From positions 15,438,001 to 15,502,000 of the forward strand of contig OZ059899.1 in the NCBI GenBank assembly GCA_964057225.1: a stretch of DNA of 64,000 bases, written 5' to 3'. The DNA comes from Auanema rhodensis. Its lineage: Eukaryota; Animalia; Nematoda. Made by a program: the position numbers and the translations under genes. Shown one piece after another: positions 1 to 64,000 of the stretch. The notes below the pieces were generated by a model, which made no database searches, had not been told where the DNA came from, and saw only the letters and a list, made by a program, of their open reading frames with translations. Position 1 is the stretch's first letter. The number at the start of each line of letters is the position of its first letter.

Positions 1-56
1 AACTATTTTGCTCTAACCTTTTTGTGTAGTTATAATCCATACGATGAATTTTTCAG

Positions 57-1987
57 ATGACGAATGGTATAAACTTGGCAAAAATTAAAGAGAATTTGGC
101 AAAAACAAAGAAGCTCGAGGTGAGTCAGCAGTGTTAAATGAAGTTGAACAATTCCCAGTTAAGCAAACATTAGGAGATAATGATATCGATTATACGATGG
201 CTATGATGGAATCAGATGACGAAGAAACTGACAATACCAACGAAGATAATACTAAAGAACCTGAATATAGTTCATTGTAATTTTTAAAATATTTTACTTT
301 TACGATGACAAATGATTTTTTAAAGAGATGAAGAAAAATATGATGATACTATGAGCAAAGCTGTTAACTTATTAGCTGAAGGAAGTGTTGAAAAACTCAC
401 TGTGGACACGCTCTTCCGAAAACTCAGTGTAATAGGTTCAAATGAATTTCGTATGTTTATTCTAAATTTTCCTTCCTTTCATGTTTTTTATTTGAAGATC
501 ATGCTATTCACTCCTTGGAAGATGCTGAGAATTATATAAATAGAATTCAAGCAACGCATATGGATATTGTTCTAAATGCTAGTGGCCATTTTCAAATGCA
601 TGGTATACTTTAAAATTTTATTTTATTTTACAAAAATTATTTTAAAGATATTTTTGATCGTGTTATCTCTAATATCGTCAATGCTCGCAGTGTGGCGGAA
701 CATAGTGGCAAAGGCCCTGATTTGAATTTGGTACTAATTTCATTTATGTTTCTAATTTTGATTCTTGGACTTTGCAGTGTCTGGCATGGCTAGCTTTTGC
801 ATGTCAAGGCCAAGTTGGAGATATCATACCTCCAGGTGAACAATTCCCTTACGCTGTTCAGTATATTGCTAAAAAACTTAAAAATACTTCTCTTCCCAAA
901 GTAGCTAATAGTGAAAGATTAGAGTTAGCTACATGTCAGGTACAGAAGTACTAAACAGACGCATATTACTATTTCTTTTTTTGCAGATTTCTCGTGTTTT
1001 CGAGTTTTTAACAGTTTGTGATTTATGTAATCAGAGTCCTGAAGACAGGGCTATTTTACTTTTTTCAATTGCACGTATCATTCTCGATAAATCAGCTCAA
1101 GCACATATACACTTTAAGGCCATTGATGTTATAGCAAATGTACGTTTTTTCAACCAAAACAAATTATATGTATGTAACAATGATGTTAATATTTGATTTT
1201 CAGATAATCAATGCTAGCTCTTTAAATCGAAGATCTGTGATTGTGGAATTTTCGCGACTTTTCTGTTTAATATCAGGTTTGTTAGAAGAGGCATTTTCAT
1301 AATTATGGACCTACTGCCAGTGTAATCACATAGAAACAGTAGCCTTCTCTTTCAGATGATTTCTGCGCTTTACGCTTTGTTTTTGAATGTTTCCGTCTTG
1401 CACCTATACCACCATATGCTTTACTATGTTTAGTTTCCACAGCTTTTATATCAGCCAGTGAACGTGCGGAATGTGAACCTGAGTTTAACGTACTGTTGTT
1501 TTCTGAAATTGAACACAAATATATTACAGATCTTCTTCTAATTTTATTATGTAATTATCTTTCATTTCAGGAACGAATGACTGATGATGATCTAATAGAC
1601 TCCTATTTTGCCGTTATTACTGACACTTTTTCTGATGCGATGGAAGTATTTGCTAATGTACATGTGATATTTTATTTTTTCAATCTCATCAAACAATTAC
1701 AGGCTAAGAAAAATCAATCAGCATTACTAAACATGCTAGATGCAGCTCTTGTTAAAGATTTATTTGTGTTGGATCATGCTAAAGGCAGTCGCCGGCTAGA
1801 TGAGCTTGCAAAAAGCATCGAACCATATACGGCCAAGCTGGTTAGTCATTAATAAAATTCTGCTTACATTTTTTTATTTCTCCAGCTGGAAAAGAAGGGC
1901 TCCCCCGACGAGGCCATGCTTGAAGCTCACTTACGAACTTTAACTTCAAGACTAAATGTTATCGAACAAGTTATCGCAGATCTCTGA
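57..1987 (+). CDS. Multi-exon (~11 exons) hypothetical protein; acidic N-terminus, Leu-rich helical (HEAT/ARM-like?) body
   Basis: TTTCAG|ATG at 57. Short GT-AG introns join ORF-track pieces (351, 772, 933, 1496) in frame to ...LNVIEQVIADL-TGA at 1985-1987. AATAAA at ~2118. Family not recognised. Confidence 0.7.
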
Positions 1988-3084
1988 GATGAAAAGAAAA
2001 TAGTTTTATTTTTATTGTTGCTTTATTTGAATGCCACAGGTGTATATGTTGTAAATAGATCAGATTTTGGCAAAAAGTTATAATGAAGTACCGGTATGAT
2101 TCGTTGCTTTCCTGTTGAATAAAAATGTTATCGAAGTAAAAAATTATTTTTTAATTCTTTGTCTTATTATGAAGCTTGGGAAAGCCTACAACTATTTATT
2201 TATTAATTTCCAATAATAGTGATCATTGTTTCAAATGGCTCACAAAGCCCGGCAATAACCCCAGGAACTAGAATAGAATTTCACTTAGCAACAAAAAAAA
2301 TAGAAAAACTCGAAATGAATAATTTATAACTGAATTCGTTCTAGGTTAAAGATTGATATTTCACAAAGAATATTATTTTAATAAACCGTGCTTTCTTCAC
2401 TTTTATTAAACTTTCCCATGATAAGTCGTTCTAATGAACAGAAATACCAATGCTGATAAATTTAGAACCCAGTATCTCCCACTCTCCTATTCTTAATTGT
2501 TCTTTCTCTTCTTTTTTCTTAAAGATACACTTTACACGTCATTATCAAATTTCATTGCCGTTTTCATAAGGAATATGGAACAAAACTTGATTTACAGTAT
2601 TGAGTATGAACTTTTAAAATCGGAAAAGAATTAATAGAAATATTTTACTGTCTGATGGTTTATTAGAATAAATTGTGAGACGTAGAATGATTATTTGAAA
2701 ACTTGAAAGTATAAGCAAACAAATACCAATTGAACGATTTTGCTGAGTTTTCCAATTTTTTTTTCAAAACTTGTAAATTCTTTTTTTTTCTGTTGTTTTT
2801 ACAATCAAACATCTGAAGGCATTTATACTCCTTTAAATTATATCATATTCAACCAAAAAAAAGAAAAATATTCATTATCAGTTGAAAAAGCAACTTTAGT
2901 ACAAAATATTTGATAAAATATGATTCCTTACCTCTCAATATTGAACTTTTCACTTTATTTATAACAAGATCTCTGCGTTTTTCATCTCTTTTTTAAAGTT
3001 TTTGGTCAAATGTTTGCAAGCATAGTCTAAACGTGAATGATGCTCTCCTCGTTTTCCATGATGTCTTTTATTCTTTTTAAAAAG

Positions 3085-3338
3085 TGACGTCATGCCGATA
3101 TTGCAGTCGGTTGTGCAATAGGGGCGGAGCCTGCTGTCCCTCGATTGTCGTATGATTTTCATTGTATTTCCATACGTTCTTTCCAACTTACTCGCACGTG
3201 ATTTTCCTTCATAAAGCATATTTTCTTCAAAGATTAATGAAAATCCAAGATTTCAACATTTGGAATTCTTGCAAATTTGTTTAGTTAGGATTCTATTTAA
3301 TCGATATCTAGCTTTTATACTAATCGATATATGAGTCA
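3085..3338 (+). promoter_or_regulatory. zip-2 promoter motif cluster (CRE, C/EBP-like, GC box, E-box, AP-1)
   Basis: TGACGTCA 3085-3092, TTGTGCAAT 3111-3119, GGGGCGGAGC 3121-3130, CACGTG 3195-3200 and TGAGTCA 3332-3338, all upstream of the acceptor at 3448. Confidence 0.5.
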
Positions 3339-3522
3339 TTCGGACACGTTTTAGGCCAAAGCGGTCTTTTCTCAGCTTTTCATTTTTTTCTTTTAATATT
3401 TTAGTCTTTAAAGTAATAACATATATTAATTCTTGTTTTATTTTTCAGTTAGGACTCGAATCGGGGTCCCACCTCATCCTTAAAGCACAGAGCTTCCTTC
3501 AGCGTTTGCCGTTGCTAAGTAA

Positions 3523-4863
3523 CCGTCTCCCAACAGGTGATTATTTTGTTTTTTAATTTCACATTCAATTTCATTTTCTTCTTTTATTCAATTTTTTTCA
3601 GTTTTTGCCTCCGTGTCGCTTCAAGCGCTCGTTTGTCTTCTATCTTCGAAGACCTTAATTACAATTTCGAGCAACAATGTTCAAGTCATCCGCTGCAATT
3701 TATAACTCCTCAATGGAGTCCAGAAAGGCCTGCGAGACTCGCCTTTTTGGCGAGGCCTCCCTCGCCAGATCCGGTAAAATAATCAACTATGTTATTCCTT
3801 ACCATCGGCTTCTTGTTATAGCCGGACCTGTTATCCAGAACCAGCGAGTCTCTGTTACCTCACGACAACAGTTGGTTCGTGACCCAACAGTGAGTGAAAG
3901 AACAAATAGTAGAATCCATGAAGATTCTAAATGGGAAAACTAAACATAATTACAATATGTTTAGGTACAATTACGAACCAGCTCCGGATTTATCAAACTG
4001 CGAGTTAATTGTGACCCAGGATACCAGGCATCGAATACAAAGCGGGACCAGTACCTGCTCACGGATTGTGCCTTCACCACAAACGAATTCTCCGACTATG
4101 TCTGCTCACCAATGGAACGAGAGTCCGAATCGTATTTTGAACGGTACATCAAAACAACTGAAAGAAAATAGATGAATTTACCAATTTTTAGACGATTCCG
4201 AAATGAAAGCTTACCACGAGGAAACCAACGAATGGTCCTCTGTCACTGATTCACAAAGTAAGCTCTATCGGGGGTCTGAACAAGTTTTAACTGCGAGTAA
4301 TTACAGCGTTTTACCAATCTACTTACTCGCATGATATATACTATGCGCCCAACGAGGACCTCGATATAGAAGCAATGTCTAACTGCGATATTACTGAACT
4401 GGACCAGTACCTTCACTCAGATAATCTTCAACCCTCAACCTCCCATGATATTCTGCCTACTCAACATTTCCCTTCTGCTAACGATCCTTTACAAGAATTC
4501 TTTCCTTCACTCTCTAGTGGAGGATCTTCTCCAGAATCGATTGAATGGTTATCGTCTCCTTCTCATAGTGGCTCTGAAACTGCTTCCCCTTCTACTTCTA
4601 CGTCAACCTCTCATAATAATCGTCGCTCAACTGGCAACAAAGCTACGAATAAGGATAGCTTATATCGTGTTCGTAGAGATAAGAATAACTTGGCTTCTCA
4701 GAGGTCAAGAGCCAAGCGACAAGACAAAGTTAAAGAAATGAAGCAATTAGCCAATAATCTAGAGAAGTATAATGTTGAGTTAAAGGCCAAAGTTTCTTCT
4801 CTAGAAACTTTAGTTGAAGATTATAAGAAAACAATGCTCATGTTGATGTCCAGCAACCGTTAA
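3523..4863 (+). CDS. zip-2: ZIP-2-like C/EBP-related bZIP transcription factor (main frame; first in-frame ATG only at 4098)
   Basis: Exons 3449-3536, 3602-3773, 3822-3889, 3965-4143, 4192-4257, 4307-4863. Basic-zipper YRVRRDKNNLASQRSRAKRQ...LETLVEDYKK. Motifs DPLQEFFP, DDSEM and VTQDT resemble C. elegans ZIP-2 as recalled. Confidence 0.85.
3677..4249 (+). CDS. Upstream overlapping ORF (oORF, 133 aa) in the -1 frame of zip-2
   Basis: First AUG of the spliced mRNA. 97+68+179+58 = 402 nt, stop-free over 4 exons, ending TGA 4247-4249 (MFKSSAAIYNSSMESRK...NQRMVLCH*). Confidence 0.7.
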
Positions 4864-5996
4864 TTGTATTGTTTATTCTCAATACTCTCTCGTTTTGCAT
4901 GTTTTCTATTAATTTTGAGGTTTAGATTAGATAATTCATTTATTCTTTGAACATATTTTGATTTTTCTTTGAATATTGGTCTCTACTATTTATTGGGTTT
5001 CTTTGTATTCATTATCGAACAGCTTTCATTTTTTTTCTAAATGTATGATCAATAGTCGTTGAAATGAAGCTGAATTCTAATATTGCTTGTATTATCTGTC
5101 TGAATACCTATCATCTTACCATTCACATTGGTTATCAGCGATTTTCCGATTGCCTATAGTTGAGTCTACAATAGTGAAAAGGAAAGTTCTCAGGTTGAAA
5201 AGATGATGATTCATTCGATATCAAGGGCAAGGGTCTATAGTAAAAACGTTTTCCATTGATCTTTAATACAGAACAAAATTTTGATTCTGCGATGAATCAA
5301 AAGTTAAATCGGAGTGACGCGTCTTATGTGTCTCAAATTCTAACCTAGAGAAGACATCATCTTTGATTCGATGAAAGAATTTGTGTTAAAATCATTAGGA
5401 GTGGCTGTTTTTCCGTAGCAAACGGTTAGAATATGTGAAACAACTGGCAAAGTTTTATCTCAAAAAAGCTGGAAAGAGTTGAGAATTCGAACTTCAAGAA
5501 TATACATTCATATCGAGGGCATTAAGAATAATTTTAAGAAATCAAAGAAATCAAAGAGAAATCATATCAGAATATTATGAAAAAAGCAATTGCTTTGATG
5601 GATAAAATGTATTTATATTTTAACATAATAAGGAAAAGAAAGTTTATGGGAATATCCGCCTACTCATATTCCCTTGAATTTCTTCCCATGCTACATTAAC
5701 TTTTCCTTACCTTTTCTCAGACATAAGAATTGATTTCATTCAAATTGTGATTAATACCATTCTATCATATCTTTTTATCAATTCCTCTGAGACTAGGCGG
5801 AAATTGCTTTTAATTTTATTTTGATTTTTTAAAAAAAATAATAATAGCTTCTTTGTGCAAAAAAAAAGAAGAAATACTAACATTTTATAGTAAATAAATT
5901 TTTGTTTAAAAAGAAGTGATAGAAAACTCATTCACTATTCGTATGAAAGTTTGAAATCTCTTCTATCTTAAGCATTTCTAAAAACTTTTTTAGATT

Positions 5997-7785
5997 ATGG
6001 CTCGTTGTCCAGCAAATCTTGAATATCCACCATCTTGGTATATATTCGTACATTATGCTATTGGCACTATTACCTTAATTATTGGAGTTTATACATTTTA
6101 TGTTATTTATATAGTTACTCTTAATAATATGGATAGATTATACAAAAAATATCTTCTTCTATATCAAGCATGGGTCACAATATCGTCTCTTTATACTAAT
6201 TTCTCTGTAAGCTATCATAAAATTTTAAATATTATACGTATTATGAATGAGTAGACTATTTCCGCAATTCCAAAGCTTATCACCGCAGTCTTGAATCCTC
6301 CACTCTTCATCAGCTTATCGGTTTATGAATAACCTATGAAAGAGAATAATATTTTGATAACATTCATGACTTTTTTTCCAAAATAAGTAATTCTGATTTA
6401 ATCATGACAAACCCGCTTTGTTACTGAAATATCTGACCCGTTAGTTAGTGGGTGGTCCCTTCATAGGCGGTTCAGATTCATTCAGATACCCAATTTTTAA
6501 GGTCTACTCATCTCTGATATGTATATACATGTATATATTGAGTTATATATAGTTTTTTAAACTCTCGCATGTTTAAACTTTGTCTGAGATTCTGCAGAGT
6601 CTGATGGACTTTGCAACCGTTGACTACTTCTTTCTCAGGCTGAGAAAATAAGCATGAGAGATGGCTAAAACGTCTGATCGAGAACGTTTCTAATATTAAA
6701 TAATATATATAGTTATTAAATATATAAATATGTATGAATGTATAATTATAAATTACAGTTAACTATCCAATACTTGCCGGCACTATTAACAGTTTCAGCC
6801 GGTTTTTTATCTGTATCTCCAGTATTAGATATGTATGTGGACACATCATTACAAATATATATTGTTATTATTGCTGGTGTTTTATCTCTTCATCGCTTTT
6901 TGATAACAATATATGGTCATGATAGACCAAAATATTACATACCATTGATGATTGGATATGTTCTAGTAACAGGAGCTACATTTCCAATATTGACCATATA
7001 CACGGAATTAACGTATGATGTCCAAAAAGGAATTAATGCATTAGTACAGGTTATATCAAGCGTTTATCTTAAAAAATTAATTTCATTTTTTACAAAATTA
7101 TAAAAAATTGAAACGTTGTCACTTACAGGATTGTCCGCATTTTGAACCGTTAGTTCAAAAACATGAAGTGTTATATGAAAATAATGAAAATACTATATAT
7201 TCAACTATATATTGCATATTCTTTACTCATATCGCATTATCATGTTTAGCTATCAGCTTTATATCTTTATCTTTTTATATTTTATCAAAAAGATCTTCAC
7301 GATTAACTGAAAAAACTCGTAGATTACAACTAAAATTACTTCGAAATCTATGTATTCAAGTTTGTGTTCAAGTTTGAAAAGGTTGCATCTAAATTTATAT
7401 TTCAGGTGGGAATACCAGCAATCTTACATTCCGTACCTGCATTAATCTGCTTAGTAATTGCGTATTTTCAACTAGCTGTACCTTTGAGTAAGCTTCTTCT
7501 TTACTGTATTCGGAAAAATATATATTTTAGGCGTTGGATTAATAATTTGGAGTACTGGTTCTGTACACGGAGTAGCGAATAGTATTCTTTTCCTATGTCT
7601 TACTCCACGGCTATACGCAAAACTGAAAAGCGGTAAACTGCTTCAGCTCCCCATGGAGAAAAGTTTTTCTCTTTTCAGATTTTACTATTCCAATCAATTT
7701 TGTTAAAAGATCATTCGGATCAAAGCCAATTTCTATTGTTTCCATAAATTTCAGTACTACAGACCGGCACACTACTGCAAATTGA
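5997..7785 (+). CDS. Serpentine 7TM chemoreceptor (Srh/Sri-like, Str superfamily)
   Basis: Six exons of hydrophobic segments. SRLTEKTRRLQLKLLRNLCIQ|VGIP (TM5-6 loop) and VHGVANSILFL (TM7) are family-typical. Stop TGA at 7783-7785. Confidence 0.8.
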
Positions 7786-9638
7786 ATAGAGAGAGACATA
7801 CGATGTAAGAACAACCGTTCACAGTGGTTTCAAAATTGAAAATAAATTTTAGTTCAATGTTTCAGTTCAAATCTCTGAGTTAATTGAATGATGCCAATCA
7901 TGATATCAAGGAAATATTAATAAACTTTCACAAGGAACCAATTAGCTTTTACAGAATTTCCTGAAGTTAACACTATGCTATAATTATTTATATCATACTG
8001 ATATTATTAAAAGAATTTCTTTCATTAATATAATTATAACAGTTATTTTTTCATATTATGTTGTAATAATAAATAAATAATTTAAACATATATTAATATT
8101 TAGTGAAAATTAGAAGAAAAATGCCTGAAAGAGAATGGAATGACATCCAAAAACATTAACTAATGTACATAAATATGTGTTATATTATACAAATAATTTC
8201 CCGGATCTTTTTTTTTGAATGCTATGAACTTACTTTGAAAATATTGTGGACGATATATTCATATTGATTAGTTATTATAATGTTTTTTTGAAATTTAGTT
8301 TACAACTTCCTTATTTCATTCTCTATGTAATTCAATTTCTTTTTAAAAATAGATAGTTGTAGGAACTATGTGATATATCAGAATATTTTAGTTTCAAATA
8401 TTCGATATACTTAACCATTTGCATAAATTTCGTAGAATGGGTGAAGTGAACTGGCCCGATTGACCTCAGGCACACCACACACGATGAGTCAAATTGCTTA
8501 TGGGGGGATAGCTAGGAAGTAGCAGGCTAGATAGTTAGATGAGCGAATGAACTGAACGTCAAAGTGTGGTCTCAATGACTAGCTCGTCTTCCTTTTGCAA
8601 TTACAGTCACAACAAGGTCATACGTGACAATAATAATAACATCAAGGTAGCAACCACAGCTAACTACCACATATGGAAGATACAGCACATAGACACACGT
8701 CGGCTGACAATTAGCACACGCATGTTTCTCACTCAATACAACGATGACGAAGAGGTGAAGAGGCTAACTAACTAACTAACTAACTAACTATCTTCTACCA
8801 TATACTACTGCAACAACCACGACATACTATACTCATAGCATCATACACTTATGCACTTTTTTCTTTTGGATTCCAGCTGAGATATGTATGCACATCCTCA
8901 AAGTTTTACAGGTCATATCATCTCATTTTGAATGAAACAACTTTATTTTTCCAATAACTTCATCTCTTCCTCTCTCTCTCCTTCTATATCTATATATATA
9001 TCTCTCTTTTTTTTCTCTGTCTCTTCTTTTCTCTTAATACTTATTCATAATCTTCCACACCTACAAAGTTGTTATTTTTTGTTTTCCCTCTCATTATTCC
9101 TCATTATTGCCATTCTTCTAGAGCTCTTTCTCTTCTCTCTCTCTATTATCTCTCTTTAAACCATTTTTTCCTTTCTTTCATGATTTTTACCGCAACCTGT
9201 TAATTGCTCCTCTTATTCACAACAATATCATCAAGACTACCATGTGTAGGTAGATTGTTAGAATCCGCTTAATGTTTACCCAGATTTTGACCTCTTGTCC
9301 CAACATCAACATGCTCATCCTTCGTTTAGTGTACATGTATATCAGATTTCTTTTGACTAAACTCCCATCATAATTAACTTTGTCGTCTTCTTCTATTACA
9401 TGATTGCCTATATTGTCTTTGAACTGTATCCTAACAAACAGCTTAGCAACCTCAGTTCATAAGCAATTATCCTCGTCTTCAAGAATTTCCCTATGTACTC
9501 ATCTCATCATATAGATGTCTTTTCTCTCGTTATCTTCGTTTTCTTCAAACAACTAATTCTATTTTTACAGTGTTGTTCATCACTTTTCCTTATTCTCGCC
9601 TGTTCTAAGTTATTCTATTACTAACCGTGTCCGGAAGG

Positions 9639-12600
9639 ATGTATACGGTACTTCACATTCTGCTATTGTTTATGTTATTTCCTGAAAAAGTAAAAAGCCA
9701 GTTTTTACTTAATCGAATTCCCAACATAACAGGTGAGATTATGAAGAAACTTTTCTTCTTTACATCTTTATCTTGTAATTTGTTCTTTACAGATGTAACT
9801 GCTATGTGTAGCAGCGATGGTATTACAGCTTCCATTGACTTTTCTGAAGATTTTTCTGGAAAAATCTATTCCATGGATTATGCTACTATCAATGATTGTG
9901 TCTATTTCAATAGTGTCTACTCAAGAACAGTCTTATTTTCGATTCCAGCTCATAGATGTGGAACAAAGCTCTCTAGAACATCAAGAAACGTGAGTAATCG
10001 TAGATATGAAAATATTTCCAACCTTCTGACTCTTTCACCTTCCTTCGCCTTATACTTCTTCTTTCTTGAAAAATGAAAAAAAATCTTAAAAGGTCATTTG
10101 CTCATCATGTGTAAAGTGCAGGAGATTGCTTGACTTTACGTTAAAAGGTAAATCATAACCTTAAATGGAAATGCCACTTCACTCGTCCATTATATTCTCG
10201 TTGACACAACCACATCATACAATAGTCAAATACTCAAGAAAATCTAGTTATGCATGTTCTTCCTCAAACTATCCTCTCATCGTCTAAGTCAGCACAATGT
10301 CATATACTTGCCAGAGCTAATTGGGCTTCGAGGTAATCTCCAAGGATGTGACATTTCCATTTTCATGATGACGTCTTACAATTGCCAAAGAAGGTGATGT
10401 ATTTGAATTTCATCATGAAGAGCTACAAATCGAATATCTTCTCATCGTACCCCAAACTAGCAAACTCATTAGTTTTCAGCTGTCAATTGTCTGTAGCTTA
10501 AAGCAGGTGCTACAGCTAGAAACATCTGGTAAAGTAAAAAACGAGAACAACAAGAAGAGAAGGACAATGTTATGAGGAAAGAAGAATAGAAAGAACATTT
10601 AAATTTGGTCAAGGACCACAGTTGAGACAGGAAATATAGGTTAAAGTCATAGTACTAGGTAGATATACTTGTATGTATGTCATATAACTTCATTCTTATA
10701 ATCGTAATTAACCTTATATAAGGAATAATTTATATATTTATACTTTAATTTTCAAAATAAACAACAAAAACAATTTTTTTAAGATTATTGATCAAATGGA
10801 AAATCGAGTATATGTTCAGATGGATAAGGATATGCAATCTGCTTCGGATAAACAATTTAATTTCATTTGTCAATTAGCTGATGGTAGAACGTATGAATAC
10901 ATTTGATTTTCTTAGATTATCTATGATTCTATTTCTTAAGATCAAAAACTGTACGACGACATCCAATGCGAGATTCATATGCAGTATCTCCAGATGCAAA
11001 AAGCTTAGGTGAACCTATCAAACCGGTAAACATTAGTTTGAATATGATCTAAGTTTCAAATTGATGATGTAGAAAGAAGTTCGTGTAGCATCATCATCTG
11101 ATGTAACATTCGGTAATTGGCCAATTCCTGGGTCAAAGCCATACAATCCTTCCATGAAGCCAGCTGCAGTTTTTCCTAAACTTCCAGTAGCCACAGTAGT
11201 TAACTATCCTACAACAACAGGTGTTTATAAAAATAAGTATTGTCATAACTTTTATAATTTTCAGCATCAAATCCGTCTTATACGGCCACATCTCAACAAT
11301 ATCATTCAAATGACCCAATAAAAGCAAATGTTTTAGGTAGAATTTGTCTTTCTTATTCTGATAAATAAGAACTTTTTAGATAATTATCCATTATCAGCAT
11401 CATATAATCAAATAACGTTATCAAATCCACCCATGGATCCTATTCAAGCTACTATTAGAAGAGCTCCACCCATGTCTTCAATATCACAACCTTCACAATC
11501 AGAAGCATATGCTCGTCCACCAATCAATAACTATATGACATCATCTTTTATGAAAAGTAATTCATTATAATAAAAAAAAATCAGATTTTGATTCAAATTT
11601 TCTCAGGTCCACCTATTGTTCCATTGAAAACAGCTGTTTCACATCCACAAAATGCTGAAAGTTCGTTTTCTAAAAATTTTAAATTCAAATTTAAATCAAT
11701 CAATAATTCAAATGTGTATTATTCAGATAGCTATGCTCAGCAGCCACAGAATCCTATTAACCCAGATGTTCATATGAAGCAACGAATTGGAATGGGCGCT
11801 GTGCTAGACAGCCAAAAAGCAACACCCGTGAGTTGTCTCTTTGTCCTTGTTATTTGTCCACCCATATGCGATACGGCGCGCAAATTGATATGAGGCCACA
11901 TTGAGTGCTAGTCTTCATCCTCTGGTTCCTTTGCAATTCTCCGTGAAAATCTTTCGCCTTTTACTAAAGATTTCCGTGCATAGGGACGCATATGAGTAAA
12001 TTCATTTTTTGGAATCCCCTCGAAAGAGCGGGAAATAAGATTAGAAGTTTTATATGGAAAAAACTTAGGTTCCTGCTAGAACATGGAATCAAATACCGTC
12101 GACTATGATGCCATCGGCTTATGTAACGAACACTGATGCACCTAAATACCGGGGATTTGTTGAAGAACCAAAGCGGATTGGCGTTGAATTTACAAATGAT
12201 GTTAATCAAAATACTGTCACAGTCAATGAAGAAAGGTTTGTTTTGAAATAGAAAGATCAGTTATGACCGTGTATTCCCCAGCACCCACAAAGTGCATTTG
12301 GTTTCCACACAGGAACATTTCGCTCCAAAATCTGATGTTCAGTTGGAAATTCAACAAGGAAACGGTATTTATTCATATTCTCAGAAGATTTATTACGTTT
12401 TATTCTTTGAAGGACCATTTGGTACAGCTGTTTCAAAACCTGTGAAGATTGGTGAAAACATAACTCTTGTTGTAAAAGCAATGTCTCAGATGAAAGGTAT
12501 TGTACAATCTCACCGAAAAATATTTGAAATCGTTAACCACACTTATTCAATTTTTCAGATTCTTATGATATGTTTGTTCATTCATGCTTTGCTACAGATG

Positions 12601-13195
12601 GCCCTGGAACAACAAAAATTGATTTAATTGACAGGAATGGGTACCAAAATTTCAAAAAAGGTTTCAACCCACAAACGTATTTGCAGATGCGTTATTCGAA
12701 AAGAATTTGTATCACCTCTCAATCGGGCCAGAAATGGCCAACAGATGCTCTACTACTTCCGGATTTCAGCTTTTAAATTTCCTGGGCCTGATGACGTATA
12801 TTTCTCCTGTTCAATCGAACTAACTCCGCTTCGACCTGCTCCAGTAATCTCATAGATAATGAAAAAATTTAATAAAAATTGACTGTTTCAGGACATATGT
12901 ACTGCAACTCGAAGATTGAAAAGAGATGTATCGAATGATCTTCGTTTATTTGATATCGTCAAAGTTGAATTGGCTGAAAAATATGAAAAAGATAAGCTTA
13001 TTGATGGTAATTCATTCAATTAATACGTAAAACATGCCATGTATTTCAGCAGAAAGCGATTTATATTGTGCTTCATCTGTAGTAGTAGGACTATTTTCCA
13101 TGATTGTAATCAGCCTTCTTATGGCATTTGCAATTGCTACAGCTGTAGCCATCTCAATGCATGCGAAGCTGAGATCTATCCAAAACAAGCTCTGA
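9639..13195 (+). CDS. ZP-domain (cuticlin-like) type I membrane protein with long Pro/Ser linker
   Basis: Signal peptide; ZP-N (CSSDGITASIDFSEDFSGKIY...HRCGT); ZP-C (MFVHSCFATDG...AFKFPGPDDVYFSCSIEL); furin-type RRLKR; C-terminal TM; TGA 13193-13195. Confidence 0.88.
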
Positions 13196-13655
13196 TCGGA
13201 AAATCGAATAGTACAACTCTGCCACAGTTTTTATTAGAATTTGGCTATGTTTCTTAACAATGCCTATTGCCGATCTCGGTTTTTAATACTTGTATACTGG
13301 TCATTATGATGTTCTCTTTGTTCTTTATTTTTTTAATCAAAAATGTATAATTTTTGAAAATAGCTCGTAAGGATAAAATATTTTATTTCTTCCAAACTTG
13401 ACTAGAAAAAGCATTGTAAATAATTTCATAACAAAATTTCCATATATCTATGATGAATCGTATTATTTCTGAATATACGGTTGAAAACGGAAAACAGACG
13501 AGATGAGAAATAATTTCACATTACGGTAGATGAAGTGTACGCAAACGCGGGAAAATTCAATATTTTAAAAACAGTGAAATTTATAAAACAATTTGAAACT
13601 TTTGACTTCATATATTGATATTGGATTAAAAACTTCTTTTATAAATTAAATTAAT

Positions 13656-15405
13656 ATGACAGAAGCTTTTGAGACTTCTTCTTTAAATAACTTCTTACCC
13701 GATTATTACAAAAACGTATTTCCCTTTAAACCATATACAAAATGGCTCTGCTATGGTAAAAGTATGTTTGCTCTTTCATTCATAAAGTTAATTCAATATT
13801 ATTCATCTAGAAGCTAGTGAATATTTCAATAGAAGAGAATTTGCATTTATTTTGGAAGGAGATGTTCATCTTCGTTACAGAAGTTTCCCAGATGCCCTAG
13901 ACTTTGAAAAAGATCTTTGCAAAGTTGCTCCACACAAATTAGATATTGGTGCTGTATATAATTATCCAGTGAGTTTTTATTCATAGCTAATGAAAATAAG
14001 TCTTCATATATAAAAAATAAAACTTCACATTTTAGCCAAAAGATAATCGTTCAGCAGCTGATTTTAAAGCTATAGAAAGAGAGCTTGTATTCGATATTGA
14101 TCTTACTGATTATGATGTTGTTAGAACTTGCTGTTCGTAAGTGTGGAAAGTACTACCATGCTGAAAATTAAGACTTTTAGGGAAGCTAAAGTGTGTTCTA
14201 AATGCTGGAAATTTGTAGTTGCTGCTGTAATCACCCTGGATAATGCCTTGAAAAGTATAATTCTTTCATGAATTGCTCATTACTTATAACATATATTCAG
14301 ATGATTTCGGCTTCATGGCTCGTTTATGGGTTTTCTCTGGAAGACGTGGAGTGCATTGCTGGATAGGAGATAAAAAGGCACGTGCTCTTTCTCATGCTGG
14401 AAGATCTGCTGTTGCAGAATACTTGTCATTCATTGTGGTATTTTTAATATTTCTTATAATCTTATGTTTTGTTCTTCTAAGGGAGATAAATTGGGATTCA
14501 ATGTTTCATCCAAAAGTCGAACGGGTCCTAAACCACTTCATCCTGTAGTTGAAAACGCTTATAGAACTTTAATGGACAATGGGGTTATGGATGAAATGGC
14601 ATGATTATATGTCTCCTACATCAAGAATGTCATCGTTTAGGTTCTCGAACAAGAATGGTTAGAAGGGGATGTTTCGAAGATACTCGCAAAGATTACTGAT
14701 CAAGAGCTTCAAGAACGTATTACTAGAGATTTTGAAGAGTCGGTTGAAGCTGAATAATGATGGCAATATCCAAATATATACAGGTTATCAGCTAAGCAAA
14801 GATGGAAATACTTAAAACTTCAATTTGATGAAATAACGAGAGAGAATGCTGTATCAGACGGTGATAGTGTTCCTGAGGTAATTTGATTCAAGTTACGTGA
14901 ATGATGAAAATTTGAAGGCTGCTCCTCAAAGCGATAGATATTTTCTTCATTGGTTTGTTATATGGCATGCTTACCCCAGACTTGATGTTAATGTATCAAC
15001 AGGTATGGACAAGTATCATTTATTTATTAATTTCTTTGATATGCAGGAGTTAATCACTTGTTGAAATCCCCATTTTGTATTCATCCTAAGACAGGAAATG
15101 TTGCTGTTCCTCTGGATGTTTCTAAGATATCTGAGTTTGATTTGACAAAATGCCCTAGAATAGAGTATGGTTTATGTTGTTCTATTCATTATATTGAATA
15201 TATTTTAGCCTTTTGATTAAAGAGCTAGCTGATAGTTTACAAGAAGATGAAATTAAAGAAAATAGAAAAGTACTAGGTATTTTAAAACTTTTTCTTCTAT
15301 CCTTACACATATATTTAAGGATATAAACATACATCCTTGGCACCATTTGTTGAAACTTTTGAAAAGTTTGTATCTTTAACTGCTGATACTAGTAATAGCC
15401 AATAA
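13656..15405 (+). CDS. pri-1: DNA primase small (catalytic) subunit
   Basis: Motifs [47 protein letters not shown] and [14 protein letters not shown] across multiple exons. Confidence 0.95.
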
Positions 15406-16089
15406 GTTATTGTATTTTTTGTACTCATAACAAGAATTCTGTGAATACGACATAAACTTTCAGAAAAAGTAGTTGATGAGTCTTTATGCATTTTAAACTT
15501 TTAACATTCAAAAAACTCACTCTTTATAGCACACCATAGAACATTTTGTGAAATTGAAACTGAGTTATGATTGGGTATCTGACAAGTTATTAGATTTTAT
15601 CACCAATATTTTTTCAAGTCTTTTTATTTCTCAAGTTCTCAATTTAAAGAGTAAGTTGTTAAACTTTCATGAAAGTTTTTTTGTAATATATGGCTAATCT
15701 GGAGGGAAATGACAATAGGAGCGTAATAGGATAGATGTTTCTTATTTCCGGCTTCATTTACAGTAAAATAATCTGTTAAATCTTTATCAGGGCCATACCT
15801 ACGATGATGTGCAAGGTTTTATCATATCACCAATCATTGCGAGAAATTCTACACAAAATAAAGTTCGTAGGTTTTTCGGTTTTCAGAAAAAATGTATATT
15901 TTTATTTTTAATGATAAGGCATTATATTTTATTTAAAGAAAAACTTGAATAGTTTGGGAGGCAGATCTGATTCAGGCGCACAGAACGGTTTGCGACGATG
16001 CCACGCACATGGCCGCCTGTAGACTATGACGCGACGATAGCAAAACGTTCAGACAGGCATATGAAGACGAGGAGTCTCACTGACTATAA

Positions 16090-16618
16090 CAGCTGTAGAG
16101 AAGAGCGAAGGTCGGCTGGCTGGGGACGCGTGGAGGTCAGAGGGCGATCAGACAACTAGCGGAATGTGGAGATAGCAGACACCGCCACGCACCAGATGAT
16201 GCGGCGCGGTCGAGCGCAACCAATTTTTGGGCCCAAAATCTCTCAGCCAGCTGGTTTTTACAAGCCAGCCTGAACATTGCCGACGACTATATCAGCTGTA
16301 TTCCTGGCTCTTCCCTTGCGATGGCTTGCTATCTCCATTCCATTACTTGACTCTGTATAGTACTCCGTGTCTAATTCACCGTTAGCACCTTTCACCTTTT
16401 TCGGTCGACGATTAGTACGAGCTGCTTGCCGACAAGCAAGTTGGTTGGTGTGAAAGAAAGTATATGCTTTCAACGAAACTTAAACTATACTATTTCCATT
16501 TAATTTATATTTTAAATATTCACCTAAACTATTCGAGATATTCATCCTGTTTCTAAAATAATGTTTTTCTTTAGTTTTGTTTAGTTTTTTGTGTGTGCCA
16601 CAACTGATCTCACAGCTG
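16090..16618. promoter_or_regulatory. GC-rich hlh-11 promoter with clustered CAGCTG E-boxes
   Basis: CAGCTG at 16090, 16248, 16293 and 16613. Confidence 0.5.
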
Positions 16619-16852
16619 TGCGATTGAGAGATTGATTTTGCTAATTTTCAAATGATCGCTGATTCTGACGTCTTTTAGAAAGCTTTCTTACGTTTTTTAT
16701 ACTTTCGTATCACGTTCATATTTAATCTGAACATGATTTTCAACATTTTCTTCATTCTTCTTCAAACCTTTCTCTTCATTGTTCTCGAAATTTAAATTCT
16801 GCCTGAAGGTAACCCCCGGCGGCTCGGTGGCCTTAGCTGAGAGAACGTAGAG

Positions 16853-19800
16853 ATGGTTAGATCGGAAAGTCCTGATGAGGAGATAGCAACTTCCACCGTG
16901 GGCAAGTATGAGGATGTGGATGAGGACGACGCATCTCCTACTCAATCACGATGGGCGTCAGCTCAGAATGGAAATGGCTTACCACAAAGGTTAGTGAATC
17001 ATAATTTTCTTTTGTTTTTATTACAAGTTCAATATGTTTTTCACGTGTTTCATATGTCTTAAAATTTTCCTTTTTTTCAATTTTGTTTGATTTGACACCA
17101 TATTTTGACTTGAATTTGGCTGAGTTCTCTCGTGCAATTAGAGTCTTGATCTGTCGTCTTTCTCATTCTTCCGGTTCTTCATGTCTCGTATTATACGGAA
17201 ATAAGAAATTCAAAAAGAATGTTCTCAACAATTTATTGAGAGAAAAAATGTCGTCGGTCTGAGGTGACCATTTATAACAATTTTGGATACAATATTCCGG
17301 AGAAGTTTTATGAGTAGCTATTTGTAAATATAGCAAAATGAACCTAACTTTGTCTGTATCTTTCATCTCTAGACTTCCGCTTGAAGATTAGTTTAATCGT
17401 TTCGTTTTTTCGCATAATCCAGGTCTCATTAAGCATTTCATAGTCGGGAATGGTTTGTACCAGGCTGTTCCTAGGCTTTGAAAGTCTTTTTTCTGATCTA
17501 TATGGTCCGTCTGATGCATAATAGTCTTGTGATATGTATATTCTACGTACATTGCTCCTAATTTACTATATGCTTTGTATATCAGATACAACAACCATAT
17601 ATACGCTCAGCTACGCGTGACCATTACCTTATCAGGCATCAAGTGTCTCCCACGATACCATGGTATTAATACCTGTTGCTTCCTCTTTGTCTTTTTATTT
17701 GTAGAATTGAGAGGGCTAAAGGCCATATAAGCATTGATAACGAAAGAGAAAACGAATACTGATAGTTATATTGCTTAGGTTACAGGTGGCATCACCCAAC
17801 ATGTATTAACGGCAAGTTTGATAACAGCACTCCACCACGATCAGCTCTCTTTCTCTCAAACCTCTTTTAGACACAGACATACACACAGAGTAACTTTATT
17901 CAAAGAGCTTCTTCATATCAGCTATATAGTTCAGTAAAAGAGAAAGAGAAAGAGGTAGCGTGCAGAGAAACAGTTCATCGTGTTTTCAAATGTTTCCACC
18001 TCTGATTTCCAAATTATCGTTTTTTACTATGGTCCGCTTCTTTACAACTGATTTGACACATAGATTCATGACTATCTTGACTGCGATAACGATTTTTCGT
18101 CTACATGCTGCGTATTGAAACAGCTGGATCGTAGATTCTGTGACTGCGACCATATTCAGCATTTTTCGTCAGCAGCATCGTTGTCTTATCGTCCTCGTCT
18201 GTAACGCGTAAATATCGTCACTGACAGCGTAATTTTGATTTCGAAGAATGTTCAAGGGGATTCCATGTAGAAGTAGTAGCGAAAACGACTGCACTTTTGA
18301 TAGTTTCAAGGCCAATCATATGTACGAAAACCGTTTCTTCCACTGAAACATCGTGTTGATTAGGGTTTGAGCTGATGTTCAGGGTGACAGAGTATGTGCC
18401 GAACATGGGAAGCTTGGTTGTATTCGGATTTGAACTGTGGCCTTCACCGAACTTCACCATTTTGAAACAGATATCGGTTGCTTATTCATTGTCTCTGATC
18501 TATGCCTACTCTTCCTCCCTCTGTTTTTTCATTTTTTGATGTGACACGTTAAGCTCCACCCGTCTCTCAGTTCTCTCGATCAGGTAATGCGTGATAATCT
18601 GCTGAACCTGTTCTTGATTTAGAACAATAATGGTCCCTTCTGAATCTAGAAACTTCGATTTATGACAGTTAAAAACTTGTGTCTAGATGGCATTTCGCTG
18701 ATGTCATAGTCGTAGACCCACGAATCTCAGTGATCGTAGTCGATGTCAAATTTGTCATCTGCTCGTTGGATTCTCATATGCGGTTTGTCGAGGTCCCAAA
18801 GGAAATGGAATGAATCGTGATTCTTGTGGTCCTCAGCAGAATGAACTTTGAGAGGAATGAGATTCACTTCTTCTGAGGAGAAATTGGAAAGTTTCTTGCC
18901 CATAAATTGTGAGGAAAAGCAGAGTGTGTGGGGAAGAAAATTTTTTACTTATTTTCTTGTGAAGCTGGAGTCCTGGGCAATCGGACTGTATAGATCGTTA
19001 TCAGCTGTTTATCAGTTCATGGGTTCATTTGTCGGTTGTCGATTAAACCAGAGTTTCTTTTCTCGAAATTTGCTTTTGTTCGTTATTCACTTCTTATGAT
19101 ACCTGATACTAGGGGGGGAGGGGGCTATCATCATCAACGTAGAAGTGTTTCAATAAACGTGGAATTCTCGTACTCATCGTTGAATTTTGAGAGAAACACG
19201 AGGTGACCTAATCGAATACATCTGTCATCAGAATCTGTAGATTATTCTGAACTTTGAATTCTACTATTAAATTCTCTTCAGAAGAAAAATGTTCTCTAAG
19301 CTGTCTATAACAATCAACACTTTATTAAGACTACTTGTTATTCAATTGAAAATGTTCGTTCATCTTGAAAGTACCACATCAGATGTTCCTTCGATTTTTG
19401 GTCATTAGGGCTGTTAGGAGTTGCCAGCTCTTACGAACTTTTTATCATTGTTTGCAAGGGTATACGCGCTTTTTGCTGCAGAATCATATGGTGCTTACTA
19501 AGTTGGTTCATTTTCTTGGTTACGTTTAACTTGGAATAGTAATTAAGTTTTGGCTTGTCTGCAGCTAGAAGAAAAGGCTGGATAATTAGAATATATCAAA
19601 GGGAAATGAAACTGCTGACAAGCCACAAGCCTACGACTGTCATGTCTTTTGTCACCAAATGTTGTTATCAAGAAAAAAAAGAATATGATGAAGTAAAGAA
19701 GAAGAGAGATAAAGAACAGATAGGGTACTTAACCGGAGTACACCATCGAGTTGTTAGTAGTATCAGCATGTTCATCAGAATGCGAGGTGGATCACCTTGC

Positions 19801-22132
19801 TTAATCTCTTCTCCTTTTAGTCTATTTCTCTCTACTATGTGCTACATCATCTTCATTCTCAGTGATGTCTGCAGCGAGGACGATAGTACGTCCCCGACAG
19901 CATCTTACAACTAGAAGAGATATGCGCATGCTACTGTTACTACTGAAAGCGGCAACGGACGACAGTACGTCCGTCTACGACCTCTCTTAGTTGAAATGTC
20001 TCTGGGTGTTTCGTTCTTCATCTACTGCTACTCGACACGTTCTGCGGTTGTATGAGTTGCTTCTCTTTTTTTCGTTTTTTTCTCTCTCCCCCCATTCTCT
20101 TAACGTTTGATGAAACGAAATGAAAAAAGAAGATGAGAAAGGGATAGAGAGTCAGAAGCGGCATTTGCCAGAAAACACACATACATACTCTTCTTCTTCT
20201 TCTTCTTCTTCGTCTTCGTTTATCAACATCATCCAACAGGGAATGTGCAACAAACGAAGAACATGATAGATTGATGTCAAAGTTCAGGCGAGGATATGGA
20301 GAAAAGTTGTGATAGAAGCGTAAAAGCGTAAGCTGGTACTCATAGCTGGAAACAAGTAGACAGGGATGGAATGCTGCTCTTTCTATTTCTCTAGTAATAC
20401 ATAGCTTACTATCACTTTCTTAAAAATTCTATAGTAGCGACCTTTCTTCTCGATGTTAGCTCTTACTGGTGGTTCTCTCCTTTTTTCGTGAAACTGTTGG
20501 ATTTTTTGTTGCAAACAGCCCTGTTGCATAGTCACAGCGGAACTAACAGCTGATCTTCACGACCGACGAACATGTGACTGTCATCCGAGGGCTAGTCGTC
20601 CGGAAGATGTGTAAAAACGAAAGAAATGAAAATTGGCTTGCCTGCAATCTTACTGACTTAAAAATTCCGGGATCTGACGCAATTTTTGCGCTCTAGCTGT
20701 TTCTTTCGTGAATGATGACCTGATTGTTCGTGTTTAATGTGATCCTTTTCTTAAACTGGAAGATATAGCAGCTGGAACATAGTGCTTCCGGAATATTGCA
20801 TGTTCCCGACCTTCCGTGTTTCTATGCAATCATGAACATTAATACATTCGCAACAAATTTGAGGGTATTTCTAATAGTAAAAAGTAGTAAACAGCACGAG
20901 GGATCAGATACAGCCTTCGAAAGTGATATGAGTACAGATACATCTCACATATAAACTAAATGATCCATTCATACTCTTTTCAGACCGCATTCCCGGAGCG
21001 CATCATCGGTTTCCCCGACCTCCGCTGACTCGGATCGACGGTTGCGACGTCAGATAGCCAATTGTAATGAACGGCGGCGAATGCAGTCCATCAATGCCGG
21101 CTTCCAATCATTACGATCACTGCTTCCACGAAAGGTAATTTCGATTTTTCACTTTTTCACTTGTCTTGCTGTTGGTTTGGAGACGTTAATCAAGAAAATC
21201 CTTTTAAGGAAGGAGAGAAGCTATCGAAGGCTGCCATCTTGCAGCAGACTGCTGATCTGATTCATCAGTTACAGGGAGATAGACAACGATTAATGGATCG
21301 CGAAGGTGCAGGGGGTAAGAAAGCTAAGCTAGACGGTAAGTACCACGATTCGAATGATCACCACGTCATTTTATCGCAAAACATTTTAAATATCTTATGA
21401 TGTTTAGATTTTTCGGATTTGGATCAACGATCACTGATTGATCGACTACAAATAGCTCTTGAACGGGAGCGTAGCAATAGAATTCTTTTGGAACAACAAA
21501 TAAATCAATTACGTGACCAAATGAGTTATAGCCAGGTAGTAGTTACACGATGGCAGAGAATGATAATACTTTGGCATATTTTCAGAATGCTATGAGTCCT
21601 TCGAGTCCTCAGAAGATTCTTCAGAACAATATAGGAAATATATGCCCACCTGCATCAATAGTTACGCAGAGTCAAGCTTCTGTTATCAGGCCAACACCTC
21701 TTCCACCGATATCTAGTACGTTTGCGACATTTATCTACTTTGTTGTAAAAGTAACAAATTATGTCTGTCCAATGCAACCGATGAACTCAAAACTGCGGCG
21801 CTAAATGAAATCTGCTCCAATGCTCCATCTCACGTAAATGTCACGTTTATGCTAATATTTCAGTTGATGTGTCTACTCGAGTTGGATCTGCCACACCATC
21901 CGTACCGTTGACTTCATCACCGTTACCAATCCCTCCAACTCTGAACCTGCCGTCACTGCCTCCGTCATCTCTTGCAGTCATTTCCAGCTCGCCTTCGGCG
22001 TTCACCACGTCCACCTTCTCGGCGCATCATTCGTTACAGACGATTCTTGATGCGATTCGTCATCTAGAAGGAGGAAACTTGGCAACTCACTCGCCTCCTC
22101 CGCCTTCATCACAGGCACCACTCGTTAGGTAA
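16853..22132 (+). CDS. hlh-11: bHLH transcription factor, AP-4/TFAP4 ortholog
   Basis: Exon 1 MVRSESPDEE..., ~4 kb intron, then RRQIANCNERRRMQSINAGFQSLRSLLPRK|EGEKLSKAAILQQTAD. C-terminal LQTILDAIRHLEG motif typical of AP-4. Long 3' UTR to AATAAA at ~23762. Confidence 0.93.
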
Positions 22133-25100
22133 CTATACACCAAAACATTCGCATATGGAGTCTGTACGAAGCCAGTACTATCAAGCTCATCGAAATAAAA
22201 AAAAATAATTAAAAACAAAGAAAAGAAGATCTTCTAGTTGTTTCTTTTGGATCATCGCTATTCACATTCGTACTTTATTCAAAATCAGTATGTCTCTCAT
22301 TTTATTTTGTCATCTTCATCCCGGCAATCTCTCCCTTTTCGGCCGATGTCGTACTTGGTCATATTGTGTCTTTGTGCGACCGGCTCGCACTTCAGCACTT
22401 CTTGAACTTCTGTTCTGATGCCCCAGTTTTCTCTCTAGCTATCCCGTCAGCCTTACCCCCACCTTACTTTGTCCCCGTGATAACTGCTCTTACTCTCATC
22501 TCTCCAATCACCTATCCCCGTTAAGCATTCAAACTAGAATTAGTCATCACATTTGCTTTTTAGATTGTTTTGAGCCATTATGTTATTTCTTCTTTCCGCT
22601 CCAGCTCGGTGTTTTTATCGAAACATTCTAATCTCAATTCTTCATTCGTTCCACATTTATCATAACCAATAACTTCACAAGTCCTTGTGTCGTCTGATTC
22701 ATACACATCCACACTGATTCTTCTTCATAAAATTGTGCTCGAATATTAGTAAACCTCATGATAGACGATATGCGTCATTCGTCCGATGACCGGTGCTGTT
22801 AACTGCTGCCAAAAATACGTTGTTTTGTTATTTTCTCACTATTAATCACATCTTGATATTCCATTAACTATTCGGTTTAGTATATATTTATCATTTTTGA
22901 TGGCTTTTCGTTGTTTTCCTTTGTTTTGTCTTCTTGACTTTAACGAGGTTTCTGTTTCAACGGACCAAAAAAGGAGCATTTACTCCTTCAAATGCGAGCA
23001 GGTTCTATTGATTCATGTTTTCCTTTTTCTCTTATCTGTAAGCTGTTGAATGCTAATTATGTCTAATCTGAATATCCTTTTTGATTTTCCTATTTTACAA
23101 GAAATTCTTGCAGAGTTTCTTCTATTCTTTCGCTGGCTAGCCCCCGTTCCCTCCACTTGTTTCATATTCATCCTTCCTCTTCTAAGCATGAGTGTTATCA
23201 TTCTTTCTAGTCTGCACATTAACTCTGTTTTTAGTATCTTAGCGTCCTCTACTTTTCTTCTCCCTCACCTTCATTATTCTTCGATCTATGGCTTATATTC
23301 ATGAGCAGCCCCCCCCCCCCTCCCCGCACCTTCCACCTCGCACACACACATCCAAATATCTCTTCTACCAACCATTTCTTCATGCAAATGTCTTTTTGAA
23401 ATATCCGCTTTGTCATTTTCTTCATAAGGATTTGACAATCAGAATTTCTTTATCAGATGAATCACTTGTTTGAACTCTTGATACTCGTTCATCTCAATGA
23501 CTCCATTATCATGAATGATATTCTCATTTTATGGACTTTCTGCTTGTCGTTGTGATTAACAGCGTCACACTTCCAGCCTTCCCAACTCCCTGTCTTTTCT
23601 CAATTTTCTTGAACATCGTCCTACACCACCCCCTCACCCTTCTACTTGTTTTTAGTTAAGCATACGTTGAACTTGAATGTTATCTCCCTACCTGAAGTTC
23701 TTTCATCTTCAAACTTTAGCACAAGTTTCTATTATCTATTATGAAATATACAATTTATCCGAATAAAAGATCAGTAAGTAAATTGTTATTGTTTCATTTC
23801 ATGGCAATAGCAACTTGTGCTGAACTTTTCGTTATTAGACCATTTTTGACAATAAATGTGCGTTGTTTTCTAGCATTATTCCTGTTATTTGTTTCGTTCA
23901 ACGTTGTTCAGCTTTAAGTTTCTTTAAATACAGCCCCTCACTTCCTTCCCTGTATTCCCGTTCACTATTTTTCTATGTATCTTTTGACTAGGTTCACCCA
24001 AAATGAAGACACCTTTCGAAGTAATGTCTTCAATCTCACATGTTGTTTTACTTTCATAAAACTTCACTCTGCAAACCTCACCTGTTAATAACTTTCATTC
24101 TGGGATTGGTTGCTTGTTGTTGTGACATTAGTATCATTTTCAAATCCAATATACAGTTCTATGGACTTATTCTTTGGTTATGAGATGAGATAAACCATAT
24201 GTGGAATGAGCACTGAACAAGTTCTACTGGTTCCGTCTTCCCAGAGTGCCAAATACTGTCCCCGGTTGTTCTACCCATCTTGTACGAGCTTGCCAACATA
24301 GGCTACTAGTCATTTTATTATAATTTTTGTTGTCCTCCGTGAGGCTACGGATGAGCTCATAATGCTGGTCCGGGTTGCAACTTGAACAGGCCGGTACTTT
24401 TTTGTAGTCTCTGTCTCAGGTCTGATTCTTACATGGTATCTTGTTTGTGTGTTAATAACTCTTGTCTTTCATAGATTTGAAATTAGCGTCTGATCAACTT
24501 TGAGGTTGCCAAGTTCATACTTCATCTTGATCCCTCCTTCCACACCTTTTCATTCTTTTTTGTCTTACACGAATTTCTCAACTCCTTCCCTGTATTGCAT
24601 ACCAATTTGGTTGTTCGAACTGTAAAGCTGTGCTTGGCAGGTTTGATTTCTTCAGTGAGGCTGTGGTCGTGCATCAACTGTTCAGTTTGCCTTTCCTTCA
24701 GAATTTTACGTTCAGACGTCCCCATTCTCCATTTCTCTATTTTCTTAGTTAAACAGTTGTCTCCTTCCTGGATTTAATATTCAGTGATAGCTGATTTTCA
24801 GCAGTCATTTGTCTTCGAACAGGCTTCTTCTGACTGTTCTCACCAGATGAAACAACTTTCTATCAATTTTTAGATCATTTTTATAATTGTTCTAATAGTA
24901 CTATCATCCAGAATCCAGAAGAAAAAAGAAAAGTAAAGCATTTGAAGAGAATTTAAACTTCTGGATGAGAGTAACTATTCATTATTCCTGGTCCCATATG
25001 CTAGTTGTCACATTTATTTTAGAAGTTTTATATTAAAGCTTATCTCCCCCATAGTATGGTAAGGAGGACACCAATTTTTTCTCTGTAATAAGCCTAATAA

Positions 25101-25779
25101 GTTTTTGTTTTCATTTCTTTTAGTTCATATTTCTAGTGCAAGTACGCAGAGTACGGTTAGTTATTTTTGATTACGGTAATAGTCCCATAGTTTAGTCGGT
25201 TTTTACTTTAAATGGAAAATAATTCAAAAATTCAAGGCTTCCTTTCGAATATGAATTAGCTTAAAACGTCTCTACGTCCACTATATAGCATAGCATCGCT
25301 TCTTCTATATCTTCTGTAGCTTGTGATAATCAAATAAAGAATTCATCTGATTTCTATCAGGCTCTGACCACATCCTTAATCAGAATCCTCGACCCTATGC
25401 CCCTGTACTCAAGCATCTCCTTTCCTCTGAATCATCTTCGTTCGCAATGTGGTGGAATTAAAAAAAAACATCTAAGTGTACGTGAACATTTCAAGTAAAA
25501 CATCCATGCCCCTTCCCTCTCTCTCTTTCTCCTCCCTCCTTTCCCTTTCCCCCTCTTATTGTTTTTTCTGTAGCTTAAATTTCACATTTATTACATGTTG
25601 TTGTTTTATTTTTTTGTCTTTTCAAATAAATGTTGATCATGACATTCTTCTATTCAACAAAAAAAAACATACACCACAAATGATTGTAAGCTTTAGACAC
25701 GAGCATTAATGTGTAAAATTACAATATCAGAAGATTTTCCATTTTTTAAAGTTTTTTTTTATTCTCTCAAACTAAATCG

Positions 25780-26620
25780 GCTATCGAACTGTAATATTTA
25801 GTGTCAAATATAAAAGGTGAGATAAGTATGACCACGATGTAAAACTAATGAGAAAATGATGAATAATGCTAGCTGCCAACATAGAAATGCCTCCGATGCC
25901 ATCATGTTCAGATAGCTTTCAAAAAACAAATCATATATCTTTAAAAGAATAATAAAATACATTCAAACAGCATATTTTACATCTAATAAGGAATAAATGG
26001 AATGCAACCGCTGCTATGTAAGTACGATGCAAAAATGAAAATGATTTCATGCAAGTAATGGTGATAACTTCAATATTCTTTAATATTATTAATGAATAAT
26101 AATAAATAAAATTTCTAATTAAATAATAAATTCAAATTATTCAGAAGTTCAATATCATTAGTTTGTGCCAGTTTGAGTTTGAAATTTGTTTTAACTCTCA
26201 AAGAAGCTATAGTATTTTATGAAATTAATTAATTATATATTTGAACCGAATTATTGATTATCAGTGGAGCGTGACTTTAAATTGTATTGTTCTTTGGTAT
26301 GGTTTTAAAGAAAAAATATGATTAACAATAATAAATTTAGTATTATCAAACTTAAATATATGAAATCAAACCCGTAGAAGTTGAAAAACAGATCAAAATT
26401 CAAAAATACTGTCAAATTAAGGAGATATAACGCCTTGAACATAGCCCTTATAGTGAGGCTATATTGCCTTAAGGTTTATATCATATATCCATTTTTTATT
26501 TTATCATATAGTTACCAATTATATATAAATGTGGTCAATAGCCGAAAGGATAAGATGACAGACTGATAACCAAACAGTCCAAGATCGAATCCCCTAGGAT
26601 ACTGAACAGAACATAAGGTA
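25780..26620 (-). pseudogene. Decayed serpentine chemoreceptor remnant(s)
   Basis: Minus-strand hydrophobic fragments broken by stops, including FIIVNHIFSLKPYQRTI (TM7-end KPYR-like). Followed by a diverged copy of the 3' flank of the receptor at 29353-30909. Confidence 0.4.
25990..26208. repeat. Diverged direct repeat, copy 1 (~220 bp; copy 2 at ~29085-29317)
   Basis: Shared blocks AATGCAACCGCT, GTAAG.ACGATGCAAAAATGAAAAT, TTCTAATTAAATAATAAATT, AGTTTGAAATTT and AAGAAGCT. Confidence 0.75.
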
Positions 26621-26639
26621 AGACAAAGATTATAGAATA

Positions 26640-29012
26640 GAGCCCGAGAATCAGGAGCCCCAGGATCAGGAGCCCCAGGATCAGGAGCCCCAGGATCAGG
26701 AGCCCCAGGATCAGGAGCCCCAGGATCAGGAGCCCCAGGATCAGGAGCCCCAGGATCAGGAGCCCCAGGATCAGGAGCCCCAGGATCAGGAGCCCCAGGA
26801 TCAGGAGCCCGAGGATCAGGAGCCCCAGGATCAGGAGCCCGAGGATCAGGAGCCCGAGGATCAGGAGCCCGAGGATCAGGAGCCCCAGGATCAGGAGCCC
26901 CAGGATCAGGAGCCCGAGGATCAGGAGCCCGAGGATCAGGAGCCCGAGGATCAGGAGCCCGAGGATCAGGAGCCCCAGGATCAGGAGCCCGAGGATCAGG
27001 AGCCCCAGGATCAGGAGCCCGAGGATCAGGAGCCCCAGGATCAGGAGCCCCAGGATCAGGAGCCCGAGGAGGAGAAGCCCGAGGAGGAGGAGCCCGAGGA
27101 GGAGAAGCCCGAGGAGGAGGAGCCCGAGGAGGAGGAGCCCGAGGAGGAGGAGCCCGAGGAGGAGGAGCCCGAGGATCAGGAGCCCGAGGAGGAGGAGCCC
27201 GAGGATCAGGAGCCCGAGGAGGAGGAGCCCGAGGATCAGGAGCCCGAGGAGGAGGAGCCCGAGGATCAGGAGCCCGAGGAGGAGGAGCCCGAGGAGGAGG
27301 AGCCCGAGGATCAGGAGCCCGAGGAGGAGGAGCCCGAGGATCAGGAGCCCGAGGAGGAGGAGCCCGAGGATCAGGAGCCCGAGGAGGAGGAGCCCGAGGA
27401 TCAGGAGCCCGAGGAGGAGGAGCCCGAGGATCAGGAGCCCGAGGAGGAGGAGCCCGAGGATCAGGAGCCCGAGGAGGAGGAGCCCGAGGATCAGGAGCCC
27501 GAGGATCAGGAGCCCGAGGATCAGGAGCCCGAGGAGGAGCTGAGGATCAGGAGCCCGAGGAGGAGCTGAGGATCAGGAGCCCGAGGAGGAGCTGAGGATC
27601 AGGAGCCCGAGGAGGAGCTGAGGATCAGGAGCCCGAGGAGGAGCTGAGGATCAGGAGCCCGAGGAGGAGCTGAGGATCAGGAGCCCGAGGAGGAGCTGAG
27701 GATCAGGAGCCCGAGGAGGAGCTGAGGATCAGGAGCCCGAGGAGGAGCTGAGGATCAGGAGCCCGAGGAGGAGAAGCCGAGGAGGAGGAGCTGAGGATCA
27801 GGAGCCCGAGGAGGAGAAGCCGAGGAGGAGGAGCCCGAGGAGGAGAAGCCGAGGAGGAGGAGCTGAGGATCAGGAGCCCGAAGAGGAGGAGCTGAGGATC
27901 AGGAGCCCGAGGATCAGGAGCCCGAAGAGGAGGAGCTGAGGATCTGGAGCCCGAGGAGGAGGAGCCAAGGAGGAGCCGAAGATGAGGAACCCGAGGATCC
28001 TTTTGGAGCTCGAAGAGGAGGAGCCCGAGGATCCTTTTGGAGCTCGAAGAGGAGGAGCCAGGAGCCCGAGGATCCGAAGCCGAAGAGGAGAAGAAGAGGA
28101 GGAGGAGCCGAAGATGAGGAGCCCGAAGAGGAGGAGCCCGAGGATCCTTTTGGAGCCCGAAGAGGAGGAGCCAGGAGCCCGAGGATCTGAAGCTGAAGAG
28201 GAGGAGCCGAGGAGAAGCTGAGGATCAGGAGCCCGAGGAGGAGGAGCTGAGGATCAGGAGCCCGAGGAGGAGAAGCCGAGGAAGAGGAGCTGAGGATCAG
28301 GAGCCCGAGGAGGAAAAGCCGAGGAGGAGGAGCCGAGGAGGAGCCGAAGATGAGAAGCCGAGGAGGAGGAGCCAAAGATGAGGAGCCCGAAGAGGAGGAG
28401 CCAGGAGCCCGAGGATCCGAAGCCGAAGAGGAGGAGCCGAGGAGGAGAAGCCGAGGAGGAGAAGCCGAAGAGGAGGAACCCGAGGAGGAGGAGCTGAGGA
28501 TAAGGAGTCCGAGGAGGAGGAGCCGAAGATGAGGAGCCCGAAGAGGAGCCGAAGATGAGAAGCCGAGGAGGAGGAGCCAAAGATGAGGAGCCCGAAGAGG
28601 AGGAGCCCGAGGATCCTTTTGGAGCCCGAAGGGGAGGAGCCAGGAGCCCGAGGATCCGAAGCCGAAGAGGAGGAGCCGAAGAGGAGGAGCCGAGGAGGAG
28701 AAGCCGAGGAGGAGGAGCCGAAGAGGAGAAGAAGAGGAGGAGGAGCCGAAGATGAGGAGCCCGAAGAGGAGGAGCCAGGAGCCCGAGGTGGAAGAGCCCG
28801 AGGAGGAGGAGCTGAGGATAAGGAGTCCGAGGAGGAGGAGCCGAAGATGAGGAGCCCGAAGAGGAGCCGAAGATGAGAAGCCGAGAAGGAGGAGCCGAAG
28901 ATGAGGAGCCCGAGGAGGGGGAGGACGAGGAGATATGGACAAGCCTTATGGAGCCTGAGGAGGAGGACGAGAAGATATGGACAAGCCTTTTGGAGCCCGA
29001 GGATCAGGAGCC
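26640..29012 (+). repeat. GC-rich purine-strand minisatellite (15-bp GGAGCCC(C/G)AGGA(TCA/GGA) unit and derived higher-order units)
   Basis: Directly visible tandem array. The 26-bp variant units from ~27530 break the reading frame. Confidence 0.97.
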
Positions 29013-29084
29013 AGTTTAGTTGAAAAGATCAATTGCGAATGTAGCTTACAACCCCGCTTGGTCAAGCTAGATGTGGGTCCAAAA

Positions 29085-29317
29085 AATAAATGAAATGCAA
29101 CCGCTTCACACGTAAGCACGATGCAAAAATGAAAATTAGTTTATGCTTAATATTTCTATTATTATCTTTAATATACAGTATTGAAGATATTTATTAAATA
29201 AGGAAAACAAAAAATATGTGATTCTAATTAAATAATAAATTTAAATTAATCAAAAGCTTAATACCAACAAACAGTTTATGCTAAGTTTGAAATTTTTTTA
29301 GTTCTGGAAGAAGCTGT
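29085..29317. repeat. Diverged direct repeat, copy 2
   Basis: Same shared blocks as copy 1 at 25990. Confidence 0.75.
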
Positions 29318-29352
29318 CACGAACCCTTAAACAATGTTTTAATTAAAACAAT

Positions 29353-30909
29353 TTATTTAGGAGTAGAACTCAGAAGCTTTCTGATAGTATCCCTATATAG
29401 AGTATTAAAATAAAAATTAATCATCGTATAAACAGAAAAAGTACATCCAAACAATATTACAGAAGCATCTTTCATAGCTGAAATTAAAAATTATTAAACT
29501 TTTTATAGAATTATTTCTCAAAATTAGTTATATACAAGTCTACTTAAGCATATTGTAAAATAGAAAGAATGAACAAACAAAATTCATTACTTGTCTATTT
29601 TTACCATATTGTATTTTTAATTCTTTTAAGAATTGAGATTTTTCAGCTTGAAACTTGAAATAATTATAAAACCGCTATACCAGCACGCAACTGCGTGGTT
29701 ATAAGGAACTTAAATGATCATAGATTATATAATCACCTTGAGGAAAACGAACATATAGTCCAGCAATCATAATAATGGATGGCGACGCCGAGATTAATGC
29801 AATACCAGCTGCCTGAGTAAATCCGTGAGAAACAGAATCAATCAATAAATTACTTGAACTGATAAGTTTACCAAAGCTGCATTATGATATTTCATAGTGC
29901 TATTGGAAATAACTGATTCTTTCCTTTTAATTGCTTTAAGAATATTATAAATGGAAATACCAATTATCTGAAATAGAAATAATGCTTTAAGTTCAAGCAC
30001 GGGTAGGTGCTGTTGGCAATAATTTGAATTGAAGTTGTAAAAGTAACGATTATCTTGCGTACTAAGTTGGTTTGATCAAGTTTATTGCATCTTGATCATT
30101 GTTTTTTTAATATTTATATTGTTTTGCAAATGATTTGTTAGATAAACTTAAAGTGTTTGCTGCTATATGACCAGTTGTAACAACATTTATATAATAAAAT
30201 CCACGTCCAGTTTCTTTATATGGGTAGAAGCCGACAGATTTTTCAAGCAAAAACTCTACTTGTCTTATGGAGAACTGAAAGAATTTGAGTTTTTTTTTTA
30301 ATTATTTGGGCAATTACATTTAATTTGTTAATATCATAATTGGGATCTGAAGAAGCCCAATTTGAAATAGAATAACCAAAGGCATAAGCTATGACCAACA
30401 TAGTATGTATTCCATAAAAGACAAATTTGTTCTAAAATGAAACAATATAAATTCTTTGCTCTTAGTTGATAATTGCCTTTAATATATTGCCAGCATTTGA
30501 TATCATTGCCCAACGATATAGGAAAGAAATAATCAGAAGAGATGACTGAAGACCGTTCAGAAAACTGAATGTTATATTCCAATTTCTACAAGTGATTCCT
30601 AGTCTGTATCCTAAACAATAAAAATAATTCGCATGTAGAATTGTGTAAATTCTCGCAAAGCAACTCCAAATGAAACAACTGGAGAACAAAGCTATCTGAA
30701 AGACCCTGTATCAGAATTTATATGTTTTTATAGCCTACACATTGAGCAAATGCGGTATATTGGTATATTTTTGAATCAATCTTTTCCGGAGAAGATTTAT
30801 AGAACAAAAATATGTTCAAAACTAATAAGACGAATGAGATAACGCTGCAGATATCCTGAAGTATATTGAATGTTGTGTGGTCAGGAAGATTATCAGCTCC
30901 AGCTTCCAT
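29353..30909 (-). CDS. Serpentine 7TM chemoreceptor (Srd/Sri-like); one junction hard to phase, so possibly a pseudogene
   Basis: MEAGADNL...; SFLYRW (TM3); SNSTMKYHNAALVNLSVQ; LYRDTIRKLL-TAA at 29353. Includes a GC-AG intron at 30432-30476. Confidence 0.72.
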
Positions 30910-32028
30910 TTCTAAAATTTAAAGATCTTAAGCTAAAGTTGAGATCAAGATTTTTGAAGTTTTACCTTATTAGAAGCAGCTTCTGAATTGAAATTAGTCT
31001 TGTGCAATTTTTGCAGAACTATTGATTTGTAACAACGATGTTCAAAAAGTAAAACTGTAGAACTGAAAAATGAGTCAAGCTCCGATAGCTGAGTACGTAC
31101 ATGTAACCAAAATAATCATAAATCTTTGAAAGTAAGCATAAAATTTTTGAAATTAAGCATAAAAGTTTTCAAAAAAGGCATAAAATCTTTGAAAATTTGT
31201 GTTATGATGTAATTTATACGTTTATTTTATTTAGTTAATTAAGAATGTTTGAGAAAAGTCATCTCACATGTTTAGGTACTTCCCCATGAAAATCCTCTAT
31301 TTTCATAATTGTTCATAGAATTGGTTTCAAAAAGCTTTGAAATAATTTAAATTCTGTGATATCATCTTTTATTTTTATTTCAAATCTGAGTAATTATTTA
31401 AAAATTTGTAAAATTGTATGAAAATTATGAAAAAAGTTTAAAAGACCTGTCGAAAGAAAGGAGATAAGACGTTAGATGAACTTATTTTGATTGAAAAAAG
31501 CCACATTCGACTTGTCGACATAACATTAAAATATTTTAATAATATAAAAAAAGATTATAATATACAAGATGAATTTGATTTGCACAAAGTGATCAGGAAC
31601 TAGATCTGAGTTAGATATATAGATTTTGTATTTGGAAGAAACGATTGCCTACAAAAATGAAAAAAACTTTGTCTCAAAAGACAGAGAAACAATTGAAAAA
31701 TAAAAAGAATTTCGTTTAAAATTGTTTTCGCTTTCGAATATTATATTCTTTTCCCATAAAGTGATGATATTTTTAAAATTGTGGTCATGAGGGTGAAACA
31801 AGAAAACAAAGATTTCTGAAGTTCTTTGCTATTCTTCAGGAGATATTTTCGTTTTTATGAATTATGTATAGCATTGAATAGGGATTGAAGATTTTCCTGG
31901 AATCAACAAATACCTAATTTCAATTATTTTGCTTTTCTGAAGAATATATAGCAAAGATACTGTAGTTCTAATTAAAAATTAATTTAAAACTTTGATAGTT
32001 TAGTCACGCAAAAAAAGGTAAAAACAAC

Positions 32029-32111
32029 TCCGTCGAGCCGGATTCGAACCAGCGACCTAAGGATGCCCACAACTCTACAGTCCTCCGCTCTACCAACTGA
32101 GCTATCGACGG
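32029..32111 (-). tRNA. tRNA-Tyr(GTA) with 10-nt intron (32065-32074)
   Basis: Reverse complement CCGTCGATAGCTCAGTTGGTAGAGCGGAGGACTGTAG[agttgtgggc]ATCCTTAGGTCGCTGGTTCGAATCCGGCTCGACGGA, followed by an oligo-T terminator. Confidence 0.97.
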
Positions 32112-32864
32112 GTGTATCAATGCGTTTCCCATGAATATTCGATGTTCTTCCTATTAAATATGATTCTATCTTTCTTCCCGTTGTATAAGTTTGTGAAAAG
32201 GTGTCTGAATAACGAGGGGCATTGCGATTTTTGACCTTTTTAATCGCAGAATCATCACTGCCATGAAGTATATCAGGAAACTTGCTCCGGCTCTCAAAGA
32301 AATGAATTTAAAAAATTATAAATGATGAATTGTGTATTGAAAGCTGAACTAGAGTTCTAGAATGAAACACACAAGTCACGTCATTTCACTGACTAAAATG
32401 AATTGACAAATGGATAACTCGTCTTAGTCTTAGTTGACTTCAACTAGATCTAACTCTTTCTCTTCGCCTATCTATAACAGTCTAAATCTCATTTTCAATG
32501 TAATATTTCGAATTTTTTCATTTCTTTTCCGTTTTCTTTCTTTATATTTGTGAATCTATATGTATACTGTGTACCTATGACTCATTGTGCAGTAGCTCTC
32601 TTGGCAGAACAGTTCAAACAATCTTTCAGCAATTCTTGGCTCCTCCTTCATCTCATACTGGAAATCAAGCAATACAGAGTGTAGAGTGCTTGTCTGGGCT
32701 ACAGGCTTTCACACTCACGCTCATTCGCAAGCATATTCATTCATACCTTCCTTATGGCACTCACTTTTCAGATTTCTAGCTTCTTAGCTGTATCATAAGA
32801 ATGTTTTTATTCTTTTTTCTTCAAATTTTTGAATGAAAAAGTATTTATTTTGTCTGTTTTTCAG

Positions 32865-35800
32865 ATGAAAATATTGCTTATCGTACTATTATGTTATTAC
32901 ACATCGGCTCAAAGTTATGTAAGTGTGCCAACATCTCGAGGACCAGTCAAAGGAATTAGAGTTGATTATGGTATAACGTTAATTATAATTATAATTATTT
33001 AAATATATATTATAGGTAATGATAAGAAAAGCACATATTATGGTAGTGCTGAAGCATACTTAGGTATACCATATGCTCAACCACCTACAGGTGATAATCG
33101 TTTTCGGGTCAGTTCCAGTTATATGGATATATTCAATTATTTTTTATTGAAAAATATTTAATTTATAAAGAAAATTAAGAAATTTAGGCTCCAAGAAGTA
33201 TAAATAACTATGGAAATGATTATGATGCTACGTATTATCGTCCAAAATGCCCTCAAGCAAACACAGGATCAAGCACTAATGAAGATTGTTTGTATTTAAA
33301 TGTTTTCACTCAACAGGTATATTCACATCTAAACTTGAAACTTAAAACTTGAAACTTGAAATAAAAGGTTTTAGATGCATTATGAGCATAAGAACTACTT
33401 CATAATAATATTTTTCATTTAAAAACTTGAAAAAAAAACTTTTTTTTTGTGTACATTATCGGCATTTTTTTTATTTGATATTCACGTGTGAAATGAAGTT
33501 TAATCAAGAATAAGTCAATGGCCTCTAGCTAGTTTTTAAGTTTGAAAAGATAATTTTTATGAAAAATAATCTTTATCCAATTAATTTGAAGTAAATAAAA
33601 ATGAAAATAAGAATTAAAGTTTTAAATATTTAATTTAAAAAGTTATATTTCAGTCTGGTAATGCTACAGCTCGTATGGCTGTCATGGTCTTCATAGATGG
33701 TGGAAATGGCTTAACTGAAGGTGGAAATGATCAGACACAGATGAAGGTCATCTAATAATTATTTTGTTTATTTTAAATTAATTTATATTAACTATATGAC
33801 TGTTTAGGGTGTGGTTCGTAATTTAGTTACACGAGGTGTTGTTGTAGTAACACTTCAATATAGATTAGGAGCTTTAGGTAATTATTTATTTTATTTTATT
33901 ATATAAATAAGAGAAAAATATTTACATAAGCTTACAACCTTTTTTTTGCTGAGTAATCGGCTTCGAAATCTTCGAATGTTACATGTACTTTTCAATTCTT
34001 CAGGCTTTTTTTCTATGCAAGCTGCTGATTTCCAAGCAAACAATGGAATGTTAGACCAAGTAAAACGAAAAATAAACGTTGAAATTTAGCAAAAAACTGA
34101 AATTTCTTACAGGTTATGGCTTTAAGATGGGTTCAAACTGAGATCGGAAACTTTGGCGGAGATCCAAACCGTGTCACATTAGCTGGACATGGAGATGGAG
34201 CTTGTGCTGTATCAGCTCATACTTTGAGTCCTGCAAGTAAAAGTAAATTTTGAGAAATAACTTATCATAAACTTTTAATTTCTCAACTTTAAGATCTATT
34301 TCAACAAGCTATCCTATCCAGTGGTACTATCCAATCATGTTATTCAGCTGATGGAACAACATCGAGCTTCTCTAATCAGCCTGTGGCTGTAAATATGATG
34401 CAAACTCTTCAATACAATCCAGGAGTTCAGTATTCTCCTTTAAATGGATTTGCTCAGAATTATACAAATGAGCAGGCATATTCTTCTCAAAATCCAACGA
34501 CCACAACACCAATGCCAGTTCTTCGTGATACTAGTAGCAATGGGTTCATCAATCCCAGTCAAGATTTAGCTCAAGCGGTAATTATAATACAAATCTTCTT
34601 AACTATATGAATCATTACAGTTATGCAATGTAACTGCTCAACAATGGCAATCTGGTCAAGTTGGTAATCTTCGCGAATGTTTAAGTCGATATTCTGTAGA
34701 TATTATTGTACAAACTCAAGCTGTAAGTTTCATCGTACTTCTATTTACATCTTCAATTTGAATTATTTTTTATTTTCAGAGTCGACAAGCTTCATGGCTT
34801 ATTGTACGTGATAATACGTTTATGCCAGATACACCAGAAAACTTATCGAATCGTAGACAAGCTATTCCAATCATCATAGGAACTGTACAGGATGAAGATG
34901 CTCACTATGGTATGTTCACAAAGAGAAGGAAACAAGCATTTCCTAATTCATTCAATTTCAGCTTTTAAAATGATTTCGGAAGGTCATGCTCAGGATTCAC
35001 AATCAGATATGTTTAATGCATGGATGTTGGATTATGCTCACAAAAACAAATTAAATCAGACTACTGCTCAACAAGTAAGATCAAACGAGCTAGGTATTTG
35101 ACATCTATACTTCAGATATCCGGTATTATTGCTCCAAATTATCAAATTCGTCAAACAAATACTTCGTACTATGATGCTGGGTAAGCCATGATGTTTCTTG
35201 TTTGTTTTATAGATTTTACAGGCCCTACCAGAGCTCTGTTGGCAATGCTAATGCAGTTGGAACAAACTACAGAAATCCAACTATCGGGGCAGGAAATGCT
35301 GATGGAACTCAGATCAACTACAACTACGGTCAACCAAACGCCTACGGCAATCCTATCATTGGCGGTGGTAATACTGATGGAACCCGGAATAATTACAACA
35401 ATGGTCAGCCAAACACCTACGGAAATCCTACAATCGGAGGTGGAAACGCTGATGGAACTCAGAACTTCAACAGCAACCAGCAAAACGTCTACGGCAATCC
35501 TATCATTGGCGGTGGTAATACTGATGGAACCCGGAATAATTACAACAACGGGCAGCCAAACGCCTACGGAAATCCTACAATCGGAGGTGGAAACGCTGAT
35601 GGAACTCAGAACAACTACTACAACAACGGTCAGCCAAACGGCTACGGAAACCCTACCATCGGAGGTGGAAACGCTGATGGAACCCGGAACAACTACAACA
35701 ACGGTCAGCCAAACGGTTACGGAAATCCTACCATCGGAGGTGGAAACGCTGATGGAACCCGGAACAACTACAACAACGGTCAGCCAAACGGCTACGGAAA

Positions 35801-37093
35801 TCCTACAATCGGAGGTGGAAACGCTGATGGAACTCAGAACAACTACAACAACGGTCAGCCAAATGCCTACAGAAATCCTCCCATCGGAAGTGGTAATACT
35901 GGTTACAACGCACCCTCACAATATCAACCCGTTGGAGGATATCAGTATGAACAAGTAATTATTACAAGAACGACCACATATTAACAATCTTTTGTTTCAG
36001 TTTACACCTTCAACATCGCAACCCACTACCATTAGGCCACAAACAAATACAAAGATTTCACATGTTCAAGACATGGAATCGGTTCAGTCTTTGAAGACCA
36101 TTTCAACCGTAATAGAAAATATAAAAAATCTGATTAAATCTTACGAATGTTGTTAAGGTTAGCGCTGACTCAGGAATTGTAAGTTATACAGCTACAGAGG
36201 TTGACAGCTACATTCGCAATGGAGCGCAGTATGTTCATATTTATCAGTTCACATATATGAGCAAGCTTGGTATTAGTAAGGATCAGCCAACAATGAACGG
36301 ATGGCAACGTTAGTGATAGTGCTTTCTTATAATAAACATCAATATCCTGTATTCAGCAGTTTCAAAGGGTCAAGATCAGATCTTCATCATGATGAACGAA
36401 GCTGTTTGGGCAAGTGGAAAGCCATCGAAGGGCGATCGTCAGATGGCTGATCAGATGGGCGAACGCTGGACTCAATTTGCTAAAGAAGGGTAAGCAGCGA
36501 ACAATCATGCATTTCACTATAACAAAAACATAATTCTCTCAGAACTATAAACAATTGGCAGCCAGCAGCAGGAAATTCAAACTATAATTACTGTAACTTG
36601 CAAAGCAACCCAGTTGTAGAAAATGGTTATGGACAAAAGGCTCGAACAGTTTTCAATGACCAAGTTAATCCAATTGTTCAACAAGTAATCAATATCAATA
36701 CACAAACTCTCTTAATATTCTCTCTTTAAGGCAAAGCAAGATCAACAAAATCTTCAACAGAGACAACAACCAAACCAGCAATATCCTCAACAAATGCCAG
36801 GATATACCCCACAACAAGATCAGTCAATGCAGCAATATCAGCCAACCTATCAACAACAGTTTCCTCAACAGTTTCCACAACAGTATAACCCACAACAACA
36901 ACAGTATCAACAGTCAATTCCACAACAACAACAACAACAACAGCAGCAATATCAATACCAGCCAGTGATGTATGATCAGTTCGGTGGCAGAAATGTTGGT
37001 AATGCCACTTACTCCCAAAATGGACAAACCAGCACCCTTCGGGTTACATTTAATCTTCAAGATCTGTTCTTGCCTACAGCACCAAACGGATAA
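32865..37093 (+). CDS. Secreted type-B carboxylesterase-fold protein, catalytically inactive (GHGDG), with N/G/Q/Y-rich repeat insertion and Q-rich tail
   Basis: Signal peptide; YLGIPYAQPP, EDCLYLNVF, QYRLGALGFF, GMLDQVMALRWV, FGGDPNRVTLAGHGDGA (34185-34199), WTQFAKEG. Confidence 0.9.
35270..35900 (+). repeat. Coding tandem repeat, ~75 bp x ~9 (GQPNGYGNPTIGGGNADGTRNNYNN)
   Basis: Within exon 35213-35955; nine NPxIGxGN motifs. Confidence 0.92.
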
Positions 37094-37782
37094 GCACTGG
37101 CTATATATGCCTATTTTTCTCATTTGTATATATTGTTTATTGCTTTAATAAAATGTTAGTGAAACAATTGAAAAGTTTTAAAATCAGGATCATAATACAT
37201 TTTCTATTTCATCTATTAACTGATAAGGATATTTAGAACTTTGTGCTAAATAATAAACTTTACAAAGAACTTTCAATGTTATAAAATATGTTTTAAACAA
37301 AATTTTATGTTTTTTCTTAATATAAAACTGAATGTTCAAGTAAATACGCATAATTACGACCATTATTTTCATGCGCACGTTCTGAATACGTCCTTGACCT
37401 GTACGTTCGCATATTCCACCAGATAAGAAACTCACTTACCTCCTGTTTTTTGGTATTTCAGCCAAGTCTAAATGTTCACAAATGAATCAACTTCATCACA
37501 AATAGACCTTATTGTATAACATTTGCTGGAATCCCGTTTGCGTTGCGAAACTGTATTGTGACCGATTCGAAAAGCAAAACAAAATTTCTTCATTGATTCG
37601 TGCATTCGTGCTTCGTTTTCATTATCTATTCCTGATAATCGTATTTTATTCCGTGCCTGTGCATGTTTGAAAGTGTTGTACTTATTCTCTTATTCACGTT
37701 TCTTAAATTTCTTTTTTTTTTCAACAATTTATATATTTTTTTCAACTCACAATTTAAAATTTTAGGTACTACAAATATTACC

Positions 37783-38671
37783 ATGAGCTCGGGTGCTGAA
37801 ACCAAAAATATTATGGAAAGTGAAAATAACAACACTAAACTTGAAGAATCAGAAAACTACCTTGATGGTATTATTGAAGAGTTCAAAATTCTAGAAGACA
37901 CTGTAGATTTCAACCGAGTAGCTGCACAGGCACGATTTTTTAATTTAAATATATTTCTTCTTTATTAAAATTTAATTAAATTTCACACTAAAATATCATT
38001 GAATTCTTAATATTATTTTGTAAAAATTTCAGTGTCGACCAATCTTCGCTTCCAAAGAAAAAATAGTTGTCGAGCTTGATTTAGAACCACACCACGTTAA
38101 TTCCAAGGTTTGTTTAAATATATTTTTTTGAAAATTACGACAACTATTACCTTTCATAACCTTTTATAAAATACTTAATATGTTATATAATATTTTAATT
38201 ATTAAGGGAACACTACATGGAGGCCTCACCGCTGCTTTAACCGATATTGTAACTGCTCGTGCAGTTGGAATTACTGTCAAAAACATGGGAATGGCATCAA
38301 TTGAGATTGCAGTCAGGTAATAGATGTTTGTTTATTCCCTAAATAAAATAATATTTTCCTGTTATATTTATTTTTATTCAAAATAAATAAAAAATAATAA
38401 TTACAACTTTATAAGAAAGTTTACAGTTATCTTCTACCCGTTAAAATTGAAGATACCATTGTTATAACAGCTACTGTACTCAAAGTAGGAAGAAATGTTG
38501 CATTTGCTGAAGCTGAATTCCGTCGTAAATCTGATGGCAAAATGACTGCTAAGGTAAAAAATTTAATAAATACAAAATTTTCTCATTTTGCATCTGTATT
38601 TTCAGGGAAAACATACAGTTGCTATACTACCAAATCAGCCAGCTGTCAACGGAAAAGTCCCCCAATACTAA
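37783..38671 (+). CDS. Acyl-CoA thioesterase 13-like (hot-dog/PaaI family)
   Basis: HVNSKGTLHGGLTAALTD...SIEIAVSYLLPVK...KVGRNVAFAEAEF...AKGKHT. Confidence 0.92.
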
Positions 38672-39961
38672 TTCCTTTTTTTCTTTTAAATTATTGTTTA
38701 ATTTCTTAATAGCATAATATATGTTCCGATTATACTGGTGTATAAGATGTAAGGACTTCAATAATACAATCACAAACAGTCATTTTTCATTCAAACAATT
38801 TCATTTCTTCGAAATTTGTGATTGAACCGAAGATATTAAATGAACCTTATCTCACGTATTCATTATATTGAATTCTATGTTACTGACACATATCTTCAAA
38901 AATCTAACTTTTTTTAGTTTTACTGTACGTCGGAGGCAAAAAAATATTAAATGCTGACAAAAGAAAAGGGAACAAAACAAAAAAATTGGGATTCCACGAT
39001 TTAGTTTAATTTAAATTATAAAAGCATAGAATAGGAAAAGACGATTGTGTCCTGCTAAAAATATCTTATCTTGTTCTTCTTAGCCGCCAGTTTTACAATA
39101 TAATAGTCATGTAAATCATAGGAAAAAGGAAAAATAAGCTTTTAGAACGGGGCTACGTGCTATGCTTATGCTTTTCTTGATGATCATAAGATTCCACTTT
39201 CATATGATATAAAAGTTTATTCATGAAAGATAAGTAAAAAATATTTTCCCACAAAAAGCAAGAAATACTGGTAAAGTATACGTATGCCCCACTTCAAATA
39301 GTAGAGTACAATAACTGCGCTTAGCTTTAAGAAAACAAGGAAAACTAATTAAAAAGGGAACTACTATGGGTATGAAGTACCAAAAAATGAAGTTTAGACT
39401 CACCGAAATTATGTGAAGCTGAAGACTTTATTCAACACAACATCCTTTGAGCACAGACAGCTGATAACGATAACAGGGAACGTTAACAAGAGATAACTGT
39501 TTTCTAAACTCAATCCCCGCGCTGGTACCCACAACGAAATTGGCATTAGGGCGTGAATAGTGAGGAAAATGAAATTGTGTGTATGGACACAGTGATGTGA
39601 TGATTTATCTTAATCAAAGTTTTGATAACAGTGATTATTACTGTGTCTTCTTAATAATATTAGAGAAATGTCGCTCTTATCAAGGATTTTATGGTTTTGA
39701 AAGTTCTATTATATGATTCGTAAGGATTTTGTCTCAATTATGTTCAGAATTCTCAAAATATTATATAAATATATCAAGAAATCCTCAAATAAGCCGAAGA
39801 AGTGTATTCCATCCAGGTTTTATTTCCAATCTTGTATCGACATCCTCTCTTTCTCTCTTCATGTTGAGGCATTGAATCAGGGATATAATATTACAAAAAA
39901 GAAAATTGTCTACATATTAAAAAAAATAAAAAAATGTTTAGATTGGAAGCCAAAAAGAAAA

Positions 39962-40033
39962 TGCCTCATGCTGGAATCGAACCAGCGACCTTCTGTTTAC
40001 TAGACAGACGCTCTGCCCCTGAGCCAATGAGGC
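39962..40033 (-). tRNA. tRNA-Thr(AGT)
   Basis: Reverse complement GCCTCATTGGCTCAGGGGCAGAGCGTCTGTCTAGTAAACAGAAGGTCGCTGGTTCGATTCCAGCATGAGGCA, followed by an oligo-T run. Confidence 0.93.
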
Positions 40034-41192
40034 TTGTAGGTTCTCTTCTTGTTTAAACATCTGAACTAAAATTCGGGGAAGTACTTCAGAGACTTTTTAA
40101 TTCAGCAACTACAGTTCTTTGTGTATAAAGACAGGAGGATTTAGTTTGAATTCTCTGTGTTTTGATTGCAAGCCATTGCTTTTTCAAAGTTTTTCTTGAA
40201 TATATCCCCCAGCTGTATGAAGTATAAGATGACTTCTTAAACTATATTTAACTATATGTATGTTTATGAATGATATGATGAATGAAGTCAATATATAGAC
40301 AACAAGGTGTAGAAGAGAAAGGAAGAACAACCAAAGAGATGATTGTGCTAACATCGCAACATATTTTGCGAAGAGTTTATAGCAATGCAAGAGAATAAGA
40401 CAAATTAATTGAATAATGATAGCAGAAAGGACAAGAGTAACAGGTCGAAGCTGCAGAGAGACCGATGCGAGGATAGAGCAGTTAGAGAGAGAGCATGTCT
40501 TCAGTTCTTCTTATCACAACTATTTCTTATCAATCTCCTTCTAGAAAGCGAGAAACAATAGTGCTTTACCAGCTATGTCTTCTTACATGTCCTTAGGAGC
40601 ACGTATAGCACAAATCATTCATTTGAATTTTTATTTTTACCTCCAATGTTTTTTTTTCTAATCCAAAAGTCTCATCCAGCTTTAACTCAAAGGTTACAAG
40701 CTCAGGCTTGAATCAAACTTTGGTTTATATACCACCTTGTCTGAACAGTTATCCTGCTTCATCGTCCTTGTTCAAAGCTTGACCACTGCTGTATGAAATG
40801 AAAAGAAATTCAAGTTTTCCATTCATATTTTTCATTTCAAACTTAATGTTACTCCAATGCTAACATGACCTAATGTCGAAAACATATTATCTGTCTGTCT
40901 ACTTCTGTTGCTATGTTGCTTATCTTGAAGATAGCTCTCATTTATTCTTTTTCTCTCTCTCTCTCTCTCTCTCTTTTTCTTCTTATGATATATAATAATT
41001 AACAGCTTTATATAAAGCTTCGTCAGATGTAAGGTATGATGAACATCGATGAGTAGGCTCTCGAGATGGGAACTTTGTCACTTAATGAAGTAAAATTTGT
41101 AATTTACTTGATTGAATTGTGCTTTCATAATTATTAATAATATGTACAAACTTTTGTTCTTCTCAACATTTGCCAGACAGAAGAAAGAGAGG

Positions 41193-41250
<58 letters not shown>

Positions 41251-43229
41251 AAGAGAGAGATTGAAGACTATTCTATGATATGTGTTATATGACTTTCATT
41301 TAAGCAAGATTTTCAATAGAATTGTTGCTAATAATTTGGCTACACTTTCGTTCAATGAACACACTTACGTAAGAGAGTATGAGAAGAATGAAATGCAACA
41401 GTATCATCGCTTAAGACATTTATGCTTCAATTTTTTTGTCTGTTCGCCCATATATGGAGTCTAAATGTCGTGTCAGTGATGATAAGTAATCTTGTTTTAT
41501 CGCTCTCATCCCGCTATTCTTCTTCTATCTGATACTCTCGGTCAACTGACCTTTTCTAGTTGCAAAACGAGCAAATGACACCATTCGATTGGCAGTGAGC
41601 AAGCTCGTAGCATATCACCAACCCATACATAATCTTTTTCATATCAATCTCTCTTTCATCTAACTATATCAAGTGGTAGAATAGTTATTAGAACATAATA
41701 AACTTGAATTTCAATATGCTAAGCATGAGGCTAAAAGCAGAGACATCATCGACAGTTATTCTGATCCAAGCTTCGAAAGTTGCGGCACGCGAAACACCTA
41801 CTCATCAGACTGTTGCAACAAGCCAATGAAGTGATGAATGAACATTAAGAGATAGTTTCATTATCTGATACTACTGATTATAAATAGTAATTCTAATCAT
41901 TTTACTTTACTTATAGACATATATATATATATAAATATAGAGAGAGAGAGAAAGAGATGAATACTCTCTTAAAATCATTTTTATCTCTCTTTCTCTCTCT
42001 CTTTTCATGTTCACTAACCTTTTTCCAACATTTGCACATCAGTTTTCTCTATACATCTTCTGTCTCTCCATTATAAATATAGTCTATAAGGTTCATGTTC
42101 TCATGTAACTCTCTATCCATATCAATTGTCTGATTTTTCAACTTTTGATTACGGTAGAACTTGCTGTCATTACAAATCGTCAAAAGTGCAATATTAGAGA
42201 AGAAGGCCAACTTCAGTTCATTATGGCTTTTCTGAGCAAATCAGCGTGTTGCTCTTTCTTCTTACCTCCCCTTTCCTGACTTTCTTTTCTGAAGTACAGT
42301 TCTCTCTTAAGCCTTTACTTCTCCCCCCTCCTCCACCCCCCCTCTCTCTCTCTTTCTAATTCTTTCCTACCTCTACTCTACCATATAGCTTTGTCAACTA
42401 TTTTCCTTTTCCAATATGTATTGTTGCGTTAGTTCATGTAGGATAGGTAGAAGGTCTTATCAGTTCGCCCACTTGATGCATAAATATTACCAAGCCTTAT
42501 CTGAGCTTTGTTGCCAAATCAGCCTGACATTCGACTCTATTCACCTAATTTCGTCAGTTTCCTTCTCTTTTTATTCTACTAAATACTTTTTTTCGTCTAC
42601 TAAATACTATTCTATTATTCATTTTTATAAAATATTTTTAGTTTTTTTAAAGTTTTAGAAAAAAAAAATTTAAAAAGAGTTATCTTAATTCTAGTTATAA
42701 TTAGTTAGTTAGTTATACATATATCTTAACTTTTTATAATCTTAACTATAACAAAATATTTTTATTAATATAATTTTAATACTTTTCATCGTTTTTTTTC
42801 TTCAAAAATCACATAAAATATGTGTTTTAGATGAAAAGACACGCATATAGAGATGGTTTAGTGAGTTCAAATAGGGAAGTTGCACACACATATTGGCTTG
42901 ATAATGCAGTTTTGAGTTGCGAAAACGAAAAAATTCCTTTTTGATTCATCCTACATACGAAAATTGATAACTAAAGAAAAGGCAAAAGAAACATTTAAGC
43001 CAATTGATAAGAAACAAAAAATTGTTTGAAATGACTTTAAGATAGATAAGCGAAATAGTGGATGGATGGATTGAATGGTACATTGATGGCAGAATAGTGG
43101 TGTGTGTGTGTGTGGGTCGAGGAGGGGGGGGGTGAATGAACACATCAAAAATGAAGCTGATAGAGAGTTGAATGATACATTTTCTTTTCTTTTTTTTTCT
43201 TGAAAAAGAAAAAGTTGCCAAGTACTTAC

Positions 43230-43270
<41 letters not shown>

Positions 43271-45579
43271 CATTTTGAGATGAGCTCATACTAGATTTTT
43301 CATTCTAATTTTCGTAGAAAGACGAAAAGTCCATTGACAAAAAAAAGATTATAAAGATAATACTAATTATTAAAAAATTAAATAAATATAATAAAAATAA
43401 ATAAAAAGATGTTTATACTATCTTATAACGGAAAATGAAAAAAGGTTTCAAAGACAAATTCTATGCTGTGAGTAAGCTTTACGTGTATCTTCTCTTATCA
43501 ATGTTATTTTCATATTTTCATATTTCTTTATTATTCATAATTAAAAGTCCACTTTAATTATATATTTTTCTCTTTATTATGTTCTATTATACTTCTATCT
43601 TATATATATATATATATATAGATATAGACATGTATATGTATCTTACTTTACCTTCTTCTGATAACCAAATAATAATATTTCATCATTATTCTATCTATAT
43701 TATAATATTTTTGTTTCTTCTTCATTTATCTATAAATTAATATAATTTTATTATATTTTATTCTAAAAATATCTTTCAATTTTTAAAAATCTACCTGATC
43801 TTATTTAGGTTCAAAGTTCATACATGCGTTTGCATGCTTCTACAACTTCCACTCTTTCTTCTTTTTTTTTTTGTGAAAAAACAAATCAAAATTCGGTATT
43901 TGCTTCGGAATAGCTTTACCTTAATTTTTATTTTATATTATTTAAAATTAATTAATTATTATATAGAAAATATAATATTTCTTTAATTTTTAACCTGTAT
44001 AATAGATTTCCCTCTTTTTTTCGTTCTTTTGGTGGTGGTCAATACACAAAAAAAAAGCTGGCAAAAGAGGAGAAGAAAAAACATAAAAAAGGAGAGAAGA
44101 AGTCAAAATACTTTTTGATATTTATGATAAAAAAATCAATTAAAAAAGAAAGTATAACATGATATGATGTGAAATGAAGTGAAGTAACTATTACTATTTC
44201 ATTTTCTTTTTTTTTTGTTCTTTCTTTCTTTTGATTTGTCTGCTCTTTAGGCTTCTATATACACAGACCTTTCTCTATCATTTGAGTGTTGAAATCAGTT
44301 TTTCTAAACAATTCAAACATTAGTCTGTCATCGTCAAATTCCTTATTTGAAAATAATTTTTTGTGTATGTTCAAATGTAAGAATCAGAGGAATTAGAGGA
44401 GAAAGTAGATAGATAGGTAGGTAAGTAGTAGGAGGTATGGATGAGAGGGAGTGAGGAGGAGGGAGAGAAGCTATGAAGAGATGGTCTTGATGGGTGTTCA
44501 GACACTATTTTAGGAAAAAGGAAAACGACTAGAGAAAGTTGATAGTAGGATAGTTCAACATATGATATGATGAGAGGACGAAATAAATAAAGAGAATTAT
44601 TACTAGAGAGAGAGAGAGAGAGAAAGAAAGAGGAGTAGGGAGGGAGATGAAGTTAGGTAGATAGTAAGAGCGTTAAACTAGCCAAACAAAAGCGGTGATG
44701 CTGGCAAAACCATCAAAAGTAGAAGAAGAAAAACAAAGTTTTGGATTCCATTGAAAAAGACAGAAAAAAAGCAGAAATATAGTTAGATACTATAGTAAAA
44801 TAAGAGATAAGCAGAGATACGAAATATAGAGAGCTGAGTGATATGATAGGACGTTCGTCGTCCTCCCCCCCTCTCTCCAACCGCATTCATTGGCAAGAAG
44901 AAGCTTGTATCGTTGTCACAGTTGCTGTAGATGGTTCGAATAAACACATTCAGCTTCTTCATGTACTATCCAGCTTGGTACAACATTAACTATTCCTTAA
45001 TATAAACTATATGTGCTATTAACTATCATCATGATGTCTCATATCTTTCATATTTGTCTATAAAAACTTGAGCATGAGCATGATCATCTTCAGCATTTTT
45101 CGAAATGTTTTTCAATAACTTTTTTCCTTTTAATTTCAAAAATTAAAACATGAAAATGCTTATTTTCTATTTAAGTTAAGATGATATTCGTTATGAAAAA
45201 TTGAAATTTTTAATTTAAAAACTATATAGCTTACTTGCCGCCGTGTGCACATGGAAGATTCCTTCCAAGTCCAAATATTTTCTATATTTATTTAAATTTT
45301 TAATAATTATATATTTTAACTTATTATAATTATCTTTAATTTAAAAAAAATATAAAATTATAGAAAAAAACAGAAAAAATGAATTAATTTCCCCTCACCT
45401 TCCTTATCTTCCTCTCTTTCATGCTCCCTTCTATCCCCCCCCCCACTCCCCCCAATCAAACCTTTTATTCTTTATTTCTCATATTTCTTTTATGATTATC
45501 TTTTTATTTTTTAATTATTTTCTCAACACACATTTCTTTTTAGAAATTCATACCTCATTTCAGATTTCCTTATTCTCGG

Positions 45580-46946
45580 ATGGACGCCAAAAATGGTTGG
45601 ACATCACAACATGACAAACTCTTGGCTAATTCCGCTAGTTCCGTTCACAGTACGTCGGTCCGATGATTGAATGAAAGATTCCTTTAGTTTTCTCTCCTAA
45701 GCAAGCTTTTCTCTCTCTCTTTCTCTCTCCCTCTCTCTCTCTTCAAATAAATCTTTTTTTCTCTTTGTCTCTCTCTCCTTCGTTGTCGCAATCAAACCTT
45801 TCTTTGATTTCTCTTTCTAAACTTTATGTCAAAAAACCTTTACCTCTGCTTTTAATTTTACCCTGAAAAATTACCCTTTTAATACAAAACCTATCTCTTT
45901 CTTTCTCTCTATCTCTCTCTCTCTCTCTACTAATATTCTCTTTCAACTATTAAATGTAGAAAATCTCAATTTAAATATTTCTTTCAGATATGATAGAACA
46001 GATACTTCCTCACTTAACAACGAATAAACGAAAATCTCAACAGCCAATCCATCAGCTGTTAGAGGTATTCTGAATATTCTTTATATGTCGTCATATCATC
46101 TATAATCTGAAATCTTAGGCTATGGCTAAGAAAGCAACTCCAGTTACAACTATGGCTACACTCAAGCAAGAATTTGAAGAGCTATGTAAGAAGAAACAAG
46201 ATTATCTAGCCAGACAACGTAAAACATCGCTTCTTGTGGATCCTCTACGTATTGATGATAGTACTCTGATGCATCAGTATGAGCATATAGTCTGATGCTT
46301 AACATTCCTTACCATCCTTTTGCAGATTTGCTTCTTTTTATCAGAAAATTTCAAATGCACCCATGACAGCAGAAGAACATCCGGAACAAATTCAGTTAAT
46401 CAATCAAGTTATTCAAGAGTCAGTTTTATAATCTTAACTATATGATATAACTAAATTTTGAAGATCAATTATCATTGAATGGCCGAAATCTGTAGCTGGT
46501 TTGACTCCAGATGGTGCACCACTCGAAATCGACATGGCTCCTCTGATACATCGTGCTCGTAATGTCGTTAAATGCCGTACAAGTCATCCAACAATGCGTA
46601 TCAAGTATGTCATCATCATCATCATCATGAACATCATCTAAACTATCTTCTGATCACGTCATGAGCAATTAATTTTCAGAGTATTTGCCATTTCAAAAGA
46701 TGAACATGTTAAGTTGCCTAATACGGTTGAAGCCTTTTTTCGAGCTACTCTTGTTAAACTTTCCAGTGAAAATGGAGAGCCAAGGTAAGATTTTTATAAA
46801 ATTTTAACTTTAAAAAGGTTTTATTTTGAAAACTTGTATTGTAGAGTAATGTGTACAAGTTATTAAGTATTCTACAGAATATATATTGACAAAAGATATA
46901 TAGAAAGAAATAGATAGATAAAGAGAGTTAGAGAGAGAGAGAGAGA

Positions 46947-46989
<43 letters not shown>

Positions 46990-49900
46990 TTTTTTTTATC
47001 AAATGAGACTTTTTTTAGTTGTCGTTCATCTTTTCTTTTTTTTAAATTTCAATAATAAGTATTTCATAATCACATGATAATGTGTATGTGTTTCTTTGGT
47101 CTGATTACTTGTGTTCAGATAGTTACTATCAAATACATGTATATACATATACATAAGTCCTTATTTAAAGTTGTTTGTGTTATGTTGTCGTTTTATTTGA
47201 ACAAAAAAAAAGAATGAAAATCAAAAAAGAATACTTCATATACGAATCGTAAACTTTCTTTTCCTCTGTCTCTCTCTCTCTCTCTCTCTCTCAAGAGTTG
47301 AAAGAGTCTCTCTTACTTTAAATTATTTGAAATAAAATAATTAAAAGGGTCATAGCAAGAGAGAGAGAGAGAGAGAGTGAGAGAGAGAGAGAGCAGGGGG
47401 TCGGTCAAAGATATCAGTGCTCACCTATACCTTGTCAATGATTTGTGAGCATCAAAAGATTAATTAATCATCCAATTTTCAATGATTTTTCTCTTCATTT
47501 CTCTTCATTCCAAACTATATAAAAGTGTGTATCATCGTTAACTATACACGCATAGTTAATGATTTGATTAGAAAAAGAAATATATAATATTGAGAATGTG
47601 TGGAAGAGACAACAGAAAATCAAAAAGATAATAGATAATATGATTGTGACATCATTGATATGATAAGTATTTCATTTCAAGCTTCTACTTCAATACAAAT
47701 ACATATCGAAGTTTAATTATCTTTCAAATATATTTGGAAAAATTAACAAAAAAAGTTCAAAATTGATCAAAAGAACTTGAATATGTGAGCATGAACTTAG
47801 GCTTCTCGGACAGAGTATAGTCTGTAATGGCGGTTGAGAATGAAGTGCAGTGGGTCAAAACACCGAGTTCAAATTCTAAAATACAATAATAAATATATTA
47901 TTTTAATAAATATAAATATTATAATATTATAAAATGTTTTTTTAAAAGTTCAAAATTCGAGTTTTAACTTTGCTCTTTGCTCAGACAAGTCGCTGGTCGT
48001 ATGATTCTAACTCAACGGGAAGGAACTCCTGCAACGAAAAGCCAGGATCAGAATGGTGCTACGGTTACTTCTGATGGCAAACTTGTTGCAAGTCAGGTAT
48101 ATCTAACAATACGTTTAATTGGATTATAAGTATAATGAATCTCATTGTTAGGCTGGGCCTGATGCTCACACCTGTGTTGTGCTAGATCAAATGGGTGAAT
48201 CATCAGCCAAGACAACTGGATTCAAATATGAAAATGGAACTTTATGTGCAACTTTTCCAGAAATGGTAAAACTTAACTATGCTTCTAGTTTCGAATAATA
48301 GTTAAATTGATTCAGGGTGTGACCCTCAATTCAATGGTTGATCGTCGTCAATTAGCTACACGATATGCTATTCAAGTTGAAGTTGTCCTGAATATAGATT
48401 ATAAACTTATTATTAATCAGGTTTCTATTCATTATTTTGAAAATATTTTTCATTTTTTATTATTTTCAGACAATTCTCTCACATCCATTCCTCATAGCTA
48501 TAACTAATGATCAAACTGAACCATTATTACATTCCATTTTCTGGAATCGTCTAACAGATAATGATGCCGTAAGTTACAACTTTTTAAAGTTTATACCGAA
48601 TATTTGAATTTGAAGGCTTCTGGAGAAAATGCTGAAAGTCATCAAACAGATGTAGCATTACCTTGGTCAATTCTACGATTAGCTCTATTGAACTTCATCA
48701 AAGCTCAACTTGTACAAGCTCGTTCACTTGAAATGCATGAGTTATGTCATCTTCAATGTATGATACTCTTACCAAGGTATACTGTATATTAACTATATCA
48801 TATAAATTATATAAATTAAGAGTTATTGATTGTAAACAAGCTAATGATGTAACAGCATTAGAACAAATGCTTTATGGAAATTCCAAATGTACAACCAAAT
48901 CAGAATTACGTGATCGTTTATTGGTTGAAGAAGTATTACCAGCAACTATTATTGAACGACAAGAATTTATGACTGTAAGAGAGCTTAACTATATATTTTA
49001 TTTTTAACTATATACATATAGTTAGTTATTTATTTATTTATAGAATAAATGCTTCTCAATTTTGGATATGTCAACTGAATTATCACATACAGTATGGTTA
49101 TGGCTATTTCGTGTATCAGAAATGGTATTAGATGTTGGACATCGGTAATTATTGATTAATATATATATAATTTATATATTATACTAACTATATCTAGCTA
49201 TTTATAATATTATAGATTGTGTCCTAGTCCATCATTAGCTGATAAGAAGACGTCAAAAACGAAGAAACAGATGGCTGCATCAGAAGAATACCAAACAATG
49301 CTCAGTTTATTCAATCGTGGGTAAGTTCAAAAGAATTTTCAAATATTATACTAACTATATGTAAGTTTATAACTATATTTTCTTATAGTTATATCACATT
49401 GGCTAGTGTAAATACTGCTACACGTATATTCCGAGAATCTGCTGAAGATAACAGCAGCTTAATGATGAGATTCTGTGATGAAAATTGTGGATTTTTATCA
49501 ATTGCATATGGTGTTGATGAAGGGTTAGTTAGTTATAATCTCTCTCTATATACGTATAGTTAGTATAATTAATATAATTTTAGAAATACTGATGTTCTTA
49601 AGTTAGGATCAATCTCATCAGAACAATTAAAAGATTTCAAACAGGGACTACCTGAAGTTTTAATGGATGAAAAATATCCATCAACTTTTGAGAAAATGCT
49701 TCAAATCACTTCACGAACTGATACACCTTTCGATTTTAATGTTCAACGTACAGAGTAAGTTTTATTAAAGTTTATAATTCCATATAAATTATTATAATTA
49801 TAGAAAACAATCGGTGTTTCATAGTTATCGTACAACACGCCTCCAAAATGAAAGTGTCCAAGTATTTGACACTGAAACAATCAGAATAAATCCATTAACA

Positions 49901-50813
49901 GGTTCATTTTTTATATTTTATAATAAGAACTTTATTATTTTAATTATATTTCTTAACAATATCTTTAAACTATACTCCCGAAAAGGATTGAAGAGCAAGA
50001 AACTTGGTCATGTCTGTCATGGCAGGAGAATTTCTCTTATAGATTTCAATAATCTCATCATTTCTCTTTAACTATACTATATAACTATATAATCTTTATA
50101 AACTTTAAACTTGAAAAAACTTCAAATACCAGTTGGTAACCACGATTCGAAGTTTTAAAAACTCGGATTCAATCCTTTTCGGAAGGGAATCGGAGCAGAT
50201 CTGTTAAATGCACGTCAGAACTGCTCAGATCAGACAATTTCCAAAACTATAACCTTTATATTTGATCAGATTTAATTTAAACATATATAGTATAATCAAA
50301 TAATATCAAACTATAACGTATAATCAATATAATTTGAAAATAAATTTGATTTGTTAACAGGTGAACGTATGGAACGATCTTATGTGAATACCGTACCCCA
50401 GAGTATGCTTAGTGGATTACAGAATATTCCACATTTGGGACAAGGTAACTATCAGATTATAACAGAACCATATACTCAACGTCTTGGGGCTTTCGAATTT
50501 TTAGGATTTGGTCAATCACTAGCAGGAACAACTCTACTGGCTATGATACATGAACAGATGATTCAACTGCAAAATGGTGGACGAAATCCTGAAATTGAGC
50601 AAAGTTTACGCAATTCAAGCACTGATGAACAGTAAGCTATAGTTAGCTATGCTAATTATACGATAACTATGCAGTGATGATAATTCGGATGATGAAGAAC
50701 CAGCAGCTACAGCTACATCTGGCACAAACAACTTCACGTCGTCGGATGTGACGAATACGGCATCTATTCTACAACAAACTTTAGAAGCAGCAGTAGCTTC
50801 AGCTGATGTTTAG
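45580..50813 (+). CDS. sta-2: Divergent STAT-like transcription factor (STA-2 type)
   Basis: ~17 exons. SHPFLIAITNDQ...SIFWN matches the STAT SLPVVVISN...ILW motif. Linker VWLWLFRV. Degenerate SH2 LMMRFCDENCGFLSIAY. Stop TAG 50811-50813. Confidence 0.78.
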
Positions 50814-52031
50814 ATGGAAACTTAAAAGAGAAACAACTCCTGCTCCTTATACCTTATCAGAGATATCATTGATTTCCATATTTCATTTCAAATTTTGACA
50901 ATTAGCGCACTTAATCACTTACAAACCATATCTAAGTATATATCATCATTAGCTGTTAATAAGCGTTAAGTTTAGAAACTTGAAGAAACTTTTTGAGTTG
51001 AATAGAAGAAATTTCTCCAATTTATTGATTATCATCACTAAAACTTTTTTCAAAACTTTATAAAAAGCTTTTTAACACAATGATTCATGATATATACTTA
51101 TATGTTTTTCATTTCGTTAATTATAATAAGTTCATTACATAATTAGGTTTTATCAAATTATGTTTATACTTCATACTAATCGAAGAGAAATCCAAAACAT
51201 ACATATCAGCCAAAGTCGTCATACCGTTCTTGCCTTTTCCTCAATTCTACTTGCTCCTCTCTCTCTCTTTCTCTCTCTCTCTCTTTATCTATATATATAT
51301 ATTCTTTTAGTTTCTTTAATTCTCATTATGATTTCTGTATCAATATAATATATGATATAACATATCATCTATACTGTACTGTCGTCCTCTGCTCTCCCGC
51401 CCCATTCCTAGCCTTAACATCTCCTCTCTCCCTCCCTCCCTCCCTCCCTCCCTTTCACTCTCGCTAGCGAACTTCACCCAGACTTCTCTTCTCCAAAAGG
51501 TTTTCGTTATAGTTTAGAAAGTATTTATCTTCTTCTGTTTGTCATAAACATCTGGCTTTCATCTTATTTTTCATCATTTCCGTTACACGTTATTAGATTT
51601 TCGTAATAGTTTCAACATATGACCGTCAATTTTGTTAGTTTTAAGCTTACACATCTATGTTCGTCACATCTGAAGCATCTTCTGTCCTCTTTCTTTTTTC
51701 GTCATCGTATCAATTTAGTTTTCCATTTTTTGATTTATATTCATTTAATATAAATTTTATTTTTTTACAAAAACTATCTAAACTACTACTCGAACATCTC
51801 TCATATTCACTCAGTATCAAACACATCACATAGTTTTTTTCATTAATTTGATGTTAACTATATGATATAGTTGTTTATTTAGTTTTTATATTCAAAAAAT
51901 ACCTCTAGGAGGTCTACCTTCTACTTTATTCGTGCCATTCATACAACTTGTCTCTGATATTCACGTCATGTAGTCCGACAGAAAGATTTTAGGCTCAATC
52001 TACTCGCTAACTATCTAGCATCATCATCATC

Positions 52032-52070
<39 letters not shown>

Positions 52071-52886
52071 TTAGCCAATATTCTTGATGTCTTTCCTGTG
52101 CTTCTAGTTGTGAGAGCTGTAACTCTTTTATTGTTTTCTCACTAAACTTTTTTGTATTCTTTAACTATACTGTGTGTGATAATAAATATTTTTTAAATCA
52201 AAAAATATGAGAAAAAATGAATTTTATTGTCCAAACAGACATACAAACTACAAATACACAGAGAAACAGGTAAAATCAAGATAATATATGAAGAAGAAGA
52301 AGAAGAATAGTATCAGGTAAAACATTGAATTTTCTTTAGAATTAGTATAATACAATAATTTATAAACTTGAGGTTAATCAAGAGAATGATCAAAAAACCG
52401 TTTAACTTTGGCTCAAAGAAATACAGAAACAGATAAAGAGAGAGAGAGAGAGAGAGAGAAGAGACAAAGAGAGAAGGAAGTGGAAAGAAGGTAAGGAAAA
52501 GAGGGAAGATGATTATAGATGAGGGATAGTATAGAGGGAAAACAAAATTTTAAAACACGTTTTAGTGAGAAGAAAACATAATACATACCCGTTAACGATA
52601 TATATCTTCTCGTTTCATATGCTTAACTTAAAGAAAATAAAATATAAACATTAACGAAATGAAAACAGAATTTCTCGTAGGGGGACGACGACTGCGACTG
52701 CGACTGCGTCGTCGTCGTCGTCTGCCTTCCAATACATGAAAAACTACAAATTTCCCAACATCAATCCTCATCCTCATCCTCATCCTTAACCATATCACAT
52801 AGATATATACATGTATTGATTGAAATAATTAGTTTTTAACTAATTATTATACGATTATATCGTATAAATTATATCCAAATAATCAG

Positions 52887-53962
52887 TCAATCATAGATAT
52901 TTAAGGTATCACGTTCACAATCATGCTCATCCAAAAAATCATGAACTTGTGGCGAATACTGAAATTTAAACAAAAAAAAATAATTTTAATCGACTTTAAT
53001 GATTATGTTAACTATAATCTTATTTTATTTTTTATTTTTTTGAATTTTAAATTGGAAATAAACAAGTTTTTTTACTTCAAAACACAAGCAGTACTATAGA
53101 TTTCTTAAAGGATTTGCCTCAAAAAATAACGATTTCAGACAAAAATCAATAATTGTTTCACTTTTTAGTTTAAAAAAGAAAAATCTTTTATATTCAAAAG
53201 ACAAATATTAATTATTGATTTTCACAAAAAAAAAGAAGAAGAAGAAGAAGAACTTACAGCTATAGCCATTAGACTAAGGAAAAGAGCAAATGTTGATTTG
53301 ATAACAATGAACCAGAAAAACTGGAAACGTTCTATTTTGGTGAATCCGAAAGATCCACAATCTTCTGATCGACTGCCACTAGAAGAAGAGAAGAAGAAGA
53401 AGAGTTGTTTCTTGTATATAACACATACCTCTCATGACAATCATATCCACTATCACGTATTACAACAGTTAGACCAAGTATAATACCAGCTAATGCATTT
53501 GCTATTTGAATTGATAGAAAGATTATAAGTAATTCTTAAAAAAGATAAATAATTAATCAATAATGATGCAAAAATGAGGAAAAAAATGAGGGAAAATGAA
53601 GATAATAAGAGAAAGTTAAGTAGTTAAGTACTGAAGAAGAAGAAGATGTATGAAGAAGTAAGAATAGAAGAATTGAAAAGAGATAAACAGAGATGATTCA
53701 AAGAAATTTCAAAAAAAAAAGAAAAAACTTACTTATACGTGGCTTAATGATATATATAACTGAACAACATAATATTATAATTTCAGTTATAGTAAATACA
53801 AAGACAATCCATTGACATGTTTGATGTAAAATAATTGTATATAGTAAAGCACTTACAATAATTGCTAATGATAAAATCTAAAAGAAAAAAGAAAATTAGT
53901 TTTAAAACGAAATTTTGAAAACAAACCTGACAGATAATGAGAAAGAATTTAAATCCTTTCAT
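52887..53962 (-). CDS. Small (~160 aa) four-transmembrane protein with a Cys pair in loop 2
   Basis: Five exons with canonical GT-AG sites splice in frame: MKGFKFFLIICQILSLAIIVSALL...KPRIKLLIIFLSIQIANALAGIILGLTVVIRDSGYDCHESGSRSEDCGSFG...FFWFIVIKSTFALFLSLMAIAYSPQ...NIYD*. Confidence 0.75.
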
Positions 53963-54072
53963 ATTATATTAACAATGAAAAACATTCAAATGATATATAG
54001 ATGAAATGGTAGAAGAAGATTGTATGATGATTGTAGTCTAGAAAGGTACTTTGATCAGTTGAAATCATTTAT

Positions 54073-54103
<31 letters not shown>

Positions 54104-54193
54104 TTCTCTTTAATATGAACGAACGACAAAAAGAGAAAAAAAGAAAAATTATTGAGGGAAATGTAAAATTTGAAGAGAGAAAGAGAGGGAAAA

Positions 54194-54228
<35 letters not shown>

Positions 54229-54782
54229 TCTAAAACAAATGAAAATGAAGATTGAAGATTGAAGAAGATGATATAACATAAGCTATGTATATTAAGATGA
54301 AAACAATGTATTGTTGATGGAAGTTAGATGATTGTCATCATACTACTAGACAGACAGATTTGTATATTCATTGGAACTTTGGTAAATCAGTAATACATCT
54401 ATGAATAGAGTCAAGTATGAAATGTAATGATGTAATTGGATGAAGAAAAGTAAGAGAGAGAGGAAAGTCATGTAATCTTCAGTTTTACCCGGAAAAATAG
54501 GAAGAAATACCGGTTCACCTGTTCATGAGAGGATGGCAGTAGATGAATAGATAGAGAATAGTTAGGAAGTAGATCATATAGTATATAAATGATAAAGAAA
54601 TAGAAGAAGAAGAAGGAGAATATAATGGATATGAGATTTGAAAGAAATGAAAAGAAAAATTGAATAGAATGGTGAAACGAAAGAGAAGAAGAACAGACAT
54701 ATATGGTATGAATGAGTAAAAGTCACAGTAATATGTTAGAAGAATGTGAAAGCTATTGAGGTATAACATGACATAGAGAGAG

Positions 54783-54838
<56 letters not shown>

Positions 54839-55225
54839 TTCCCTTCCATAGCATATAGAAAGTGAGGTATGAAAAGCAGGAAATATGAGAGCTAAATCGA
54901 AGTGATAAGGTAATAGAAGAAATTATTTTGAAAAAAAACAAAAGAGAGATCGTACAGGAAGAAAGCAAACATCTATTCATATATTTCATCAAACTATGGA
55001 TAGTTTGTTAAGATTAATGATGAAAGGTAAAAGGAAAGGAGATCTCTGTCTCTCGCGCGCGCGAGCGCTCTCTCTCTTTATAACTAATTAGAGATTAAAT
55101 TAAAAGCTTCCGAAATAATTATAATTAAAGGAAATACATCACAGAAGAAAGATTATGTTTTAAATGTTTTAAAAAACAAAAGTTGAGATATATAGACAGA
55201 TAGAGAGATAAAGAAAAAGAAAGAA

Positions 55226-55327
<102 letters not shown>

Positions 55328-56369
55328 AAATAGAAATTAAATATCAATAACAACAAATAAATTCAAATGAGAGAGAGAGAGAGAGAGACGATTTCTAATA
55401 ACTATATAAAGAATATAAAAGGTTTTTAGTAATATAGTAACCTCTTATTTCCTTTTTCTGTTCAAAAAAAAGATCAAAAGTTGAGAAAGTAGTGGAACAG
55501 GTTCTAAGTATAGATGCAATAATAATTCCCCCAATTCTTGATTAGCGATGTTTTTACTGTTTTCCCTCTATATACCTCCTCTCACTTCCTTTCTCTCTCT
55601 CTTCCTCTTACTATCTCGCGCTCTCTCTCTTTATCTCTTAATCTTTCTTTAATTTTCTATTTTTTTTACCATATCCTATGCTTTTTCTGGATATTAAGAT
55701 CAATAATCTAATCAATATTCATTCGTATTTATCCGAGAAAAATGAAAAAAAAAAAGATTTCCTTTTAGAAAATAAAAAAGAAAATTTTGTAATCAAAATA
55801 AAAATTTATAAATAGTAACAGATGATTAAAACAAAAAAAAAAGAAAAGAAGGTGAAACTACTGACTGTAATATTTGGGGTAATATGTCTTATGTTTGAAA
55901 AAACTGGTTAGAAATTTGAAAAAAAAAAAAAGTATCGAGAATTTGTAATCTAAGATCTAAATGAGAATTTAATTTGATAAAATTAAAATTAATATAATGA
56001 ATTATTTTATTTTTAACTATATAGTTTATACATATAGTTATGTATATAGTTTAATCGATGATAATGATATGAGGATATGTGGATGGGAGGAGATGGCATT
56101 GTTGAACAATTGAAGTTGTTGCTGTTGTTAGTTGGATCATCATGTTATCCACGAGGATAATACATGATACATGAGGCTGCTGACCCTTCTAGCTGTTTCA
56201 TGTTAAAGCGATGAAGCTGTTTATGCTACTATGAATTTCTTAAATTTCTTTGAACGTTTTCATACAAAAAAAATGTTTCAAAGGTTCATAAATCAGTTTT
56301 TCTTAATCATATTCGTCGTTCTCTCTCCCTCTCTTTCTCTCTTTCTCTCTCTATCTCTACCTCTATCTT

Positions 56370-56412
<43 letters not shown>

Positions 56413-57422
56413 TTTTTTCTCGATCTTTCTTTATTTTGGTACTTGAAGATGAGCGGGAAGAATGAGAAATGAAGGTGAGCTGAGGGAATTCCCCCCCCCC
56501 CCTTTTCGTATGACGCAGAATAAGAAGATAGAAAAGAGGCGGAAGTGTTGATTCAAAAAAGTTCAAATGAAGGTAATTAAAGATTTGGAGAAAAGGACGG
56601 AAAAGAAGAAGAAATAATGTAGAAGATGAGTTGGAAGCTTGTTGAGAGATGTATAGAGCAAATTTCTATAGAAATGACATGTCAATTCAACTAATATGGT
56701 CAAATACAAGCATGTTTAAAGCTTTTTGCAAAGGTTTTTGTTCATTTTCATGCAAAAGAGGGTAGAAGATTTGTAAACAGAATGAATGAAAGTTGAGTTG
56801 GACATATGAGAAGCGGGAAAAGTGGAAACGAATGTATATTAAGTCATGAATAGAGTAATCTAGTATATATAAGCTTTAAGTTTGAATAGTTAGAAAGTTT
56901 TAAGTTTTAACAAGTTTATAGAAATGAAATGAAAGATAATACATCATCATGCATCTCAACAAACTGCTAAAGTGTGAATGATGTAATGTAAAAGAAGAAG
57001 AAGAAGAAGAAGAAGATATTTCACAAAAAAATGAGAAAGGAAAAGAGATAAATTCAAAGAAAATCAGATAGAAAAATGAAAAATTCATTAAGATTATTCA
57101 GTTTGAGCTTATATTCATCAAACTGTATTGACCACATACAGGCACAACCATGTATGTACGTCAATTGACCTTGTAGCCTAGATGAACATGAATTTTCAGT
57201 TTATCACACACTCCTAACCCAAAGGCTTTAATTCGCTTTTTGAAATCAAAATTATTTCCGTTTGATGCCGACAAAATAGAAACAAAAAAAGCGCTGACAA
57301 TCCGATGATTCTCATGTGACACCAGCTGGTCACATCGTTTAAATGGTTAAGACATTGAAAAAGTGTATTTTGATAGAAATAATAGATATGTTCCGTATAA
57401 TATATGAAGAGAGTAGTATTCT

Positions 57423-57427
57423 CAAAT

Positions 57428-57491
<64 letters not shown>

Positions 57492-58190
57492 TCGTTCATT
57501 ATTAACGCAAACCATTCTCAACTTCTCATTTTACGGAAATAGAGATTGTGGGAGTTCTGGTGAAGAAGTCAAAAGATGACAAAAGCTCTCCAGAAGAATG
57601 GAACAAAGTTCAAATATTGAATATATCTTGAACAGATACATGTTGCTCGTTTATATAATAGTTTTCATTACTTTTGGATTAAATAAATTTCGAAAAGTCA
57701 TGAATGCAGCCGCTCTCATGCAAAGTTTTGCAGAAAATGAGAATTCACGTGAACACGTGAACCTGTTATTAGATCATTTTTCAAAATAATCTTTGAGCTT
57801 TCTCACAAAGAATATTGAAAAGCTTTTCAACATCATGAAATACAAAATAACTTCAAAAATTTTAATAAAATAAAAATTGAAAATTTAGTTTTATTAAAAA
57901 TTAAATAAAAACTTTATAGTTATAGATAGATAGATTTTAGTCATGAATAATATTATATTTCGTATAAATTCAAATTTTTGTTTAACACCAAGTTTAGATT
58001 AGTAGACTAGACTCTTGTTTCTCTTCTATTTATTCGTCCTTCTGCTCTCACTCATATACGTCCATCCTGCCGTGTCCACCTGATCAAAAGTTCTCAGTTA
58101 ACCTTCTCTCTCTCTCACAAAATGATAATGAAAATATAGAAAAAAATGAGAATAGTCAAACTACAATCAAAATATATATTCAAATTCTCC

Positions 58191-58249
<59 letters not shown>

Positions 58250-58466
58250 TCTCTTAAAAGAGATATAAATTTTTTGCTTTGAAATAGTTTTAAATCCAGA
58301 ACCAGTAATTATTCCTATTTATTCCTTCACAAGAACTCCCACAATCTCTATTTCCGTAAAATGAGAAGTTGAGAATGGTTTGCGTTAATAATGAACGAGG
58401 AAGAGAGAAAAAGAGAGAGAGAGAAAGAGAAAAAGAGAGAAAGAAAGAGAGAGAGAGAGAATTTGA
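57423..58466. repeat. Long inverted repeat (arms ~57423-57565 and ~58325-58466)
   Basis: CTTCCTCGTTCATTATTAACGCAAACCATTCTCAACTTCTCATTTTACGGAAATAGAGATTGTGGGAGTTCT(G/T)GTGAAG occurs in both orientations with 1 mismatch. Confidence 0.9.
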
Positions 58467-60735
58467 ATATATATGGAATACATGTAGTTGGAGTAGTTGT
58501 TGTGAAATAGGATAATTTAAATGAAACAGAGAAAGGTCAAGCAGATAGACAGTTAGAGAGAAATAGAAAAGAGGGAGTGGCCTGTATAAAGGAGGAAAGA
58601 GAGAGAGAGAGTGTGTGTGTATGTGTGTATGAGTGCTTCCATATAAACTTTTTTCGAGAAAAAACTTATTTTTGGCCATAAAATCATCGAAATCTCTGCA
58701 TTTGCGCATGAATGCAGTTGGAGAATATATTTGATTGGATAGTGAGGAAGTAGTCAACACTTCATATAACGTTTAACTGTCCGTTTGACTGATATATTTA
58801 TTTTCGTTGACATTGATATTTCGTTTGTTTCGTGAAGATTGATCTTACCTGCTGAGCATGCTACTCCCTCCGTCCCTCCCTCACATTTCTCTCCACTTAA
58901 CTAATCGTGTACTTCATCATATCATTTAGCTTAACTTTTATTTATTTTCCTGCTTTTAACACAAGTTCATCATATCAATCTTTCATTCTTCTAGTGTGGT
59001 AGATATTCAAAATTGATCTCAACAGAACATTCAATCAAACAAAAAAATTGAATGTAAATAGTAAAAATAAAGAAAAAATAAATATAAAATGATGAAAATG
59101 ATATATGAAAGATGGTTCAATCATCCATTTCTTTGTTCATTTATCTTGTCTTTGAAGCTTTTAACTATTGAATCTATTTCAAGAATCAAGCAATTGGATA
59201 CTATGAATGAATATAACAACATAACAAGAAAAATCATTTAATGGAAAGAAAACGAAATTTAAACTTGAAAATTCAAAAGATTATAATGATATTGGATGAA
59301 TCATGAAGTATATAGATTTGAATTCAAAGAATTGTGGGAAAGATTGATGGTGAACATTCTCCTGAAACCGATCTCAGTTACCTGACCAGTCAAATTCTCA
59401 TCTCACTAATTCATAACTGATTTCTATAAGAGATTGAATTTCAATCAAAGTTACATGTTTGAAATCAAATATACTCTCACGTATAGCTTAAACATTAAAA
59501 ATTAGTTTAAACTGAATGATGTTAGCTTTGAACTTTGTTCGGATAAACATTACTTTTGAGAGGAAGAACACTACGACCATAGATGAACCACGATATAAGG
59601 AATTGCTACTGAGAGATTAAAACTTATCATTTTCAAATGAATATAGTCCCTTTTGAAACACTAACTATACGTATATACAGATGAAGTTATACAGATTGAA
59701 AAATATATATTCAAGCTTAGTTTATTCAAAATAAGTTGAAAACTTAGCTATGAAATTTGAACGTTAACAGATAGAAATAGAGCCCTGGGGCTAAGTACTC
59801 AAGGAATTCAACTATCCCGAAGGCAAATAGTTGGACGCCCACCCTTTTCATGAAAATGAAAATCTACAATTCCCATTTAATGATGATGTGATGAATATAA
59901 ATATGAATAAAGTATAGTGTTCAAGTAAGATAAGTTGTTTACAAAACCATTTTGGATTATTTTAAAAATTTTTGAAAACAAAATTACAAAGGTTATCGAT
60001 TAATTTCTTAATTATATAAATTATTCGATCAATAAAAAACAATTCAGTTAAATATCTTTTTGAATAAGATCGTTCAAGATGTTTCTTCGTATACTAAAAT
60101 CTTAGCTTTCAAGCTTCTTCTCTATCACAGTCTAATGCTGCTGAGTTTGAAGTCGATTCTTCATTCAACAGAATTCTTAAACATCATCTTCAAAATAATT
60201 CCTGTCCTTCATAACATTGAAAAATAATATATTTTCTAAATAGTTTATCACTACAATCTATATAATTCTAATACTAAATCTAGTTTAATATCTATTTATA
60301 AAGAAAAAAAATATAATACAAAATAAATTTACAATTGAAGACTAACTAACTGAACTAACTAAGATTTTTCTAAAATTAATTTAGAAAATGTATAACAATC
60401 AATGATTTTTCACATAAAATATTTGAAATAACTAGAAATTTTGGAAGAAAAACAATGAAAAAACATCATCTAGTCCTCCTTGTATGGCTATGCCTATGGT
60501 ATATGTATGATGATAACCTGATGTTTATACACATAAGAAGAAGAAGAAGAAGAAGATGAAGAAGAAGAGGAGGATGAGGAGGAAGAAGAGGAGGAAGCGG
60601 ACGAAAATCCTTCAAAGAATTGAAAAAACCCGCAAAATCACCGAATCTGTAGTTATGATGACCATGATTGGTCAACCCTGATTACGGTATTTCAAACAAA
60701 ACAAGGTCCGAAAGAGTGAACTACTCATCGGCGGC

Positions 60736-62337
60736 TTAGATATCACCAGAAATAAGTGTTTGACCAAATTGAAGAGGATCTCCAGCTTTGATTGAAAACT
60801 TGATGGTTGGTGGAGCTTGGAAAACCTGAAATATGCTCTTAAAAGGAGAAATACTCAAGATGTAGCTGATACCAAGACTATAGTTGATCCTAAACGGAAT
60901 TCTCCCACACGATCTCCTGAAAAGAATGGAGCATGGATTGGGACATCAGCCAGCTCAAGCTTGTCTACACGTTTACGAACAACATTAGTTCGGAGATTGG
61001 GTTCCTGAATAGAATGAGATGAGGACTGTAGAACTTGAACAGAAACTTACAGCATCAATGACAATGTCACCAACATTGGTAGCTGCAACAGCTGACATGG
61101 AGAAGAAGCCATGCTTCCAAGTTCCATTCAACACAACACGTTCGTTCAAACAGAAGAGATGAGGAACATGGCTGAGAAGAGAAGGCTTAACAGAGAGTAG
61201 AAGGCCTGAAACATAGAAATACTTCAAGTTCAAGAAAGAAGCTGAAGGTTTTACCTGGAACATGACGGCATTGTCTGGCTACCCATCTAGCTGGACTATG
61301 GAAAGCATGATAGTTTCCAGGAGCCAAGTAAATGACAACTTGATAGAGATCAAGTTCATCCTAAATTAGACAAATAGGAAGTAAACAAGGATCTGCTTCG
61401 AAGAGGACAAACCTTCTGAGATAGTTCGACGTCGCCAAGAAATGATTCAACATCATAGTCATGTCCTTTGACATATTCAATCTTTCCATCTTCAACTTTT
61501 CCAAAATGAAGTACAATTCCATCAGCTGGTGACACCTTCAATTATTTATTTTCTTTATAATTAAATAAATAAAATTATAATTAATATAACTAACCAATGA
61601 ACTATCACTTATTGGACGTGCTTCTTTCTTTAATTTTCTGTTGAAAAATTCAGAAAATGAACGATAAGCCTGAAGAAACAAAAACATTTTCTTTGAAATT
61701 ATCTTTCAATTTAACCTTCAAGTTTGGCTCAACAGCCTCTTCCATGTTGCAATCATAGATTCTTGCAAATAATCCAAGAAGAGATTCACGAATAGACATA
61801 GGTATCTCTCGATTTGCTAGACTTCCTGCAAAGCGAGAAGCAGCATTGAATGGAAGAGAAAGATAAGTTCGTATCTAAAAATTTGAAAAATTAGGAAAAA
61901 GACAAGCAAAAAGCCAAACAAACCTTCCAATTTGAATAATAATGTTTGCTATCAACTATTTCTCTCCAATCAGGAGTAAAGAGATATCCTACGTATGTGC
62001 CACCACCTACTACAACACTGGTTAATGCAAGCCATTTGATCCATTTTCCTTAAAATACAGAATCTATGCTAAGAGAAGAGAATATATTTGCTTAGATACT
62101 TTTAGGTACTGAAGCTTTCTCTATGATCTTAGCAGTAGTAGCAGTAGCAGTAGAAGTAGTAGAGGATCCTTCACTTAGAAGTTTTGAAGACGTTTTGAAA
62201 GAACGTACACTCAGAGGATTTTCCTTTAACAAACATTTCATCAATATTCATTTCATAGAACTTACTTTGAAACTTTTGAGTAATTGAGCTTTATATAGAA
62301 CTGTGCCACGAAAAACAGGACGAATAACAGAAAACAT
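60736..62337 (-). CDS. psd-1: Mitochondrial phosphatidylserine decarboxylase proenzyme
   Basis: Basic presequence [11 protein letters not shown]...; [36 protein letters not shown], and the [11 protein letters not shown] self-cleavage motif. Confidence 0.95.
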
Positions 62338-62506
62338 CTAAATCCATGTGTTTCCTAATAATAAAAAACTAATAATGGTATTAAAGGTTTATAAACCTTC
62401 AAATAAGAAACGAAAGAAAGAAAACGTGACAATTGAAAATCCATAACAATAACAGAAAAACAATAAATTTTAAACAAAAAAATAATAACAAGTAATTCAA
62501 ATTTTC

Positions 62507-64000
62507 CTATAAAAGTTGTTCCAATCTCATCGTCAACTCACTTAAGGTAACCATGACATTTTCTTCTACTCTTTCTGTGAAAGAACCTTTGTTTGGCAAG
62601 CTGTTAATCAGATAACTGAAAGCTTCCTGAAATACGGGAAATTAAAATTTGTTAATAGGAAAGAAACTGAATATCATACCTCTGGTGAGGAATATTCCCA
62701 AGATTCTTCAGTTTCGAAGACTACATCTACACCTTTCACACCTCCAAAAACCAGCAAAATTCGTCTGAATATATAAGCTTTTACTAGAAATATAGTTGAA
62801 CAAGAAACTAACAAATCGGTTAAGGTACTAATATTCAATTCACTAACTGGTTGACCTTTGGGAGATGTTCCTAATATGTAATTATATTTATCTCTATAAT
62901 ATTAATATTAATTAGTTTTAATTAATTTTAAAAACTCACTTTTTTATAATATCTTTCAAACTAGTAGCAAAACTAACAGAATATCCCCAATATGATCCTG
63001 TAGTTTCACGAACATGTTTAGCACTTGTAAGACTTCCTTTGAATTTTTTTTTGGCTGAAAATTAAAAGATTTGAGAGGTAAAGTAAAAAGGTTGAGAACT
63101 ATACCATCATGTAAATTAGAAATTTCCACAGTTACTCTTGTACCAGCAGGCAAATCAACCTCATCTACTAGTTGAAGATCCTGTAATAATAATAATAATG
63201 TTTTCTTTTGTGAAATAATCGAACCTTATCAAGACCAATATCACATAAAGGTCCTTGGCCAGCTTTTATAGGCTTATTTAGTACTATACCTTCCCTAAAT
63301 GGAATGGAAAGGTTATCACTTTTGAGATGATGATGAGCATCAAGAGGATTGAGAAGACCTGAATTTCAAAAAAATTCGATTAGAAGGAACAGTTGGAAAA
63401 TAATACCTGCAAATTTCAAAGATCTTTGTTTTGGGAACAACTGTTTTCTAAGATATTGAGGGCATTCCAAGTATTCCAAAATCTTTGCAAGAATAAAACA
63501 AGATTCAAAATTATGGTCTGAAGGTTGAATATCTCCATACCAACTTCCAGAATAGTATGAATCGATTGATCTAAATTAAGATCTTTACAATACACGAATA
63601 ACGATAGTTCTGTCTCACTCTTGAGTCAATTTTGAAGTTTCGTCATAAATAATGATTTCTTCTACACAAAACAGAGTAGCAGCACGAGCAATCTAAGATT
63701 ACATAATTATCCAATTATAACCAAACTCGTTAAACATGAGTAGCTAGAAACAAAAAAAAGAAAATCTATACCTGGCCAGCCATATATGTACGAAGTTCAC
63801 CACTTTGCCCATTATTCAAAAAAGATCCAGGAACGGCAATAGAGATGGAATAAGCAGGACCTAAACAATACTTTTTCTAGTGTTAGGTTAAGAATCGGAA
63901 TAACCTTTGGTTTCCTTTGGTTCATCTTTTTGTTTCACAATAGTTTGTTGTTCTTCATACATTCGTATAAGCTTTTCCTCACGCTTACTGGCAGTTTCTG
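62507..64000 (-). CDS. SPOUT1/C9orf114-like RNA methyltransferase (5' end beyond window)
   Basis: SIAVPGSFL, GQIARAATLFCVEEIIIYD, LEYLECPQYLRK, AGLLNPLDAHHH, FREGIV, LLVFGG. Stop TAG at 62507. Confidence 0.9.

Follow-up and report, generated by a model that had tools for sequence, protein, structure and literature searches.

The gene at 3449-4863 on the forward strand of the window, by which we mean the whole 64,000-nt stretch of DNA analysed, is, judged by its sequence, the single-copy orthologue of C. elegans zip-2, a bZIP factor of nematode immune defence. We propose, with a probability of about one half, that the full-length protein of 336 aa starts at a near-cognate UUG at 3633, and that the long ORF opened out of frame by the first AUG (the oORF) would act as a ribosome trap. 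The in-frame UUG and the coding leader that follows it are new observations, and are valid for C. elegans too.

ZIP-2 is the best-studied case of an animal sensing pathogens through the harm done to its translation apparatus. As to how a single mRNA may report elongation speed, the model in which the oORF overlaps the main ORF (mORF) and is left by a +1 frameshift was published for C. elegans only in 2025 (Kniazeva & Ruvkun, PNAS 2025, PMC11831180). An earlier note on this DNA had mentioned that proposal, correctly as the paper shows.

Identity of the gene and structure of the mRNA

The C-terminal part of the protein matches the Pfam bZIP_2 domain above the Pfam cut-off (Table 1), and in an exhaustive profile search, made in one direction, the top matches were Auanema, strongylid proteins and C. 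elegans ZIP-2 (Q21148, E = 4e-17). Outside the bZIP domain the protein has the motifs common to ZIP-2 proteins, namely CDI..LD.YLH, EFFP, the WPPSPP type and NC(D/E)LIV. With regard to the N-terminal part, RPPSPDPP and NCELIV in the bZIP frame, hereafter the main frame, are matched by WPPSPPLPP and NCDLIV in C. elegans ZIP-2. The earlier note had named the gene zip-2 and had seen ZIP-2-like N-terminal motifs in the main frame upstream of 4098; domain, profile search and shared motifs support the name, and the motifs are homologous to the N-terminus of C. elegans ZIP-2. No paralogue was found in its own genome. Protein identity to the nearest relative, Auanema sp. JU1783, is 62-72%.

All five introns are confirmed by RNA, as the earlier note had recommended, and with them the full splice model, since contigs of four runs, whose label as RNA was a guess, skip exactly these GT..AG introns and can therefore derive only from spliced RNA. 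The four runs show one single form, with no base or indel differences from the genome and no upstream exon in the contigs, which may miss rare isoforms. Contig depth, which is not an expression measure, is about 10x higher in runs X3/X4 than in X1/X2. The contigs have 5' ends at 3443, with one mismatch and five extra letters; an SL1 tail (TTTGAG against genomic TTTCAG) fits these ends, so that the mRNA most likely starts at 3449 by trans-splicing. The leader is interrupted in C. elegans too, by an intron that lies directly before the UUG block. The Auanema gene model P0001 reads through the equivalent of intron 4.

A hairpin is predicted close to the 5' end, and equivalents of the form GGGACC-N7/8-GGTCC(C), with variable loops, are present in C. 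elegans, C. brenneri and species L014, L005, L006 and L008. Consensus folding yielded no informative covariation, the automatic alignment having put the variable loops out of register, and no compensatory changes were seen; the support for this predicted hairpin lies in its conserved arms.

Table 1. Features of the zip-2 locus, in positions of the window
Feature	Position	Strand	Remarks
Exon 1, 5' leader	3449-3536	+	RNA contigs, joint 3536/3602; without AUG
5'-proximal hairpin (GGACUC / GGGUCC arms)	3452-3469	+	predicted within the first 60 nt
Intron 1, within leader	3537-3601	+	GT..AG, skipped by contigs of four runs
Exon 2 (UUG, segment S1, oORF AUGs, U-tract block)	3602-3773	+	splice model and RNA contigs
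Near-cognate UUG in bZIP frame, candidate start of 336-aa ZIP-2	3633-3635	+	in frame in 13 species
Segment S1, main-frame coding stretch before oORF AUG (acidic/aromatic peptide, LS.D.FEDF type)	3633-3676	+	
oORF (133 codons, -1 frame, spliced across introns 2-4; second AUG 3713; stop 4247-4249)	3677-4249	+	
U-tract block with CUU UUU GGC (3743-3751), main frame AFLARPPSP	3737-3759	+	both frames read Phe on the U run
Local hairpin over U tract (10 bp)	3746-3769	+	dG -24.7 kcal/mol, z -3.2 (60-nt segment, window)
Intron 2	3774-3821	+	GT..AG, skipped by RNA contigs
Exon 3	3822-3889	+	splice model and RNA contigs
Intron 3	3890-3964	+	GT..AG, skipped by RNA contigs
Exon 4 (NCELIV motif; first main-frame AUG 4098-4100)	3965-4143	+	splice model and RNA contigs
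Intron 4	4144-4191	+	GT..AG, skipped by RNA contigs
Exon 5 (main-frame AUG 4203; oORF stop 4247-4249)	4192-4257	+	splice model and RNA contigs
Intron 5	4258-4306	+	GT..AG, skipped by RNA contigs
Exon 6 (rest of CDS, stop 4861-4863, then 3' UTR)	4307-5082	+	contig ends 5040-5082
bZIP domain	4651-4809	+	Pfam bZIP_2 PF07716, E = 3.8e-12, residues 115-167 of window:4309-4860

Two overlapping frames, and a main frame without an early AUG

The leader has no AUG. The first two of the mRNA, at 3677 and 3713, belong to the -1 frame, and the earlier of them has A at -3. The main frame is closed by a TAA at 3520-3522 and open from 3523 onward; its first AUG is that at 4098, which lies 298 spliced nt after the oORF AUG and about 100 nt before the oORF stop, and from which 222 aa would be made. 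All the coordinates that the earlier note gave, including the 133 codons of the oORF over three introns to 4249, were confirmed. It had also remarked that both frames are free of stops, and this is not due to chance: if the main-frame protein is kept and its synonymous codons are redrawn from the gene's own usage (an exact calculation), the probability of an open -1 frame is about 4e-9 for the window and between 1e-4 and 1e-8 for seven further species. In the third frame the overlap stretch contains 2-9 stops.

The same layout of oORF and main frame was found in 13 nematode species, with an oORF of 112-186 codons in the eight that have transcript support. For C. elegans zip-2, conservation was reported within Caenorhabditis only, and non-AUG initiation is not mentioned (PMC11831180). 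The early main-frame AUG is absent in three species (the window, Auanema sp. JU1783 and L006), which represent two lineages, and in all three the main frame is stop-free upstream. In the comparison of the window with Auanema the main frame upstream of 4098 is under purifying selection (OR 1.9, p = 0.017). As there is no main-frame AUG before 4098, and the main frame upstream of it is homologous and selected, the long form of ZIP-2 is, on this comparative evidence, dependent on an entry to the main frame that uses no AUG. The locus in the window and those in the other two species are in effect natural knock-outs of the main-frame AUG that have retained the N-terminal coding sequence, from which it follows that the early AUG is dispensable and that entry without an AUG would be the normal route and not a laboratory curiosity.

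There are two ways in which such an entry could be avoided. The first is that only the 222-aa protein is made, from AUG 4098 by leaky scanning, and that the main frame upstream is a relic of an ancestor with an early AUG. Just two AUGs precede 4098, both in one frame, so that some leaky scanning is possible; the 222 aa retain the bZIP domain and the CDI..LD.YLH and EFFP motifs, and the Auanema gene model begins at the AUG equivalent to 4098. However, a relic is difficult to reconcile with the purifying selection just described, which is also seen in segment S1 (N/S 0.12, window/Auanema), or with the frame having stayed free of stops in three AUG-less species of two lineages, and AUG 4098 is inside the oORF, behind a well-placed AUG. 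We consider this explanation improbable.

The second is that an in-frame AUG exists but is hidden, on an exon not seen, through alternative splicing or because the assembly is wrong in frame. Contigs do drop rare isoforms, and exon 2 of the window has no main-frame stop before the UUG, so that an alternative exon joined at 3602 could read through. However, the RNA-confirmed mRNA, with its SL1-like 5' end, has no main-frame AUG upstream of 4098 and agrees with the genome in every run, and independent sequences also lack the AUG, namely the Auanema genome and two separate transcript contigs of L006. Furthermore, in C. elegans and Auanema exon 2 itself has an in-frame stop shortly ahead of the UUG, by which any AUG from an upstream exon would be cut off. 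A hidden AUG is in our opinion extremely unlikely.

In the case of the oORF peptide, selection was not detected in two pairs outside Caenorhabditis, window/Auanema and L005/L006 (OR 0.7-1.2), in line with an overlap that codes chiefly in the main frame. In Caenorhabditis it is weak per frame, and main-frame synonymous change is strongly suppressed across the overlap (OR 0.29, p = 6e-7), which is dual constraint. We also considered that the oORF might be long in order to put its stop near the last exon junction and so avoid NMD; this applies to Auanema and to the window, where the stop precedes the junction by 8 nt, and was rejected as the C. elegans stop is 280 nt before it.

The conserved UUG and the coding segment ahead of the oORF

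All 13 species have a UUG, or GUG in the case of L011, in the main frame at a distance of 44, 47 or 50 nt upstream of the oORF AUG. No in-frame AUG was found ahead of it, and in eight species an in-frame stop 3-4 codons upstream leaves the UUG as the sole good near-cognate codon. Its context is poor by Kozak rules, with C at -3 and U at +4, and we found neither a favourable start context nor a conserved structure adjacent downstream, a hairpin by the UUG being confined to the window, Auanema and L005.

The stretch between the UUG and the oORF AUG, segment S1, evolves as protein-coding in the bZIP frame. Minimum changes by codon position are 10/6/27 (p = 7e-5), with the proviso that S1 is short, at 15-17 codons, that counts are accordingly small and that the alignments were built on main-frame translations. 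Under the same proviso N/S is 0.12 for window/Auanema and 0.06 and 0.29 in two other clades, with odds ratios of synonymous against non-synonymous change of 12 (p = 4e-4), 23 (p = 3e-5) and 3.9 (p = 0.07) in the three clades. The synonymous rate equals that in the bZIP-only region, and all indels are multiples of 3. In contrast the 110 nt upstream, taken as control, have no periodicity (13/17/18, 12/16/15 and 13/14/15) and have gaps of 1 and 4 nt. Similarity in S1 is weak in L010 and L011.

Two other sources of this pattern were rejected. An RNA structure could be proposed from a GUCUUC/GAAGAC hairpin, which is present in the window, Auanema and L005 only, with z of -2.4 to +1.8. An antisense ORF, or one in another frame, could give periodicity, but every other frame has stops in several species, and the main frame is the only one of the six to be open throughout S1 in all 13.

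The published genetics of C. elegans zip-2 bear directly on the point of entry. The mORF AUG is not required, induction is almost abolished by a stop at codon 15 of the main frame, and a stop in the oORF about 45 nt after its AUG leaves induction by hygromycin normal (all PMC11831180). Taken together these place entry into the main frame upstream of the 45-nt point. Loss of the oORF AUG de-represses the factor, and induction is by elongation inhibitors only and not by initiation inhibitors (PMC11831180).

The U-tract block and possible frameshifting

The principal alternative is that ribosomes start at AUG 3677 and shift +1 (equivalently -2) into the bZIP frame, whether programmed or induced by stress, for example on the U run at 3743-3748; the product would have about 321 aa. 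Frameshifting is also the model published for C. elegans, with genetic support. The earlier note had proposed CUU UUU GGC as the slip site, and it does lie at 3743-3751, within what is by nucleotide comparison the most conserved piece of the mRNA, a block that is thus special in some way. Nowhere else in the mRNA do the window and Auanema share so long an identical run (23 nt), and the same applies to L005 and L006 (25 and 23 nt), the two being independent species pairs. Every lineage checked has a run of U4-5 that either frame reads as Phe, so that one tRNA could re-pair after a shift. To this can be added the strong hairpin over the site in the window (Table 1), the dual constraint on the overlap in Caenorhabditis, and the induction of a zip-2 reporter by norspermidine also.

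There are difficulties with frameshifting as the route of entry. As the main frame is coding upstream of the oORF AUG, a shift out of the oORF cannot account for S1, nor does it account for the conserved in-frame UUG or for the frame that runs unbroken and free of stops from S1 into the rest of the main frame in 13 species. The heptamer CUU UUU G is found in only four species, being replaced by GUU UUC G (in GUU UUC GGC) in C. elegans and by CUU UUC C in O. dentatum. The homologous site in C. elegans is 105 nt after the oORF AUG, and the engineered oORF stop, about 60 nt upstream of it, did not impair induction, so the site is not needed in that species. We looked at the slip site for a conserved stimulator, which might be a structure downstream or an A-site codon that is hungry or a stop, and found none: the A-site codon is a common Phe codon, and the U-tract hairpin has less strength in Auanema and is not seen in other species (z -1.4 to +0.8), for which reason a conserved frameshift-stimulating structure was rejected. 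The oORF peptide is without detectable selection outside Caenorhabditis, and the authors of the C. elegans model themselves describe the shift as rare and not as programmed. We regard frameshifting as a possible but less probable source of full-length ZIP-2.

The earlier note had inferred that the C. elegans mechanism is conserved in this nematode, and that either a frameshift or a non-AUG start would be obligatory for the long form. What stands is the overlap layout, which extends well beyond Caenorhabditis, and the requirement for entry without an AUG, for which a non-AUG start fits the conserved UUG; what the evidence does not bear out in the form proposed is the +1 frameshift as that route.

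A proposed UUG start with the oORF as trap

The conservation of the UUG suggests it as the candidate start, and initiation there would work as follows. Most scanning ribosomes would pass the weak UUG and initiate at the strong AUG 3677; translating out of frame, they would run past the main-frame AUGs inside the oORF, and little ZIP-2 would result. The minority starting at the UUG would make the full-length factor, which would include the conserved acidic/aromatic N-terminal peptide and the Pro-rich block of WPPSPP type. More speculatively, if elongation is slowed, ribosomes started at the AUG would clear it slowly, and scanning complexes would back up in a queue as far as the UUG and initiate at it more frequently, so that the mRNA would sense elongation with no frameshift needed. 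The queuing step we infer purely by analogy. Elongation inhibitors are known to raise non-AUG initiation by queuing (Kearse 2019, PMC6601509), and queuing at a near-cognate start of AZIN1/ODC type is attributed there to Ivanov 2018.

We would extend this, tentatively and at a little under even odds, to rhabditids generally: in C. elegans as elsewhere full-length ZIP-2 would be UUG-initiated and not a frameshift product, and elongation stress would be sensed by queuing over the UUG.

Several observations count against the UUG start. The published C. elegans ribosome profile is described as oORF-only under normal conditions, the Kozak context of the UUG is poor, and neither the conservation of the U-tract block nor the suppression of synonymous change across the Caenorhabditis overlap is explained by it.

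If the UUG start is true the published frameshift model would be reinterpreted, and zip-2 would be a natural, whole-animal case of queuing-driven start-site selection as a pathogen sensor. The conserved UUG and coding leader reduce the choice between a frameshift and an alternative start to a one-mutation experiment in a tractable animal. With regard to annotation, the data suggest that present gene models may lack about 40 residues at the start of C. elegans ZIP-2, and over 100 in the protein described here. The N-terminal part left out includes the conserved acidic/aromatic peptide, which resembles an activation motif.

Comparison with known systems

The closest likeness is to C. elegans zip-2 itself, in which the first AUG also opens a long -1-frame ORF over the N-terminal third of the bZIP protein with both frames open, and which has motifs, leader intron, 5' hairpin and a promoter module in common with the gene in the window. 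They differ in that C. elegans has a main-frame AUG 73 nt after the oORF AUG, and this early mORF AUG is missing in the window, Auanema sp. JU1783 and L006.

In the case of the Ty1, antizyme and EST3 +1 sites the resemblance is that CUU followed by a U-rich codon could let peptidyl-tRNA re-pair, within conserved surrounding nucleotides. However in zip-2 the A-site codon is neither rare nor a stop, a conserved stimulator is lacking, and the heptamer is not conserved in C. elegans. We know of no trans-frame product of zip-2.

ATF4 uORF2 and GCN4 also have an inhibitory upstream AUG ORF, one that overlaps the bZIP coding region out of frame. In contrast the zip-2 oORF has 112-186 codons and is not a short uORF, there is no re-initiation module of uORF1 type, the published induction is by elongation and not initiation defects, and in the window the main frame has no AUG at which the long form could be re-initiated. 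The features of delayed re-initiation were looked for in zip-2: no AUG precedes the oORF, and those of the main frame that come before its stop all fall within it.

The upstream conserved coding regions of AZIN1/ODC type have a conserved peptide and a weak non-AUG start, use of which would rise with slow downstream elongation, and a Pro/Trp-rich block follows downstream (PPW in AZIN1/ODC, WPPSPP in zip-2). There the non-AUG ORF is a separate, repressive upstream ORF. In zip-2 the arrangement would be reversed, with the non-AUG start opening the main ORF itself and the out-of-frame AUG ORF acting as the repressor, and with queuing proposed by analogy.

Gene structure and RNA support

The zip-2 gene of the window is represented in four public RNA runs, in which the stretch is present at about 0.6 of sampled words, and contigs of all four (1.26-1.34 kb) skip precisely the five GT..AG introns of the model in the table, with zero base or indel differences from the genome. 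Every coordinate that the earlier note gave for zip-2 is correct. The spliced mRNA has its first two AUGs at 3677 and 3713, both in one frame, and they open an overlapping ORF (oORF) of 133 codons that ends at TGA 4247-4249. The bZIP frame, or main frame, is +1 relative to the oORF; it has a TAA at 3520-3522, is open from 3523 and has its first AUG at 4098, which gives 222 aa. The window zip-2 is a genuine, RNA-supported dual-frame mRNA.

Two contigs start at 3443, each showing a single mismatch and an additional five letters. The genome has TTTCAG at 3443-3448 and the SL1 leader ends in TTTGAG, which fits the mismatch, and the pattern of contig starts (the contig letters themselves are not displayed) thus points to an SL1 trans-spliced 5' end at 3449. 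No contig of the four runs extends upstream of zip-2 between 2170 and 3375, and we consider it very improbable that a hidden AUG or an artefact accounts for the structure.

The oORF stop is 8-10 nt upstream of the last exon junction in the window (4247-4257) and in Auanema sp. JU1783 (L001 mRNA 592-602). Avoidance of NMD by this proximity is not general, as the C. elegans oORF stop is 280 nt before the last junction. Contig depth over the transcript (3449-5082) is about 10-fold greater in runs X3 and X4 (484, 513) than in X1 and X2 (61, 37), depth being a poor measure of expression, and the adjacent upstream gene also differs in depth between these runs. Contigs of that gene continue into unlike sequence before its listed start, so there is a further exon upstream.

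Positions of zip-2 and associated features in the window and in related sequences
Feature	Sequence	Position	Strand	Remarks
zip-2 exons	window	3449-3536, 3602-3773, 3822-3889, 3965-4143, 4192-4257, 4307-4863	+	splice signals listed across 2800-5400
bZIP_2 domain	window	last zip-2 exon	+	E = 3.8e-12
Upstream neighbour gene	window	1571-2135	+	expressed; spliced contigs with introns 1658-1702, 1840-1884
Promoter module	window	3085-3135		conserved; ~170-330 nt 5' of trans-splice site
Promoter module	other loci	L001 3098-3148; L002 ~1920-1990; L013 ~910-980; L012 ~1794-1850		
GC-rich 5' hairpin	window and others	window 3452-3469; L004 6-24; L005 7-24; L006 6-23; L008 14-31; L013 1147-1165; L014 34-52		few nt past trans-splice site

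Orthologues and flanking elements

A word-indexed search found one close relative, a protein of Auanema sp. JU1783 (62% identity), and the next best in an exhaustive search are strongylid bZIP proteins and C. elegans ZIP-2 (Q21148, E = 4e-17). The 181-Mb genome has a single copy of the gene. The main frame 5' of AUG 4098 carries counterparts of C. elegans ZIP-2 residues 7-90, with AFLARPPSPDPP for GFSAWPPSPPLPP and LSNCELIV for QPNCDLIV, so this stretch is homologous to annotated C. elegans coding sequence.

Our comparisons cover 13 species: the window; Auanema sp. JU1783 (L001, splicing by homology); C. elegans (L004, L002), C. brenneri (L013), C. bovis (L012) and one further Caenorhabditis transcript (L014); three related species (L005, L006/L007, L009); a lungworm-like strongylid transcript (L008); Oesophagostomum dentatum (L016); and two more distant transcripts (L010, L011). 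With regard to public annotation, the Auanema sp. JU1783 model (P0001; L001 4065-4109) starts at the late AUG and reads through the intron-4 equivalent in frame (GEEFIEKRVWNIEIV). Haemonchus models seem faulty too, one (P0002) with oORF sequence apparently joined to the main frame and another (P0004) an AUG-less 'partial' model reading the leader. The gene seems to be systematically mis-annotated owing to its dual-frame architecture.

The promoter module has, in order, TGAC(G/A)TCAT, ATTGC., GTTGTGCAATAG and a GGGCGGAG-like box, and its CRE-like and C/EBP-like bZIP sites are common to the window, Auanema, C. elegans, C. brenneri and C. bovis, which suggests transcriptional feedback by bZIP factors. 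The 5' hairpin, found in Caenorhabditis, the Auanema group, L005/L006 and a strongylid, has conserved arms (GGGACC / GGTCC(C)) and a variable 7-8-nt loop, with no covariation seen among the species compared; L011 has a different hairpin at the equivalent place, directly 3' of an SL1 tail.

The overlapping ORF and the frame under selection

In C. elegans a 146-codon oORF in the -1 frame, conserved throughout Caenorhabditis, begins 73 nt 5' of the main-frame AUG (Kniazeva and Ruvkun, PNAS 2025, PMC11831180). We find the first AUG of the mRNA in the -1 frame, opening 112-186 codons, in each of the eight species whose zip-2 has full transcript support. When the main-frame protein is fixed and synonymous codons are redrawn from the gene's own usage, the probability that the -1 frame is open by chance is 4e-9 for the window and up to 2.5e-4 for other species, so the two stop-free frames noticed earlier are no accident and the oORF is held open by selection. 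The third frame has 2-9 stops across the overlap.

The window gene is a new member of the known zip-2 kind. Its variant feature is that it lacks an early main-frame AUG, so the long protein can be made only by AUG-independent entry. C. elegans, L005, L008, L010, L011 and O. dentatum have such an AUG; the window, Auanema and L006/L007 do not, their first main-frame AUG being ~100 nt before the oORF stop. L005 and L006 differ in it although they are close relatives, which implies two or more losses or gains of this AUG.

Every nucleotide difference in the overlap was scored in each of the two frames. Those silent in the main frame and altering the oORF occur at 1.5-2 times the frequency of those altering both (window/Auanema OR 2.0, p = 0.003; L005/L006 OR 1.5-1.8, p = 0.03-0.002), and this holds from the oORF AUG to AUG 4098 alone in the window (OR 1.9, p = 0.017), whereas changes silent only in the oORF are not enriched in either pair (OR 0.7-1.2). 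The stretch 5' of 4098 therefore evolves as bZIP-frame coding sequence, and production of the 222-aa short form alone is improbable. Outside Caenorhabditis the apparent peptide motifs of the oORF are shadows of main-frame motifs. Within Caenorhabditis main-frame synonymous change in the overlap is suppressed more than 3-fold (OR 0.29, p = 6e-7), in agreement with the dual constraint already reported (PMC11831180).

A conserved UUG and the segment that follows it

Alignment of the 5' leaders gave a conserved block, GCUCGU-UUG-UC, whose UUG (GUG in L011) shares the bZIP frame and precedes the oORF AUG by 44, 47 or 50 nt in 13/13 species. In eight species it is the only plausible near-cognate codon, as there is an in-frame stop 3-4 codons 5' of it; in Caenorhabditis its rivals are a poor AAG or none. 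The position of the leader intron (window 3537-3601; L002 2216-2345) is kept between the window species and C. elegans, with 31 and 35 nt respectively from the junction to the UUG.

The segment from UUG 3633-3635 to the oORF AUG (S1, 3633-3676) encodes an acidic/aromatic peptide (LSSIFEDLNYNFEQQ in the window, LSFDPFEDFPFDF in L005, LSLDFDGLPEDFF in C. elegans), and of the six frames the main one alone is open in every one of the 13 species. Within three clades codon positions 1, 2 and 3 have undergone at least 10, 6 and 27 changes (binomial p = 7e-5), 14 variable codons are purely synonymous and every indel is a multiple of three. N/S per possible change is 0.12 (p = 4e-4), 0.06 (p = 3e-5) and 0.29 (p = 0.07), the strongest constraint in the gene, with a synonymous rate matching that of the bZIP-only region. 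The control, 110 nt 5' of the UUG, is 56-61% identical, with differences even over the three phases and gaps of 1 and 4 nt. Folding of S1 RNA gave a hairpin beside the UUG in three species only and unremarkable z-scores.

The simplest reading of these alignments is that bZIP-frame translation begins at UUG 3633 and would give a 336-aa protein, to which we assign a probability of about 0.5. That the main frame evolves as coding sequence even 5' of the oORF AUG is a new observation. Non-AUG or near-cognate initiation is not mentioned in PMC11831180, and our literature search found no paper pairing it with zip-2.

Frameshifting as the alternative

The C. elegans proposal is that inhibition of elongation leads to a +1 shift from oORF to main frame (PMC11831180). 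The earlier note described this accurately and gave CUU UUU GGC (3743-3751) as a candidate site of the shift in the window. It was right that the long form needs non-AUG entry, but a shift from the oORF cannot yield the S1 signature, as the oORF starts downstream of S1, and it leaves unexplained why S1 is always in frame and uninterrupted with the rest of the main frame. We therefore regard frameshifting as rather unlikely to be the main route.

In its favour, CUU UUU GGC lies in a 23-nt run (3737-3759) identical in the window and Auanema, the longest of the whole mRNA, and L005 and L006 likewise have their longest identical run in this U-tract block (25 nt plus a 23-nt duplicate). Every lineage checked keeps four or five U in a row, read as Phe in both frames, on which a tRNA could re-pair after a +1 or -2 move. 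The block is constrained beyond the needs of the main-frame protein, which a UUG start does not explain. In L005 (mRNA 249-299) and L006 (241-290) this U-tract/Pro-rich block is tandemly duplicated (PFLERPPS then PFLPWP.PP), both copies being nucleotide-identical between the two.

As an entry point the block fares less well. C. elegans has GUU UUC GGC, and no stimulatory structure is conserved at the U tract, a strong hairpin (3746-3769) being confined to the window and, in weaker form, Auanema. Furthermore, an engineered oORF stop 28 nt before the C. elegans main-frame AUG (~45 nt past the oORF AUG) leaves hygromycin induction normal (PMC11831180), which would confine any shift to the first ~15 oORF codons, and the slip-site counterpart, 105 nt past the oORF AUG, is 3' of that stop.

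Four other C. elegans results bear on this (PMC11831180): the main-frame AUG can be mutated with induction retained; a main-frame stop at codon 15 reduces induction to 1-4%; removal of the oORF AUG gives constitutive activation via the main-frame AUG; and the inducers are elongation inhibitors only, initiation inhibitors being without effect. A start of the inducible product at the UUG, which in C. elegans is 47 nt 5' of the oORF AUG, would predict all five. Norspermidine is also reported to induce the zip-2 reporter.

Non-AUG initiation is known to rise under elongation inhibitors, which slow ribosomes so that scanning complexes queue up behind them (Kearse 2019, PMC6601509; Ivanov 2018, as cited there). 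Elongation stress may likewise increase initiation at the zip-2 UUG, with queuing as the presumed intermediate step. A UUG start and a frameshift could coexist, and the remaining weight goes to something outside the readings considered.

The Pro/Trp-rich block in the zip-2 main frame resembles the PPW pause in the upstream coding region of antizyme inhibitor.
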